Positions 1 through 64,000 of a stretch of DNA of 64,000 bases are shown here, piece after piece. Below the pieces are notes generated by a model. That model had not been told where the DNA came from, searched no databases, and was given only the letters and a program-made list of their open reading frames with translations. The DNA comes from Craspedostauros australis (lineage: Eukaryota), in the NCBI GenBank assembly GCA_030167865.1, contig JALAGF010004837.1, positions 124,001 through 188,000 of the forward strand, read 5' to 3'. Numbering within the stretch: the stretch's first letter is position 1; each line of letters opens with the position of its first letter. A program made the translations under genes and the position numbers.

Positions 1-741
1 TGCGCTATGGTCTCGAAATGGAATCGAGTAGAGCGGAATAGGTATGGTGAGTGGCGTGACGTACTTCCTCTTTCGCCCTCCAGGCATCAATGTCGATCGA
101 GCGAGCACCTCTATCATTCACACACACGAGCGCAAACACATGATGAACAAGATTTCTGGTGGCCACAACACGTTTGATTCGTTTGGGGTTGCGGTAATAT
201 TCTATATTGTTCATTTCTATTTTTGTCCGTTACTGGGACATGTTTAGTTTTGAATTTGAATACACGAATGAGATGGTTGTTATGTAAGTCTACAACATCC
301 ACGGTAGACATACACGTTCCACACAAAACGGGACCGGAGGGTGTCCTCTTTCAATCCGTTTCGACTACTTGCAGAATTCGACAGTGCGGAAATAATATTG
401 TCGTATTCCGATTTTCATTTCTATCGTTCGAATTATTCGTGAACTTTGTGATGTGGCGTCATCGATTTGCTTGTTCGGAAGCGAGTCGTGTCCGTGTTTC
501 ATGTGCGAATTTGTGTTGGTGGCATTCTTGTTGGAAGACGCACGTTCGTTCCACCATCGTCTCACAAACACGTTTCTCGCACGCCCGCGACAACTCATCA
601 CAGCGCAAGTCTGAGCGCACTCTGATCCACACCATCCGACTCTTCTTGACAGGTTGGCCTGAAGACCGATGACGGCAAAGAGAAGCAGCTGTGACCTTCC
701 CATTCTTCTCCGTTCGTATCGTAGTTGTCGTCGAGTAAGAC

Positions 742-1935
742 ATGGCTTGCTACAAAATGACACTCGCGACATTGGTTCGAAGTCGGCCATTGGCAGGCCG
801 CACGGTGTCACAACCACTGCTGAGAGGGCTGTCATCATCTTCTTCCGTCGTTGCCGCTGCCGCTTCTGGTGCCGATGTTGACGCTGATGCCAATGCCACC
901 TCCGCATCCACCAACGCGAGACATGGAAAATGTGGCGGCCACAAGCACGCGAGCAACACGGCGCAGCTGCACAACTTTCTTCCTGACGGATGCATGGGCT
1001 ACGGCCGCGGCTGGGCGTGGCAGCAAACCATCCTCAGCCGACGATTGAGATCTCGGAAGAGGGCGTCATCACAGAGCCAAACCAACTACAAGGAGGATCG
1101 CGATGCCATCATGTTGGTGGAGCACCAACCTGTATACACGCTCGGGCGAGGTGCCGATGAACATTATATCACGTTCATCAACCAAATGAGGGATGGGAAT
1201 GACATCGGCGATGATCCCATGTCGTCCACTGCATCCACATCATCACTGCCATCGGAACGGCAGAAAATCTTGAGCAAGCTATCTCGCACATCAAGGGGTC
1301 CAGGCAGCGCGCGCCTTTCGATCGACCGACGGTATATCGACGAAGATGCCTTGGCCAAGCTGCCCATGCACGAGGCCGTGCAGGAGCTCAGCGCGATGGC
1401 ATCGCCCGTCATCGCCCCCAACGGCGCGCCCATCTACCGAGTCGAACGCGGTGGTGAGGTCACCTTCCATGGTCCGCAACAGCTTGTTGTCTATCCCATG
1501 TTTGATTTGCAACGGTCACCATTCCGCAAGGATCTGCATTGGTACTTGCGTCAGTTGGAGGATGTCGTCATCCGGACGTTAGCACGCTACGGCATCGCAG
1601 GTGTACGCGATGAGATCAACACGGGCGTGTGGGTGGACAAACGCAAAATTGCCGCGGTTGGAGTGTCCTCGTCCAGATGGATTACGACGCACGGGTTTGC
1701 GTTGAATGTCGATCCGGATTTGTCCTACTTCGACACATCGGTCATCATCCCGTGCGGCGTCGAGGGACGTGGTGTGACAAGTATGAGAGCCGAAATCCAG
1801 AAGCATCAGCAACGACAACGCGAAGAAGGCACAGCGATATGTCCGTCACTGAGTGACGTCGCTGCCGTGGTGATGGATGAGCTGGAGCGAGTGTTTGATG
1901 TCTCCGTCGCACGGAATGGGACACGAGGAATCTAA
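742..1935 (+). CDS. lipB: Lipoyl(octanoyl) transferase LipB/LIP2, probably mitochondrial
   Basis: 397-aa ORF with LipB motifs EHQPVYTLGR, RGGEVTFHGPQQLVVYP, KIAAVGV, HGFALNV and IIPCG. The Arg/Ser-rich N-terminus resembles a mitochondrial presequence. Confidence 0.93.
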   Translation: MACYKMTLATLVRSRPLAGRTVSQPLLRGLSSSSSVVAAAASGADVDADANATSASTNARHGKCGGHKHASNTAQLHNFLPDGCMGYGRGWAWQQTILSRRLRSRKRASSQSQTNYKEDRDAIMLVEHQPVYTLGRGADEHYITFINQMRDGNDIGDDPMSSTASTSSLPSERQKILSKLSRTSRGPGSARLSIDRRYIDEDALAKLPMHEAVQELSAMASPVIAPNGAPIYRVERGGEVTFHGPQQLVVYPMFDLQRSPFRKDLHWYLRQLEDVVIRTLARYGIAGVRDEINTGVWVDKRKIAAVGVSSSRWITTHGFALNVDPDLSYFDTSVIIPCGVEGRGVTSMRAEIQKHQQRQREEGTAICPSLSDVAAVVMDELERVFDVSVARNGTRGI

Positions 1936-2071
1936 TACAGCTCACACATTTGAACACGATATTACTCAATCTTGGATGCAAGCCGCTAGCTTCCAAGACA
2001 ACATAAAGCGTTATGAAGACCCCATTGTGGTGGCAACGGTGGAAGTCGAAACCGCTGGATCTTTTCCTCGA

Positions 2072-3793
2072 TCACTCCGTATCAGAATCAGAGTCGATCA
2101 TCCCAGACAGGGTGCTAGCTGCTGCGCTTCGCGCACTTTTGTTCGGTTGACGGTGCCCTCCAGTTTCTGCTTCGCTCTGGCTGCTGTCTCCGTCAAGCAA
2201 CGCTTCCAACTTTGACCGCCGTGATGTTTTGGGTGTCGTTGCCGTCGGTCTTGTGGCTGTTGTTGCTTTTGTGTCTGATGTGCTATTTCGGGTGTCTGGG
2301 ATCAGTTTGCGTTGTTCGCTCTTCGCAACATCATTCTTCTTACCTTGCTTCTTATTCTCCTTCCTTTGCTGCTGCTTCTCCTTTCGCAGTTTACTTGATC
2401 TCACTACCATGGCAAGTAGCTCGTCGTCATCCAGATCAGAGTCGCCGTTCGAGTCATCGTCTTGTCTCTTCCGCGGTGGTTTCATTGAACCTGGCGTTTC
2501 CTTTGACTTTGACTTTGCTGTTGACGTCGGCTTCTTCTTCACAACTACGCTTCTTTTCATGCTCGCGAACCCATCGGAATCGAGGATTGTTGTGTCCATG
2601 GAATCATCCATCGCATCAGATACAGCAGGAGCACCAGCGTCATTCGCAAGCTTCTTGCGTTTCCTCTTCGTGCTGCGATTTCCAATCGCAACGCCTTTCA
2701 CCGATGCGGTTGTTCCCGCCGATGGGACGGGTTCCGCCGTTGGCTTGAGATCATCGGGAGCGTGATTTCTGTGTGTGAGAGCTCGCCCTGGCGTACTCTG
2801 CAACCTGGTGACTTCGTCACGCAGCTCTCGGATCGTGCTCTGCGACCTCTTCTTCGCTTTTTCAAAAACGTGCAAGAAATTATGCAACAGCTGATCGCGA
2901 TCGTTCTGCCAGTGCTGCAACGATAGCTTTTCTGCGGTATCCTTCCAGGTGTTTAGCTTCTTTCGAAGCAGTGCATTCTCACTTTCCAAGAGCCGTGCTT
3001 GCTCTTGGGAGTTGTTCAACGCTTCGCCGATGGTGGTCATAAATGACAGCATCGATGGTGTTGATGGACCTCGAGTTACGTTGTCTGCGTTCGGCATGAC
3101 CGTGCGACTATTGGAGGCGGAGGTGGAACTGGCTGCTCTTGAATTCGTAGCGCACCCGGAGGCAATCTGCCGACGAGATTGGTACTTGAGGATACCTTTG
3201 TACGCCACCGTCCGAGCACCGGTTGATTCCACTCGCTGTTTGATTGTGAGCTGCAACGCCTTGGCTGATTCGTACCCGAACTGGATATTGATGTGCGGAT
3301 GCTTCGAATTGTCATTCAGAAAGTGGTTGGCGAGGTCGTTTCGGTCTACTTGCGACACCTTGACATCACAGGCTGGCAAATCTAACGTGAAGAGGTCCTG
3401 CCCGTTGCAGACGGCGAGGTGGATCGTTTCGTTGCTGTCGGCATCTTCCTTGTTCTTGACCTTGGCCTTGCCTTCCTTGGATTTTGTGACATCTACCTCT
3501 ATCTCTTCCACTTGGTCATCCTCTTCCTGCACGTGGCCTTCAGCTTCTGACTTCTCGCAAACTGCGGATGCCTGTGCGCGCACGGACACAGAAAGGAGCC
3601 CTTCTGTTGGAAAGGTTGCTTTCTTTGGGTTGGACCCCGCCGACGACCCCTTCTGGAGCGCCAGAATCAGCGACCGAGTGCCCACGCAATTCATCTGCTC
3701 CATCGTCACCCCTGGTTGCAGTTTGTCGAAGCACTCGTATAGCACGTGGATGCTTGAGATACCAATGCTGGGGCTTGTGGCAATGAAGAGCAT
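2072..3793 (-). CDS. XRCC4-like protein (globular head, coiled-coil stalk, charged disordered tail)
   Basis: 573-aa ORF. A beta-rich N-terminal part is followed by a coiled coil ending DQLLHNFLHVFEKAKKRSQSTIRELRDEV, which recalls the XRCC4 ligase-IV-binding helix (F..VLNEKK.KIR.L). The tail is K/D/S-rich with NLS-like KRKRKK. Family assignment is by eye. Confidence 0.5.
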   Translation of the reverse strand: MLFIATSPSIGISSIHVLYECFDKLQPGVTMEQMNCVGTRSLILALQKGSSAGSNPKKATFPTEGLLSVSVRAQASAVCEKSEAEGHVQEEDDQVEEIEVDVTKSKEGKAKVKNKEDADSNETIHLAVCNGQDLFTLDLPACDVKVSQVDRNDLANHFLNDNSKHPHINIQFGYESAKALQLTIKQRVESTGARTVAYKGILKYQSRRQIASGCATNSRAASSTSASNSRTVMPNADNVTRGPSTPSMLSFMTTIGEALNNSQEQARLLESENALLRKKLNTWKDTAEKLSLQHWQNDRDQLLHNFLHVFEKAKKRSQSTIRELRDEVTRLQSTPGRALTHRNHAPDDLKPTAEPVPSAGTTASVKGVAIGNRSTKRKRKKLANDAGAPAVSDAMDDSMDTTILDSDGFASMKRSVVVKKKPTSTAKSKSKETPGSMKPPRKRQDDDSNGDSDLDDDELLAMVVRSSKLRKEKQQQRKENKKQGKKNDVAKSEQRKLIPDTRNSTSDTKATTATRPTATTPKTSRRSKLEALLDGDSSQSEAETGGHRQPNKSARSAAASTLSGMIDSDSDTE

Positions 3794-4156
3794 CCAAAAC
3801 GGAGACGAGAGAGGAACATGGAAGCAATCCCTCGGTTCCAGATTTCGGACATGGTGTCTTCTTCAATTTCGGTTGGCGCCAAAACCTGGATCCAAAAGGA
3901 ACTGTGTCAGTACAATTCACAGCATCCAAAAGATCCAACATGTCAACGCCAATCCTCGACCTGCCGGCGTCGCGATGCGGAGCTTGCTCGATCATCTCAT
4001 CAATCCATCCAACTCACCCAACCTTGCAGACGCCTTCATACCTACTCGCGAGCGATCAATGATTCCTTCGCGCACGCCCATTTGATCGGACATCGTGTGG
4101 AACCAAACAAATCACCCATGACATATCCGGGTACACAAAAGTGCAGACACACCTTG

Positions 4157-5269
4157 ATGGCTCTGATTGCACTCACCACATCCGCTGCATTGCGAAACAT
4201 CTTCGTCCGAGGGTTCGTATCACCGCGAGTACGCTTTGGCGCTGCGCATCGAAGTTGCGCTGCGTCGTGTACGAACGTGGCATCCAGATCTTCATCGTCC
4301 GGCCAAAGCGAGTCAACAGCCGAAGCGCCTGAAATGCCATCGACGCAGCTCGAGATCGAGCAGAAGTTCTCGCTGATCGGTGCGGGCGATAACAGCAACG
4401 GCAGCAGCGACAGCGACAAAGGCAACAGCAAAGAAGTCCAACAGAGGTTGCAACGGATTGGATTCGTGGAGGCTTCCAACCTGGCATTCGTGGACTGGTA
4501 CTACGATACGGATGATCTCCAACTAAGTGTGCGTGATGCATGGTTGCGATATCGGCATCTTGCAAACGATGTCGACAAAGGCAAATGGCAGCTTAAGGAG
4601 GGTGCCAATCAAGATGCAGCAGCAAAGGAAACATCGTCATCGGCGACTGCGATGGCTGCATCCAATACCACCGTTTACCTGGAGACAGAAGGTGACGAGG
4701 CGGTCAGAAAAGTAATCGAAATCATCCAAGGCCAGGCGGTACCCTCGCAAAGAGAACAGCAGAAGCAGCAGCAGCAGCAACTGCAAACGAACGTTCCTTC
4801 CATTCGGTCGTCGTTCGATGAATACGATAGTCCTGTACTACCGTCTTTCACGCCGCCTGATCTTGGCTTGCAGCCCTTCTGTCGCATCGGCACGGAGCGA
4901 TCATCTTGGACGTTGGATCCAACCATGGACGCTGTGATATTAGCACATCACAAGCACGCTGGCATGGCAGTCGATCTAGACGTTGCTGATACAGGGTATG
5001 CAGTGGGCGAAGTGGAGGCGATTGTTGCTGTTTCTGAAAGCAAGGATCGCGACGGGAACAGTCAGCAAGCCAACGATGTTGCCATTGCACGACAGCGGGT
5101 CCAACAGCTTATCCAGGAGATCAGCTTCGCCGAATATGACGATGCGGCAACACCAGCACCACCAGTCGGGAAGCTGGAACATTACCTCATGAACAAACGT
5201 CCTGAGCACTACGCGATCTGCATGAATGGTGGAATCTTTGGAGTTCCACCCGACAGCGGAGGTGAATGA
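4157..5269 (+). CDS. CYTH-domain protein, thiamine triphosphatase-like
   Basis: ExExK motif LEIEQKF, plus DWYYDTDDLQLSVRDAWLRYR, WQLK, VDLDVADTGYAVGEVE and GKLEHYL. The ORF is open from 3818; ATG 4157 (MALIALTTSAALRNIFVRGF, presequence-like) is the likely start. Confidence 0.75.
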   Translation: MALIALTTSAALRNIFVRGFVSPRVRFGAAHRSCAASCTNVASRSSSSGQSESTAEAPEMPSTQLEIEQKFSLIGAGDNSNGSSDSDKGNSKEVQQRLQRIGFVEASNLAFVDWYYDTDDLQLSVRDAWLRYRHLANDVDKGKWQLKEGANQDAAAKETSSSATAMAASNTTVYLETEGDEAVRKVIEIIQGQAVPSQREQQKQQQQQLQTNVPSIRSSFDEYDSPVLPSFTPPDLGLQPFCRIGTERSSWTLDPTMDAVILAHHKHAGMAVDLDVADTGYAVGEVEAIVAVSESKDRDGNSQQANDVAIARQRVQQLIQEISFAEYDDAATPAPPVGKLEHYLMNKRPEHYAICMNGGIFGVPPDSGGE

Positions 5270-5423
5270 AGGCATCTTTGCTTGGCACTGCTCCAGCACT
5301 ATCATACACCAGCGCAGTACGACGCACTCATACACTCATACAAACTCGGAGTAGATGAGTACGAACAGGGAGGGAAGAAGTGCGCCAAAATCCCCAACAT
5401 TCGTTAGTTCGCCTGTCGTGGCC

Positions 5424-6995
5424 TTACATGTCGGCAAAGAACTTCTCGCTCTCCGTTTTGAATCGCTTTTTCAGTCTATGATTCTTGCCGCCCCCACTTC
5501 CGTCTTCATCATCGTCAGAGGAATCCATGTCGCTATCATCGCTGTCTTTTTCATCACCGTCGTCGTCGTCGTCGTCATCTTCCCATTCATCGTCGCTGTT
5601 GTTTGCTCCGGCAGCAGAAGCAGAGGCCGCCGCTGCCGGCTTAGAAGTCATACTGGCAAAGGCAGAGCCAATGTTGTCACTGCCATCCGAATTGTTATCG
5701 TCACTATCATCATTGCCATTTTCATCGCAGTCGTAGTCATCACCCAATATCCTCGCGTCCCATAGCTTCACTATGGGACTGTGGGACAAGCTGGCCACCA
5801 TGTGACGGTTGGCATTGAAATCCAGCTTCTCGATCGGAAATCCTCCGTGCCCATCTCCCAACACACCCAAGAATTTATCGGGATGGATCTGCACAACTCT
5901 GATGAGGCCATCGGACGATCCCGTCAGCAGAACATCATCATCCACCTTCAGTAAGGCATCGATGGACGATGGATGTCCGGGCATGCGGTCGCTGATATCT
6001 CCCCACGTCCCGTACGACCAAACGGCAAGAATCCCTTCCGCCGTGCCACAAACGACCTTCTTAGTGTGCTTCATGATCTGGATGGAGAGCAATTCGTCTT
6101 CTTGATCATCGGAGAGCCGAAAGTTTGTGACTGGCGCATTCTTGTTCTTTTTCTTCTTCCCTTTTGGATTCGGCGGTAGCTGCTTGCGCAGATCGAATGC
6201 ACCGAGCCGCCCATCTGCCGAAGCCGCCAACAAGGTGTGCTCATCTGGGTGCAGATCAAAATCTGAAATGTAATCCTTGTGTTCGCTCCAACTCTGGACG
6301 CAGGCCTTGTTGCGATGAGACGATCCCGCCGTTGCCGAAGCTGCTGCAGCTGCTGGAATGGAAGACGAGCACAGTCGCAAATCCCAGATGCGCACCCCGC
6401 CGTTATCATCCCCAACCGCAAGCAGAGGTGATTTGTGAAACGGTTGGAGAGATTGGATGGGACTGGGCTTGGCTCCCGTGCTGTCATCGATCCGCCAAAG
6501 CATGCACGAATCAACGGAATTGGATGTGGAAAAGATGCTTGCACGTTCAGCATCGATGGCACAGAGATCTCCATAAAAGCCTCCCGTGAAGAGGGTGGAT
6601 CCGTCCGGTGAGAATGCGACGGATCGACACGAGGGTTTGGTGTTCAATTTCTTTTGCTTGCTTGGTTTCTTTGCCTTGGAGTCGCTGTCGTCATCGTCAT
6701 CATTGCTGCCGCCACTATTGTCGCTGTTGTTCTTGTTCTTGTTGTCGTTGTCGTTAACAGCATCCATCTTGATCTGTATGTGCCGAGGTGGCTTGATGTG
6801 GACATCGAAAGAAGCCAGGATAGAATCAGGCTCGTCGTCGTCTTCCAGATCTTCCTCTATGAGGATATCATGGATCTCCAATGAACCATCGACCAATCCG
6901 CACGCCAGGACGTTTTCCTTCTTCGGGTGGAAGGCAACATCAAGCGCCTGCTCGGAGCATTCGATGCTGGGAAGGTACTGTCGTCGTGATGCCAT
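5424..6995 (-). CDS. WDR55: WD40-repeat protein WDR55/JIP5 (ribosome biogenesis)
   Basis: WD repeats (GGVRIWD, HKDYISDF, VKLWD) and the family segment SDDQEDELLS...VVCGT.EG.L..WS.G.WGDISDR.PGHP.SIDAL...LLTGSSDGLIR. Acidic tail ends FFADM. Confidence 0.85.
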   Translation of the reverse strand: MASRRQYLPSIECSEQALDVAFHPKKENVLACGLVDGSLEIHDILIEEDLEDDDEPDSILASFDVHIKPPRHIQIKMDAVNDNDNKNKNNSDNSGGSNDDDDDSDSKAKKPSKQKKLNTKPSCRSVAFSPDGSTLFTGGFYGDLCAIDAERASIFSTSNSVDSCMLWRIDDSTGAKPSPIQSLQPFHKSPLLAVGDDNGGVRIWDLRLCSSSIPAAAAASATAGSSHRNKACVQSWSEHKDYISDFDLHPDEHTLLAASADGRLGAFDLRKQLPPNPKGKKKKNKNAPVTNFRLSDDQEDELLSIQIMKHTKKVVCGTAEGILAVWSYGTWGDISDRMPGHPSSIDALLKVDDDVLLTGSSDGLIRVVQIHPDKFLGVLGDGHGGFPIEKLDFNANRHMVASLSHSPIVKLWDARILGDDYDCDENGNDDSDDNNSDGSDNIGSAFASMTSKPAAAASASAAGANNSDDEWEDDDDDDDGDEKDSDDSDMDSSDDDEDGSGGGKNHRLKKRFKTESEKFFADM

Positions 6996-7532
6996 GCTGG
7001 TAGGACGTGACAATAGAACAAAGCAGAACAGAGCAGGGCAGAACAGGGTGAGGTAGAGTGTTTGAAATGGGAATTGGAGAATGCGATGATACCATACACG
7101 CTCCTATGCACTACTCATACTTCCATTGTATGTAAGTAGTACGATGCTTCGTGGAGAGTCGTCATGTTCTGTGATGAGTTGCCGGAAAGGAGGTGGAACA
7201 ACGTCGGTGAGCGGATTGGTTGGCATCATTTGTTGGTCTGTCCGTACGCCCGTAAATCAGTAAAATTGATGAAACCAACCACCAACAAAAGGCAGAACAA
7301 ATCGGAACTTCATGTTTAACACCAACAGCAACAGCAACATCAACAGCAACGCCGGGGGAACGCCATGGCCAACACATCACCGACTTGTCACATACGGAAT
7401 CCCATCGCCGTCGACGCACGAGAGGCAAAGATACGCGTACAGTGAGAGACAGCAGTCGTCTGCAATTACTGGTGGAATACAAGAGAGAAACGCGTCGCAC
7501 AGTTGTTCTCATTCAACATCACAGTGCACACG

Positions 7533-8054
7533 ATGCCCGTCACCGTTGAGATTCCCAAGGTGGAAAAGACCAAGGTGATCGGCCACCTGACGAACGACGG
7601 CGCCTTCGACATGGTCTCACGATTCCTGGCAACCGAACAGGCCAAAGAGTCCGACGCCGGCGTGTCTGGCAAGACGCTGTCGGCGTCCTCCTTCTTCCAG
7701 ACCTGGTGCGATCTCCGCATCGCCTGCAACGCTATCCTGGGCGACGATAACGAAGGCGATCGCGACGCTGTGCCAACGTGGCATGTGCCCGTGGAGGACG
7801 ATGCTGACGATGTGATGGAATCGCCAGGCCGCGATGGCAAGCGCAAGTCGAGACGGGTGTCCTTGGACGGCAACGAGGAGAGACAGAAATCCGCGAAGCG
7901 AGACAGGAAAGATCGAAAAAAGAAGAGAGAGAGAGACGAAGGTGGCTCGAAACCTAAGCGCGCCAAACGCGACAGAGGCAAATCGGAAAACGAAGAAACA
8001 CCTCCAGCGGCAGTGAAGACAGAAGCAGGAGTGACGCCCAAGGAGGAGCAATAG
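7533..8054 (+). CDS. Hypothetical small protein with K/R-rich C-terminus (likely nuclear)
   Basis: 173-aa ORF from ATG 7533 with coding-like codon usage. Folded-looking N-terminal half and a basic low-complexity tail (KRDRKDRKKKRER). Confidence 0.6.
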   Translation: MPVTVEIPKVEKTKVIGHLTNDGAFDMVSRFLATEQAKESDAGVSGKTLSASSFFQTWCDLRIACNAILGDDNEGDRDAVPTWHVPVEDDADDVMESPGRDGKRKSRRVSLDGNEERQKSAKRDRKDRKKKRERDEGGSKPKRAKRDRGKSENEETPPAAVKTEAGVTPKEEQ

Positions 8055-8813
8055 CGGCATCATGAGCAGCATCAGTAGCGGGAACGTGGTCACGATACTG
8101 TAATCTACGCAAGAGTGCTTCGCATAGTCTCCAGTTGAGAGTCTGCCTTTGCGACTACATTGGCATTGCTGATGAAATGATACATGCCTATGAATATGTG
8201 CAGGCTACATACGGTAGGGAATGAGTGAGTAGAGTAGGGCACGGAAGTTGGTTGAGGTTGCGATCCATGGTTGTTGGTGTGCACTCAGCGAGGCTGTCAG
8301 TAATGGACAGAACTCAGTCGAGTTTGTGTTCGAGAAGTCTTCGTATCTCAGCTCTACATTCGTCGACCACTCTACGCACGCGTGTCATTTCATGGCATAC
8401 CCATATTAGTATACGCCATAGATAGTTCCCATTAAAGATACTGAATAATATTGTATCCTTGTTATGGTATATCATTACGTACTTGACGTTTCGAGATTGT
8501 GTATTGTTGGATTGGGCGACGTCAGCATCGGAGGGTCGCGAAACGGTGGACACGTCACGGAAGAAGATTGTTGACACCTGTGACGGCAGCCAAAACCACA
8601 TTTCCTTGAGCACTGATTGACGCAGCCATCTTCCCACGTTGCTGATGGAATCAGCCAACCAACGCCTTCGTGGCGACACAAAAGACCACATTCACGCATT
8701 CACACATTCACACATTCATGTTCACATCCACATCCACATCCGCATCTGCATCCGCATCTGCATCCGCGATCACACAGACGAGATCAGGAAAGCCCCTGCA
8801 TCGCCACCATTGC

Positions 8814-8912
8814 CATCCTCACTCCCATCAGTATCAGCATTAGCATCATCCTCACTCCCATCAGCATTAGCATCGGCATCATCCTCACTCCCTTCAGCAT
8901 CAGCATCAGCAT
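8814..8912. repeat. 33-bp tandem repeat x3 (CATCCTCACTCCCATCAG...AGCAT), preceded by CATCCG/CATCTG hexamer repeats
   Basis: Units start at 8814, 8847 and 8880. Hexamer run at about 8720-8766. Confidence 0.85.
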
Positions 8913-9142
8913 CAGCAAGAGCGGAAATCGGAGCACTTGGTAGAGGCCGGATCAGGAGCAAGAGTAGTAGGAGCGACAAGGACAAAACCACGCTTGGCTT
9001 GCACGGATTTGCAGCATTGGGGCTCTCCCATCAGGATTCCATTGGCGGTTAAAGAACAGAGTGCGGTGCGAGTAAGACAAAGCAGGCTACCCCTACGTCG
9101 TCAGCAACGCCTGCCATGTTGGTTCATCGCCGCAAAACATCG

Positions 9143-11707
9143 ATGCAGAGACAGCCGATGGAGGCATCGAGACCAACGTCGGCTGCAACCATGGTTCCTC
9201 TGATCGTTGCCATCCTTGTGATGAGAGCAGATCAGACGGCTGCGTTTTCTTCCATTTCCTCGTCAGCGCGTGTGTTTGCATCCACTGGCATGCTGCAGCA
9301 GCCCAGGATATTAACGCTGACACCAGCACAGCAAAGAAGAATACGCTCTCAGCGCCAGCGTCAGCAGCAACACTGTCTGCAACAGCACCAGCACCGCCAG
9401 CCAAGAGGTCAGTCTGGATCCGAACTTGCCATGATGCCAGACCCGCACGATGCGGCCATGTGGATCGGAGGAGCATCGGAATTCGTGTCCAAGGCATTCG
9501 AAATGAATCCTTTCTCCAGCATGGGCTTCGAACTTCCCTTCCAGGACATGGGATCGGACCTGCAGAAGTCGCTCGATCTCAGCTCCGCCTTCAATCAGGG
9601 CAGATCCATCTCGGCCGAGGACACCCTCATGGTCATGGAGTCTCTAGGTCAGGATTTCCTCACCTTCCTGGCGGCCTCCGTTGTCGTCACCACCATCAGC
9701 AACGCCGTCGGTATCACGCCCATCTTGGGATACCTCCTGGCCGGTGCGATCCTGGGTCCCCACGGTGCCGACTTCTTCTCCAACGCGCAGACGGGGGTCA
9801 AGCTGGGAGATTTCGGAATTTTGTTTCTCTTATTCTCCGAAGGTCTCGAGGTCACCTCGCAGCGCCTCCGCAAGCTGGCAAACTACTTGCCGCTCGGAGG
9901 TGCGCAGATTTCGCTCACGACGGGCATCCTCACCGCCTGCCTGTTGCTGTCATCTCACCTCGTGCCCCTTACGTCGCCGCTCATGAACATCGACGATCCC
10001 ATGCAGGCCTTCATTCTCGCCGTCACGGGGGCGCTGTCGACGTCGGCGTTCATCTTCCCCGTGCTCAAGGAAAAGGGCTGGGAAGAGGAGCAGTCGGGAG
10101 AGGCGGCGACCACCATCCTGCTCCTGCAGGACCTGCTCGTGGCACCCTTGCTGGTGGTCCTCCCGTACTTGGCGTCGGACGGGCCCACCGATTTTAGCGC
10201 CATCGGCTTCCTCACTGCCAAGGCCACCATCGGCTTTGGACTTGTCATCGCTCTCGGATCCTACGTCGTGCAGCAGCTCTTCCGTGTTGTGGCGCAGACG
10301 CGATCCAGCGAGACCTTCGTGGCGCTCTGTCTCTTGGTGTCCGTGGGCATGGGGGAGATCGCGACGGCCTTGGGTCTCACTGACACGGCGGGCGCGTTTG
10401 CAGCGGGAGTCCTGCTGGCTAACACCAACTACAGAGCGCAGATACAGGCTGATATTCTCCCCTTCAAGGGAATCCTGCTGGGAATCTTCTTCATGGACGC
10501 GGGATCCAACTTCGATACAGGGCTGGTGCTCAACGAATGGGAGACGGTGCTCACGGGCGCCATCTCGTTAGTCGCGGCGAAGGCGGCCACCATGGCGCTT
10601 GCCACCAATATTCCGGAGCAATTCGAACGCAACAAACTGTCCAAGGCAGACGCGATCCGCGTGTCCATCCTCTTGGCGGGAGGCGGCGAGTTCGCGTTCC
10701 TCGTGTTGGCGTTGGCGCAAAAGATCGACGTGCTGCCGAAGGAACTGATCGGCCTGCTCACCGCCATCGTGCTGGTCACCATGGGTGTAACGCCTATTCT
10801 TGGCGATCTGGCAGCAAACCTGTCCGAGCCGTTCGTGTCGGATCCGCTGGGCAATGTCAACGGCAAGTCCAAACAGACGGATATGTCAACGACCTTGCCT
10901 GAAGATGCCATCGTAATTTGCGGTCACGGAGAAAGCGGAAGGGCCGTGCTGCGCGTCCTCGGCGAAGATCTCACGAACGAGCAAGAGGTGAACGGCGATC
11001 CACCCTCGATCGTCGCGTTCAGCCGCAACCCAGGTCTGGCGGACTGCTTCCTCATCCCTGGCAATGGAACGCTCGTCATGTACGGCGACGGCAGTAACCC
11101 GGAGGTCATCAAATCCTCCGGCATCGTCGCACCCAGAGCCATCTTCGTCACCTACGTCGACCACACGCGGGTGGAATCCGCCACCGCCCGGCTACGCTCG
11201 GCCTTCCCCAAGACCCCCATCTACTGCCGTGCCGCGAACCGCCGCGAGGCTCGCAATCTGAAGCTCGCTGGATCCTCCATCACCGTCGTCGAATGTGATG
11301 AGCTGGCGCGGTCCGTGCCGCAACTCATGAAGGGCACCTACGGACCGCTGGAGGATTCGGATTTTGACATCACTGAAGACGATCGGCTCGCGGCGTCGTC
11401 CGCGGCCAACATCCCTCTCCCCGTCGTGGACAGCCTCTTTGAGCTGTACGATTCGTTAGATATGTGCGCCAGCGGTTTGCTGGGTCGTGATGACATCATC
11501 GAGCTGTTCCGCAAGACGAAGGATGGCTTCGTCGCGTCCGACGGCGAAATCCAGGCCATGGAGCAATGGCTGGCCAGCACCCCAAGCGCGCACATGGATC
11601 CGTTGGACAAGGTGGAGTTCTGCAGACTTTACGCTCGTGCTCCTGATTTTGTGAAGGATTCCTTCGGCAGGATACGTGACGTCGAGCAGGGGAGCTTGCG
11701 ATACTGA
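9143..11707 (+). CDS. KEA3: Plastid K+/H+ antiporter, KEA3-like (CPA2/KefC membrane domain + KTN domain + EF-hand-like tail)
   Basis: KefC motifs PILGYLLAG, FGILFLLFSEGLE, LLLQDL, GAFAAGVLLA, PFKGILLGIFF and GGEFAF. KTN motifs ICGHGESG and YGDGS. Signal peptide ends ...QTAA-FSS. Start could be 9143, 9158 or 9191. Confidence 0.85.
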   Translation: MQRQPMEASRPTSAATMVPLIVAILVMRADQTAAFSSISSSARVFASTGMLQQPRILTLTPAQQRRIRSQRQRQQQHCLQQHQHRQPRGQSGSELAMMPDPHDAAMWIGGASEFVSKAFEMNPFSSMGFELPFQDMGSDLQKSLDLSSAFNQGRSISAEDTLMVMESLGQDFLTFLAASVVVTTISNAVGITPILGYLLAGAILGPHGADFFSNAQTGVKLGDFGILFLLFSEGLEVTSQRLRKLANYLPLGGAQISLTTGILTACLLLSSHLVPLTSPLMNIDDPMQAFILAVTGALSTSAFIFPVLKEKGWEEEQSGEAATTILLLQDLLVAPLLVVLPYLASDGPTDFSAIGFLTAKATIGFGLVIALGSYVVQQLFRVVAQTRSSETFVALCLLVSVGMGEIATALGLTDTAGAFAAGVLLANTNYRAQIQADILPFKGILLGIFFMDAGSNFDTGLVLNEWETVLTGAISLVAAKAATMALATNIPEQFERNKLSKADAIRVSILLAGGGEFAFLVLALAQKIDVLPKELIGLLTAIVLVTMGVTPILGDLAANLSEPFVSDPLGNVNGKSKQTDMSTTLPEDAIVICGHGESGRAVLRVLGEDLTNEQEVNGDPPSIVAFSRNPGLADCFLIPGNGTLVMYGDGSNPEVIKSSGIVAPRAIFVTYVDHTRVESATARLRSAFPKTPIYCRAANRREARNLKLAGSSITVVECDELARSVPQLMKGTYGPLEDSDFDITEDDRLAASSAANIPLPVVDSLFELYDSLDMCASGLLGRDDIIELFRKTKDGFVASDGEIQAMEQWLASTPSAHMDPLDKVEFCRLYARAPDFVKDSFGRIRDVEQGSLRY

Positions 11708-12732
11708 AGAGTTGATGGAAGAGAGTTGAGCTAAGCTCACACGAGCTGAATCGACTTGACTTGGCCTGGCTTGACTTAAGATGACACACCCGGCGTGTCG
11801 GATGGATGAGTCGGTGGATGGATGCGATGAGAGCCATGAGCATAGCTGTGTGCAAGCGCGCAGCCGCATGAAGAGAGAGAGAGAGGAGCTCTCCGAGGTA
11901 TGGTACACAAGCATGCGCTTGCGGTGGAATAAGCACTAAATAATAATAGAAAAGAACGGACTGAACCGAGCTGAATTGATCCTTGAACGCCACAGAGGGT
12001 GGAGAAATACTATGTACTCCATGGAGTATATGGCTATACTTCATGCCCTAGCTCGTATGTAGTCTACGCTGAAGAGAAGACTCGCTGGGGACTTCTTTTC
12101 ACCTTTCTCAGTCTTGGTGACGAAAGCCAATGACGCGGACGTGGTGGTGACCGCGATCAAATTCGTGGCGATGATGCGCGAAGGACAACCAAGAAAAAAG
12201 CTGTCACGCGGGTTCATTTCACATCTTTTTCTTCTTCGTTCTGCCAGCTTCACTGACATTGGCGGCACGTGTCGGCCATGGTGGATCGCTGCCGTGTCAT
12301 GTATCAGAACTTCTGCGTGTGTCACAGTGAATACGAGCTCCTCCACCTCCATTCCCACAACCTCTTTGGAGCTGAGTGCTTGACTGTTATCGCCACAGTT
12401 GTCACCATCGTTGTTGCCCATGGGTGCAGCTTGCTACCATCAATTCAATTGTGCAAACACAACCTTGCATTACCTGCAATCACTCCTCAGCAGCAAGAGA
12501 GTGAACCGAAACCCTTGCATCATACTATACCAACACTCGTGTCCACGAGCGCAACCACTGGCAGAGGCATTGCACTATACCCCACTCCTTCTCCTCGCAT
12601 GGTGTAACACAAGACACAATATCACAAAGTAGGATACTGTGATATTACATTATCAAATAGTATATTATATTATATTCTATAATACAACCAGCACACGAGT
12701 GCAGCACATAGGGCAAGGCGAGCCAATACACG

Positions 12733-15700
12733 ATGACGGAACGAAGCGAAGACAGCGTCCCAACGCGGAAGGAGACGAACAAACCCGCCATGAAGTGGTC
12801 AGACACGATGAAGGCCGACACGTCGCTGCAGATGGATGCGTGCGTTCAGGTTGCGCTGGACAGGACGGTGCAGATCACCAGATACGAACGTGCGATGGGC
12901 AAATTCATCCACGAGGTGGCCATGCAGTACGCCAACTGCAATCAGGGTCTTCATCATGCCTTGAACGACATCCCGGCCGACAAGGACGGCCTCAAGAACA
13001 AGCTGTCGGGACTGCGGGGGCATTACAAGGGCGTGTCAATCAAATACATGCAGCAGCTGTATCCTGCATTGCAAAAGTCTATCCAATCCAGCGAGACCGC
13101 CATCAACGCGTCTCGGTCGCAGTACATTGCGACTCGCAATCAGGCGCTTGAGATGCGCAAGCAATTCCGCTTCGAGAAGCAAAAGCTGCGTGAGACCATC
13201 GAATCGGCCGAACTTCAGATCGTTCGGTGGTACAACGCCTACGACCTCAGCGTTCCGGAAGAGGACAGCGCCCAACCGGCTCTCGTGGAAGTCAACGCAG
13301 CAGCCAAAGATGACGACGACGACGGTGATGAAGATGGAGACAACGCAACAGCACCAGCTTGGGCACGGACCGTCCGTCGACTTGGCCAATGCGATGCATC
13401 CACAGCTGACGCTACGGTTGCCAGGATCAATGACGTCATGTCCCAACATGGAAAGATTCTGGAATGCAAGCGGCGTTACGATACATTCATCGCCACCTAC
13501 CGAAAGACCTGGGATGACGTCCTCAACAAGTTCCAAACCATCGATGATAGCGGTCTCGCATTCCTTGCAGAAACGGTGCTGCGACCGATCGTCAACCGAC
13601 GCGACGTCGTGCCCGAAACGCGCATCGCAAACTCTGCGCTGAACTCGGCCACCAAGTCGCAGCAGCAGGATAAGGAGGACAATCTGGCCGTGACGCTCGA
13701 AAAGAAGCGCAAGGATATCATGGCCAACCTATTTCAACAAAAGAACGTCGCTGCCTACGAACCAGGGCAGGGGGTCTTCGAGGCAGAGACTCTGGGTCTG
13801 CCACGTGCCATCGGCGAGCTCCGCGATAACCTCAAGGCGAAGTTCGCAGATCATGCCAACCAGCTGGCCTCCCTTCGCCTCATCGCCACCATCCTCGACA
13901 GGATCGTCGTCGCTGCGGACAAGCTTGTGGATGCCATCCAGAGGCTTGCACAAGATGGAGAGCAAAATCGCAACGACCCCATCACCCTCTCAAAGCAGCA
14001 GCAGAACAATCGGCAGAACGATCAGCAACAGCAACCGCAGCAAACCCAACAGACTCAGCACAATCAACAGCAGCGCCAATGGAAAGTTTCGGCAGCATCC
14101 GTTGGGCCGATCACGGTGGGAGTTACAGATCAGATCATGCAAGCCTTCCTCGCGGAAGCCCGCGCCATCGCAGAATGGTCTCAACGCATACGCCATGTGC
14201 GTCAAAACAAGATCAATCCTTTCCTCTCCACGGCTGCCAAGCAGATGCAACTGGAGCTGGACTCGGATGATGCGGCTTGGACGATGCTATGTGACGCTGC
14301 CAGACGCCAGTCGAAGGTGGCAAGCAAATACAAGCAGACACTTCTCGACAATGAGAAGATCCGCGAGCGAGCCCGATCCACGGATACCCTGAGCCAGCGC
14401 TCCACGAGCGAAGACTTTGATGCTGACAACGGCAGTCCTGGCACTGAAAACGGCAGCAACAGCAGAAGGGGAAGCCTGACCTCACCGCGATCAGGCAACA
14501 AGTTCTCGAAGGCGCTGTCAAGGTTGCCATCGCTGCCGGGCAGATCGTCCTCGGCAGCATCGGAGAGCTCCAACAATGAAGGCTCGGAGGCTGCCTTCAA
14601 CCCCAAGAAGGTGACCCAGGCATTCGGCAACATGCTGTCCGCCACAGCCAATAGCGCTGGAAATGCAATGAAGAACCTCAACCTTGACGGTGGTCTTGGT
14701 GTGGGTGCGAAGAAGGAGGTGGACGAGACGAAGGGCCGGCAGACTTTGGATTCGGCCGACGCCAACAAATCCAGAGCGATGACATCATACAAATCCTTCA
14801 CGGAGGAACGACTGAAAAAGGTCATGGAGTACGAACAGCACGGGGCCAGTAGCTCGCGGACTGCATGGGATGCCATGCTGTCAGGGCTTGAAGTTCTGAA
14901 CGTTTCCAACGCTGCGATGAAGGAGGCGGAGGATATCATCAAGGTAGAGTGCGAGAAGCTGTCGCAGGAGAACTCTCATTGGCTGACCGGTATCGCATCG
15001 AAGATTGCCCCAATGGCCAGCCAGAAGCAGGGAGACAACTTGCTCGAACTTAACCTGCATGGTCTGGACCGCAGCACAGGATCGTCGGCGATTGACTATG
15101 TCAGGACGCTCAATGACGAAAACGATGGGAAAACGAAGAGCTCTGCTGCTGCGGATGATGATGAAGATCTTTCTGATGCATTCGTCGAGACAGTTCAAGG
15201 GCTGCGAACCCAGTACCACGATCGTTTGGAGATGGCAAAGTCGAACGGAGCGAGCAACGGCAGTCCCAGCCGAAGACAGGGGCTGATGTCTTCGGATTCC
15301 AGACCTGACCAGTCTCAAGGCATGAATCCGAGTGAACTTCCGGAGGTTCGAGCCAAACGATCATTCAGCGAGACCTTCTTCGAGAATGGAAACAAGGAGC
15401 AGATTCCGCAGCTTGTCGCGAGCTACACATGCACGTATCGGCCGAAGGACAAAGGATTGTCGCTCACAACGCCTATCAATGGAATGCTTTACGTGACCGA
15501 GAGCGCGCTCTACGTTGCCACTTCCAACGATCGCAAATTTATTACTCCATGGACCTCCGTGGTCTCCTTGAAGAAGGAGAAGTCCTTCATCGGTGGAGAG
15601 AATGCGATCCTGCTAACACACAAATCAAGCAAGGACACATCAGCCTTCGTCATCGGCAAGCTCCAGAACAGAGATGAGACGCTGAGCCAGATGCAGCGCA

Positions 15701-16698
15701 TCTTGGCAAAAGCGATGCCACCACCATCGTCGCCGCCTACCGCTGGAGATGTCGCGGCGGGGACAACTGGTATCGCTGTTAACATCAGCCCCGACTCCGT
15801 GGTCAACAAGAAGATGGTGAGGATATTTGAAAAATCGCTCTACAAGGTGGACATCCCTCGATTTTACAACGTCGTGTTCTCAGAGGGCGACGGCACGACT
15901 GGTGGTCCCTTTTACGGAGACTTCCTGACGAAGGAAGGGTGCTTTGAATTGAAGGTTGGCGATTGGGAGTTTGCAAAAGATGGCGAGCCCTTCGAAGCGT
16001 CGTGGTGCGGAGAATCGTACACGCAACGCAGGACGGTCAAGTTTAAGTTCAACCGAAAGACACACTTGTATATCGGCCCTCCCGTGGCGGAGGTGAAGCA
16101 GACTCAGTACTGCCGCATCGAAGGCAAGGAACGATGCATCGTCGCTATGGTGCTAAGCTTTGATGGGATCCCGTACGCCGATTGCTTCTACGTGCATGCT
16201 CGATGGGCCACAAGGAAAGACGGTGTCGACGGTCTGAAGGTGGAGGTTGGTATTCAGGTAGAGTTCCGCAAGAAGACGATCCTTGCCAGTCAGATCAAGA
16301 CAGGGACTATTGCAGAAACGACGCCGGTTCACCAGCGTTTGTTCGAGGAGGCGAGGAAGGCGCTCGGCGTGGATGCGCCGCAGGGAGACGATGAAGCCGA
16401 AGAAGAGCCGGTAGACCGAAGCATGGAGGCCGCTGCCACCGTGGCGACGTCCGAAGGAATCTTCGGTTCATTGCAAGGCATCATCAGCATGATTCCAGTC
16501 AACAGGAGCTTTCTGTTTGGAGCAGGGACTGTCTTGGGGCTGGTGTTGTTGAATGGCTGGTTAGCAGGTGGTGGCGCCGACCATGTTTCATCGAACGAGA
16601 TCAGGGCCATGAAGGCGCAGATGGATGAAATGCAGCAAACACTGCAGCAAGTTCTGTTAATCGTGAACAGCAGCAGCAACAACAACAGAAGCAAATAA
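12733..16698 (+). CDS. GRAM + VASt (StART-like) lipid/sterol-transfer membrane protein with long helical N-terminus (Lam/GRAMD1-like)
   Basis: 1321-aa intronless ORF. GRAM-like segment (YTCTY...NGMLYVTESALY...IPWTSV-like...NAI...NRDET) at about 15410-15705. VASt-like segment (QRRTVKF...GPP...QTQ...GIPYADCFYVHARW...VEFRKKT...IKTG) at about 15800-16360. One C-terminal TM helix and a short coiled coil. Confidence 0.75.
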   Translation: MTERSEDSVPTRKETNKPAMKWSDTMKADTSLQMDACVQVALDRTVQITRYERAMGKFIHEVAMQYANCNQGLHHALNDIPADKDGLKNKLSGLRGHYKGVSIKYMQQLYPALQKSIQSSETAINASRSQYIATRNQALEMRKQFRFEKQKLRETIESAELQIVRWYNAYDLSVPEEDSAQPALVEVNAAAKDDDDDGDEDGDNATAPAWARTVRRLGQCDASTADATVARINDVMSQHGKILECKRRYDTFIATYRKTWDDVLNKFQTIDDSGLAFLAETVLRPIVNRRDVVPETRIANSALNSATKSQQQDKEDNLAVTLEKKRKDIMANLFQQKNVAAYEPGQGVFEAETLGLPRAIGELRDNLKAKFADHANQLASLRLIATILDRIVVAADKLVDAIQRLAQDGEQNRNDPITLSKQQQNNRQNDQQQQPQQTQQTQHNQQQRQWKVSAASVGPITVGVTDQIMQAFLAEARAIAEWSQRIRHVRQNKINPFLSTAAKQMQLELDSDDAAWTMLCDAARRQSKVASKYKQTLLDNEKIRERARSTDTLSQRSTSEDFDADNGSPGTENGSNSRRGSLTSPRSGNKFSKALSRLPSLPGRSSSAASESSNNEGSEAAFNPKKVTQAFGNMLSATANSAGNAMKNLNLDGGLGVGAKKEVDETKGRQTLDSADANKSRAMTSYKSFTEERLKKVMEYEQHGASSSRTAWDAMLSGLEVLNVSNAAMKEAEDIIKVECEKLSQENSHWLTGIASKIAPMASQKQGDNLLELNLHGLDRSTGSSAIDYVRTLNDENDGKTKSSAAADDDEDLSDAFVETVQGLRTQYHDRLEMAKSNGASNGSPSRRQGLMSSDSRPDQSQGMNPSELPEVRAKRSFSETFFENGNKEQIPQLVASYTCTYRPKDKGLSLTTPINGMLYVTESALYVATSNDRKFITPWTSVVSLKKEKSFIGGENAILLTHKSSKDTSAFVIGKLQNRDETLSQMQRILAKAMPPPSSPPTAGDVAAGTTGIAVNISPDSVVNKKMVRIFEKSLYKVDIPRFYNVVFSEGDGTTGGPFYGDFLTKEGCFELKVGDWEFAKDGEPFEASWCGESYTQRRTVKFKFNRKTHLYIGPPVAEVKQTQYCRIEGKERCIVAMVLSFDGIPYADCFYVHARWATRKDGVDGLKVEVGIQVEFRKKTILASQIKTGTIAETTPVHQRLFEEARKALGVDAPQGDDEAEEEPVDRSMEAAATVATSEGIFGSLQGIISMIPVNRSFLFGAGTVLGLVLLNGWLAGGGADHVSSNEIRAMKAQMDEMQQTLQQVLLIVNSSSNNNRSK

Positions 16699-17173
16699 TG
16701 GCATGAAAACCAAAGTACGAGCATACAGTACGAGTGGAGCACTTGAAACAAGTCGTAGGCACGTGACATGTGCGACCTGCCATGCGACTCCTATACAGGC
16801 ATCCAAGCTGAGCAGCATCTATTGTGGCTTCCGCGAGAAGTTGCTATGCTTGTATGTCGTGCATTTAACATGTGCTCTATGAGTGTAACTTATTCTTGTG
16901 ATCACTTTCTCTGCGTGCGTGTTTTGTGTCCACCCATCGAAGAGCGTATTGCCTGTGGTTGATGGCCGTGTTTCATGCCAAGATGGGTGCTCCACGAATA
17001 CACCACGAATGCGAAAGTCATCATTCTCTGAGCCCGGCGAAAGTGTGAGAGTTGATCATGGGCAGGTGGCGGATGATTGCCAGGTAAAAGCACCTTCGTC
17101 ACATCGGAGAGCAATTGAAGCTTGCATACATACTCGTAGTCTTGCTCGCACTCGTACTCCGTTGTATGTGCGC

Positions 17174-20100
17174 TTATGCGTTGCAGTCCGGACACCAGAC
17201 ACAACCGCAGTCATGGCCATCATATCCAGCCGAGTCATCATCCTTCTCTTCGATCTCTTCTCGCTGAACACCATCTGGGGTCACGGGGGCCAAGGCGTCG
17301 TAGTCAACGGATGACGCGCTGCTCTCTGAGGCATTGGGGTCCTTGCGGAGCACGACGATGGTGATCCTTTGCTCGTCCTTGATGACCTTCTTCAATTCGC
17401 CGATATTCTTGAAGTCATGGTGATCCGTACCGTTCAACTCAAGGACCTTGTCACCGGCGATCACGGGAGTTTTGGCGAACAGTCCACCTGATGGAACCTT
17501 TCGGACGTAGTACTTGCCATTCTTTTCCTCCACCTTCAGCCCTGCGTCTTGCTTCGGGTTGGACTTGCCGACAGTCACAGTGATGACGTCCCCTGGTTGG
17601 AACATGTCTGCTGGAGTGAGCTTCTTTCCACTCGGTCCTGTGACCGGTTTCCCATCCTCACCGAACTCATTCTTTCCATCACCAGATTGGGAGCCATCCT
17701 CTTTCTTCTTGTTGAGCTGATTCAACTTGTCAGCTCTGGACTTTGGCTCCTTCTGTTGTGCCTGGCCACCATCATCATCGTCATCATCATCAGCGAAATC
17801 ATCTTCATCGGAATCGTCATCATCGTCATCATCAGCTGCCCCACGGTTCTTCTTGGATGATGAATTCGCACGGTTTTGTTCCTTTGGGATGTGTGTATGG
17901 ATCGACAGCAGCGTGAGATGGTGGTATAGCAGTACGTACGTGATGTCGTGGTTTCGATTTCACCGAGTGGAAAACAACATGGAGGGAGAGAGAGAGAGCG
18001 CAAATTGCAAGCATGATTGAGGCAAGGAATGGTGTCATTCATGCGGGAGCAGAAAGGTGAGCGTGTGGCACAAATATGTGTACAATCGGCCGGTACTGTT
18101 CGCATGGCGAATGCACGCTTACAGGGGGGACTGTACTCGGCGGCATTCTGGCGAGGTTCTGGAGAGAGCAGCAGCATGGTATGGCACTCTTGTATGCATG
18201 CGAGTATCACAAGAATTGTATTGCATTGTATTGCATTGCATCGTTGCCAAACGGACAGTAGTATCGGTGCCACCAGCTTCAGCAGCAAAAGAGCAGAAAC
18301 AGCAGCAGGGAAATGGACAATATCTTACCTCTTCGCCACCCTCATCATCGCTGCCTTCGTCATCTGCCTCGTCCATGACGTAGCCACACTTGTCGCAAAC
18401 GAGGTCTCCTTCTTCATCTCGTTCGGCATTGGCGTTAAGGTGGCCGCAATGCTCGCATTCAGTGACGGGGACATCGCCTGAATTTGCTGGGTTGGACGCC
18501 AGCTATCGTTGTGAATCATTGAGACAGTTCAGGTTTGGCGGCATATTATAGGTGACGTTGTGCGTGAAACGATAATTGAAGGAATGGTGAGGGACACACA
18601 TGCGAAAGGAATGAAATGGTGTGTATGAAGGATGATTGTCAATTCCTATGGGACATGGCCGCAGACGTTGAACGATACCATCTTCGGGCACAACCAAGCA
18701 ACGTAGAGCATGCATGAATTCGAACAGACCCTCAAGGCATACAAGCATGTACGTGTGGTGACAACTTTGAGTTTGGTGGAGAGACGACAAGGAGGGTCGC
18801 ATTTGTCGTTGGGATGCCGTACGTACTTCTTCAGGGAGGACTTCACCGCAAGCCTCGCACACCATGTCACCATCTTCGTCGCGAACAGGGTTCACGTTGA
18901 CGTGACCACAGTCCTCGCATTCGATTTCAGGCGAACCACCAGACGCCTGTTCGAGGTGATCAGAAGTGCAACACCAGAATGAATGCAGAGGAATAAAGTA
19001 GGAGAGAAACAGTAGTGAGTGGGTGTGATCCAGAACGTGTAAGTGCAAAAGGCAAAGGCAAGGCATTCTGAATGGAATTATGCAGCAACAACCTGGCTTT
19101 TCATGCTTTCATGATGAAACAGGCAGGAGCATGATGTTCACAAGATGCGTTGCTGCTGTTGCTGCTGCTGTAATAGCACACTTACGTTTCTGTTGCCACC
19201 AGCGGCTGGATTGGAGCTTGCCTTGCCTCCATCATCTTCATCATCGCTGCCATCGTCAGTCTCCTCGTCGCTGTCGTTCAGGACGGTGTCACACTTCTCG
19301 CAAACCAAGTCGCCATCTTCATCTTCTTCAAGATTGACGTTGTCATGTCCGCACTCGTCGCAGTGGTGGACCTGTGTTCGATGAAGTCAGTGAATTTGTG
19401 ACATAAGGGTAGGAGGGTATGGCAGGACGAGATATCGTCCAATCAAGCAAAGCATGGGTAGAATACAATGTGAGTGCGAGTGCACCACGCACCATTGTGC
19501 ACCATCGTCAAGTACCATGCAGCATTGTGCACATGAAGACTTTGAACTCTTCCGATCGAATGGCTGAGTTGCAATCGAGCACATAGAGCATACCACCGGC
19601 AAGGGTACATGCGTTTGCACACACACCAGCTCGCGAATGCAACAGAATAGTTCTCGGTAGACAAAAGCAGTTCACTCACAGTTGGCTTCGAGTCATCTTG
19701 AGGTGCGAGGACGAGTGCGTTGGAGGTGGCGCCAGGTCCAGCAGAAGCAGCAGCCCCGCTTCGTGGCGAATCATCGTCATCGTCGCTATCATCCTGCTGT
19801 CCTCTCTTTTTGCTTCCACCTTTGCCTTTGTCCTTGTCCTTGCCTTTATCTTTGCCCTTATCCTTGCCCTTGCTCTTGCTCTTGTCTTTGCCCTTGTCCT
19901 TGTCATGGCCCTTGCCCTTGTCCTTGCCTTTGTCTTTGCGCTTGCTTTTGCGGTCGTTGCGCTCGTCGCTGTCATCGTCATCGATGTCGTCATCGCTGTC
20001 ATCGTCCTGGGCAACACGGCTCTTCTTGCTGTCCTTGGGTGGCTTGTTGGACTTTCCCTTCTTGTCTTTCTCCTTATCCTTGCTTTTGCCCTTGCTTTTG

Positions 20101-20510
20101 TCCTTATCTTTATCCTTGTCCTTGTCCTTTCCTTTGCCCTTCTTGCTGCTGGACTTGGTGGGCGACGCTTGCTCGCTGCGAAGCTGGTCTCCAGAGTCCT
20201 CGTCGTCCGCAACCTCCGTGTCCTCGGTCATGTAGTTGTTGCTCTTGTCCTCGTCGAAGGATTCGATCTGATCCTTGGGCACGACGATGAGGCGGATGGT
20301 CTCGATCATGTCGTTGGCATCCTGCTCAGTGCCGAAGTTCTCGCTGCGCACCCCGTTGATGGCGACGACACGATCGCCCGTGCGCACGCGAGCCTTGGCG
20401 GGGGCATCCGACATGAAGTAGCCCACCGCATTCTTCTCGATGACATAGCCGGACTTCTTCTTGGCGTCTCGCTGTATCGTCACAGCTCGAGTGTTCTGGT
20501 GTTCCGACAT
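17174..20510 (-). CDS. Multi-exon PDZ / triple zinc-ribbon / PDZ protein (about 672 aa)
   Basis: Reconstructed exons (minus strand): 20510-19680, 19371-19186, 18946-18827, 18502-18329, 17881-17174. All introns are GT-AG and phase 0, giving 2019 nt in frame. N-terminal PDZ-like segment (GDRVVAING), KD/KG repeats, three CxxC...CxxC exons, C-terminal PDZ (AGDKVLELNG), ending HDCGCVWCPDCNA. Confidence 0.75.
19820..20150 (-). repeat. Coding hexamer repeats (AAGGAC/AAGGGC) encoding KDKGKDK tracts
   Basis: Two blocks of ttgtcc/ttgccc repeats on the + strand, inside exon 1 of the PDZ gene. Confidence 0.8.
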
Positions 20511-21244
20511 GACTGCTGTCGATTGGTTTGCTTCCTGTAGCTAAATTTACTCTCGGTGATGCTGTGACGGTGCCCGATGCGATGTGTTGTGATGGAAGAG
20601 AATAGAATGGAATGGAATCCAAGGCAATGTAATGCGATGCGATGCGATGCAATGCAATGCAACACAGATCAGACCTTCGTGTGTGCTCTGGAAGGTATGG
20701 CACGAGTACGTATTGGTATGTTCGTTCTTGATGTGTCTGTTTTGTTTGTGCTCTTGCTTTGCGCTCGCTTGGACTCTCCCCAGGCTGATTCGGGCTGATC
20801 CCTGTGGTCTCTCTCTCTCTCTCTCTTTGCTTCGGTTCCGCAACACAGGAGGGAAACCAACCAGCCCAGAGGAGAAGGAGAAAAGGTGGTGGTGGGAACA
20901 CACCCACAAGGGTGAGAGGCACCAGAGAATGGTATCCAAGAGCGTCGTGGAGGCGACATCAAGATACTTCGGTCATTTCACACCGCTTTCTGTGATTTGC
21001 GCAATCCTGGATGGACTTATTTGATCGAAAGCGTGTTAGTCGGGTGTGTCGCGCACAATTGACCAACTTGACCATGTCCAAAACGTGTCCATCTCCATCT
21101 CGCCAAAACGGAAATTGTGCTTTTTGTCTCTGTTGAATTATATCATATTCAGTCATGAATTTATATATTAACAATTTACCATGTGGCATTCGTAGTTTCG
21201 TATCATCACATGTTGATGTCATCGTTGATTGGTGGTAGTCATGA

Positions 21245-21685
21245 TGACGTGTTCGAAATGCTTCCAACCAAAGCACAGTTCGACACTATGACCGAACCCC
21301 GTTGTGACACGGATGACGCATGAGTGGCGTCGGTTTGAGTTTTCTCGCTGTTGTTCGAGCGACGTCGCTCATTCGTCCTCATGTGGCGTTTGGGTTTTCC
21401 TACGTCACTCTTCCGACAACTTGGCACACACGCGATTCCTTTGTCCTTTGCATGTCTCCTCGTCTCTCTTTGTGTGGCGGAGCGCACGCAACAAAACGAG
21501 AACGGAGAACAGGAGTGACGGCAATCGCCATCACACCAGCGACAACGACAACGCACGACAACGCACGACAACGGCAACGACAGACGCACAGTGGCAGCAC
21601 GAGAACCAACAGCGTGATGGCGAGCACGGATGGGCAGCGTGATTGCGAGGACAGAAGATCGCCCCAACATCACGATGGATGACGC
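21245..21685 (+). promoter_or_regulatory. Cluster of bZIP-type TGACG(T/C) elements upstream of the YLDxL-repeat gene
   Basis: TGACGT 21245-21250, TGACGC 21314-21319, ACGTCA 21402-21407, TGACGC 21680-21685. Function is inferred only. Confidence 0.3.
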
Positions 21686-21935
21686 CTGCGTGCCGATGCT
21701 CGTACTCGTCTTCGTGTAAACACTGGTACTCGCACTACGCGCAATGCACTACGCGACACAACACACTTTACGAATCTGCACGGCAAGGCGATAACGATGC
21801 TGACACGCAGAGCTGAAGCTTTCTCACAGAAATCAATACAAACACACAGTCTGCACAAAAACAATCACGCACAGCAACGCAAACCCACCTCCACGTCTAT
21901 CCACACCAATCCACACCAATCCACATCCATTCACC

Positions 21936-22796
21936 ATGAAGTTCACTGCCGCCCTCGTCGCCCTGACTGTTGCCCCAGTCGTCTCCTTCTCTTACCTGGA
22001 CAACCTCTCCAAGCCAGCCACCGCCCAGGCCACAGCTGTTGCCGACCCACCGTTCTTCTTCACCAACGGTGTCAAGGATGAGCCAGCCACCTCATCCTTC
22101 GATGCCCCAGCGCCAACCAGCGCCAAGTACCTCGAGAACCTCAACGCTGCCCCAGCTGCCTCCGCCCCAACCGGCGGAAACGCCGTGGGATCCTACCTCG
22201 ACAACCTCAATGCCCCAGCGGCCAGCGCCCCCACCGGATCCGGCATGAGCAGCTACCTCGATGCCCTCCCGGCCCAGCCAGCCACCACCGGCGCTGGAAT
22301 GACCAACTACGCCGAGAGCCTCAACCAGGCCGGAGCCGCCTCCTTCTCCACCCCAGCTTTCGTGCCAGCACCAGCTGCCGGCGTCCCAGCCAACGCTGCC
22401 CCAACCAGCGCCGGATACCTCTCCAACCTCAACACCGGAGCCGACGCCAACCCATCCGGTGCCGGAATCAGCGGATACCTCGATGCCCTCCCACGTGCCC
22501 CACCAACGATCGGAGGAGCCGGAATCCCAAGCTACAAGGACTCCCTCCCAACCGCCCCAGCCATGATCGGCGGACCAGGAATCCCAGACTACAAGGACTC
22601 CCTCTCTGCCGGAGGTGGCGCCGCCCCAGTCGGCGGATACGCCGTCTCGGGAAGCAGCAACTTCGCCATCGGCTCCATCACAGGAAAGTTCGACTTCTCC
22701 TTCGAGGCCGATGCCAACATCGTCAACCAGATCAAGACCGCCGGAGACAGAAAAATGACCCTCACCGGAAAGGTCAACTCCGTCTCTTACAACTAA
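21936..22796 (+). CDS. Plastid-targeted low-complexity repeat protein (nine Y-x-[DES]-x-L motifs, small C-terminal beta domain)
   Basis: 286 aa. Signal peptide MKFTAALVALTVAPVVS-F with Phe at +1. A/P/G/S/T spacers separate SYLDNL, KYLENL, SYLDNL, SYLDAL, NYAESL, GYLSNL, GYLDAL, SYKDSL and DYKDSL. Very strong C-ending codon bias. Confidence 0.85.
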   Translation: MKFTAALVALTVAPVVSFSYLDNLSKPATAQATAVADPPFFFTNGVKDEPATSSFDAPAPTSAKYLENLNAAPAASAPTGGNAVGSYLDNLNAPAASAPTGSGMSSYLDALPAQPATTGAGMTNYAESLNQAGAASFSTPAFVPAPAAGVPANAAPTSAGYLSNLNTGADANPSGAGISGYLDALPRAPPTIGGAGIPSYKDSLPTAPAMIGGPGIPDYKDSLSAGGGAAPVGGYAVSGSSNFAIGSITGKFDFSFEADANIVNQIKTAGDRKMTLTGKVNSVSYN

Positions 22797-24965
22797 ATCC
22801 CTTCGCGCAAGGCAGGGGTGTCAGGGACGACATCACCAAGGCCGGTCGCTCGTGCCGTCATGCCCAACGAGTACGACTACCAGTAGAGTCCGTACTGGTG
22901 TCATGATGAAGCACAAGACAGGAAGCGCCCACCATCTCGCGCCTTTACGGGCTGAGACTGAAGCGGGCGATCAGGAGAAGATCACACTTGGCTGATGATC
23001 AACCAGGTACGTATTAGCGTCATGCCAACCTTGTGCAGCCATGCCACGTTGCGTTGCGCCATGTCGCGATGAGACCATCACGCTGTCGTCGTCGCTCGAA
23101 ACCAAACGTATCGTCGTCTCATGCAGATGTTTGTTTTGATCTGCCTCCGACTCTCCACGCTTCTGTTCACAAACGACCATCGGGTCTTTCGATACTCTAC
23201 GACAACAGAGAGGCAGCCAGACAACGCTTCGAACGAAGCAATGCTATGACCACAACTACAGACTCGACTCTCTCGAGTCCGTACTTTACTCCATTGCAAC
23301 AGAGGCAATCGAAACAACCGACAACCAATCAACAACAAACAACCATATTCAACCAAATCAATCAACTATTATACTTACTTATCAACCAACAAATAAACCA
23401 ACTCAAACGATCAACCACTCAACAACACATTCGCGCACCCGTCGTCTGAACAACACTTTGCACAGCACAGGTTCCAAGTCATCAACCATCTCTCTCCCTC
23501 GTTTCTGCTACATGAAGCAGACATCGGAGCGATGAGGAACACGGGATGATGCATGAGCTTGGGAGAGCAAAGAATCAGGCCAACTCGTACCGTCCCATGC
23601 ACTCAATCAAACCCCACAAAAAAGTACAAACAGAGCAACACGAGACAAACGCGTAAACCCTAATATTCCACCTGTCACAAACACACGGCCTCGGTGTCGA
23701 AATGTAGCCGTAGATTTGATGCATGATCCTTGTGCAGAGTTGAAAGGATTGACTCTCGATGCACTTCTCTGGTGGACTCGACACATGGCGTCAGGAGGTG
23801 CACGTTACGGGGTGTCATGTCATCTGCTCTTCTCCGCAATCGTCAAAGAATCATTGCACCAGGAATCCTCTTGCTCCCAACCAACTTTTCTGCCATAGAA
23901 CGGGCCAGAGTATAGTCAACATAAATGCACTGCACTGTATTCTATCGCAATCTATCTCCACAAGCCAACCAACCACCCACATGTTTCAGCTTCCGTGGCG
24001 CATGATTTCCATCTGCTTCTCTCCTGCAGATCTCTGTCTCGATGCCAATACTCGTCCAACGGCTAACTATTTCCGCTTTATCGATCCACCAAACGAGCCT
24101 CCACAAGGTACTCGTATCGTGACACTGACAGCGCTGTCTCTTTCCGCTTTGGTGGATCGGAAGGAGGAAGAGTGGCCACGAATGTCAACACGTCGAGTCT
24201 TGAGTTATCGTGATTGGGATTCACGCGTGCGTCAGCCGCATCTTTGGTGGAGCTTACTGCCTTTGGGGACCAAACATCAACATCGCGTATCTCTTGGTCC
24301 AACGCGTTGATGGTTCAGGATCTCGTTTGGTGCTGAAGCTGGCGTCGAGATACTGGGAGATACTGGCATGGTGAGGCGTGGCTTCTCGTCGCATCCATCA
24401 CCATGATCAAGATGACCATCATCAGAACGTCGGCATCAACGCGGAAGGCTCCGGGCGGCGAGGAGCAACAGGACGCGCAGCATGAGTGTTTCTCTGTCCT
24501 ATCATACGTACTCCATTCTACTCAGATGCTCTGCTCGACAACACTGTTCAAGACATCTTCGGCATGCCTGTGAATGTGATTTCGCTATTGCTCCGAGCGG
24601 CGCGATTGTTGATGCCAGGAGGAGGAGGAGGAGTGATGGATTGATGTTTGTTGGTTTTCTCTTTATTTTACTTGCAACTGTCTGTCTCGTTTCCCAGTGT
24701 CAGATTGTTCCTGAATGGGTTTACCGTGGAATAGTTGCGGTCCTTAGCATTGATTACAGACGCGATCGTCGCGAGACAACGACGACAACGTTGGCAGGTG
24801 CGGACATGCCACCCGCACTTTTGTGCTTGCGGCGGGCGTGCGTCGCGCCATGCGGTCGCGGGAGAGCGAGGCTCTCTCGTCACCATGCACCTTGCAACGC
24901 AATGTTGCATCGAATGTTTGCATCAGAGCGTGCAAGGCGCCTTTGATAGTGCCTTTGGCAGCAAT

Positions 24966-25283
24966 TTAAAGGTTATCAACGAAGCTGATGGCATCCCCGA
25001 CAGTGGTGATCAGGACGGCCTCGTCTTCTGGGATCTCGGCATCGTACTCCTCCTCAAGGGCCATGATGAGCTCGACGGTGTCAAGGGAGTCGGCACCGAG
25101 ATCATCGATGAACTTGGCTTCTGGGACGAGTTGCTCAGGCTTGCATCCGAGCTGTTCGACGATGATGTCCTTGACCTTGGAGGAGTCAGCGGAGAGGCTG
25201 GTGGATGGGGCGCTGCGGCCGTTGAAGGCTGGGGCGAAGGCAGCGGCGCTGGCGACGAGGGAGGCGATGATGGTGAGCTTCAT
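24966..25283 (-). CDS. acpP: Plastid acyl carrier protein (nucleus-encoded)
   Basis: [18 protein letters not shown] bipartite presequence and the phosphopantetheine site [19 protein letters not shown]. 105 aa. Confidence 0.95.
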
Positions 25284-26389
25284 GATGGAATACTGGAGTG
25301 GGGTGGTGTATGATGGGGTGTGTTGTGGTACGAGTATCGAGTTTGTGAGCAGGAGTGGTGGTGGTGGTTTCAGAAGGAGGATTGATGGGAACCGATGAGT
25401 ATTCTGTCTGTTGGCCACAAGGAGCATTGTCGTTCGAAATCAAGAGGTACAGAGGACACAAGGACGCTCTGGCAACGAAGACACGAGATACGGCGACGAC
25501 ATCAACATCAAGGATGCACCACGCCAATCTCCAACACCAAAACGCGACACAGAGAGGACAACGCCAGATCCATTCACGCGCGGAGATACGACGTTGTCGC
25601 CACTCCTGAATTCCGCCAAACAAATCACGACAGCCACATCACGACAACCCATCAACCCAAAACAGAAACGCACACGCACAAACAGAAGAAACGCCACGGC
25701 CGACACGCTGTTGCCAGCGGACGCAGGACGTACGTCGTGGTGACGCCCCCACAAGACCAGACGATGTCACACTCCGCAGTCACACGTGGTTGAGTTTGAG
25801 ATTCTGGCCAATCAGAACACGCGAGGCTTCATCTTGAGCCGAATCACGGTAGTACCATGCCTGCACGACTCGACAATACAGAAGAGATACTCCAGATATC
25901 TCTCTGAATGTATATGCGGAAAACAAGCGTCAAAATGAGGCTCCAGAGAGAGGAGCAAGATTAGGTATGCAATACTCTGCTTGTTGTGTAGAATACTTGT
26001 TGTGTTGGTTGGGAATATAAAATTATATAGCATTACTCTAAGCATGCGTGCGTCTGCTCTCCTCGAATCAAACTTCTCCACTCTTGACTAGTGCTTGTGC
26101 TCGTGGAGAAAGAACTAAGATATGATAAGATCACTGCCCAAATGAAGCAGCCCCGAGGTTGAGATAGGCATGAGCAGCCAGCCAGGGTTTGCGTATTTGT
26201 AGATCGTGCGGGACCAGCTATGAGTGACGGCGTGCCTTCGAACCTGCGCGAGGTTGTGGTGATAGATACGTAAGTTTTGTTGCAATTGGGTGGCGAGACG
26301 CCCGAATGCAACAGGTGTTTGCGTAATCGTGCTCGGAGCTCACGTCGCTTTGAGCACGAGTACTTGCACGACGATGGATCTTCCTTGCC

Positions 26390-27530
26390 TCACGCAATCT
26401 CGTCGGAAACGCGATGGGTGCGGCGAATGACTGACGTATCATCGGCAGCTTCGTTGTTGCTCGGTTGGACCACGTTGGTCAGAGCGCCGAAAATCCCCTT
26501 CCCGACCATGGCGAACGATCCGCCAATGGCGTTCAATGTTGCGCGTTGCACGGCGCGTCCGGGATCCGCCAAAGCCTCGTGACGATCGTACCGCTTCCTC
26601 GTTCTCTTGCAGTTCAGAATAGTGTAGCTCAGGCTGATGCGCTCCCACTCTTCCCGCACATCTTCCAAGTTGTTGCTGTTGTCGTCATTGCCGTCGTCAT
26701 TTCCATTATGAACGAAAACATCCGACAGGTCAGGCACCATTGCATTGGAGCAGAAAAGAGAGCGCGACAGAGTTATGCAACGGATTGAAGGAGAACGAAT
26801 TGTGAGCATTCGGATGGTGATGTTCCGGGCGAAACTGATGGAGCCAGCAGATGGAAGAACTCATGCGTGACACAGAAGATGCGGCATGTATCAGGCTCCC
26901 CAAGGTGAAACACTGATAGAGTATCGCAAAATAGAAGAAATGACAACGAGCCATGGAGTATTCCACTCACCATTTCCCTGGCAGAATCTCGCGATGTCTC
27001 GCTCCATCAGGATGGAACTTGCGGCTCATCTTGATGTAAGAGGCTCTGATGCTCTTGCGGTCGGCATCGCGCGCAACCTTCAGGATTTGATACGGGTTGA
27101 CGATTTCACCTGATCCGGTCTTGAATTCGTCCAGCCAGTCATGCTTCTTTCGGTTGGTGTGGGATCTGCTTTGTCTTTTGGACGACCTGTACTGCTCGCG
27201 ATGTTGTTGACCATCATCAACGGCACCCGCCTCCTCGTAGTCATTGGTCTGACGGTGCGGTGACTGAATCACGAAGGGCGACGTCGATATAGCCAATCGT
27301 GTCGGTGAAAGGCCAAATCCGTTGTTCTTGCTCTTGCTATTGCTGTTGCCGAAGCTGATGCTCTGGCCAGCAACAGCTTCCGTCAATCCTCGGCTCAAGT
27401 AGGCATCATGCGTTCTGGTTGTTGGAATGCTTTTCGAAGGACTTTGGACGGTGGCGAACGAATGAGCCCACCGCAAAATCAAGGCCGCCACGAGAAATCG
27501 AAGCGTTCCTGCTCTCTTCATGTTTGGCAT
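26390..27530 (-). CDS. Plastid-targeted J-domain (DnaJ) protein, 2 exons
   Basis: Exons 27530-26971 and 26675-26390, with a GT-AG intron joining TG|C. J-domain NPYQILKV...IRASYIKMSRKFHPDG...EEWERISLSYTIL...RKRYDR. Presequence ...RWAHS-FA. Confidence 0.8.
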
Positions 27531-28466
27531 CGTCTGGTGGAGATCGTCGGAATAAGCAACGGCCAAGGGCAGAGCAGAATGGATGAGAGTTGAGTCGTCT
27601 GGTTACCCTGGCTTCCCTGCTTTCCTCCGGTGTGGGATCGGTACGTTGATCACGAGATGTTCGATGATGTGGGAAAACACGCAGGCCTGCTATTACAGTC
27701 TGGAGGGAGAGAAGAGTAAGTCAGAATGAGGTGAGGAGTGTTTTTATGGGTGCAGTGGCAAGGGGTGTGCGCGGCTCTTACGATCAAGCTTGTGCTCATC
27801 CGAGTGCTGTCCTCTTGTTGGAAGGTGCTGCCTCATGCAACATCGGTTCGGCTTTCTTGCTTCTCTCCTCCTTTCTGTCGCCAAAACAAAGATACCGTTG
27901 GGAAACGGCCATGAACCACTGTGAGGACAGGATGACACGGGATCGACAGCTGCGGCAGCAGGTCCGTGACCAATGCCTTTCTGCGCTTCGCCAGGTTCTT
28001 CTCTTGATTATTGTCGGCCAAAAAGTGTCACCGAAGCAGCCAATCAAAACGAGGGACATCACTGACTCTCAACAACATCACAACACAATCTCATGGAAGC
28101 CATGGCAAATTACAAACTGATATGGTATTGTTCGGTCTGTCATATGTACGTGCAGTTCATGACTCAGCTCGATGCCATTCACGCCAGAATCCACCAACGA
28201 GCAAACCAACAACCAGACAACCAAGACCTGCGAAAGAACACAGGAACTCGTCTGGTTTGTGCTCGTATCCGCAGGGCAACATCACAATCAACAGTGGCAG
28301 CAACACCGCATACCCTTCGCTCTTTCCATCTCATCTGATCTCGCACACGGACGTTGTACTATTCCGAAGCAACAGTTTCTTCGACTGAATCACTCTCGCA
28401 GAACGCCATCCTCGCATCATACCACACTGCGGGTGTACCATACCATACCAACTCCACAAGAGCAAC

Positions 28467-30248
28467 ATGGCAGGGAGATCTTTCCAGATCGCATCGCCGG
28501 ATCCCATCCGCGTGGGTTGCATCGGCGGTGGGCAGCTCGGTCGGATGATGGTGCTGGAGGCACCTCGTCTGAACATCCAGATGTCCTTCTTGGACGGCGG
28601 AGGGTCCGGTTGCCCAGCTGCCCTGGCTGCGCCAACCGCCAACATTATCGAAGGCTCGCTGAAGGATGCCGCGAAGATCCGTGAGCTCTCCAAAGGTGTG
28701 GACGTTCTGACGGTGGAAATCGAGCACGTCGGCGTCGAGACGCTGGAGGAGCTGGAGAAGGAAGGCATCAACGTCCAGCCCAGCGCCAAGGTTCTGGGTA
28801 TCATCCGCGACAAGTTCCTGCAGAAGGAGCACTTCGACGCGCACAAGGTCCCGCTGCCTCCGTACACGGCGACGCCCACAAAGGCAGCCATCAAGTCGGC
28901 CGCGGAGAAGCTGGGTTTGCCCATCATGCTGAAGGCACGCAAGGGCGCTTACGATGGTCGTGGCAACGCGGTCTTGAAGGGATCATCGGATGCGGAAATA
29001 GAGGCGGCACTGACCTCGTTGGGATGCAATGCGGCTGACGAGACCTTGGACCTCTACGCCGAGGGGTGGGTTCCATTCGATTGCGAAATCGCCGTCATGG
29101 TGGCCCGTTCCAGCAACGGCAAAGACACCGTTTCGTACCCGCCAGTCAACGCCATCCAGCACAACTCCATCTGCCGCGTGGTGCTAGCCCCGGCCAGAAC
29201 CATCTCGCAAGAAATGCGCGAGAAATGCGAATCCGTCGCCAGGCAGGCCATCGACTCGTTGGGCGATGGCGCATCCGGCATGTTCGGAGTAGAGCTGTTT
29301 GTCAACGACAAGGAAGTTCTCCTCAACGAGGTGGCACCACGACCTCACAACACCGGCCACTACACTCAGGATGCGTGCTCGGTGAGCCAGTTCGAGAACC
29401 ATCTGCGCGGGGTCTGCGGCATGCCCTTGGGATCGACCGAAATGATCGTGGATTCCGCGGCCATGGTGAACGTGCTGGGAGCCGATTCGGGCAAGGAGGA
29501 GGATACGTTGGCAAGCTCCAACGCTGCAATGGCCATGCCAGGCGCAGTCGTTCACTGGTACGGCAAGGCTGGGTGCAGGAAGGGTCGCAAGATGGGACAC
29601 ATCAACGTCGTATCCAGAACTGAGGCAGAGACGAACGAGAAGCTAACAAAGCTATTGGAGCTGGAGAATGTCCCGCTCTCATTGATGCCAGGCGGCGGTC
29701 TTGGGCTCACCCCCAAGGTGGGCATCATCATGGGATCGCAAAGCGACCTACCAACCATGAACGCAGCCGCCGAGATCCTGAAGAAGTTTGGCATCCCATT
29801 CGAGGTCGATATCGTGTCGGCGCATCGCACACCGGAGAAGTTGGTGCAGTACAGCCGATCGGCAGCCGACCGTGGTCTGCACGTGATCATCGCCGGTGCA
29901 GGCGGTGCAGCGCATCTGCCTGGCATGGTGGCGGCAATGACGCCAATTCCTGTCATCGGCGTTCCGGTCAAGACCTCCACGCTGAGCGGGGTGGACTCGT
30001 TGTACAGTATCGTCCAGATGCCAAGGGGCGTCCCGGTTGCCACTGTCGCGATCGGCAATGCCATAAACGCCGGGCTGCTGGCAGTCCGTATCCTGTGCGT
30101 GGGACAGAAAGACTTGATCGAAAAGATGAGCAAGTATCAGTCGGAGATGACGGACATGGTGGACGACACGAGCGCCAAGCTGAAGGACCTGGGATATGAG
30201 GAATTCCTGAAACAGATGGACAACAAGAACAAGGCCGTCAACGTGTGA
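28467..30248 (+). CDS. ADE2: Phosphoribosylaminoimidazole carboxylase, PurK-PurE fusion (ADE2)
   Basis: PurK motifs [30 protein letters not shown] and RKMGHINV. PurE motifs [27 protein letters not shown] and [14 protein letters not shown]. Confidence 0.96.
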
Positions 30249-32145
30249 TGTATTACCTGTATCATACGGTTATGCAATTGCGATCGCAACTGTTCACTTG
30301 ACGAGCATTCCAACTCTGCCTGTAACACGGCAATACGGAGCAGAACGGCTTAACATTCTACCATGCAGCATTGGAGAGTGCATGCGTATGACATGATGCG
30401 GTATGGTATGGTAGTGCACAGATTCATTCGTATTCTTTGATGTGCCTACCTACTCCATTCTCGAGATGGAACTCTATTCTTGTACAATCTACGCATCACT
30501 TCAGGTGATGATTGCCCAGGTCACGATCTGATGGTTTCCAATACCTGTCGTGCAAAGCTGTCCGTCACCATGTGAAACGTTCCATCAGCAACGACCTTAT
30601 GCCGATTTGTATTTGTATTTGTACTGCTCCACGAATAGAGTACGAGTATGAGAATGAGTATGGTGCCAACACAAGGACGAACACTTCGCTGTGTACCGTG
30701 ACACTCTCTTTGGTGCTCGTACCAAAGTCACTCTCTGCAAATGCACAAAGAAGATCCCGAAGATTCCTACCCATTCCTCTCTTTGGTCGACTTGTTGGAC
30801 GTGACTCGTTTGATGGATCTCCGTCTTCGTGACATCAAAGCCCCGGCACGAATGAAAATCCCGTTTGACATCGGCATTCGCGTTTATTCTTTTTGTGTGT
30901 ATTTTCCCTTGTGGCCTTGACACGTTGGTTGAACTGGAGACGGTTGTGACGCTCTTGTGACGGCATCACGAGAGCCAAACGAAGTCCACATCCAGATGAT
31001 GACATCAGTGCCACGCAGCCATCCAACGAAATCGACTAACAAACCGAGGAAAAACCAAAAGGCGCCTCTCTCTCCTCCGACGCAGACACCAAACAAACAG
31101 ACGATCCAAGAGACAAACAGAAGAAGAAGAAAGTCGCGCAACGAGAAAATACTCTCGGCCCTCCGATCCATCTGTTCCTCCTCCTCTCCTTGCGACCTAC
31201 GAGTAGATCGCACGACAACAAATACCAGTCGCAGATCGCACACCTCTCCTCTTGGCATCAATCACACGCCGTGAACATCGATCGTGCCACATCTTGACAC
31301 CAAACGAATTCAATACGATACGACGCATCGCCTCCCTCTCGCTGCGGATACAATATAATAGAAAGCACAGGAAGACAGCACAGCTAGGCAGCACAGCATC
31401 TCGGAGCAGTACGGCAATAAGCGTTCTGAATCCTCTGCCCCAGTTTGACACCATCGTCATACCCATTGCCATCGCTGCCGCCGACACCATCAGCGTCGTC
31501 CTATTGCTGATTTGGTCACATCACATAACATCACATAACATCACACCAACGAGTATTCACAAGTATTCGCAAGTATCCACATCCCATACCCACAGGTCGC
31601 ACCACACGAACACTTGCACAACACACACACACATCGTACTTGCTGTTCTGCATCCAACAGCCACAGCAAACGGGAAGCCAAACGAGAAACAAGACGAGAA
31701 ACGTGGACGAAGCGAAAGTACAACAAACTGCAACACACCATACCATACCACAGCAAAGCAAAGCACAGCAAAGCACAACAAGGGAAAGTAAGGAGAGAAC
31801 AGCGAAAGTCATTCTGCACGGCACAGCAAAGTATTATACATCCCATAATATTCACTGCGGCTGCTTCTCACTCAGCCAGCACCAACAGCACTGGCAGCAT
31901 CAGAGGACTTGTCTTTGTACGAGTACTTTCCTTGGCAGTTGCGGCGACCAGACGCGACCCTCAACTGGGGTTCCACACGACAGCGTGGACGAAGAGAGCA
32001 CAGTACCATAGACTACTCCGCACCCTGATCATCCGCTCAGACACAATTACACAGGAGTACTTGACGCGACAGCACAAGCACTTCAGCGCCTTAATACCTC
32101 AATACCTCGACACATAAACACCCAAGGGAACAACAGAAAACAAAG

Positions 32146-33222
32146 ATGAGCGAGCAGGAACAGCACGAGGCACCCAAGCTGCAGCGACGCGACACGGATC
32201 TCGTCGCCGAGCAGGCTGGTCTGCCCCTTTCCATCGCGGAACCGACGCTGGTCACGTACAGATCGATCGGAATTGGCATGTTCGGAGTGGTTATGCGATT
32301 TGCTGGCATGCCGTTGGAGAAAATCGCCCTCTTCATGAACTCTTCGCAGGTTTCAGGCTCCGGACAGCTCCAGCAGGCCGCGAGGCTTACCTTCAAGGAT
32401 GGCATGTTGGCTCCGTACCGTGTCGTCGGGCCGGCATCCATCACCGCCTGGTTCTTCCAGTACAGCGTCATGGGCCTTGCATTCCAATTCTTCGATCACG
32501 GTCTCAGCAACCTCCTCGGCGTCAAGCCCGTGTACTACGGCAACGAGCTCATGCTACCGCGGTTGGAGGATGAGACGAGTGCTACCGACAACATCAAGTA
32601 CGGATTCAAGACCCTCGTCTCGCCGATCTTTTCAGCCGCAATCGAGACCAAGGTCTCCAACCGAGCCGAGGTGCAGCGCTTCTTCGGACTGGAGAAATTC
32701 GCCAGTATCGAGAAGTCCATGAACGCCAGGTCCCTGTCCAGGGTGGCTGGTCCGGCATTCGCGCCGGGCATGATGCGCAACTTCATCATGTGTCAAACCA
32801 CCTTCATCATCACGCCCATCACCTACAAGCTCTACTTCCCGCAGGAACGAAAGAGCAACCGCTCACTCTTCTGGTTCGGCCTCGGCATGAACATCTTCGT
32901 CGGCAACGTCGCTGCCATCACCCAACAGTCCTTGTGGGGACGTTCCTTGGACTACCTTGGCACTCACGGTAAGATCGAGTACAAGAAGATCATCAGCGAA
33001 AGCTACAAGCGCGATGGCGCGAAGGCCTTCTTCACAGGTCCCAAATGGTTCTCGCGAGTCCTCATGAATGCACCAGCACAGGGAGTCCTGCCTTGGTTCT
33101 ACAACGAAGTCCTTCCCATCGGGGAGCCTGCCGTCATGAACGTCGTCAAACAAATTTACGAAATGAGATTCAAAGACATCCGTCGAAATGCGACGGCAGA
33201 CACAAAGTCGCCCACATCGTAG
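32146..33222 (+). CDS. Divergent mitochondrial-carrier (SLC25)-like membrane protein
   Basis: 358 aa with strong codon bias and about six hydrophobic segments in three repeats. PLEKIA resembles Px[DE]xx[KR], and EG..AFF.G...R.L..AP-like DGAKAFFTGPKWFSRVLMNAP is present. The gene is well supported; the family call is tentative. Confidence 0.55.
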   Translation: MSEQEQHEAPKLQRRDTDLVAEQAGLPLSIAEPTLVTYRSIGIGMFGVVMRFAGMPLEKIALFMNSSQVSGSGQLQQAARLTFKDGMLAPYRVVGPASITAWFFQYSVMGLAFQFFDHGLSNLLGVKPVYYGNELMLPRLEDETSATDNIKYGFKTLVSPIFSAAIETKVSNRAEVQRFFGLEKFASIEKSMNARSLSRVAGPAFAPGMMRNFIMCQTTFIITPITYKLYFPQERKSNRSLFWFGLGMNIFVGNVAAITQQSLWGRSLDYLGTHGKIEYKKIISESYKRDGAKAFFTGPKWFSRVLMNAPAQGVLPWFYNEVLPIGEPAVMNVVKQIYEMRFKDIRRNATADTKSPTS

Positions 33223-33742
33223 GCACCGTTGGCATTCACGCAATGACACATACATACTCGGACTGAATCGTACTTGACCATACAGGACTGCACCGTACAA
33301 TGCATGCGCACGCGTGTAGCAGAGGCACACAGGAAGCATCGCCTGTTTTGCGGAAATGAGACGGAACTGGACCCTGTTGAATCACAAGAGCATCCTTTTT
33401 TTAATTTTGCACATGAAATGCACGACGAAACGTCAGAGTCACGCTTTGTTTTATTAGTAGGCACTCGTACGACCCACATACCACCAGACACTCATACTCG
33501 TACTCTGCACAGACATGGATTGTGGAGGTGCCCATCTCCATTTCCGCTAGACGGGATGGTACGAGTACGTGTTCAGTACTCTCATAGTCGTAGAACAACC
33601 CTGCTTCGCTCGTAATTGCATCACAGTCGATTGGTGGCGTTGGTTCGCGGCAGTTGAGAGTGGCATCCTGCTACCATCATACTCGAAGAGGACTGCCATG
33701 AAGTAGAGTACGTAAGTCGTATCCAGTCTCCTACTCGTACAA

Positions 33743-36700
33743 CTATGCAAAGTACACATGAGAAAGCCCAACAATGCATTCCTTTCCGCAGTTGCGAATA
33801 CGAATGGCAACTTCGACGTCGATTTCCTTGTTCGTGAAGTTGGGATCATTGAGGATAACGAGTGCCTCCAAGACCCCTTGGAGATTCTTCTTCTTCTCCA
33901 TGTATTCGGCTTTCTTCATCGTCGTGATCTTGCCGTTGATGGCGTAATCGAACTCAAAATTGTCCGGGACGTCACGTGGGGTGTACTTCCAGCCCAGCGA
34001 CCTATGATCGCTGTCAGTGTACTCCGCACCAGCCGGTGAAATCTCGCTTTCATAGAGCATCTCGTCAACCTCGGTAGGATTCTCGCGGAGGTTTCGTGCC
34101 TGCACGTTGTTCACAGATGTCCAGTCTTTCGTCATGATGTGTTCTTTTGGGTCATGCCACGAATTGAGCTTGAGAATGATGATGCCTTCCTTGACCTTGG
34201 GCACCGTGAGGACCAGCCATCCGGAAAACGCATTGCCAACTATATCCCCGTGACTGCAAAACCATTGTACGAGTATGATGCACATGTTCCGATAAGGTTG
34301 CGGCCGGAGCGTTTGTAGGTTGTGTACCCATACGTAAATGCAACACCAACACTCAATATCACATGATGTACCGCGTGCGGATGCATTGACGCACAATACA
34401 CGTGCAGTTTCCACAAAGGAGGTTCAAACATCGTCATTATCCGTGGACAATTGGGAATAAGTACCAGTTGAGGATATCGAAACAGGGTGAGTTGACACGA
34501 ATAAAGTCGAAGATGGCAAGTTGAGATCCTCCCTCCAGGAACAGCTGAGGGGGTTGCGGGCATGATGATGGCTGCGCATCTCTTCTTCTGCAACTCCAGC
34601 AATCAAACACTGCAGTGAGCGGTCTGGCAATACTACGCTCGGATGGTGGAGTTCTTGTCGAAAGGTCATGCAATACATTGCATTGCACCAACTGAAGGTA
34701 CGTCGTGTGATCACGTTCCACGTTTCACATTTCATATTCCACTTACGCATCATGGTGACCATACAAGGCGCAAGCAGCACTTGCTTCCAAGGCGCAAGTT
34801 GACTCGTAGGATCCGTCGCAATACCCTGCTGGTTCGCCCAGCACCTCCCAACCTTTGCCTGGTTTGATCTCCTCAAGTTGACGGTGGCTACTGGTGGTGA
34901 TCTCAGCTTGCTCGACCTCTTCCTCCTCCTTGTCCTCTTCCTTTGCGGATGCGGTTGAATCATGTTTGCTTTCGCTCTGGCTTCTGCCGGTTTGATGAGC
35001 TGGGTTGAGGATTTCCCTGGGTGTGATATCATGTTGAGCGAACGGGTCTTGTTCGAGGTGACGACGACGACGGCCAGACACAACGCCATGGACATCAACC
35101 TGATTCTCCTGGATGTCGAAGCATTTGTTGTGTGCATCGGGTCCTTCGTACAGAAGCTTCTTGTCATTGGTTGGTTTGTAACCATTGTCTGCTGGTTTGA
35201 CGATGGACGACAAGCTCGTCACTTCGGGATTGGCTCGGGGCGTGTACTGTGTGCGTCCACGCATGGGAGTCCAACAAATTCGTTTTGGCAGGCGATTTGC
35301 GAGCTTGTTGCATTCGCCCTTGTCAGTGTTCTTACCCAGGTCAATCACCTTCTTTCTGATGTTGTTGTAGTACTTGGTGACATGCCACTTCTCGTCAGCC
35401 AGCGGCGGGCCGCCCATGGTGCCTTCGCTCCATTGGTTGACTGCTTCTGACAATGCCTGGAGAACAGAGAATGCCAATGCGCGTCCCTTCAGCTGGTGAA
35501 CTCTCCATCCGGGGTGCCACTTGACTTGGCCCTTGGGTTGGGGCATCTGGTTGGCCTCTGGTTTGATGCCATCGTCTCGATCAATCCAGCACGTGGCGCA
35601 AAACCTGGGCTCATCCTGACAAAGCTCGCGCGCATCGCTGCTGCACTTCAAGTATCGAGCTGCCCACGGGACACTCTTGGCCTGCTCCTTGCTTGTCACA
35701 GCTGCGATACCATCGTAGCCCCAACCGAAGTCTCCGACGTCGACGTCCGCCTCTTCGTGCAAGTTGCGGAGGAGAGAGAATTCGCCTCCCCACACGACTG
35801 GTACCTTCTTCCCGCTGATGAGAGCCTGTCGCAGGAAGAGATCGATGAAGTCGACTTGCGAGCCCTCGGTCATGCCTGCCACAAGCAAAAACAAAGCAAA
35901 CAGCACAGCGATCGATACATATCCGAACGGGTACGTATGGTATGAGTATGCAAGGACGATGGGATCGAAAAACGGGTACGTCAGCATGTATCAGTATGCA
36001 TGTCTGTTACGTGTGCGTTGGGGTTTATCAGCGCGCACGAACAGGTTGTAGTCGAGTGCTCCAGAGAGATGCAGTAGGGGCGACTGAATTGGCTGTGAAA
36101 CTGGCAATCGCGGACACAAAAGACGATCAGCAGCGTCTGTAGGTGGGACATGGGCATGTGCATCGTAGACGTTTCAGCTCATGCCGTACCCCCACTGCAA
36201 ACAGCACCAACGCGGCACAAATGCTGCAGCTTGGCGCTCTCCGATCTATGGAGACAAGTGTACGAAGATGGGTGGATGAATGAGGAAAGAATGAATGAAC
36301 AATGACGTACCTGTATCCCAAAGCAAGAGGTCGCAGTCTCCGTAGATTGATAAGGAGCCCAGGGACGAGTGGCCAGTTCCCATGCCTCCCTGCGCCATGT
36401 TCCTGGTCACGAGCTTCACACCGAGGCGGTTGAAAACTGGGGACATGACCTTGTGGAACTGCATCATGTAGCTTTGGTGGAAGTGATTACTGTGCGGGCA
36501 AGTGTTGTGCAATGGTACGAGCAGGTGTAATGGTAGATGATATGTGTGGGTAGAGCGAGTAGAAGAAAGAGAGAGAGAGAGAGAGAGAGGATTGGGTTAA
36601 TGGTGAGCAGAGTAATGCAGTTGCATGGCACGTTTCAATTGGGATTGAAGCAGTGTAGAGTACTCGTGGGGTGCTCTCTTGCAGTTTTGGAAGAGGACCA

Positions 36701-37742
36701 CAGACAAGAGGCGGTCATCAAACTTGTGAAAGCGGAGAAAACAACGACAACAGGAATTGTGGCTTGCGCATTCATGCCTGCATGGCATGCCTGCATGCAG
36801 GTGGCAGTCCATGAAATGCTATTGCAATCGATATGAGTATCCAACTCACCCTTGGCCTGCCGCTGCTGAATGACCGCCGAGCACCACGACGAACTCATCC
36901 TGTGTCATCATGGCATGGAGCAAGCGTCTCACGAGTCCTTCGAAACTCCGGTGGGTCGTCCATCCTCCGTTTCCTCGGCTGCCTCCTCGCCCGTATCCCG
37001 GCGGCGTGTTCGTCTGCGTCGCCATGTCAATCTTGTCCCAGCGGAACATTTTGGAACGCGCGGCGAGTCGGTCGTCCGGTAGCGGCTTGCCGTGGCCGTA
37101 CTCTGTGTAGATGGCCTCCATGGCCCTTGTGACGAGCTGCTCGGCATCGTTAAGGTAGTGGTTGACGAAGACGGCGTCGGCCTGCCAGGCAGTTTCGGGG
37201 AACTTTTCGGCGGGGACGTCGCGGTTTGCAAACTTGGCAGCAAAGTCCTCCTTGGGTCTGGTGTCCTCCTCGCCGTCCCAGAAGTGCCAGTGGCCCCACT
37301 TGGCTGACAACGCCGTCCTTTGCTTATCATTCAGCTCCGCGGTGTACTTCAATGGAGTGACCTTGGCGTAGCTGCTGTACACCAGGCCCGTGCTGCCTGC
37401 GGCGTCCATGCGTCTGGTGTTCGATGCCGAGGCTTGGTCGACGCTTTTGTTGGAGCCCACGTCTACGAGGCCTGAAGTGTCCGCACCGGCGATGTGATTG
37501 CTCTGGTCACCGCCAACGGCCGCAGTGGACCCATCCTTGGTGAACAGGGCGACCGCCGCAACCATGACCAACGCCAGGCCGGCGACGGCGATCACGTTGG
37601 TCATGAAGCTCCGCGTGCTGGCGATGCCGGAAAGGCACGACTCATCGTCCTTGGGATTTGTCAGTTTGGCCCTTGCCTGCTGCAGCTTCTTCCTGCTGCC
37701 GCCGACGAGGCTCTCGACCTCCTCCATCTCGAGCGCGTGCAT
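33743..37742 (-). CDS. Type II membrane protein with SGNH/GDSL-like luminal domain, 4 exons
   Basis: Exons 37742-36850, 36489-36311, 35875-34747 and 34253-33743, all GT-AG and frame-consistent. One N-terminal TM helix (VIAVAGLALVMVAAVALF). VVLGGHSAAAG (block I-like), NMAQGG, DLLLWD and WHPGWRVH. Confidence 0.7.
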
Positions 37743-38579
37743 TGTGGCAGTCTTGCAGTGTCGCAGCGATGGACTGTGTCGATGTTGTGGTGTTGTCGTT
37801 CCTTCAATTCTTCGATGCAGCACCGACGTCGATCAGCGCTCTTTCTTCGGTTGATTCCTGTTTGTGGGAGTCAACAGAACAGATCCAAGTCAGAACATGA
37901 CAACTTCGTTCTGTGATGCGCGCCGCTGATCCCTCTATCGCGGTCATGTCATTGCCATCGTCGTGGCCTTTTCTCTCTTGTTACCACGTCTCCCACCACT
38001 TTCTCACGCCTCCGTTCTGGTCATCAACGGTCATTGTTGTCGTGTTTGCTGCGAGTCCTGGGAATACTTGGGTCGTGTTATTCTTGAACGCTCCATCGAG
38101 TCGGCCAGTTCTCGAGCGTTCGACCGAGTCGAAGAGTCATCGAAAGAAAGAGTTCCGATCGCGAAACGTTCGGATTGGATGAACAGATGCAGCAGAGATG
38201 CGGAGAGATCCGCGCAGGCTCTTCCTGTGCAGATCGTCGTATCCCAGAGGTTCAACAAGAGGATTCACCGAAGGGCAGAACATCACGCCAGGACGCTCTG
38301 GCGGAACAGAGCATTGTTCTGTGGAGATTCGGGTTGTCGATGGTGGTCGTGTGAGAAAGCTATGCTCTGCTCAGTTCCTGCAGAGATCCTGCCAGACTGG
38401 GTGTGCGAGCTTGGTGCTACATACAGAATTGCTAAGTTTACAGTGTCTATGTAGCGCTATTGTGAAGCGCGGGTGGGTTTGGCGTACCATCCATGGTGTA
38501 TGATACATGCAATGGAGTCAAGCACTCTGCATTGCTCTGGTGGAAGAACTATCCAACACTTTGGTGGGAGCGATCTTCT

Positions 38580-39683
38580 CTAGTTGTTGTCACTGCTGTT
38601 GACGGCACCTGGCCTGCTCATGGAGAAGAGGAAGTCGTGCATGAAGCCATCAGCCCACTCCGCGCCGAACATGGCGGTGAAGAGACCAGCGGCTGGGTCA
38701 CGCTCTGCCGAGTACACATCGTAGGCTTCCTGGCGTTGCATCACCTTCGCGCTGTTATCGTAGTCCGGTTCCAGCGACTTCACCAGATCCAGGTGGGTCT
38801 CCACGTAGCTCTGGAAGGCTGGGAACAGGTCACGACCCACGACTTCCTCCTCTTCGAATCTGGCGAACAGCATCTGCTGCGAGAAGAACTTGGTTTCGTC
38901 GTAGAACTTGGCGCTCATCTTGCCCTGCAGGGACTCGTAGCTGTTCTTGATGGGCTCCAGCATGTGTTCGTACGTGACGGCGTGGTCCGCCTCGTCGTCA
39001 TGGATGGGCTGGAAGTCGACGATTGCGAGGTACTTCTTGCGGTTGAAGGCGAGGAGGTCGATGCCCAGAACCGGCAGGTTGTACTCGGGTCGTGGGTAGA
39101 AGACGGAGTTGAACACCTGCGTGTTGTCGCCGGCGTCGTAGTAGGTCAGGCGGATCTTGCGGTACTCGTCGGAGGAGAAGCACAGGTTGACGATGCGCGC
39201 GTTCTTCTTCTTGTTGGCATTGTGGGAGAAGTCCATGTCGTCATTCTCACAGGCCTCGACCTTGATGTTGCTGAGGTTGTTCTCCATGAAGTCCATCTGC
39301 CACTCCCAGAATGGCATGTACAGGAGCTCATCGTTTCCGAGGCTCTCGTCAATCGAGCTCTTCCACGGCATTCCGTGCTGGGCTTCGGCATCTCGCATGG
39401 AGACGAAGTCTGCGGCTGGAGATGCGAGGATCTCATCGAACTTGCTCGCAGCGGCTTCGGCCATGGACTTCAGCACATCCTCGTGCGTGTCTTTTTGCTC
39501 CTGCTCCTGGTGCATGCCGTTGGTTGGAATGGGCGTGGTTGATGGCAGCGGCGGTGCGCTGGACATGGCGGAGACATCGAGCTTGTTCTTTCCTCTCTTG
39601 ATGAAGGGCTTGCCGTTGCCGTTGTTGTTTGGCACGTAGGCCTCAACGAGCGGGAGCAGGAGGAGCAGGTGCTGTGGCTTCAT
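38580..39683 (-). CDS. pebA: Ferredoxin-dependent bilin reductase, PebA-like (15,16-dihydrobiliverdin:ferredoxin oxidoreductase), plastid-targeted
   Basis: RKIRLTYYDAGDNTQVFNSVFYP..YNLPVLGIDLLAF...AIVDFQP, FYDETKFFS and YDVYSAERDPAAGLF..FGAEWAD.FMHDFLF. Signal peptide MKPQHLLLLLPLVEA-YVP. Confidence 0.88.
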   Translation of the reverse strand: MKPQHLLLLLPLVEAYVPNNNGNGKPFIKRGKNKLDVSAMSSAPPLPSTTPIPTNGMHQEQEQKDTHEDVLKSMAEAAASKFDEILASPAADFVSMRDAEAQHGMPWKSSIDESLGNDELLYMPFWEWQMDFMENNLSNIKVEACENDDMDFSHNANKKKNARIVNLCFSSDEYRKIRLTYYDAGDNTQVFNSVFYPRPEYNLPVLGIDLLAFNRKKYLAIVDFQPIHDDEADHAVTYEHMLEPIKNSYESLQGKMSAKFYDETKFFSQQMLFARFEEEEVVGRDLFPAFQSYVETHLDLVKSLEPDYDNSAKVMQRQEAYDVYSAERDPAAGLFTAMFGAEWADGFMHDFLFSMSRPGAVNSSDNN

Positions 39684-40957
39684 GGTGGAAGTGTGGCTCG
39701 AACGTCTTGATGTTGTGCTTTGGTTGTTTCTTTGGTTGGTGTTGTGGATTCCTGAGGCACGCAACGTTTCAAACAAGCGATAAGTCAGGCAGTTCAATTC
39801 ACACGAATCTAGGTTTTGTGGTCGTGCTTGTTGGCGTTGTTGTCGTGATGACGTTTGCGTTTGCGTTCGCTTGCGTTGCTGTGCTTTCGTCTGTGTGTCC
39901 GTTTTATGGTTGTCTCTGTGTCTTCCTCCTTCTGTACTTTGTTTTATGAATGTCTGGGTTTGCGGAGGTTGTTGCGGCTTTTGCTTTCTTTCAGTGATGT
40001 TGTTGCTGTTGCTGTTGCTGTTGTTGGTCTCGTCTTACGGGTGGAGCACACGTTTTGATTTTGTGATGGCTGTTGGCTCCGAGAGGCTTTCCTGTTCACT
40101 GTCGTGTCGTGGCAGACTCCGGACAACAATCGATACCTGTTTGCGTCCCTTCCTGTGCTACCTTCTCTGTGCGCCTTTTCTGCATCCGATAAATCCTTCC
40201 TCTTTTGCGCGCGGACTTGTAGTCGGCCTTTTGGCTCCGTTTGTTCGTGCTGGTTCAACATTTGGTTTTTCCTGCTGTTGATGTTTCGGCGCAACTTGAA
40301 TCCAACCGGTGGCGATGCCCGATGGTCACAGAAGAGAAACCAGTGTGCATGCGATCCAGTACCAATCGCACGTGGGTTTCTACAGGCGATCTTGACTCTT
40401 CAACTTCCAGCAGATTCGCAATCGTCTGAGTCTACTCAGTCAGACGAATCGTTCTTGTGCTTCTATTTGCAGTTGGCGGACAGTCTGAATCGATGCTTCG
40501 TAATAGTTCCTCCGAAGATATCCGCCGAATTCAGTTTAGTTCCGACCTGTCGCAAAACCCCTTCCCGCAGCTTTTTGATCATTCTCTTCTTCCTCTGCAT
40601 CGTGTGGTTGTCTGTGCAGGTAGTTGTCGAGCATCAACGTCAACAATTGCAAACTGCAAGATACTGCTAGCTTGTCGATCGATCGTCAGTGCATGCCAGG
40701 CAGTCTCTTTCGTTCGTTCGAGAGAGAGAGAGAGTACGGCCTATGGCACCTCGTCAACAGATACCGTTTGGTTCATTGAAAACGCAATGCCAGTTGCGCC
40801 ACCATACATACATACATGCTCGTACTCTGCACTGGCAACGCATGTGTTGGTATCTGTGGCATCGTACGATAAGTTCATTCATTTGCATACCGCACTGTGG
40901 TTATGCTGGAGCGTGCATCGACCGTGCTGGTGCTCTACCTAGATAATCTTTGGATGC

Positions 40958-42499
40958 TTAGATGGCGTACAGAACCTTGCCCTTGCTCTTTCCAGCCTCG
41001 AGGTACTTGTGGCCTTCGGCTGCCTCGTCGAGGGTGAAGGTGGTGTCGACGCTGACGCTGAGCTTGCCCTCGTTGAGCCAGCTGAAGATCTCGCCCGAAC
41101 GCCACGTGAGCTCCTCTCTGTCGACGGTGTAATCCAGCAGTTTTGGTCGTGTGACGTACGCGGACTTGCCGATGAGGCGGAGGACTGGGAAGGCCGGGAC
41201 GGCACCCGACGCATTTCCGAAACTGACAAAGATACCTCTGCGTCCAAGGGAGTTGATGGAGATGTCGACGGTGCTCTTTCCGATTCCGTCAATGACGCAC
41301 TTGACTCCCTCTCCGCCGGTGATCTCATTGACCTTGGCGACGACGTCGACAGATTCGTAGTCCTCGAAGGAGGCTCCCTCGACCTCGTCGAGGACGATGA
41401 GCTCATCGCATCCGAGGGATGAGGCGACATCGGCCTTGCCCTTCGAGACGGTTCCGATGACCTTGTAGCCGCGGATCTTGGCCATCTGGGCGGCCCACTG
41501 GCACGTGCCGCCGCCGACACCATGGATGAGGCACCATTCGCCCTCCTTGATCAAGTCAGCGTGGGCGGAAGAAGTCAGGTAATGCGCTGTCATTCCCTGC
41601 ACGACGCAGGAGGTGGCAACGTCCAGTCCCACACCATCTGGGACTGGCAGGATCTTACCGGTTGGGACCGCAGTGTACTCGGCGTACGAGCCGAAGACGG
41701 AGTACGCGACGCGGTCGCCGACCTTGAGGCCCTGTGCGGCAGCCTCGTCGGAGACGGCTGCGATGGTGCCGCCACCCTCCTGCCCGCCGACGAATGGCAG
41801 ATCGCGGGCGTACAATCCCTTGCGATGGTAGGTGTCGATGAAGTTGATTCCTGCGAATTCGTTCTTCACGATGACCTGTCCCTCCTTGAGGGCTGGGGTG
41901 GGGAAGTCCTCCTCAACCTTGAGGGCATCAGCATCGCCAACCTCGCGGACGACGGCAGCCTGTTGATTCGAACAGAGTACAGTGGTTGGAGAGATCACGC
42001 GATTACGTAGGCATGGTTTTCGTTGTATGGATGGAATTACGTATCATGCAAGTTGCGTTGGCCAATTTTGAAGTCGGGGCACGAGTAGAGCGAAGAGAGA
42101 CAGCGAGAGGGAATGGCAGGGCGAAGTGAGATGAGGAACGATGCAAAAGGTGGGAATTTACACGAAGTCCAACAATGGCCACCGCAGAAAGAAAAACAGA
42201 AAACCGCGAAGCAGAAGAGGAAGATCCTCGTCATGCCGTGCGTGGTCTGGCGGTGACTTGAATGGGACAGACCCACTCAACAGAGCTGGATTATCAGGAA
42301 TTCAGAAAGTGGAGACGTTCTCATACCGCTGACACGCTGAAGCGAACCTGATGTGGTGCTCCACGATGGCTCGAGACACCATGGGGATTTTGGACGGACT
42401 CACCTTCATGGTATCAGGGAGAGCGGAGAAGAATCGAGCGGCTCCATGGCTCTTGGCGATGGATGCGGTGAAGCGGCGGGAGGTGGTTGCGAAGAACAT
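40958..42499 (-). CDS. qor: NADPH:quinone oxidoreductase (zeta-crystallin/Qor, MDR family), mitochondrial presequence, 2 exons
   Basis: Exons 42499-42404 (MFFATTSRRF...DTMK) and 41959-40958. Motifs GINFIDTYHRKGLY, GQEGGG, QGMTAHYL, DGIGKST, SFGNASG and GKVL. Confidence 0.9.
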
Positions 42500-43609
42500 G
42501 GTGAATGAATTCAAAGGGACTCGATGCGATGCGATGCAATAGGATCAGTCGTCTTGTGATGTGACCTGCAATTGTTGCTGTTGTCGCTGTTGTGTGGTTT
42601 CTCGGGATCCAACTTTGGGATCGTTGTTGATGTTTGTCATGTTGATGCGTGTTGCATGTTGCGAGGAGCGTTGTTGTTTTTTCCTTCTGTTTGCGTGGTT
42701 GTGCCTGTGTTTCGAGTTGGTGACAAGATGCGCCTTTGACGTCACTGTGGAGTCCATCACAGTCGCACAAGTCGTGGCGTCTTCCGAGTCACGAATGTGT
42801 TTCTGCCTGAAGGGCAGACTGTAGGAGGACACGGTCGCGACACATGTACGGTCGACATCAACGGAAAAGAGTATTGACCGCTTATTATACGGTCATCTCG
42901 AAATGACACGAAGAAACCAGCGACTCGTTCGATCTGATGATGATGACGCTGTATTGGGCGAACAATGAGAATTCGCTGATAAAAAGGATTGGATTTCCAA
43001 AAACGCTTCAGGACATACGTTTGGAGACGTACCCCAAGTGACAGGACGGAATGAGATTTGGATGCGATGACGACGGGCGACGTCAAAACACATCATCGAA
43101 GAAGCCGGACTGATGCAAGAGTTGAAGATCGGGATCACCGCTTCATAACAATGTAAAGCCTTTGATTGTGAAAGGTTGCACCATCCTGCTCGTGTGCGGA
43201 GCAGCTGCTGTGTGCAAAAGTAGAACACAATCGGCAGAGACATGCATCTGCACCAAGCAGTACAGGCACCCTAACACCAATCAGTATCATACGCAAAAGG
43301 CTGTGTGGTGTTCCAATCGAAACTGCTGTTGATCTCGGAAAACGTGTCTCTCTTGGAGAAAGACATCACCTTCTGCCCCACTCTCTTTGGCTTTGGTTGG
43401 TTTGCCACAACGCGCGCTTCCCATCGGCATCCACCATCATCGTCGTCATCACCAACACCACACGCACACCAGCCACTTTCATCGAGTTATCGAGCGGTCG
43501 GACGAGCAGAGTGGAGTCGAGCAGAGTCGAATACCCGTATTCAATCGCAAAAGTTGACACCCCGACACAACTTTCCACAAAACAACAGCAAACAAAGAAG
43601 CAGACGACA

Positions 43610-46600
43610 ATGAAACTCTCATTCGCAGCATTCCTGCTGAGTATCTCTGCCGTGCCCCGATCCTCCGAGGCGCTTAGCAGCAGCTCCTACCTTGACAACT
43701 TGTCATCGTTCCAGCAACCATTCTTCGCTCGTCAGAACCCGTCCCCCGAGCCACAGCAGGCAGATGTGGCCAATTCGAACGCAGATATCTTCGGCGGCAA
43801 CTGGGAATCAACACCAGATGCAAAGGCAAATGGAGATGACGGTGGCGACAGCAACGGCTTTGACGCATTCTTTGCCAACTTCGGCTCCAACGGATCTGCC
43901 AACGGGGCCGAGACCGCCCATCATGTCAACGCAGCCGATGGTGGTAGCGGATTCGCGGAGAGCATGACATCTGTTGCAGCAGAACCGGCTTCACCTGTGC
44001 CAATAGCAACAGCGACAACCTACGAGTACAGCGCCACAGACTCCACCGATTCGACCATCGATGACCAATTCTTCGCGCAAGCATCTACGGATGGACAAGC
44101 ACCTGGTTTCAATGAAATGAACGGCATCATCAACATGGACGGTGTGAGTGGCGAAGTCACACCAGAGGTGGCAACTGCGCAGGACCTCTCCCATATGTCC
44201 AACCAGGAGCGGATCGAGACCATGCAACAAGCCGCGAGGGCGGCTGCTGCTGCAGCGGCGGTGGCTACCGATGCGTCTTTCACCCACGTGCAGCCATTTC
44301 CTCCAGTCAACGGCGATGCCGTTGCACCAGTGAATGGATTTTCCGATGCCGAATTGACACCGGCGGCGGAGTTGACGTCAGGCGTGGCTGCTTCCGCTGC
44401 TGTTGAAGCTCCTTCTTCATGGACTGCAACACCAGCGCCAACAGTCGCAACAGAGACGGCAACAGAAATGACAACAGAGGAGGTGGAGAGCTCTCCGAGG
44501 TCATACAGAGCACCCTACGGCTGGGCTCAGACCGTTGAGAACAGGCCACAGTACCCGGTCCAGAACATCCCGAACACCATCGACACGGCAGCCTCCACGA
44601 GCGCGACACGATCGGTCACGGAAGATAGTCGAGGTGGGAGTTCGAGCAACACGCAATTCAGAAAGACGTACACGACCACCAAGTGGAATCCGGGATCGGT
44701 GAGATCCAAGATGAAGGAAGCTGCTGCTGCAGCAGCCGCAGCTGGGAATTCAGCGATGCAAGGCAATGAACCCGAATTGCGTTCGTCCACCAAGACCTCC
44801 GAGCACCCCGGCGTGAACCAGATGGCGGGTTACCTGGGCAACTGGAAGGCCAAGTTCCAGAAGGAAGCCGCCAAGCGAGCCCAGACGAAGAACCAAGTCG
44901 AGGATTCCATCGCATACAGGATGTCCAAGGAGAATGCCAACAGTGTCACTACGGACGGAGGCCCCACCAGTGAAGAAAGCGCCACCGACACAATTGTCGT
45001 CAACGGAACTCCTCCGAACGACAACAAGAGCCCCGATGAGGATGAAGATGACGGCAGCAGCAGCAAGAGCAGCGGCACCAATGGCGATGCGTCCTCCGTG
45101 CAAAACGAGGGACCAACATTGACGGAACGCATGCTCCTCAAGGTACCAACCCAGAATCAGGTAGGCGGTGCAGGAGGCGTGTCCACGCTCGATGCTTTCC
45201 GCCGAGCCGAAGCCAATTGGGCCAAGCTCAAGGCATCGAAACCATTCACGTATGATTCCAAGTTGCTTCGCTGGGAGCAGAATGGTAAGCCACCGGCCAC
45301 GCAATTCGTTTCGTCCGATGGTGCATTCGGCAATCCCATGTGCTGGAAGAAGCTGAGCGAGCAAAAGGGCAAGGAGTTGGATTTTGACGTCGTCGTGTGC
45401 GGTGGCACATTGGGCATCTTCTTCGCCATGATGCTGCTGCAGCAAGGGCACAGGGTCTGTGTGCTGGAGGCCGGCAAGCTCCGCGGACGTGAGCAGGAGT
45501 GGAACATCAGCATGGATGAGTTGGAGGAGCTCAAACAGTTGGGCATCCTCACTCAGGAGGATATCGACGCGGTGATCACGACTGAGTTTCCGGCATGCCG
45601 ATCCGGCTTCAAAACAGAGGAGGTTACGCCGCTTGCAGGCGGGTACTTCGACAACGGGGTCGGATACGAATGCGAGACACCCGGTGTGCTGAACCTGGGC
45701 ATCTCTCCATCCACCTTGCTGAACATCGTCTCGGAGCGTTTCAAGGCCGGCGGTGGCGTCATCCGAGAGCAATCTCGTTTGAAGGGCGTGTGCGTGTCTC
45801 CTTTGGCAGGCACTGCTCTGGATCTGGGCGAGGAGAAGGAGCCAATCACAAGCCGTTTGGTCCTGGACGCCATGGGCAACGCCTCGCCAATCTCTGCCCA
45901 ACAACGCTACGGGATGAAACCTGACGGCATTTGTGCAGTCGTCGGGTCATGCGCTGGCGGATACGATCCAGAGACCAACAAGATCGGGGACATCATCTAC
46001 ACCAACCAGAACATCGTTCGCACCACGGATGATTCCTGCAATCAGTACTTCTGGGAGGCGTTCCCCGTCGGTATCGGCCGTAACGGAAAGACGAAGAGCG
46101 ATGTGAAGACGACGTACATGTTCACGTACATGGATGCCGACGAGAGCCGTCCGTCGTTGGAGACCTTGATGGAGGACTACTGGAGACTTCTGCCAACCTA
46201 CCAGCCCTCCATCAACGATCCGGAGACCGACCTCGACATCAAGAGAATACTCTTCGCCTTCTTCCCGACCTACCGGGACTCCCCGTTGCAACCTGAGTGG
46301 AGCCGCGTGTTGGCCGTGGGTGATTCATCGGGCATCCAAAGCCCTCTGAGCTTCGGCGGATTCGGTGCGCTCACCAGGCATCTCGACCGTGTGGGGGCCG
46401 CGCTGGACGAAGCGCTCACCAATGACTGCCTCCACAAGGATGAACTCGGCCAAATCAACGCCTACATGCCAAATCTGAGCGTCACGTGGATGTTCCAAAA
46501 GGCCATGTCCGTCAGGGCCGGACAGACCAACGTGCGTCCCGAATTCATCAACCGCCTCCTTGCTACCAACTTCAAGGAGATGGATGAGATGGGCCAGCGC

Positions 46601-47221
46601 ACAATCAAACCGTTCCTGCAGGATGTCGTTCGTTTCGATGGTCTGGTTGGGAGCCTCGCCAAGAGCTTCGTTGCAGATCCCACATTCATGCCAGAGATCG
46701 TCGCGACTGTTGGATTGCCGACTTTGGCCGATTGGCTTGGTCACTTATCGATGGTACGTTTGCAATCTGCGATTCTCGATTTTCCATTCGCTCTGCGTTG
46801 CGTTGCTTTGCTGTGTGAAGTTTCGAATGTGCGCACGAGCTTGCTGATGTGATGCTCAACCAGATGTGCCGTGTCTTGTTGAGAGTGTCCGCTCATTCAC
46901 TCATGTTTACGCACGTTCACTCGTTGGTCCACATGCGTCTCATCTCTTTGATTCCGACCCTGCTGGACTCTTTCGCGCGCTCTTTGTCGCTGATGCTCAC
47001 TCGTGAAATAATGATGACGACGACGATGACAACAGATGGGGGCATACACAGTGCTGGACAGCACAGTTCCACCACTCCTCACACCATACGTAAACAAGGT
47101 CATGACGGACCCTCGACAGAAGTTCACCTGGCGCAGACGCATGGATGCATGGAAGTTCGGCTCGGGAATGGATTACGAGCTCCCCAAGAGCAACAACAAG
47201 ATCTACGAGAAGGAAGAATAG
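43610..47221 (+). CDS. CruP/CruA-family lycopene-cyclase-like FAD oxidoreductase with about 500-aa disordered N-terminal extension, plastid-targeted, 2 exons
   Basis: Exons 43610-46753 and 47036-47221. Motifs FDVVVCGGTLG, LRGREQEWNIS, DAMGNASPI, YFWEAFP, VGDSSGIQSPLSFGGFG and WKFGSGMDY. Signal peptide ...RSSEA-L. Confidence 0.82.
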
Positions 47222-47630
47222 ACAGCTCTGGTGTGGTAGAATGGCCGTGGCGGCGCCAGATATCACTGCTCTATCTCCATCTCCGTGTGAATGAAAGGCC
47301 AAGCAGATCTTGCTAACCTGACAACGACTTGTCCGCTATGGACATTCCAAGTTACTGCTTTGAAGCAAATCCGAGACAAGGGAAGCCGCATCTTCTGGCG
47401 GCAGAATACACGTCGACAAGGACGCACGCAATACTGTCAATGCATCGATTTGCTCTCTAGACAATACTCTATCTTCACGTCTTTTGCTCTGTTTCAGTCA
47501 CGGCATTAATCAGAGTGCGATACCAAAGGAGAGTTGGTATCCACACAACAGCGTTGAAGCACACTCGCGAGTATTGGTACGAGTACGTACGTAGGTCTCT
47601 GGAGAGAGAGAGAATAACAATACCCCTATT

Positions 47631-50521
47631 CTACTTTGTTGGCAGCGGAAACTGCTCAGCTCCCCATCCGGGGCACACAGAGGACAGAACCTGAGAATTC
47701 TCATCCACCCATCGGATGAGCTTGACCACTTGCTCTGGTGTCAGAATCTCTTGGCACTTCTTCATGCGATCATGGAACAATCTCGTCTTTTGTGCACATA
47801 GACCACGGAGATTCGCCAGTAGCTGCAAGCACTCTTTCAGGTTCTCGCAAACGCTTCGAATCTTTTCTCTTTGAAACAGGATCTTCTTCCCTTGCTGCGG
47901 GGTGATTTCGAGTTCCTGCTGCAAAATGCCTGCGATTGGATTGTGCTTGGGATTCGGGTTACCTTGCGCTAACGTCCAAAGACCCATCTTGGTGAAGTTT
48001 GTGGGGTTGACAAGTCTGGTGGGGTGCGGATTATATGTTTGTGATCGATCCGAGACGGTGGAAAGCGAAGAATTGCGGCAACGGCAACAACAAAAACGGC
48101 CATGAGAAATATGCAGAGCACCCGTAGAATGGCTGGAGTACAGCACGAGGTTCCATGCAGAGAGTGGAATCCACAATTCTTGATCTGCCGAACACGCAAT
48201 CTGCATGATGTTTCTGTGCGTTCCTCATACTCTTGCTCATGTCCATGCTCTTGTACTCACCGTTGTAGCTGCTCGAGATGGAAATTGAGTTCTCGTTGTC
48301 TCCGACGGCCGTAATCCGAGTACATCTCCGAGAAATCTTGCACTCCTCTTTGCATCTCAGATATCGTTGCGCCATTCTCCAGGTACGCCTTGATGCGTTG
48401 ACTGGCGGCACTTTTCTCCTTGTCAAACTTGACCACCTTGTTGGAGATGTGATCCAAGTGACGTTTCAAGAGCTCATTCTCGGCCTGCAACTCTGCCAAC
48501 TTCGATTCGCAGTCCGACAAAGTTGGTTTCTTCCTACGTTTGCTATACACCATCTTGGACGAACCGGCTGCTCCGCTGTGCACTTTTGCATCATTGTCGA
48601 AACTTGGTGGCAGATCACGCTTGCGTGATGACACTGCCTCGATGGCTGCCTCGGCAGTCTTTCGCACTTCTTCCACAACCGGAATGAGTTTGGGAGTTGG
48701 TGGCATTGTGTTGTGGGCAGCACTGACATCAGCTGGGGCGGACCCAGATGCACTCGTGTCGATGTCCATGTCCATTTGTTGACTTGCGATGTTGCTGGAC
48801 TGCATGCGAATTTGCGGTAATGTTTGGATCGATGGAGCCGAGGATATCTGTGGCGAAATCAACGCAGATGTTACTGCTGCCGTTGCCGATGTTGGCATTG
48901 CGGTTGCAGCGAAAGTTGGTTGCAATTGTGTTTGGGGTGGGTTCGTTTGCGTTTGCGTTGGTGGTGAGCTTGTCGTTGTCGTTGACCCTGCAGCATTGAC
49001 GGTATGAAATGCGGACAATGGCACCACGCTTGCATTGGTGCTTGCATTGGGCGCTTGATTTGCGGTTGCCTGTGGAACAGGACTTTGCGTGCTGCTGCTA
49101 CTGCTGGTGGTGGTAACAGGTACATCCCCATCGAGGTTTGCAGTGGCAGTGAGATTCCGGAGTGTGTCCTTTGTAAGTTCAATTCCCAGTCTGGAAGCTA
49201 GCGTCGCAAACTGTTGCACGAGCTGTTCCGCCTTTCCGTTCGAAGGGGCTGGTGCAGGTGCAGGCACAGGTGCGGTCTGAGGTTGTTGTGCGATGGGGGC
49301 TTGGTTTATGCCGACAGCCTGGTGCAAGGGATGGAAATGCTGCTGCTGTGGATGATGGATATGGCTCTGCGACTGTAGCTGCGCTTGATGCTGCTGGATT
49401 GGGATGCTCGAATGTGAGTGCTGCGGGTGCTGAGTGTAATGGGGCTGCTGCATGCCAGGAACTTGTGGTTGCAGTGTCTGCGCTGGTGCTGGCGCCTGTG
49501 CGTGGGACGTCGTTGTCATAAGTTGCGGTGCAGAAGGCGGAATCGACGATGCGAGCGACACCATAGTCGGTGCAGCTGCAGCTGTTGCGGATGGAGACAA
49601 GTGCGGCTGGTGCGGCTGGTCCAATGGTGGAGCAGTAGCATGCATCGAAGGTGCTGGAGCAATATGGGCCAACGGTGGACGGGGCTGGATTGGGATATGA
49701 TGCGCTGATCGGGGCATGATCGATGCATGACCAAGAGGTGCGGTTGGTGGATGGTTGGCAACCGCAACAGGTGCTGCAGCAGTGGTAGTCGCAGTCGCGA
49801 TCGTTGGCACAGCTGTTCCCGGCGCTGTTTGCTGTGCAGAAGTTGGGAGGACTTGCACCTGCTGTGGCACTTGCTGTGGCAGATGCTGTGGCAGATGCTG
49901 TTGCTGAGGTGGAACGTACTGCTGCGCGGGTGTCCATTGCGTGTTGACGTGAGTACTGGTGTTCTGCACGCCGTGTGGTGTTGGTTGCATCTGTTGCTGC
50001 AAGTGTGGATGCGGTTGCGATGGAGCATATGCTTGGACTTGTGGCAAGGGTTGCTGAGATGAAGATGAAGATGGCGCGGGCGGTGGGCATACTGGAGTGG
50101 CAGAAGCAACTGTGACGACTGGAGCGGGCACAGCAGCCACAGCCGCCACGCCTGGTCGGTAGACCTTGGATGGTGCCATGGGTGACTCTGACACGCCAAA
50201 GTCACGCAAGAGCGCTTTCTCCGCGACGTCCTTTGAGTCCTCGAGACGCGTAGGCGTGATCTCCATTGGACCAGACTGCGGTGCAGGAACAGGCACAGGG
50301 ACTGCTTCCAGGAAGTTGGTGTAGCCGTGGTGCGAAGAATCCATCATGACCATCTCATCCATGAAGAGGCTCTCCAGAAGAGCATGGTCCAGCGACGATG
50401 GCTCCACCGCCAGCGCCCCACCATCCACATTGTTTGCAGGAGCGGCAGCGGCAGTGCCGTTCATGTCTGTCGCAACGCCTCCCGCAGACATGCCATCAAT
50501 CGGGCCGTTGTTGCTCGCCAT
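47631..50521 (-). CDS. bZIP-like transcription factor with P/Q-rich N-terminus and DOG1/TGA-like helical C-terminal domain, 2 exons
   Basis: Exons 50521-48261 and 48015-47631, joined CG|A. Basic-zipper segment SKRRKK...LSDCESKLAELQAENELLKRHL and C-terminal ILTPEQVVKLIRWV. Confidence 0.65.
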
Positions 50522-51884
50522 TGTTGGTCTGGTCTGTCTGTTCGTCTTCTCCGTTGCTACTTTCGCTCCGCTTGTTTGTGTGTGCTTGGAATATGGTGTC
50601 CACACGGTGTCCACACGGTGTGGTACGGCACGTATTGTGGTGCTTGCGATGGTCGATCAGGAGAGCGGTGGGATGCGTTTGGTTTATTCCGCGCCAAACA
50701 CGTCTCCTCTCCTCGAAGGTATTCTATTGTACGAGTTATCCCTTGCTCTGTTTGTGCTCTTGTCTTTCACAAGAGTCTTTCGATGGTGTGTGAAGGTTTT
50801 CTGTACTATTCTATAATGCTATACTCTCCTGTGCTCTGCACTGCACTCCGCTCTGTGAGTACGAGTATGTCAATCTCTCCTTGCCTCTCTTTGGGTGTTT
50901 GGCTCCACTTCAAACCTGCCTTTTGGTTTCTTCGTTGATCCATCAGTCCGCAATTCAGATTCAAGGTCCCTGACACGTAGATCGTACCCAGACGCTACTC
51001 GTGGGTGCAAACAATTCCACAAACAACCATCCACTCCACGCCTTCCCTCCCACTGTCTCTGCTCTCCTGGCGTCGTTCTCTGCGCGTTGTCAGAGGAGTG
51101 ATTGATTGATGGACGGATGTTGGTGTTGATGTTTGTGTGTCAACGAGAAGGAAGCGACAGGGTTTCGTCCTAGTCAATTGTGTTCAGTCGTATGAGTCGA
51201 AGTCAGCAACCACGACCACGAGGAACCAGCCAACCAAAGACGAGGAAACGAGTGGGTTGGTCACCGCCTCGTAACAGCCAACGTGGATCAGAACTTGTTT
51301 GCGTTCTCTTCATCTGAAGTGAAATTGGCGCAATCGTCGCATTTGCATCTCCCAATCTCAGAACTTTGGCAGATGAGGAGGTCGGGACGTTGTGGTTGTG
51401 GTTGTGGTGGTGGTTGTGGTTGCCCAAACCCAACGTCACCAGAACTGCAAGGAAACAGAAGGAGGATGCAGAATCCAGAATCCACCACGCATCTCTCGGC
51501 ACCCATCATACAACTACAAACGGACTTGGACCATAATAGTACGACAGATCGTACGAGCACAAATACAATCGCAATACGAGGAGAAGCTTCGAAGATCAGC
51601 AGCATTGCTCAGCCTGACTCGCCTTCTGTGCACACTCCATCCGTGCACACGCACATCCATCGGAATACTGTCCAAGCGCTGCAGAGAGTAGTCGTACAGA
51701 ATACTTACTACGGGCAATACGTAGTATACACTCCATTCGAAGATCGGACTGCTCAACCAATTGCAACAGCATCGACAAAGGGGAGACTCAGACGGAATTC
51801 AGACGCCGATTCAGACGAAGTGGAGGGTTCGCTGTGAGAAGTAGGGTAGAGGCGGAGCTGGTGCCTGGAGATCATCGTTCAACG

Positions 51885-53675
51885 ATGGGGGCTGGCCAGA
51901 GCCGAAGGCAGAGTGGCCCCGGAACCTTCATGATCGGCCAAGGCTATGCAGACAACGGGGATGACGATGATGACGATCGTCCCGAGGACTGCCGACCGTG
52001 CTTTCTCTTCGATGTGTCGGCTGCACGGTTTTCGGGACGCAGGCAGTACGATGATCCGATGGGATCGCCCTTTCCGGAAACACCGTTGCACGAACGGCAG
52101 CGCAATGCCTACAGGAGAAAGTATCCTAATGGCGGCATCGATGGCAGCAACCACTCCTTGAGATACGCTGGTCTGGAGGGAGAAGATGCTCAGTCTCATT
52201 CCAACGGCATCCGGTTTCCAACTGCTGGCATGCATGAAGGCAAGGTGGGTTCGTATTGTATTGTATTACATTACATTACATTGGATGGCCAACAAGGATA
52301 CTCCGCATGCTTGGGCGATAAAGCACAATCTTGTTTCTATTTGAAATTGCACTCTACGCTTGGAGAGTACTCGGAGAGTATTTGGAACTCTGCTAGCAGA
52401 GAGGGTGGATTGAGACACTTGTCAATGCAATGGGCGTAATGAACATCTCTGTGCATGCGTCTCCCACACTCGCGCACACCACACGCAAACTCACAAATGC
52501 ATGCACGCGGCGAACGCTACACTACAACATAATGGAATGCAATGCAATGTATGGCTCCATGGCAAAATTCTGCTTCACCTCATACCATATCCACGTACCA
52601 TACCCACGTATCATACCACACGACACCGCAATCCAACCGATCTCATCGTGTGGCACAGAATGCGGAAAGCGCGTTGCAGCAAAAATACCAGCTGATGGAG
52701 GTGCTGGGAGTTGGTTCAACGTCCACATGCTATCGATGCGTGGAAAAGGCGACAGGCATCACCCACGCGTGCAAGGTTATTGACAAGCGGCTCATCGAGG
52801 ATAGGTTCAAGGGCATGATAGGCCAGTTCCGCACCGAGATCGAGGCACTGCGGTCTCTGCACCACCCCAACATCATCCGCCTCATGGATGTATACAGCAG
52901 CGACGAAAAGATATTCATCGTCATGGAACTCATGGAGGGTGGGGAATTGTTTGATTACGTGGTGCAGAAAGGGACGCTCACGGAAGAAGAGGCATCGAGG
53001 ATCGTCAAGAAGGTCACGAGCGCGCTGGTGTACATGCACTCCAAAAACATCGTGCACAGGGATCTCAAGCCAGAAAACCTGCTTCTCAAGAAGGTGCCGC
53101 GAACGAGCAACGACGAGGTCGACGTCAAGATTATCGATTTTGGCCTTAGCAAGAACATGGATGAGCCTGTCACGGGGAGCTTCTTGGGTACGAGGGGATA
53201 CTTGGCGCCGGAGATGCTGCAGCGCCGTGAATACACAAGGGCGGTCGATACGTGGGCTCTTGGAGTTATCGTGTTTGTGTTGCTGTGCGGTTGCCTCCCA
53301 TTCGACGATGATTCGCAGACGGTGCCCAGCGACGATCTGGTGCGGTCGAAGTTCGTCCTGAGGTTTCCGCAATGGGCGAGGAATCTGTCACCATCCGCGA
53401 AGGACTTGCTGCACCATCTCCTGGACATCAATCCTGCCACGCGGTACACGGCAGAGCAGGCGCTGTCGCATCCCTGGGTGACCGGCAAGAATGCGTCAAA
53501 GGTCAGCATGCTGGCATCGCCGGGTCGCATCAAGAAGAGTCCGGTGCTTCGCAAGCGGAACCCGCAGGGTGGCAGAGTCACCAACAATCATCATCGCGCG
53601 CAGTATCAGACCCGCGGCACCGCATCGGCAGCCGGTGCCCCAACACGCGTCTTGGTTCGAAAAACGAGCATCTGA
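51885..53675 (+). CDS. Ser/Thr protein kinase, CAMK group, N-myristoylation motif, 2 exons
   Basis: Exons 51885-52244 (MGAGQS...) and 52659-53675. Motifs LGVGSTS, ACKVIDK, HPNII, HRDLKPENLL, DFG, YLAPE, DTWALGV and HPWV. Confidence 0.92.
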
Positions 53676-54934
53676 GCTCACACGGGCGCAGAGGCGACGC
53701 AGAGGCAGAGACAGAGATGGAGAAAAAGAGAGCCGACAAACACCAACCAATCTTGTGCATATGCCTCGTGCGTCAAATGTACCATACCATACCATGTAAG
53801 TGCATGTGGCTTAGTGTGAGTAGAGTCTGTAGAGATAGAGTACCTTGCAACTACTATCGTCGTCGCAATACAATATCTAGGTTTAAATAATAGCCTTACG
53901 GCATACGGCGACGTCATAGTACTGCAATAGTTTCCAATGGTCGAAGGGATCAACTGGGTACCGGATTCTTCTTTGTGATTGGGGATGAGCGAAACAAGGT
54001 TGTGTTCGCCAGCTGGTTGACATTGGTGAGGCGTGTCACATGAATGTCGCACTGCAATCAACCATCAATTCTTCCGACATGGGTGCGATTGGAGGCAATT
54101 ATGACACGCAAGGCAGTTAGTGATTGGGAGGTGAAGGAAGACAATCAGGCGCTGGCCATCTGTTGTTGGGTTTTGATGTCTGAGACATCAAGGCCACCAA
54201 ATGAGGAACATCGAAACGTTTTCGATGTCCTGTGGCACCCATCAACCTGCTGCGCCTACTCCAACAGACACAGGAAGGCAGGGAGAGGAAGAAACCTCTG
54301 CTCTGGCCATTCGTGGCCGCGCCACACTCGGGCCCACACTCCGAACCTTCCTCGCCCAAACGCGCGTTGTCCTCAGTGCCGGATCCGCACTCTCGCACGA
54401 GGTATCCGTACGGGTAGCTCGTACGGGCCATGTTGCAGTTCCAACCAAAGAAACAAAGCAAATGTCAACGACGCAGAGCGAAGTGACAACTGAACAGCAG
54501 ACAGAGGTTGTGATAAAAGCCGAGGCTGCGCAGCTGCGTGTGGTGTCTTTCGCGGAACAAGAGCAGAAGGTAACCTGGCAAGCTGGTGCGCTGCGCCACA
54601 CATACTCGTACGCGTACGACTGCTCGCGTGCCATCGTTGCTCGTACTCGCAGAAGCGATCAACACGCCGTGGGAGGTGAGACAGGAACAAAGTGGGTACG
54701 CAGACCCAATCCATCAAGGGAGCCCCCTCAGACACCCTCCGCGCAAAAGCGAAGAAGAAAACGAGAAAGAACACAACAAGGTGCGTAAGTGCGCGAGAGA
54801 AGAGACAAAGCAGAAAATCCACAGAAGCAAAACCATCACTGCCATCAGCTGCCACAATTCCTACGAACAAGTAGCACGCAGCAGGCACCAGACGACGAAC
54901 ACCAAACACTCACAAATCCAAAGCATCAGCGCGC

Positions 54935-56989
54935 ATGACCAAAGATCATCTTACCGAATCCAACCCAACCCGAGCCATCATCCCAATCCACAAAGCCGAC
55001 GCACCCGAGATCAAGATCCAAATCAAGATGAGCCCAACCACACAGCCCCCTCAACGACAAGGCCAGCGCAGTCCGCGCACTCCAAGAGGCCAATCGCGGG
55101 GATATCGTGGGGCGAACGCAAATGCGTCTGCTCCAGGCAATGGCGCGCGCGAGAAGCACTACGTCCAGCACAACTACCACGACCACTCCCGCGATCCCGT
55201 CCATCACGAGGCTCCAGCCGCCGTCGCAAACAAAGGCGCAGCCAAGCGACGAAAGGGACACCGTGGTGGTGTGGCCGTCCCATTCCCCGAGAAGCTTCAC
55301 TTCATGCTCGGTTGCATTGATGGTGAAGGGATGAGCAGCATCGTCAGGTGGCAACCCCACGGACGCTGCTTCATGGTACACAAGCCGAAGGAGTTTCTGG
55401 AACAAGTGATGCCCAAGTAAGTTCACTGTCGCGACCTGCGATCTCTCTTGGCTTTCTTCTCCCGCCGATCTTGCGTTGGTGTTGCGTTGATCCCTCGCCT
55501 ACACTTGCACCTGATGTCGCTGGTTCGAACACCAATGAGTTCCACCAAGGTGACACACAACAACGCCCAACTCACCATCTATCTTCGCTTCGATGTGTAT
55601 CTTTTTCGCCGCGACTGCGACCACCAATTGCCACCATCATCTCCAACATCAACACCATCACCAACACCATCACCAACACGACCTCCAGATACTTCCGACA
55701 AAGCAAGCTCACCAGCTTCCAACGCCAACTCAACCTTTACGGGTTTTCGAGACTCACAACCGGTCCAGATCGAGGAGGGTAAGTTCGCACAGGTCGCGTT
55801 CTCCATGCTCCGAAAAGCACATCTCATCGCATGATGCAATGCTCGTGCACCAAAAGATGCTTTTGTCAAACTGCCCTGGGATGTGCTCTTTCACATCCAA
55901 TTGATCACATCGTTGTTAACTCGCATTGCAGGCTCCTCGTGGCGTGCAGCAGCTCACATTCACAGCAGCAGCAGAGCGCATCAAACCCTCCTCTCACACC
56001 TTGCACGGCACCAACACACCACCAACACAATTGCATTCCTTTCTGCTCCATTCGTACACTGCACAGGTACTACCATGAACTCTTCATCCGAGGCAGAATG
56101 GATCTCTGCAAGCGCATGGTGAGGACACGAGTCAAGGTACGTCAATAGAACAGCAACCATCGTGATCACGTCGTCGGCTCCTGCCTCTCTCGGCACACCT
56201 GTTGTCCATTGCGCTTGTCAAGAGACATGTGCAGAGTATCGAAATGTGATGTGCTCAAAGACTCTGGAGAGTAGTGTCTCTATGCGTTTGCTTGCCCATG
56301 TCGACAAGGCGATGATCTTTGCCAGATTGAATTCACTCACTCACTTACCTCATCACTCATCTTTCTTTCAATGACCTTCCACAACAACCTCCATAACCAA
56401 TCACAACCAACCACAGGGCAACGGGTGCAAGGCAGCATCGTCTCCACAAACGGAGCCTGACTTCTACAAGATGGAACCATGCCAGGAGCAAGAGGGGGGC
56501 CAGGTCCTGGACGTCTCCCGGTATCTCGACATCACATCGGACCTGAAGACATGCCCAACCACACCAACATTCCACCAAGGCTTGATCACGGCACCGCCGA
56601 AGCCCTTCGGCGAAGAGCAGTTCCGCCACGAAGTCGTTTCGGCATCAGACGAGTCCGAGAGCGACCGCAACAAGCTCATGAGGGCACGATCTGACAGCAT
56701 CAGCAGCTCAGTCGTTCCAACAAGAAGTTCGTTGGTCCACGTGGTCTCACCGACCAACGTGTCACGCCCATGCATCTTGACAACGGCGGGGTCCTCTTCA
56801 GGCGATTTCCCCATGATCTCCATCCCGGCAGAGATCAGCTTTACGGGCGGCCATGGATACTTCGACGATGGGGCACATTCAGGAGACAAGATCTTCTTCG
56901 AAGGTCTCCCATTCCACTACCTCGAATCGAACGACATCGGCAACAGCCCTGGAATGGACGAGGTCCCAGTGCAACAGGCCTACGTATGA
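54935..56989 (+). CDS. Heat shock transcription factor (HSF DNA-binding domain), 4 exons
   Basis: Exons 54935-55416, 55689-55778, 56067-56136 and 56417-56989. Spliced DBD reads PFPEKLH.ML...IVRWQPHGRCF.VH...VMPK|YFRQSKLTSFQRQLNLYGF...GG|YYHELFIRG...RTRVK|GNG...EPDFY. Confidence 0.93.
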
Positions 56990-57966
56990 TTCACATGATC
57001 TCCATTATCCCAGCCATCCGATCGGCAAGACGGGTGGCAAGTGCAGCTCTATTGCTGCATTTGTCTCGCTACCGCTGCATTTTGTTCCATTAGGGTAGCT
57101 TAGCTTTTTCCATGATACCATTACGTACATTTACAACAACAAGTATAATACCAACATCTACATGCCACACATATCGTGCTACCAAAGGTAAGATTATATA
57201 GTCTAGGAGTATTACCGAAAATGGGAACATTTTGCGGGACGTGGTCGTACGATCGTGGGATAGCTCATCAGCATCTGCAATCACATGGGCAGCTGCCCAG
57301 AGAAGGGGCAGGGGAGCAGAATGCGTTCCATTCGTGCCGTGTGGGCCCTTCGCCGAGATTGTTCCTCTCCTCGGGTTACGACCGCGGTGGAATTGCGAAC
57401 ATGGATGACATCATGTTTCCCATCACTTTGCATTGAAGAATCTAATTGCAGAAGCCGCAGAACGAAGGCCTATCTCCTGGTGCCGTCTCCTGGAGATTTT
57501 TCTCTTCTGACGACGTAAAAACGCGCTTCAACGAGCTCCGGTTGGATGGCGTTGCGAACACCAGCCTCTTGGTAGACAAGTGCACAAGACACAAGTACGG
57601 GCATGTCGTGCATGGCAAGGTAGGTAGGTCAAGTGGTACGTCATAGATCGCGAAGACGGTGGGTCCATGATCATCATACGTGGCGCGCCTGGTCATCAAG
57701 AGTTGCGACAGCAACCTGGCTACACCGCACATGGAGGAGCCAGGTCGGAACTTTCGGTGCTGACGTGAACGTCAAGCTACTGATCTCGTTTGCCATGCCT
57801 CTCTCTCTGCTGATCCAAGATTGACTTGATGGGATATGCTGCTTCTCTTTCCCCTTTCGCTCTTGTCTTGCCCTGCAGTCCCCAATTGTGATGCTCCCAT
57901 TGCGCTTCATACTAGCCGGTCGACGTGAGCGCTGTTGGCGTGACGTATAGAGACCATGGCTGCAGC

Positions 57967-58618
57967 TCACTTCGGCGGCTTGATCTGACCACCCACCTCA
58001 ATCTTGTGCTTCTTGTGGCGAAATGGCGCGTGCTCAGTGGCCAACGCCAGCTCTTGGACGATCGCCTTGCGTTCGCCAGTGTGATCAATCGTATCATCCT
58101 CGTAGCAAATCTTTGCCAAGATCAGAGTCTTGTGAAGATCCGGCATGGATCGCACAAGCACCTGCATCTGCTTCCAATCCAGGAAGTCGTCTACAGAGAG
58201 AGTAGAGTTGAGGCAATCAAGGGAAAGCAAGCAGAAGGCATGGGGATGAGGGAAAGAGAGAGAGAACAATTCATGTGAGAACCTCCGCCTCACCTTTTGA
58301 CACGAGAACAATCGAGAAACCGAGCAATCTGCGCGGTTCTGCACTGTGCTGGCGATACGAATAGAGTACTAAGCAATGCTGACGCTCTCAACATGGCCAC
58401 GTTGTTCAAGAGAGCCTCGCCATTGCCACTTGCACATTTTATGTGAGCAGAAACGCACCATCACGAACCAGATGAACGCAAAAGTCAGAATGCACCTTGC
58501 TTGGATCATCAGCGTAAAGAACGAGCTCACATCCAAACTGCAATCCCGAATGCACACGGTATCCCTTGGCTTCGAAGTGCTTTCGTAGGATCGCGATCTT
58601 TGCCTCCCATTCAGACAT
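57967..58618 (-). CDS. tRNA-splicing endonuclease catalytic subunit-like (Sen2/Sen34), compact, 2 exons
   Basis: Exons 58618-58459 and 58190-57967 (127 aa). GYRVHSGLQFGCELVLYADDPSKVHSDFCV and LVRSMPDLHKTLILA provide the Tyr/His/Lys triad positions. Termini are uncertain. Confidence 0.7.
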
Positions 58619-58717
58619 GTCGTGCAACAGATGGTAACGATGACGGCAATGTATGGTACGGGCAGAGATGACGGTGGTGGTGACGATAGCTGTTCAGGCG
58701 AAGGTGGCGGTCATGGG

Positions 58718-58746
58718 CAATGCAATGCAATGCAATGCAACGCAAT
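58718..58746. repeat. (GCAAT)n pentanucleotide microsatellite
   Basis: gcaatgcaatgcaatgcaatgcaacgcaat. Similar GCAAT/GCGAT runs occur at about 18220-18241, 20625-20662 and 42523-42540. Confidence 0.8.
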
Positions 58747-59403
58747 GTGGGGTGGTGTGGCGTGATGAGGTAGAATGATGGCGGCCATCTGCTTTTCTGT
58801 GGATTCTTGTCTGGTGTTGGGTTGATTCAACATCCTCATTTCTTTCTCCCTCTGTCACGAAAACCGTGACATCGGAGGCTGTGATTGATTAGGTGTTGGA
58901 CAATACGGATTCACTGATACGAACGAATTTGATGAGAGTCAGTTGCCATTTTCAAGCACGATGTTCGAAAATCGGTGTCAATAAAGGGTCTAAAAAAGTC
59001 CTTGATTTCACTTGTCAGCTTGTCTGAAAGAATTGATTGCGCACGTCTGTACGCCTTCCGTGCGTGCTGACTGACGATTGTCCCATCAGACTCAACAACC
59101 AACGAAATGAAGGAAGGAGAAGAAAAGTGTGCGCGGAATGACACAGCCTCCTCCACTCACCGTCATCCGACAACCTCAACCCACATCAACACAAAATTAG
59201 CGTTAGACAAGGAGAGGAGAGTTGATGTTCACCGATCTGATCCACTTCGTGCCGTCGTCCATCACATCGAAGAACAACACAAGCTACGAGTACGAATCCT
59301 GATACTACGGTCTAGCCTTTCGCGAGGAAAGAGACATCAAGAGAGGAAGGAAGGACTAAGCAACGTGAAGTAACGCAACCGAAGCACGAGAAAGGAATTG
59401 GCA

Positions 59404-62400
59404 ATGACTGTCACCATGGGAACAACGGCCATGAAAGTCTTGGCCTGCGCAGTCCTTGTTGGCATGACTGATGTTGTGCTGTCATTCTCCCCACTTGGGC
59501 ATCCCATTGCGAGAGATCAGGCGATCGGCAGACAGGTCACCACATTCTCTCCTGTTTCCAGGTGAGCGACGTACTCTGTGTGACATGTAGTGTATGACAC
59601 GTGATGAGGACGGCGACGACGACGATGATGACAATGATGTCATGGGACTGATGAAGCTGTTCTCCTCTTGCGATCTTCAGCTGCGCGATTGCTTGCCTGT
59701 ACGGTTATGGATGGATATCCAACCATCGGCATCCTGCGACTTCGGAAGGTATGGGGCGATTCTGTGTCTATTGGTATGGTGTTGTCCGATGAGCCACAAC
59801 GTGTCTCGCAACATAATGATGAGGCCCACCGATGGCTCGTCATATCCAACCACACATTCTCGCACATATCACTCACTCACACAATCACCTTTTCACTGAC
59901 TGACATCCATTCACTCAACCATCCGACTTGACTGGCTCCATATTTGCATCATTGCAATACTATCCAACACGCACGTTGTATTGTTCATATGGATCCAGAC
60001 TCTACTCAACGCCTGAAAAGACGTCCAGCGGCGAGGCTCCACCGAACAACCGTCGGTACAACAGCAATGGCAGCAATGGCAGCAATGGCAGAAGCAGAGA
60101 CAACAATTACAGAAACAATAAGAACAGGGACAGCAATGGTAGAAACGGCGGCTACAACAACAGCAGACGCAGTGGCTACAGAGGCAACGGTGGCAGACCA
60201 GCAGGCGGCGGAGGAGGAGAGCCTGCATTGAAACTTGTCAACCCGAAGAAGGTGCAGAGAATTGTCAAGGTGATGGAACCACGTCCACCGCGTGACAACC
60301 AGAGAAACAACAACAACAACAACAACAACAACAATCAGAGGGAGAGGTCGCCCCGAGGACCAGGAGCATCCAATGACTCCAACAACAGAGGTGGTTCTGG
60401 GCCCAAAACTTCGTGGGGAGGCCCAAGCTCACCAACTGGCGGAGCAGGCGGCGGCGGCGGAGGAGCAGGTGGCGGAGCCTTCGACAAGCGCAAAGCTGCC
60501 GGCAGAGGCAAGAAGGCACGAGGTGGCGACGAATACAAGAAAAATCAGCCAAGGACATCCCTGCGAATGGGAACCGGCAAGCGAGGACGTGCCGCGTCTC
60601 TCAGCATGGGACGTAGCAGTTTGAAGAAGCGCGATCGCACAGCCCAGAGAGCTGCCAAGGCTGAGGCCGCCATTCAGAGTCGTACTGTCGACTTGCCAGA
60701 GTAAGTTGTTTGTTCTGACATTCATCCATCCATCCATCATGTCCATTTCGATGCATCTGATGCCCAAGTGGGACAACCATGACATACCCTGCATGCACGC
60801 ATGCGTGACATACTACTTGACATACTTTTCCATGACATGAAATGCGCATCGCACGAGACCATCTCTTTCATTTTGCTATTTTTAAAAACTGGGATGCAAC
60901 TCAGTGTCATCTCTTGTCGGCATTGGCGTTGAGCGAGGATGTTGAGGTGCCACCACAAGCATGGCACGGCAACACACTCACAACTTTGTCTTCTGATTTC
61001 ACTCTTCCCAACCCATTTCTTCCTGCGCAACACTTCACCACCACCAAACAACAACAACAACAACGAACAACAACAATCACTCATGTGGTGTGCAGAGGTC
61101 CAGTGTCTGTCAGCGCCCTTGCCGAGATCATCGATGAAAAGCCAGTCGCCGTCATCAAGTTCTTGATGACCGACTTGGGCGTCATGGCCTCCATGACGCA
61201 GAACCTTGACCCAACTACCGCTGCTGCTGTTGCGGAAGGTTTCGGAAAGATCGTCGGCGGAGCAGAAGAATTGGACGAGGATGATGAGGAGTAAGTACCG
61301 CATTCTGCCAGAGTGCATCCTAATTTGTTGCGCGCTCTGCAGTGAGGCGGGGATGCTATCCATCAAATGAGTCTGCAACAACATTTTTGAAGACATATCC
61401 CAACCAACGGGTCCATTGTGAATCCAATTCAACTTCTTCTTTCTCCGTCTCTTTCTCACACCACACACTCCTCTTGCTCTTTGTCTTCGTTTTCTTCCTT
61501 GCTCTTGGCTTTCCTCTTGGTTTTCTTCTTTGCTATTCCTCTTGGTCGTAATATCACTCCTCGCAGCTTCGAAGACGCAGAGGAGGAAGACGAGGACAGT
61601 GCCATCAGCGTTGGCTACGTTACATCGGAGGATGACGAAGAAGACTTGGAACCGCGTGCGCCAGTCGTCACCATCATGGGACACGTTGACCATGGAAAGA
61701 CGTCCTTGCTGGACGCACTCCGCAACACCCGCGTCACCGCCGGCGAGGCTGGTGGTATCACCCAGCACATTGCTGCCTACCAGGTTGATCACGCCGGAAG
61801 GGACATCACGTTCATCGATACTCCGGGTCACGCTGCCTTCACTGACATGCGAGAGCGCGGAGCCAACATTACGGATATTGTCATCCTTGTCGTCGCCGCG
61901 GACGATGGAGTCATGAAGCAGACGGCTGACTCCATCGCTTGCGCACGCCAGGCCGGTGTCCCAGTTGTGGTGGCCATCAACAAGATCGATTTGGAGGCCG
62001 CCGACCCGAACAAGGTCAAGACCGAGCTCACCCAGTACGACATCCTCACCGAAGACTTCGGTGGAGACGTCCTCTGCTCCGAGATCAGTGCCAAGGAGGG
62101 CACCAACCTCGATGAACTGCTAGATAAGATCATGCTCCAGGCCGAGATCCAAGACCTCAAGGCCAATCCAAACCGCGATGCCGAGACCATCGTCGTGGAG
62201 GCAAAGGTCGAGCGTGGGCTCGGTACCGTCGCAACCTGCCTCGTGAAGAAGGGAACCCTGCGTGTCGGCGACAACTTCGTCGCTGGTGAGGCCCACGGAA
62301 AGGTCCGTGCCTTGATCTCCACCAACGACGGCAAGACCCGTTACGATGAGGTCGGCCCAAGCGTCCCAGTTCGCGTTGTGGGATTCAACGAAATCCCATC

Positions 62401-63414
62401 CGCAGGAGATGTGCTGATTTCCGTCGATGATGAACAAACCGCCAGAGGTCTTGCCGAGAACCGACAGAGGTACGTTGCAACATGAGTGATGTGGGAACAA
62501 CGATCGACGCGGCACATGCACCATACTTTCTGTTTCCTATCTGTGATGTTTGGAGATTGCTTTTGATTCGGAATCTGCCAACCGTGTGGTGTGCTTTGTT
62601 CTCGTCTCACCCTTCGATTGTTGATTCAACTCAACATTGTCCGTCTGCATTGATGCATGTCTCCATCCCCCTTTACAACTTGCTGGCCGCCATCAATTTT
62701 CAACTTGATTCCGTCGTGGACAGACTTGCCCGTGAGCGATCCTCGTCATCGTACCAGACCAACCTGATGTCGTCCATCAACAGCGCATTCACCATGACCA
62801 AGGATCACCGCGAGATGTGCGTGGTCGTGAAGGCCGACGTGCAGGGTACCGCGGAGGCGCTGACCCGTGCCTTGCGCGACCTGAAGCGCGAAGACGAGGA
62901 GGCCATCGTGACAGTGAAGGTCCTCACCAGCGAGGCCGGAGAGGTGAACAAGGGTGATATCGCCATCGCTGACGTGACGAAAGACACCACCATCATCGCC
63001 TTCAACGTCGCTGCATCCTACGAAGCGTCCGAGGAGGCACGCATGCTCGGCATCCCTATCGAGTACTACAGCGTCGTGTACGATGCCATCGAGTCCGTGG
63101 AGTCCCGAATGCAGGAGGTGCTCTCCCCAACCCCAGACGGTGAGTTCACAGGAGCAGCCGTCGTCCAGGAGGTGTTCAACATCGGGGGAACCGGTAACAT
63201 CGCCGGTAGCAAGTGTACCGAGGGCATCCTCCGCAAGGGTGGTAACGTCCGTGTGCTGAGAGGAGACAAGATCCTGATCGAGACGACAATAAAGACACTC
63301 CGCAACTTCAAGGCGGATGCCGATTCCATCGAGGCCGGAAACGACTGCGGTATCGGCTTGAGGGACTTCGAAGAATTCGAGGCTGGCGATGTCATCGAAT
63401 GCTTCGTCGAGTAA
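59404..63414 (+). CDS. infB: Plastid translation initiation factor IF-2, 5 exons (about 882 aa)
   Basis: Exons 59404-59561, 59999-60700, 61096-61290, 61567-62469 and 62724-63414, all with phase-2 GT-AG introns. Presequence ...DVVLS-FSP. Motifs [37 protein letters not shown] and KADVQGT. Confidence 0.95.
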
Positions 63415-64000
63415 ATCATATCTTATCTCATGCGAGGAAGATAGCAAGAAAGGAAGGACACATTATCCAAGCACACGGATGCGGTGAGCAGGTCCATTCC
63501 AACGGATACTCCACTCCAATCAAATAAACCAATACTAAAAACCAGAAAACTACATCCAGTGCTGGACAATACTGCTGCGGAGCATGATTAAAGCGCCACG
63601 CACGGCGACTGCGAGTACCCGTCCTCGTATTGGTATAATGTGTCATTTTGATGAAGAGTCATTTTCTACACCCACTGTTACAGGCTATTCGTCTCCAACA
63701 TGATTGGACGCAATGCACGATTCGACCGATATCGCGGAATGAAACAATGCACCTATTGACTCATGCGACCACTTCTGCTTTCGAGACGACTCGAACGACT
63801 GCACGCGTCCGTTTCGAGAAGAGTGGCGGTATCGTGCACACAAGAGAGAAGCGTGGAAGACAAGGTGTCTTTCTCGGATGACTGCTTTTGGCGTTGAGAG
63901 AGGAAGGAATGCAACGGAAAGCAATGCGTGAACAACTCCTTCCGACAACAAACGATTCGCGATCCGCCACAAGCAACGCGACACGGGAAACTGCACAAGG

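What the first reader, a model, noticed from the sequence alone, without database searches (positions are those of the whole stretch)
21936..22796. Plastid-targeted sticker-and-spacer protein with nine Y-x-[DES]-x-L motifs: candidate condensate or pyrenoid linker
Seen: a signal peptide with Phe at +1, then nine short amphipathic motifs (SYLDNL, KYLENL, SYLDNL, SYLDAL, NYAESL, GYLSNL, GYLDAL, SYKDSL, DYKDSL) mostly about 20 aa apart. The spacers are A/P/G/S/T-rich, a roughly 45-aa beta-looking domain ends the protein, and the codon bias suggests high expression. Established: Rubisco linkers such as Chlamydomonas EPYC1 and Phaeodactylum PYCO1 are disordered multivalent proteins with repeated aromatic stickers. 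Inference: this is a multivalent scaffold for a plastid sub-compartment (pyrenoid matrix, shell or thylakoid junction) that uses a sticker I cannot match to a named family.
Basis: partly seen in the sequence, partly recalled or inferred. Interest (0 to 1): 0.72.

Follow-up and report, generated by a model that had tools for sequence, protein, structure and literature searches.

The report
Diatom pyrenoid-protein (DPC2) relative, motif repeats
This diatom gene encodes a small, floppy, probably abundant protein studded with nine copies of a short tyrosine-leucine motif; it is a distant relative of DPC2, a protein found inside the carbon-fixing pyrenoid of another diatom, and may help hold Rubisco together there.

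Summary
Window 21936-22796 (+) is one intronless ORF of 286 aa. It has a signal peptide followed by Phe, nine Y-x-[DES]-x-L motifs (0 of 100,000 shuffles exceed 4), 58% A/G/S/P/T, a confident roughly 40-aa C-terminal domain, and the strongest codon bias among 14 long window ORFs.

It does match a named family, through its repeats: Pfam PF25195 "Diatom pyrenoid component 2" (E 3e-14, 53.7 bits, below the 70-bit cut-off). DPC2 of Thalassiosira pseudonana is a GFP-localised, abundant, Rubisco-associated pyrenoid-matrix protein of unknown mechanism.

The window protein belongs to an undescribed subfamily ("type A", named taxa pennate) that shares only the repeat module. The true unit is G-x-G-h-x-s-Y-L-D-a-L-P, arranged in clusters. 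The C-terminal domain differs from DPC2's, there is no Cys, and there is an extra P-F-F-F-T-N-G motif.

The module is portable. It also heads a plastid flavoenzyme encoded in this same window and its orthologues, follows I29-like domains, and once follows a bestrophin.

My best reading (0.5) is a plastid, pyrenoid-matrix multivalent scaffold. Binding to Rubisco is untested here because no diatom Rubisco sequence was to hand; the one complex-prediction job I sent, a test of C-terminal-domain dimerisation, found the tool unavailable. I rate it a new variant of a known kind, of moderate interest.

The parts
21936..22796 (+). Complete single-exon coding sequence (286 codons plus TAA) of the DPC2-like repeat protein (P0001)
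   Evidence: Homologues of 262-368 aa align end to end.
21936..21986 (+). Signal peptide, residues 1-17 (M-K, hydrophobic core, V-V-S)
   Evidence: By inspection. The same layout occurs in family members. No predictor was run.
21987..21989 (+). Phe18, the presumed +1 residue after signal-peptide cleavage (ASAFAP-type plastid signal)
   Evidence: Phe stands two residues before the first motif's Tyr in 48 of 89 family proteins (Leu in 16 of 89), but before only 1 of 642 internal motifs.
21993..22007 (+). Motif 1 (Y20), directly behind the signal peptide
   Evidence: Y20, L21 and L24 are at least 90% conserved in alignments A1 and A2.
22047..22070 (+). P-P-F-F-F-T-N-G motif (residues 38-45), specific to the type A subfamily
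   Evidence: Majority-residue fraction is 0.63 at P38 and 0.82-0.96 at residues 39-45, over 49 sequences. It is present once or twice in type A members and in no protein classed as type B, C or D.
22125..22325 (+). Motif cluster 1 (residues 64-130): motifs at Y65, Y87, Y107, Y125, spaced 22, 20 and 18 aa
   Evidence: Best Pfam DPC2 stretch is residues 61-131. AF2 places a helix at 125-131.
22326..22412 (+). A/P-rich spacer between the clusters (residues 131-159)
   Evidence: Poorly conserved and variable in length in alignment A2.
22413..22607 (+). Motif cluster 2 (residues 160-224): motifs at Y161, Y181, Y200, Y219, spaced 20, 19 and 19 aa
   Evidence: G175/G177, G194/G196 and G213 are invariant and G215 is >=90% conserved (0.98). 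A 57-nt tandem duplication covers the last two units (22486-22604).
22662..22793 (+). C-terminal folded domain (residues 243-286), type A
   Evidence: pLDDT is 84-91 over residues ~250-286. Mean conservation is 0.68. It is homologous to the type B C-terminal domain (hhalign 96.9%, E 1.4e-10) but not to types C or D. No PDB fold or sequence match.
43610..46852 (+). Second gene of the window (P0108, 1080 aa): signal peptide, one copy of the same motif, a long disordered region, then a flavin-dependent dehydrogenase-like domain
43685..43702 (+). S-Y-L-D-N-L motif (residues 26-31 of P0108), directly behind its signal peptide
   Evidence: Orthologues P0337 and P0344 carry a full three-motif cluster here that Pfam reads as DPC2 (E 2e-7 and 8.6e-7).

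Best explanation
The gene encodes a nucleus-encoded, probably highly expressed protein. I infer that it enters the secretory route by a signal peptide and is passed on to the plastid through the Phe at +1.

The mature protein is a largely disordered, acidic chain with these parts:
- one N-terminal motif;
- two clusters of four short motifs, with consensus G-x-G-[IML]-x-[ST]-Y-[LK]-D-[AS]-L-P;
- a small folded C-terminal domain.

It is a pennate-type member of the diatom DPC2 repeat superfamily. By homology to T. pseudonana DPC2 I place it in the pyrenoid matrix.

Proposed mechanism (inferred, not shown): each motif or motif cluster is a weak binding site that probably folds into one helical turn on contact. 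The likely partner is form ID Rubisco or another matrix component. The many sites on one flexible chain would let the protein cross-link its partners into the dense matrix. The same module, carried singly or as one cluster by other proteins (a plastid flavoenzyme, I29-like-domain proteins, one bestrophin), would act as an address that brings them to the same place. The C-terminal domain may add self-association or anchoring.
For: Shown here:
1. The only Pfam hit is PF25195 DPC2 (E 3e-14). BLASTP with composition adjustment against a bona fide DPC2-type protein (P0048, 228 bits to PF25195) gives E 4e-19, in several repeat registers.
2. 103 of 107 family members match PF25195 at E<=0.01. The family is small: 112 representatives at E<=1e-3 among 1.84 billion proteins. 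Of the family hits that carry an organism name, all are from diatoms or a dinotom except one labelled Alexandrium.
3. The pattern is sticker-and-spacer. Motif positions are conserved at 0.78 versus 0.47 for the rest of residues 60-231, Gly pairs are invariant, and residues 1-245 have pLDDT about 50.
4. Valency varies in relatives, with 18-21-aa spacing inside clusters and super-repeats of about 85-100 aa. An example is P0124, with 21 motifs.
5. The module is portable. Strict motifs occur 16 times in 9 of 86 N-terminal extensions of the flavoenzyme orthologues, against a shuffle mean of 0.13 and a maximum of 2 in 2000 shuffles. Two of these extensions are read by Pfam as DPC2. I29-like domain plus repeats occurs in P0147 (Pfam Inhibitor_I29, E 8.6e-9). 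P0125 and P0132 carry an N-terminal domain that resembles it only by eye: Pfam reported only DPC2 for them. Bestrophin plus repeats occurs in P0161.
6. Phe is specific to the first motif's context (48 of 89 versus 1 of 642). Most flavoenzyme orthologues have classical signal-peptide-plus-Phe presequences, so the variants with the motif directly behind the signal peptide presumably still reach the plastid.
7. Codon bias is extreme (Nc 26.6).

From papers:
- DPC2 is solely pyrenoid-localised, interacts with Rubisco in affinity purification, is abundant, is a network hub and is of unknown mechanism (10.1101/2023.10.26.564148, passages).
- A C-terminal extension is needed for pyrenoid localisation of PtBST3 (PMC11142338, passages).
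Against: - The Pfam score (53.7 bits) is below the curated cut-off of 70. Similarity to true DPC2 is confined to the repeats.
- The C-terminal domain is unrelated to DPC2's (hhalign probability 0.2). The Cys-containing segments of DPC2-type proteins are absent.
- No localisation or binding datum exists for type A, B or C proteins in any paper found.
- The stretch behind the signal peptide is net acidic. From my own knowledge this is atypical of diatom stromal transit peptides.
- The protein is acidic (net -7). The known linkers EPYC1 and PYCO1 are, as I recall, basic.
- The bestrophin fusion is a single record on one 4.7-kb contig. None of the 120 best short bestrophins has two or more motifs or a G-x-G-linked motif, and none of 59 metagenome bestrophin loci has a motif cluster.
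- AF2 predicts a helix for only one of the nine motifs.
- One source auto-names a homologue 'Secreted protein'.
Confidence: 0.5

Rival explanations
1. The protein is plastid or pyrenoid located, but it is not a Rubisco cross-linker. The motif clusters dock onto a different partner, such as the PyShell lattice, the pyrenoid-penetrating thylakoid or another DPC protein. The protein would then be an adaptor, hub or client rather than the matrix glue.
For: - Nam et al. call DPC2 a hub linking four nodes and leave its role open. They note that no pyrenoid protein has the roughly 60-aa repeat expected of a linker.
- Spacing here is about 20 aa inside clusters, which is short for bridging two Rubisco holoenzymes.
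- The distinct C-terminal domains A/B, C and D look like alternative anchors.
- The protein is acidic.
Against: - DPC2 is matrix-localised, not peripheral, and co-purifies with Rubisco.
- Clusters recur every 85-100 aa in long forms, which is compatible with linker geometry.
- High expression suits a stoichiometric matrix component.
Confidence: 0.22
2. The motif is chiefly an import or sorting signal, or a mature-N-terminus feature for plastid or sub-plastid routing. The repeats would have no scaffold role of their own.
For: - The first motif always sits directly behind the signal peptide, or behind a normal transit peptide. This holds in this family, in the flavoenzyme orthologues and in DPC2-type proteins.
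- P0108 carries only one copy, at that place.
Against: - A sorting signal does not explain 5-21 internal copies with invariant Gly-x-Gly and conserved positions.
- It also does not explain clusters far from the N-terminus, as in P0337 (residues 199-258), P0147 and P0161.
Confidence: 0.1
3. It is a secreted extracellular-matrix, adhesive or cell-wall associated protein. This reading rests on the signal peptide plus an A/P/G/S/T-rich low-complexity chain.
For: - It has a signal peptide, an acidic N-terminal stretch without an obvious basic transit peptide, and a mucin-like composition.
- UniRef auto-names a Nitzschia homologue 'Secreted protein'.
- The closest transcript comes from a raphid, adhesive diatom genus.
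Against: - Homology to a GFP-localised pyrenoid protein.
- Phe or Leu conserved at +1.
- The same module heads a flavoenzyme whose orthologues have plastid presequences.
- The eight proteins of the Craspedostauros australis adhesive-trail proteome are described with other domains, and none is described with this motif (10.1101/2023.03.06.531300, passages; its supplements were not readable).
Confidence: 0.08

Closest known systems
DPC2 (Diatom Pyrenoid Component 2) of Thalassiosira pseudonana; Pfam PF25195
   Same: - Signal peptide, then the first motif at or near the mature N-terminus.
- Repeated G-x-G-h-x-s-Y-L-D-x-[LIV] units at 18-24-aa spacing, in clusters.
- Acidic, Trp-free and A/S/G/P/T-rich composition.
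- Restricted to diatoms among named hits, apart from one record labelled Alexandrium.
- Signs of high abundance: proteomics for DPC2, codon bias here.
   Different: - The score is below the Pfam cut-off (53.7 versus 70 bits), whereas DPC2-type proteins score 99-376 bits.
- The C-terminal domain is unrelated.
- There are no Cys-containing inter-cluster segments (0 Cys, against a median of 4).
- There is an extra P-F-F-F-T-N-G motif.
- The first motif follows the signal peptide directly, without a recognisable transit peptide.
- Localisation of this subfamily is untested.
PYCO1, the Rubisco linker of Phaeodactylum tricornutum
   Same: Both are pyrenoid-matrix repeat proteins of a diatom with short stickers separated by spacers. 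This is a functional analogy only (PMC13655443, passages; PMC10288592, title and start of abstract only).
   Different: - There is no sequence relation. PYCO1's stickers are K-W-S-P-R-G-G-S and G-T-G-Y-N-P, whereas this protein has no Trp at all.
- PYCO1 is not widely conserved and is absent from centric diatoms (Nam et al.).
- In my typing, the full DPC2-type form (type D) is probably centric, but that rests on the founder's species because no type D hit carried an organism name. Types A-C come, where named, from pennate diatoms.
EPYC1 and the shared Rubisco-binding motif of Chlamydomonas pyrenoid proteins
   Same: The logic is the same. One short motif is multiplied in a disordered linker and also carried by other proteins that must reach the organelle (the Nam et al. 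introduction passage, states this for Chlamydomonas). Here the module occurs in the repeat proteins and also on a flavoenzyme, on I29-like-domain proteins and on one bestrophin. From my own recollection, not from any call, RBMP1 of Chlamydomonas is a bestrophin-like motif carrier.
   Different: - The sequences are unrelated and the lineages are different (green versus red plastid, form IB versus ID Rubisco).
- EPYC1 repeats are about 60 aa, whereas here units are about 20 aa in clusters.
- This protein ends in a folded domain.
- Binding to Rubisco is not shown for this motif.
SUPA1 of Ulva
   Same: Disordered assembly factor whose short motifs fold into helices on binding Rubisco, and a consensus motif shared by other pyrenoid proteins (10.64898/2026.07.16.738900, abstract and outline only). 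This is the behaviour I propose for the Y-L-D-x-L-P unit.
   Different: It is a green seaweed protein and no sequence comparison was made. Helix formation by the diatom motif is my inference; AF2 predicts a helix for only 1 of 9 motifs.

Membership tests
Pfam PF25195 DPC2 (T. pseudonana DPC2 type) | Whole-protein score at or above Pfam's gathering cut-off (70 bits) | tested here: not met
   53.7 bits, E 3e-14, model positions 18-98 of 105 on residues 61-131. DPC2-type proteins score 99-376 bits.
Pfam PF25195 DPC2 (T. pseudonana DPC2 type) | Repeated G-x-G-h-x-s-Y-L-D-x-[LIV] units at about 18-24-aa spacing, arranged in clusters | tested here: met
   Nine motifs, five of them with invariant or nearly invariant G-x-G. 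BLASTP to P0048 gives E 4e-19 in several registers. Spacings are compared.
Pfam PF25195 DPC2 (T. pseudonana DPC2 type) | Cys-containing segments between clusters, seen in every high-scoring member I read | tested here: not met
   0 Cys in P0001. Type D median is 4 Cys; types A-C median is 0.
Pfam PF25195 DPC2 (T. pseudonana DPC2 type) | Thr/Val-rich C-terminal segment of the DPC2-type (type D) proteins | tested here: not met
   hhalign of the last 55 residues, type A against type D: probability 0.2.
Pfam PF25195 DPC2 (T. pseudonana DPC2 type) | Bipartite plastid presequence (signal peptide, then an aromatic residue at +1) | tested here: inconclusive
   A signal-peptide-like N-terminus and Phe18 are seen by inspection. 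Phe is specific to the first motif (48 of 89 versus 1 of 642). No recognisable basic transit peptide follows. SignalP, ASAFind and HECTAR were not available.
Pfam PF25195 DPC2 (T. pseudonana DPC2 type) | Pyrenoid-matrix localisation and co-purification with Rubisco | not testable with these tools
   Known only for T. pseudonana DPC2.
PYCO1 (P. tricornutum Rubisco linker) | K-W-S-P-R-G-G-S and G-T-G-Y-N-P sticker repeats | tested here: not met
   The motifs are as given in PMC13655443. P0001 has no Trp, and neither string occurs in the translation.
EPYC1-type linker | Tandem repeats of about 60 aa, each with one Rubisco-binding helix | tested here: not met
   Motif spacing is 18-22 aa within clusters, and Y65 to Y161 is 96 aa between cluster starts. 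The only DNA-level tandem repeat is 57 nt x 2.1.
Sticker-and-spacer scaffold (functional class, not a homology family) | Disordered chain with several conserved short motifs separated by poorly conserved spacers | tested here: met
   pLDDT is about 50 over residues 1-245. Conservation is 0.78 at 63 motif positions versus 0.47 at 109 other positions.
Sticker-and-spacer scaffold (functional class, not a homology family) | Motif-dependent multivalent binding and condensation with a partner | not testable with these tools
   Needs purified protein and Rubisco, or a complex prediction.

The most novel reading that the evidence does not exclude
The G-x-G...Y-L-D-x-L-P unit is the diatom counterpart of the Chlamydomonas Rubisco-binding motif: a pan-diatom sticker and address code for the red-type pyrenoid. 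Under this reading, small abundant DPC2-family proteins (type D in T. pseudonana, and probably in other centric diatoms; types A-C in pennates) are the general Rubisco-condensing linkers of diatoms, which PYCO1 is not. Single clusters of the same unit would recruit clients, such as a plastid flavoenzyme, I29-like-domain proteins and some bestrophins, to the matrix. The pyrenoid proteome of any diatom could then be predicted from sequence by scanning for the motif.
Probability: 0.25. Interest if true: 0.85.

Novelty: new variant of a known kind. Interest (0 to 1): 0.55.

Why it matters
According to the papers read here, diatom pyrenoids fix about a fifth of global CO2 (abstracts listed). The papers also state that how Rubisco is packed is unknown in T. 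pseudonana, and that PYCO1 is not widely conserved (Nam et al.).

This analysis gives that open question a concrete, testable handle:
- a defined 12-residue unit with invariant Gly, Tyr, Asp and Leu;
- its cluster architecture;
- its presence in DPC2-type proteins, which are probably centric, as well as in pennate lineages;
- natural "experiments" in which the unit is grafted onto other proteins.

If the motif binds Rubisco, it would be a compact tag for targeting proteins to red-type pyrenoids and a new part for engineering CO2-concentrating mechanisms. If it does not, the family is still an abundant, diatom-specific plastid component without a known partner.

Tried and rejected
- **Whole genome of the window:** none is held, so paralogues could not be counted.
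- **Complex prediction:** Self-association of the domain is therefore open. A Rubisco-motif complex could not be set up in any case, because no diatom RbcL or RbcS sequence was to hand and bacterial stand-ins were judged not worth it.
- **Fold search:** the AF2 model against 48,161 PDB representatives gave no match with Z>=2.
- **PDB sequence and profile searches:** nothing for the family. For the flavoenzyme domain, only two designed repeat proteins at weak E.
- **ESM Atlas** with the C-terminal domain: no usable hit.
- **NCBIfam:** nothing for P0001.
- **Text search for the motif strings:** 672 papers, all noise.
- **Literature searches for a characterised DPC2 or a diatom Rubisco-binding motif:** only Nam et al. 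holds 'DPC2' together with 'pyrenoid'. Nothing relevant appeared.
- **PtBST3 C-terminal extension:** its sequence could not be obtained. Supplementary Fig. S2 is an image and PtBST3 was not among the 120 listed bestrophins. Whether it holds the motif is untested.
- **Replication of the bestrophin-repeat fusion:** none of the 120 short bestrophins has two or more motifs or a G-x-G-linked motif. None of 59 metagenome loci has a motif cluster, and the contig of P0161 itself was not recovered.
- **Recent duplication of the two N-termini of the window:** rejected, because there is no DNA-level similarity beyond chance.
- **Expression:** no RNA holder is listed. The one run found (X1, library type not on record) left parts of the stretch without cover.
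- **Earlier findings of this scan:** nothing relevant.
- **Supplements of bioRxiv preprints** (Nam et al. tables S1-S5, Shimakawa tables, the C. australis trail proteome) could not be read. They may hold the DPC2 accession, interactors and protein lists that bear on these claims.
Full report
**1. What is there**

Window 21936-22796 (+) is a single open reading frame of 286 codons ending in TAA. No earlier start codon lies in frame. Homologues of 262-368 aa align with it from end to end, so it is a complete, intronless gene.

The window is ordinary eukaryotic nuclear DNA of about 53% G+C. Its genes include a lipoyl ligase, a WDR55-like protein, a K+/H+ antiporter-like protein, PurK/PurE, a bilin reductase, a kinase and IF-2, and they do not form a carbon-concentration gene cluster. 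No whole genome is held for the window.

**2. The observation**

All nine Y-x-[DES]-x-L motifs are present, at residues 20, 65, 87, 107, 125, 161, 181, 200 and 219. Six of the eight intervals are 18-22 aa; the other two are 45 and 36 aa. Nine of the 11 tyrosines lie in motifs. None of 100,000 shuffles of the protein gave more than four motifs.

A, G, S, P and T make up 165 of 286 residues, and there is no Trp, Cys or His.

AlphaFold2, run with a 49-sequence alignment, gives pLDDT of about 50 for residues 1-245 and 84-91 for residues about 250-286. It predicts only two helices, at 125-131 and 260-269. So the C-terminal part is a small folded unit, but of a strand-helix-strand kind rather than purely beta.

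Codon usage is the most biased of 14 long ORFs in the window: Nc is 26.6, against 35.6-57.8 for the others.

The N-terminus looks like a signal peptide with Phe at +1. That is my inspection only, as no predictor was available.

**3. The real repeat unit**

An invariant (one position nearly invariant) G-x-G lies 4-6 residues before the Tyr of five motifs (Y107, Y125, Y181, Y200, Y219), followed by [IML]-x-[ST]-Y-[LK]-D-[AS]-L-P.

The motifs form two clusters of four, residues 64-130 and 160-224. In each cluster a lead motif without G-x-G is followed by G-x-G motifs. A further motif sits directly behind the signal peptide.

The 63 motif positions have a mean majority-residue fraction of 0.78, against 0.47 for the 109 other positions of residues 60-231. 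A second motif, P-P-F-F-F-T-N-G at residues 38-45, is equally conserved at residues 39-45 (0.82-0.96; P38 is 0.63).

**4. What family it is**

The only Pfam match at E<=10 is PF25195, "Diatom pyrenoid component 2". It scores E 3e-14 and 53.7 bits, under the curated cut-off of 70.

A word-indexed search of 5.8 billion proteins gave 106 relatives. Of these, 94 already carry PF25195 in precomputed annotation. On rescanning, 103 of 107 proteins (query included) match it at E<=0.01. An exhaustive search of 1.84 billion cluster representatives found only 112 relatives at E<=1e-3.

Organism names, where given, are:
- Craspedostauros, Nitzschia, Pseudo-nitzschia pungens and a Bacillariaceae MAG;
- the dinotom Kryptoperidinium, which harbours a diatom endosymbiont;
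- one record labelled Alexandrium.

By C-terminal sequence the 107 proteins fall into four types:
- type A: 51 proteins, including this one;
- type B: 26 proteins;
- type C: 15 proteins;
- type D: 7 proteins;
- 8 proteins were left unassigned. Three of them were later put with types B and C by eye for the comparison.

The C-terminal domains of A and B are homologous (hhalign 96.9%, E 1.4e-10). Those of C and D are unrelated to A, to B and to each other (probabilities 0.1-0.3).

Among the 14 proteins scanned, only type D proteins, which also contain Cys-bearing segments, pass Pfam's cut-off (99-228 bits); types A-C score 30-62 bits. Some longer relatives found later also pass it.

Direct BLASTP with composition adjustment between this protein and a type D protein gives E 4e-19, in several shifted registers.

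So the window protein shares the repeat module with DPC2, but not the rest. It belongs to a subfamily, pennate where named, that I found described in no paper.

**5. What is known of DPC2**

I read passages, not the whole text, of Nam et al. (bioRxiv 10.1101/2023.10.26.564148). The points taken are:
- DPC2 of T. pseudonana was found by Rubisco co-immunoprecipitation.
- Its GFP fusion lies solely in the pyrenoid, predominantly in the matrix.
- It interacts with Rubisco in affinity purification, is relatively abundant and is a hub of the network.
- The authors call it a strong candidate for matrix assembly but give no mechanism. They state that none of their pyrenoid proteins has repeats at the expected spacing of about 60 aa.

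A 2026 review lists EPYC1, CsLinker, PYCO1 and RbcS-STAR as linkers and does not mention DPC proteins (PMC13655443, passages).

The family does contain repeats, at a different scale. Units are 18-24 aa apart, grouped in clusters that recur every 85-100 aa in long forms. For example, P0124 has 21 motifs in six super-repeats, and P0147, P0125 and P0132 have three-motif clusters.

**6. The module is portable**

(a) A second gene in the same window (43610-46852 +, 1080 aa) starts with a signal peptide followed at once by S-Y-L-D-N-L. A long disordered stretch follows, and then a flavin-dependent dehydrogenase-like domain.
- It is the only other strict motif in a real gene of the window.
- Most of its 120 listed orthologues have short, classical signal-peptide-plus-Phe presequences without the motif.
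- Where a conserved anchor allowed the N-terminal extension to be delimited (86 of 121 proteins), strict motifs occur 16 times in 9 proteins. Shuffles gave a mean of 0.13 and a maximum of 2 in 2000. These proteins are related, so this is not 9 independent events.
- Two orthologues (P0337, P0344) carry a full three-motif cluster with G-x-G that Pfam itself reads as DPC2 (E 2e-7 and 8.6e-7).
- In orthologues that keep a normal transit peptide (Fistulifera), the motif follows it, as in DPC2-type proteins.

(b) One protein combines a cathepsin-propeptide-like (I29) domain with motif clusters (P0147). P0125 and P0132 have motif clusters behind an N-terminal domain that looks similar to me, but Pfam gave no I29 hit for them. 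One bestrophin carries an I29-like domain (P0321).

(c) One 1436-aa protein joins a bestrophin domain (E 9e-63) to DPC2 repeats (315 bits). It is a single record on a 4.7-kb contig and I could not replicate it:
- none of the 120 short bestrophins has two or more motifs or a G-x-G-linked motif; 9 of 120 have a single motif somewhere, and one ends in N-Y-L-D-N-L-K;
- none of 59 metagenome bestrophin loci has a motif cluster.
I give this fusion little weight.

Bestrophins lie in or at diatom pyrenoids, and the C-terminal extension of PtBST3 is needed for its pyrenoid localisation (PMC11142338, passages). I could not obtain that sequence to test it for the motif.

**7. Targeting**

Phe stands two residues before the Tyr of the first motif in 48 of 89 family proteins, and Leu in 16 of 89. 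It stands there before only 1 of 642 internal motifs. The Phe therefore belongs to the signal-peptide junction and not to the repeat, as expected of the aromatic +1 residue of diatom plastid presequences.

Against this, the following 30-40 residues are net acidic. From my own knowledge that is unusual for a stromal transit peptide. The flavoenzyme variants with the same arrangement argue that such N-termini can still be imported, but this is inference.

**8. Mechanism proposed**

Shown: a disordered, acidic chain with conserved, clustered short motifs; variable valency among relatives; portability of the module; homology of the module to that of a pyrenoid-matrix, Rubisco-associated protein; strong codon bias.

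Inferred: the protein lies in the pyrenoid matrix. Each Y-L-D-x-L-P unit presents Tyr, Leu and Leu on one face of a single helical turn closed by Pro, and docks weakly on a partner, most likely Rubisco. The Gly pair gives the flexibility needed. Many units on one chain cross-link partners. The C-terminal domain adds self-association or anchoring. The model shows confident extended segments without intramolecular partners, which is only a hint.

None of the binding steps was tested.

**9. Rivals**

The rivals, with my probabilities, are:
- an adaptor or hub for a non-Rubisco partner (0.22);
- a sorting signal rather than a sticker (0.10);
- a secreted matrix protein (0.08).

They are set out with evidence in their own sections.

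**10. Comparison and novelty**

This is not PYCO1 and not an EPYC1-type linker. It has no Trp, neither PYCO1 sticker, and no repeats of about 60 aa.

It works, if my reading is right, like the Chlamydomonas system, in which one Rubisco-binding motif serves both the linker and the clients (Nam et al. introduction).

It fails three of the five testable features of strict DPC2 membership: score, Cys segments and C-terminal segment. It meets the repeat feature. The fifth, the bipartite presequence, is inconclusive. I therefore file it as a new variant within the DPC2 repeat superfamily, not as DPC2.

**11. Verdict**

The family is already named, and its founder is localised but not understood.

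Interest is moderate (0.55). A specialist would not be surprised that a DPC2 relative exists. The defined unit, its cluster architecture, its presence in DPC2-type as well as pennate-type proteins, and its grafting onto other plastid proteins make the open question of Rubisco packing in diatoms directly testable.

Noticed in passing
window 43610-46852 (+): This 1080-aa protein has a signal peptide, one S-Y-L-D-N-L motif, about 500 disordered residues and a flavin-dependent dehydrogenase-like domain with no Pfam family at E<=0.01 and no PDB relative. It has 588 homologues at E<=1e-10, and all organism names among the 120 listed are diatoms. A subset has motif-bearing N-terminal extensions.
   Followed up: partly
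window 21936-22796 and 43610-46852; Nitzschia inconspicua locus tags: In N. inconspicua the DPC2-like gene (locus tag ending 000809) and the flavoenzyme gene (000815) are six locus tags apart. In this window the two genes are 21 kb apart. Their linkage may therefore be conserved among raphid diatoms.
   Followed up: no
window 21955-22018 and 22349-22610; protein P0003: A paralogue-like transcript shares the signal peptide and a 262-nt block covering cluster 2. The block differs at 9 places and the signal-peptide piece at 7 of 64. Elsewhere the transcript has 180 other letters in place of 330, and it has a type B C-terminal domain. This suggests gene conversion or block exchange between family members.
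   Followed up: partly
window 22581-23000: One contig of coded run X1 (899 nt, library type not on record) matches the last 216 nt of the coding sequence and the following 204 nt without any difference, and it runs on beyond the stretch laid.
   Followed up: partly
window 22486-22604: A 57-nt tandem duplication (2.1 copies, 82% matches) corresponds to the last two motif units, both Y-K-D-S-L. Both positions are old in the family (0.92 and 0.94 Tyr conservation), so this looks like local homogenisation.
   Followed up: partly
window 21899-21925: A perfect 10-nt tandem repeat (2.7 copies) lies in the C/A-rich leader just upstream of the start codon.
   Followed up: no
protein P0136: A high-scoring DPC2-type protein (257.8 bits) is labelled Alexandrium tamarense in EukProt. 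This may be diatom contamination of that data set, or a dinoflagellate copy.
   Followed up: no
proteins P0125, P0132, P0147, P0321: A cathepsin-propeptide-like (I29) domain occurs with DPC2-type repeats in P0147 and, in one case, in front of a bestrophin domain (P0321). P0125 and P0132 have a similar-looking N-terminal domain with repeats, but Pfam gave no I29 hit for them. This points to a third component that may belong to the same sub-organellar system.
   Followed up: partly
window 19443-20510 (-): A 355-aa ORF has long Lys/Asp/Gly/Ser low-complexity runs and no Pfam match at E<=1e-5.
   Followed up: no
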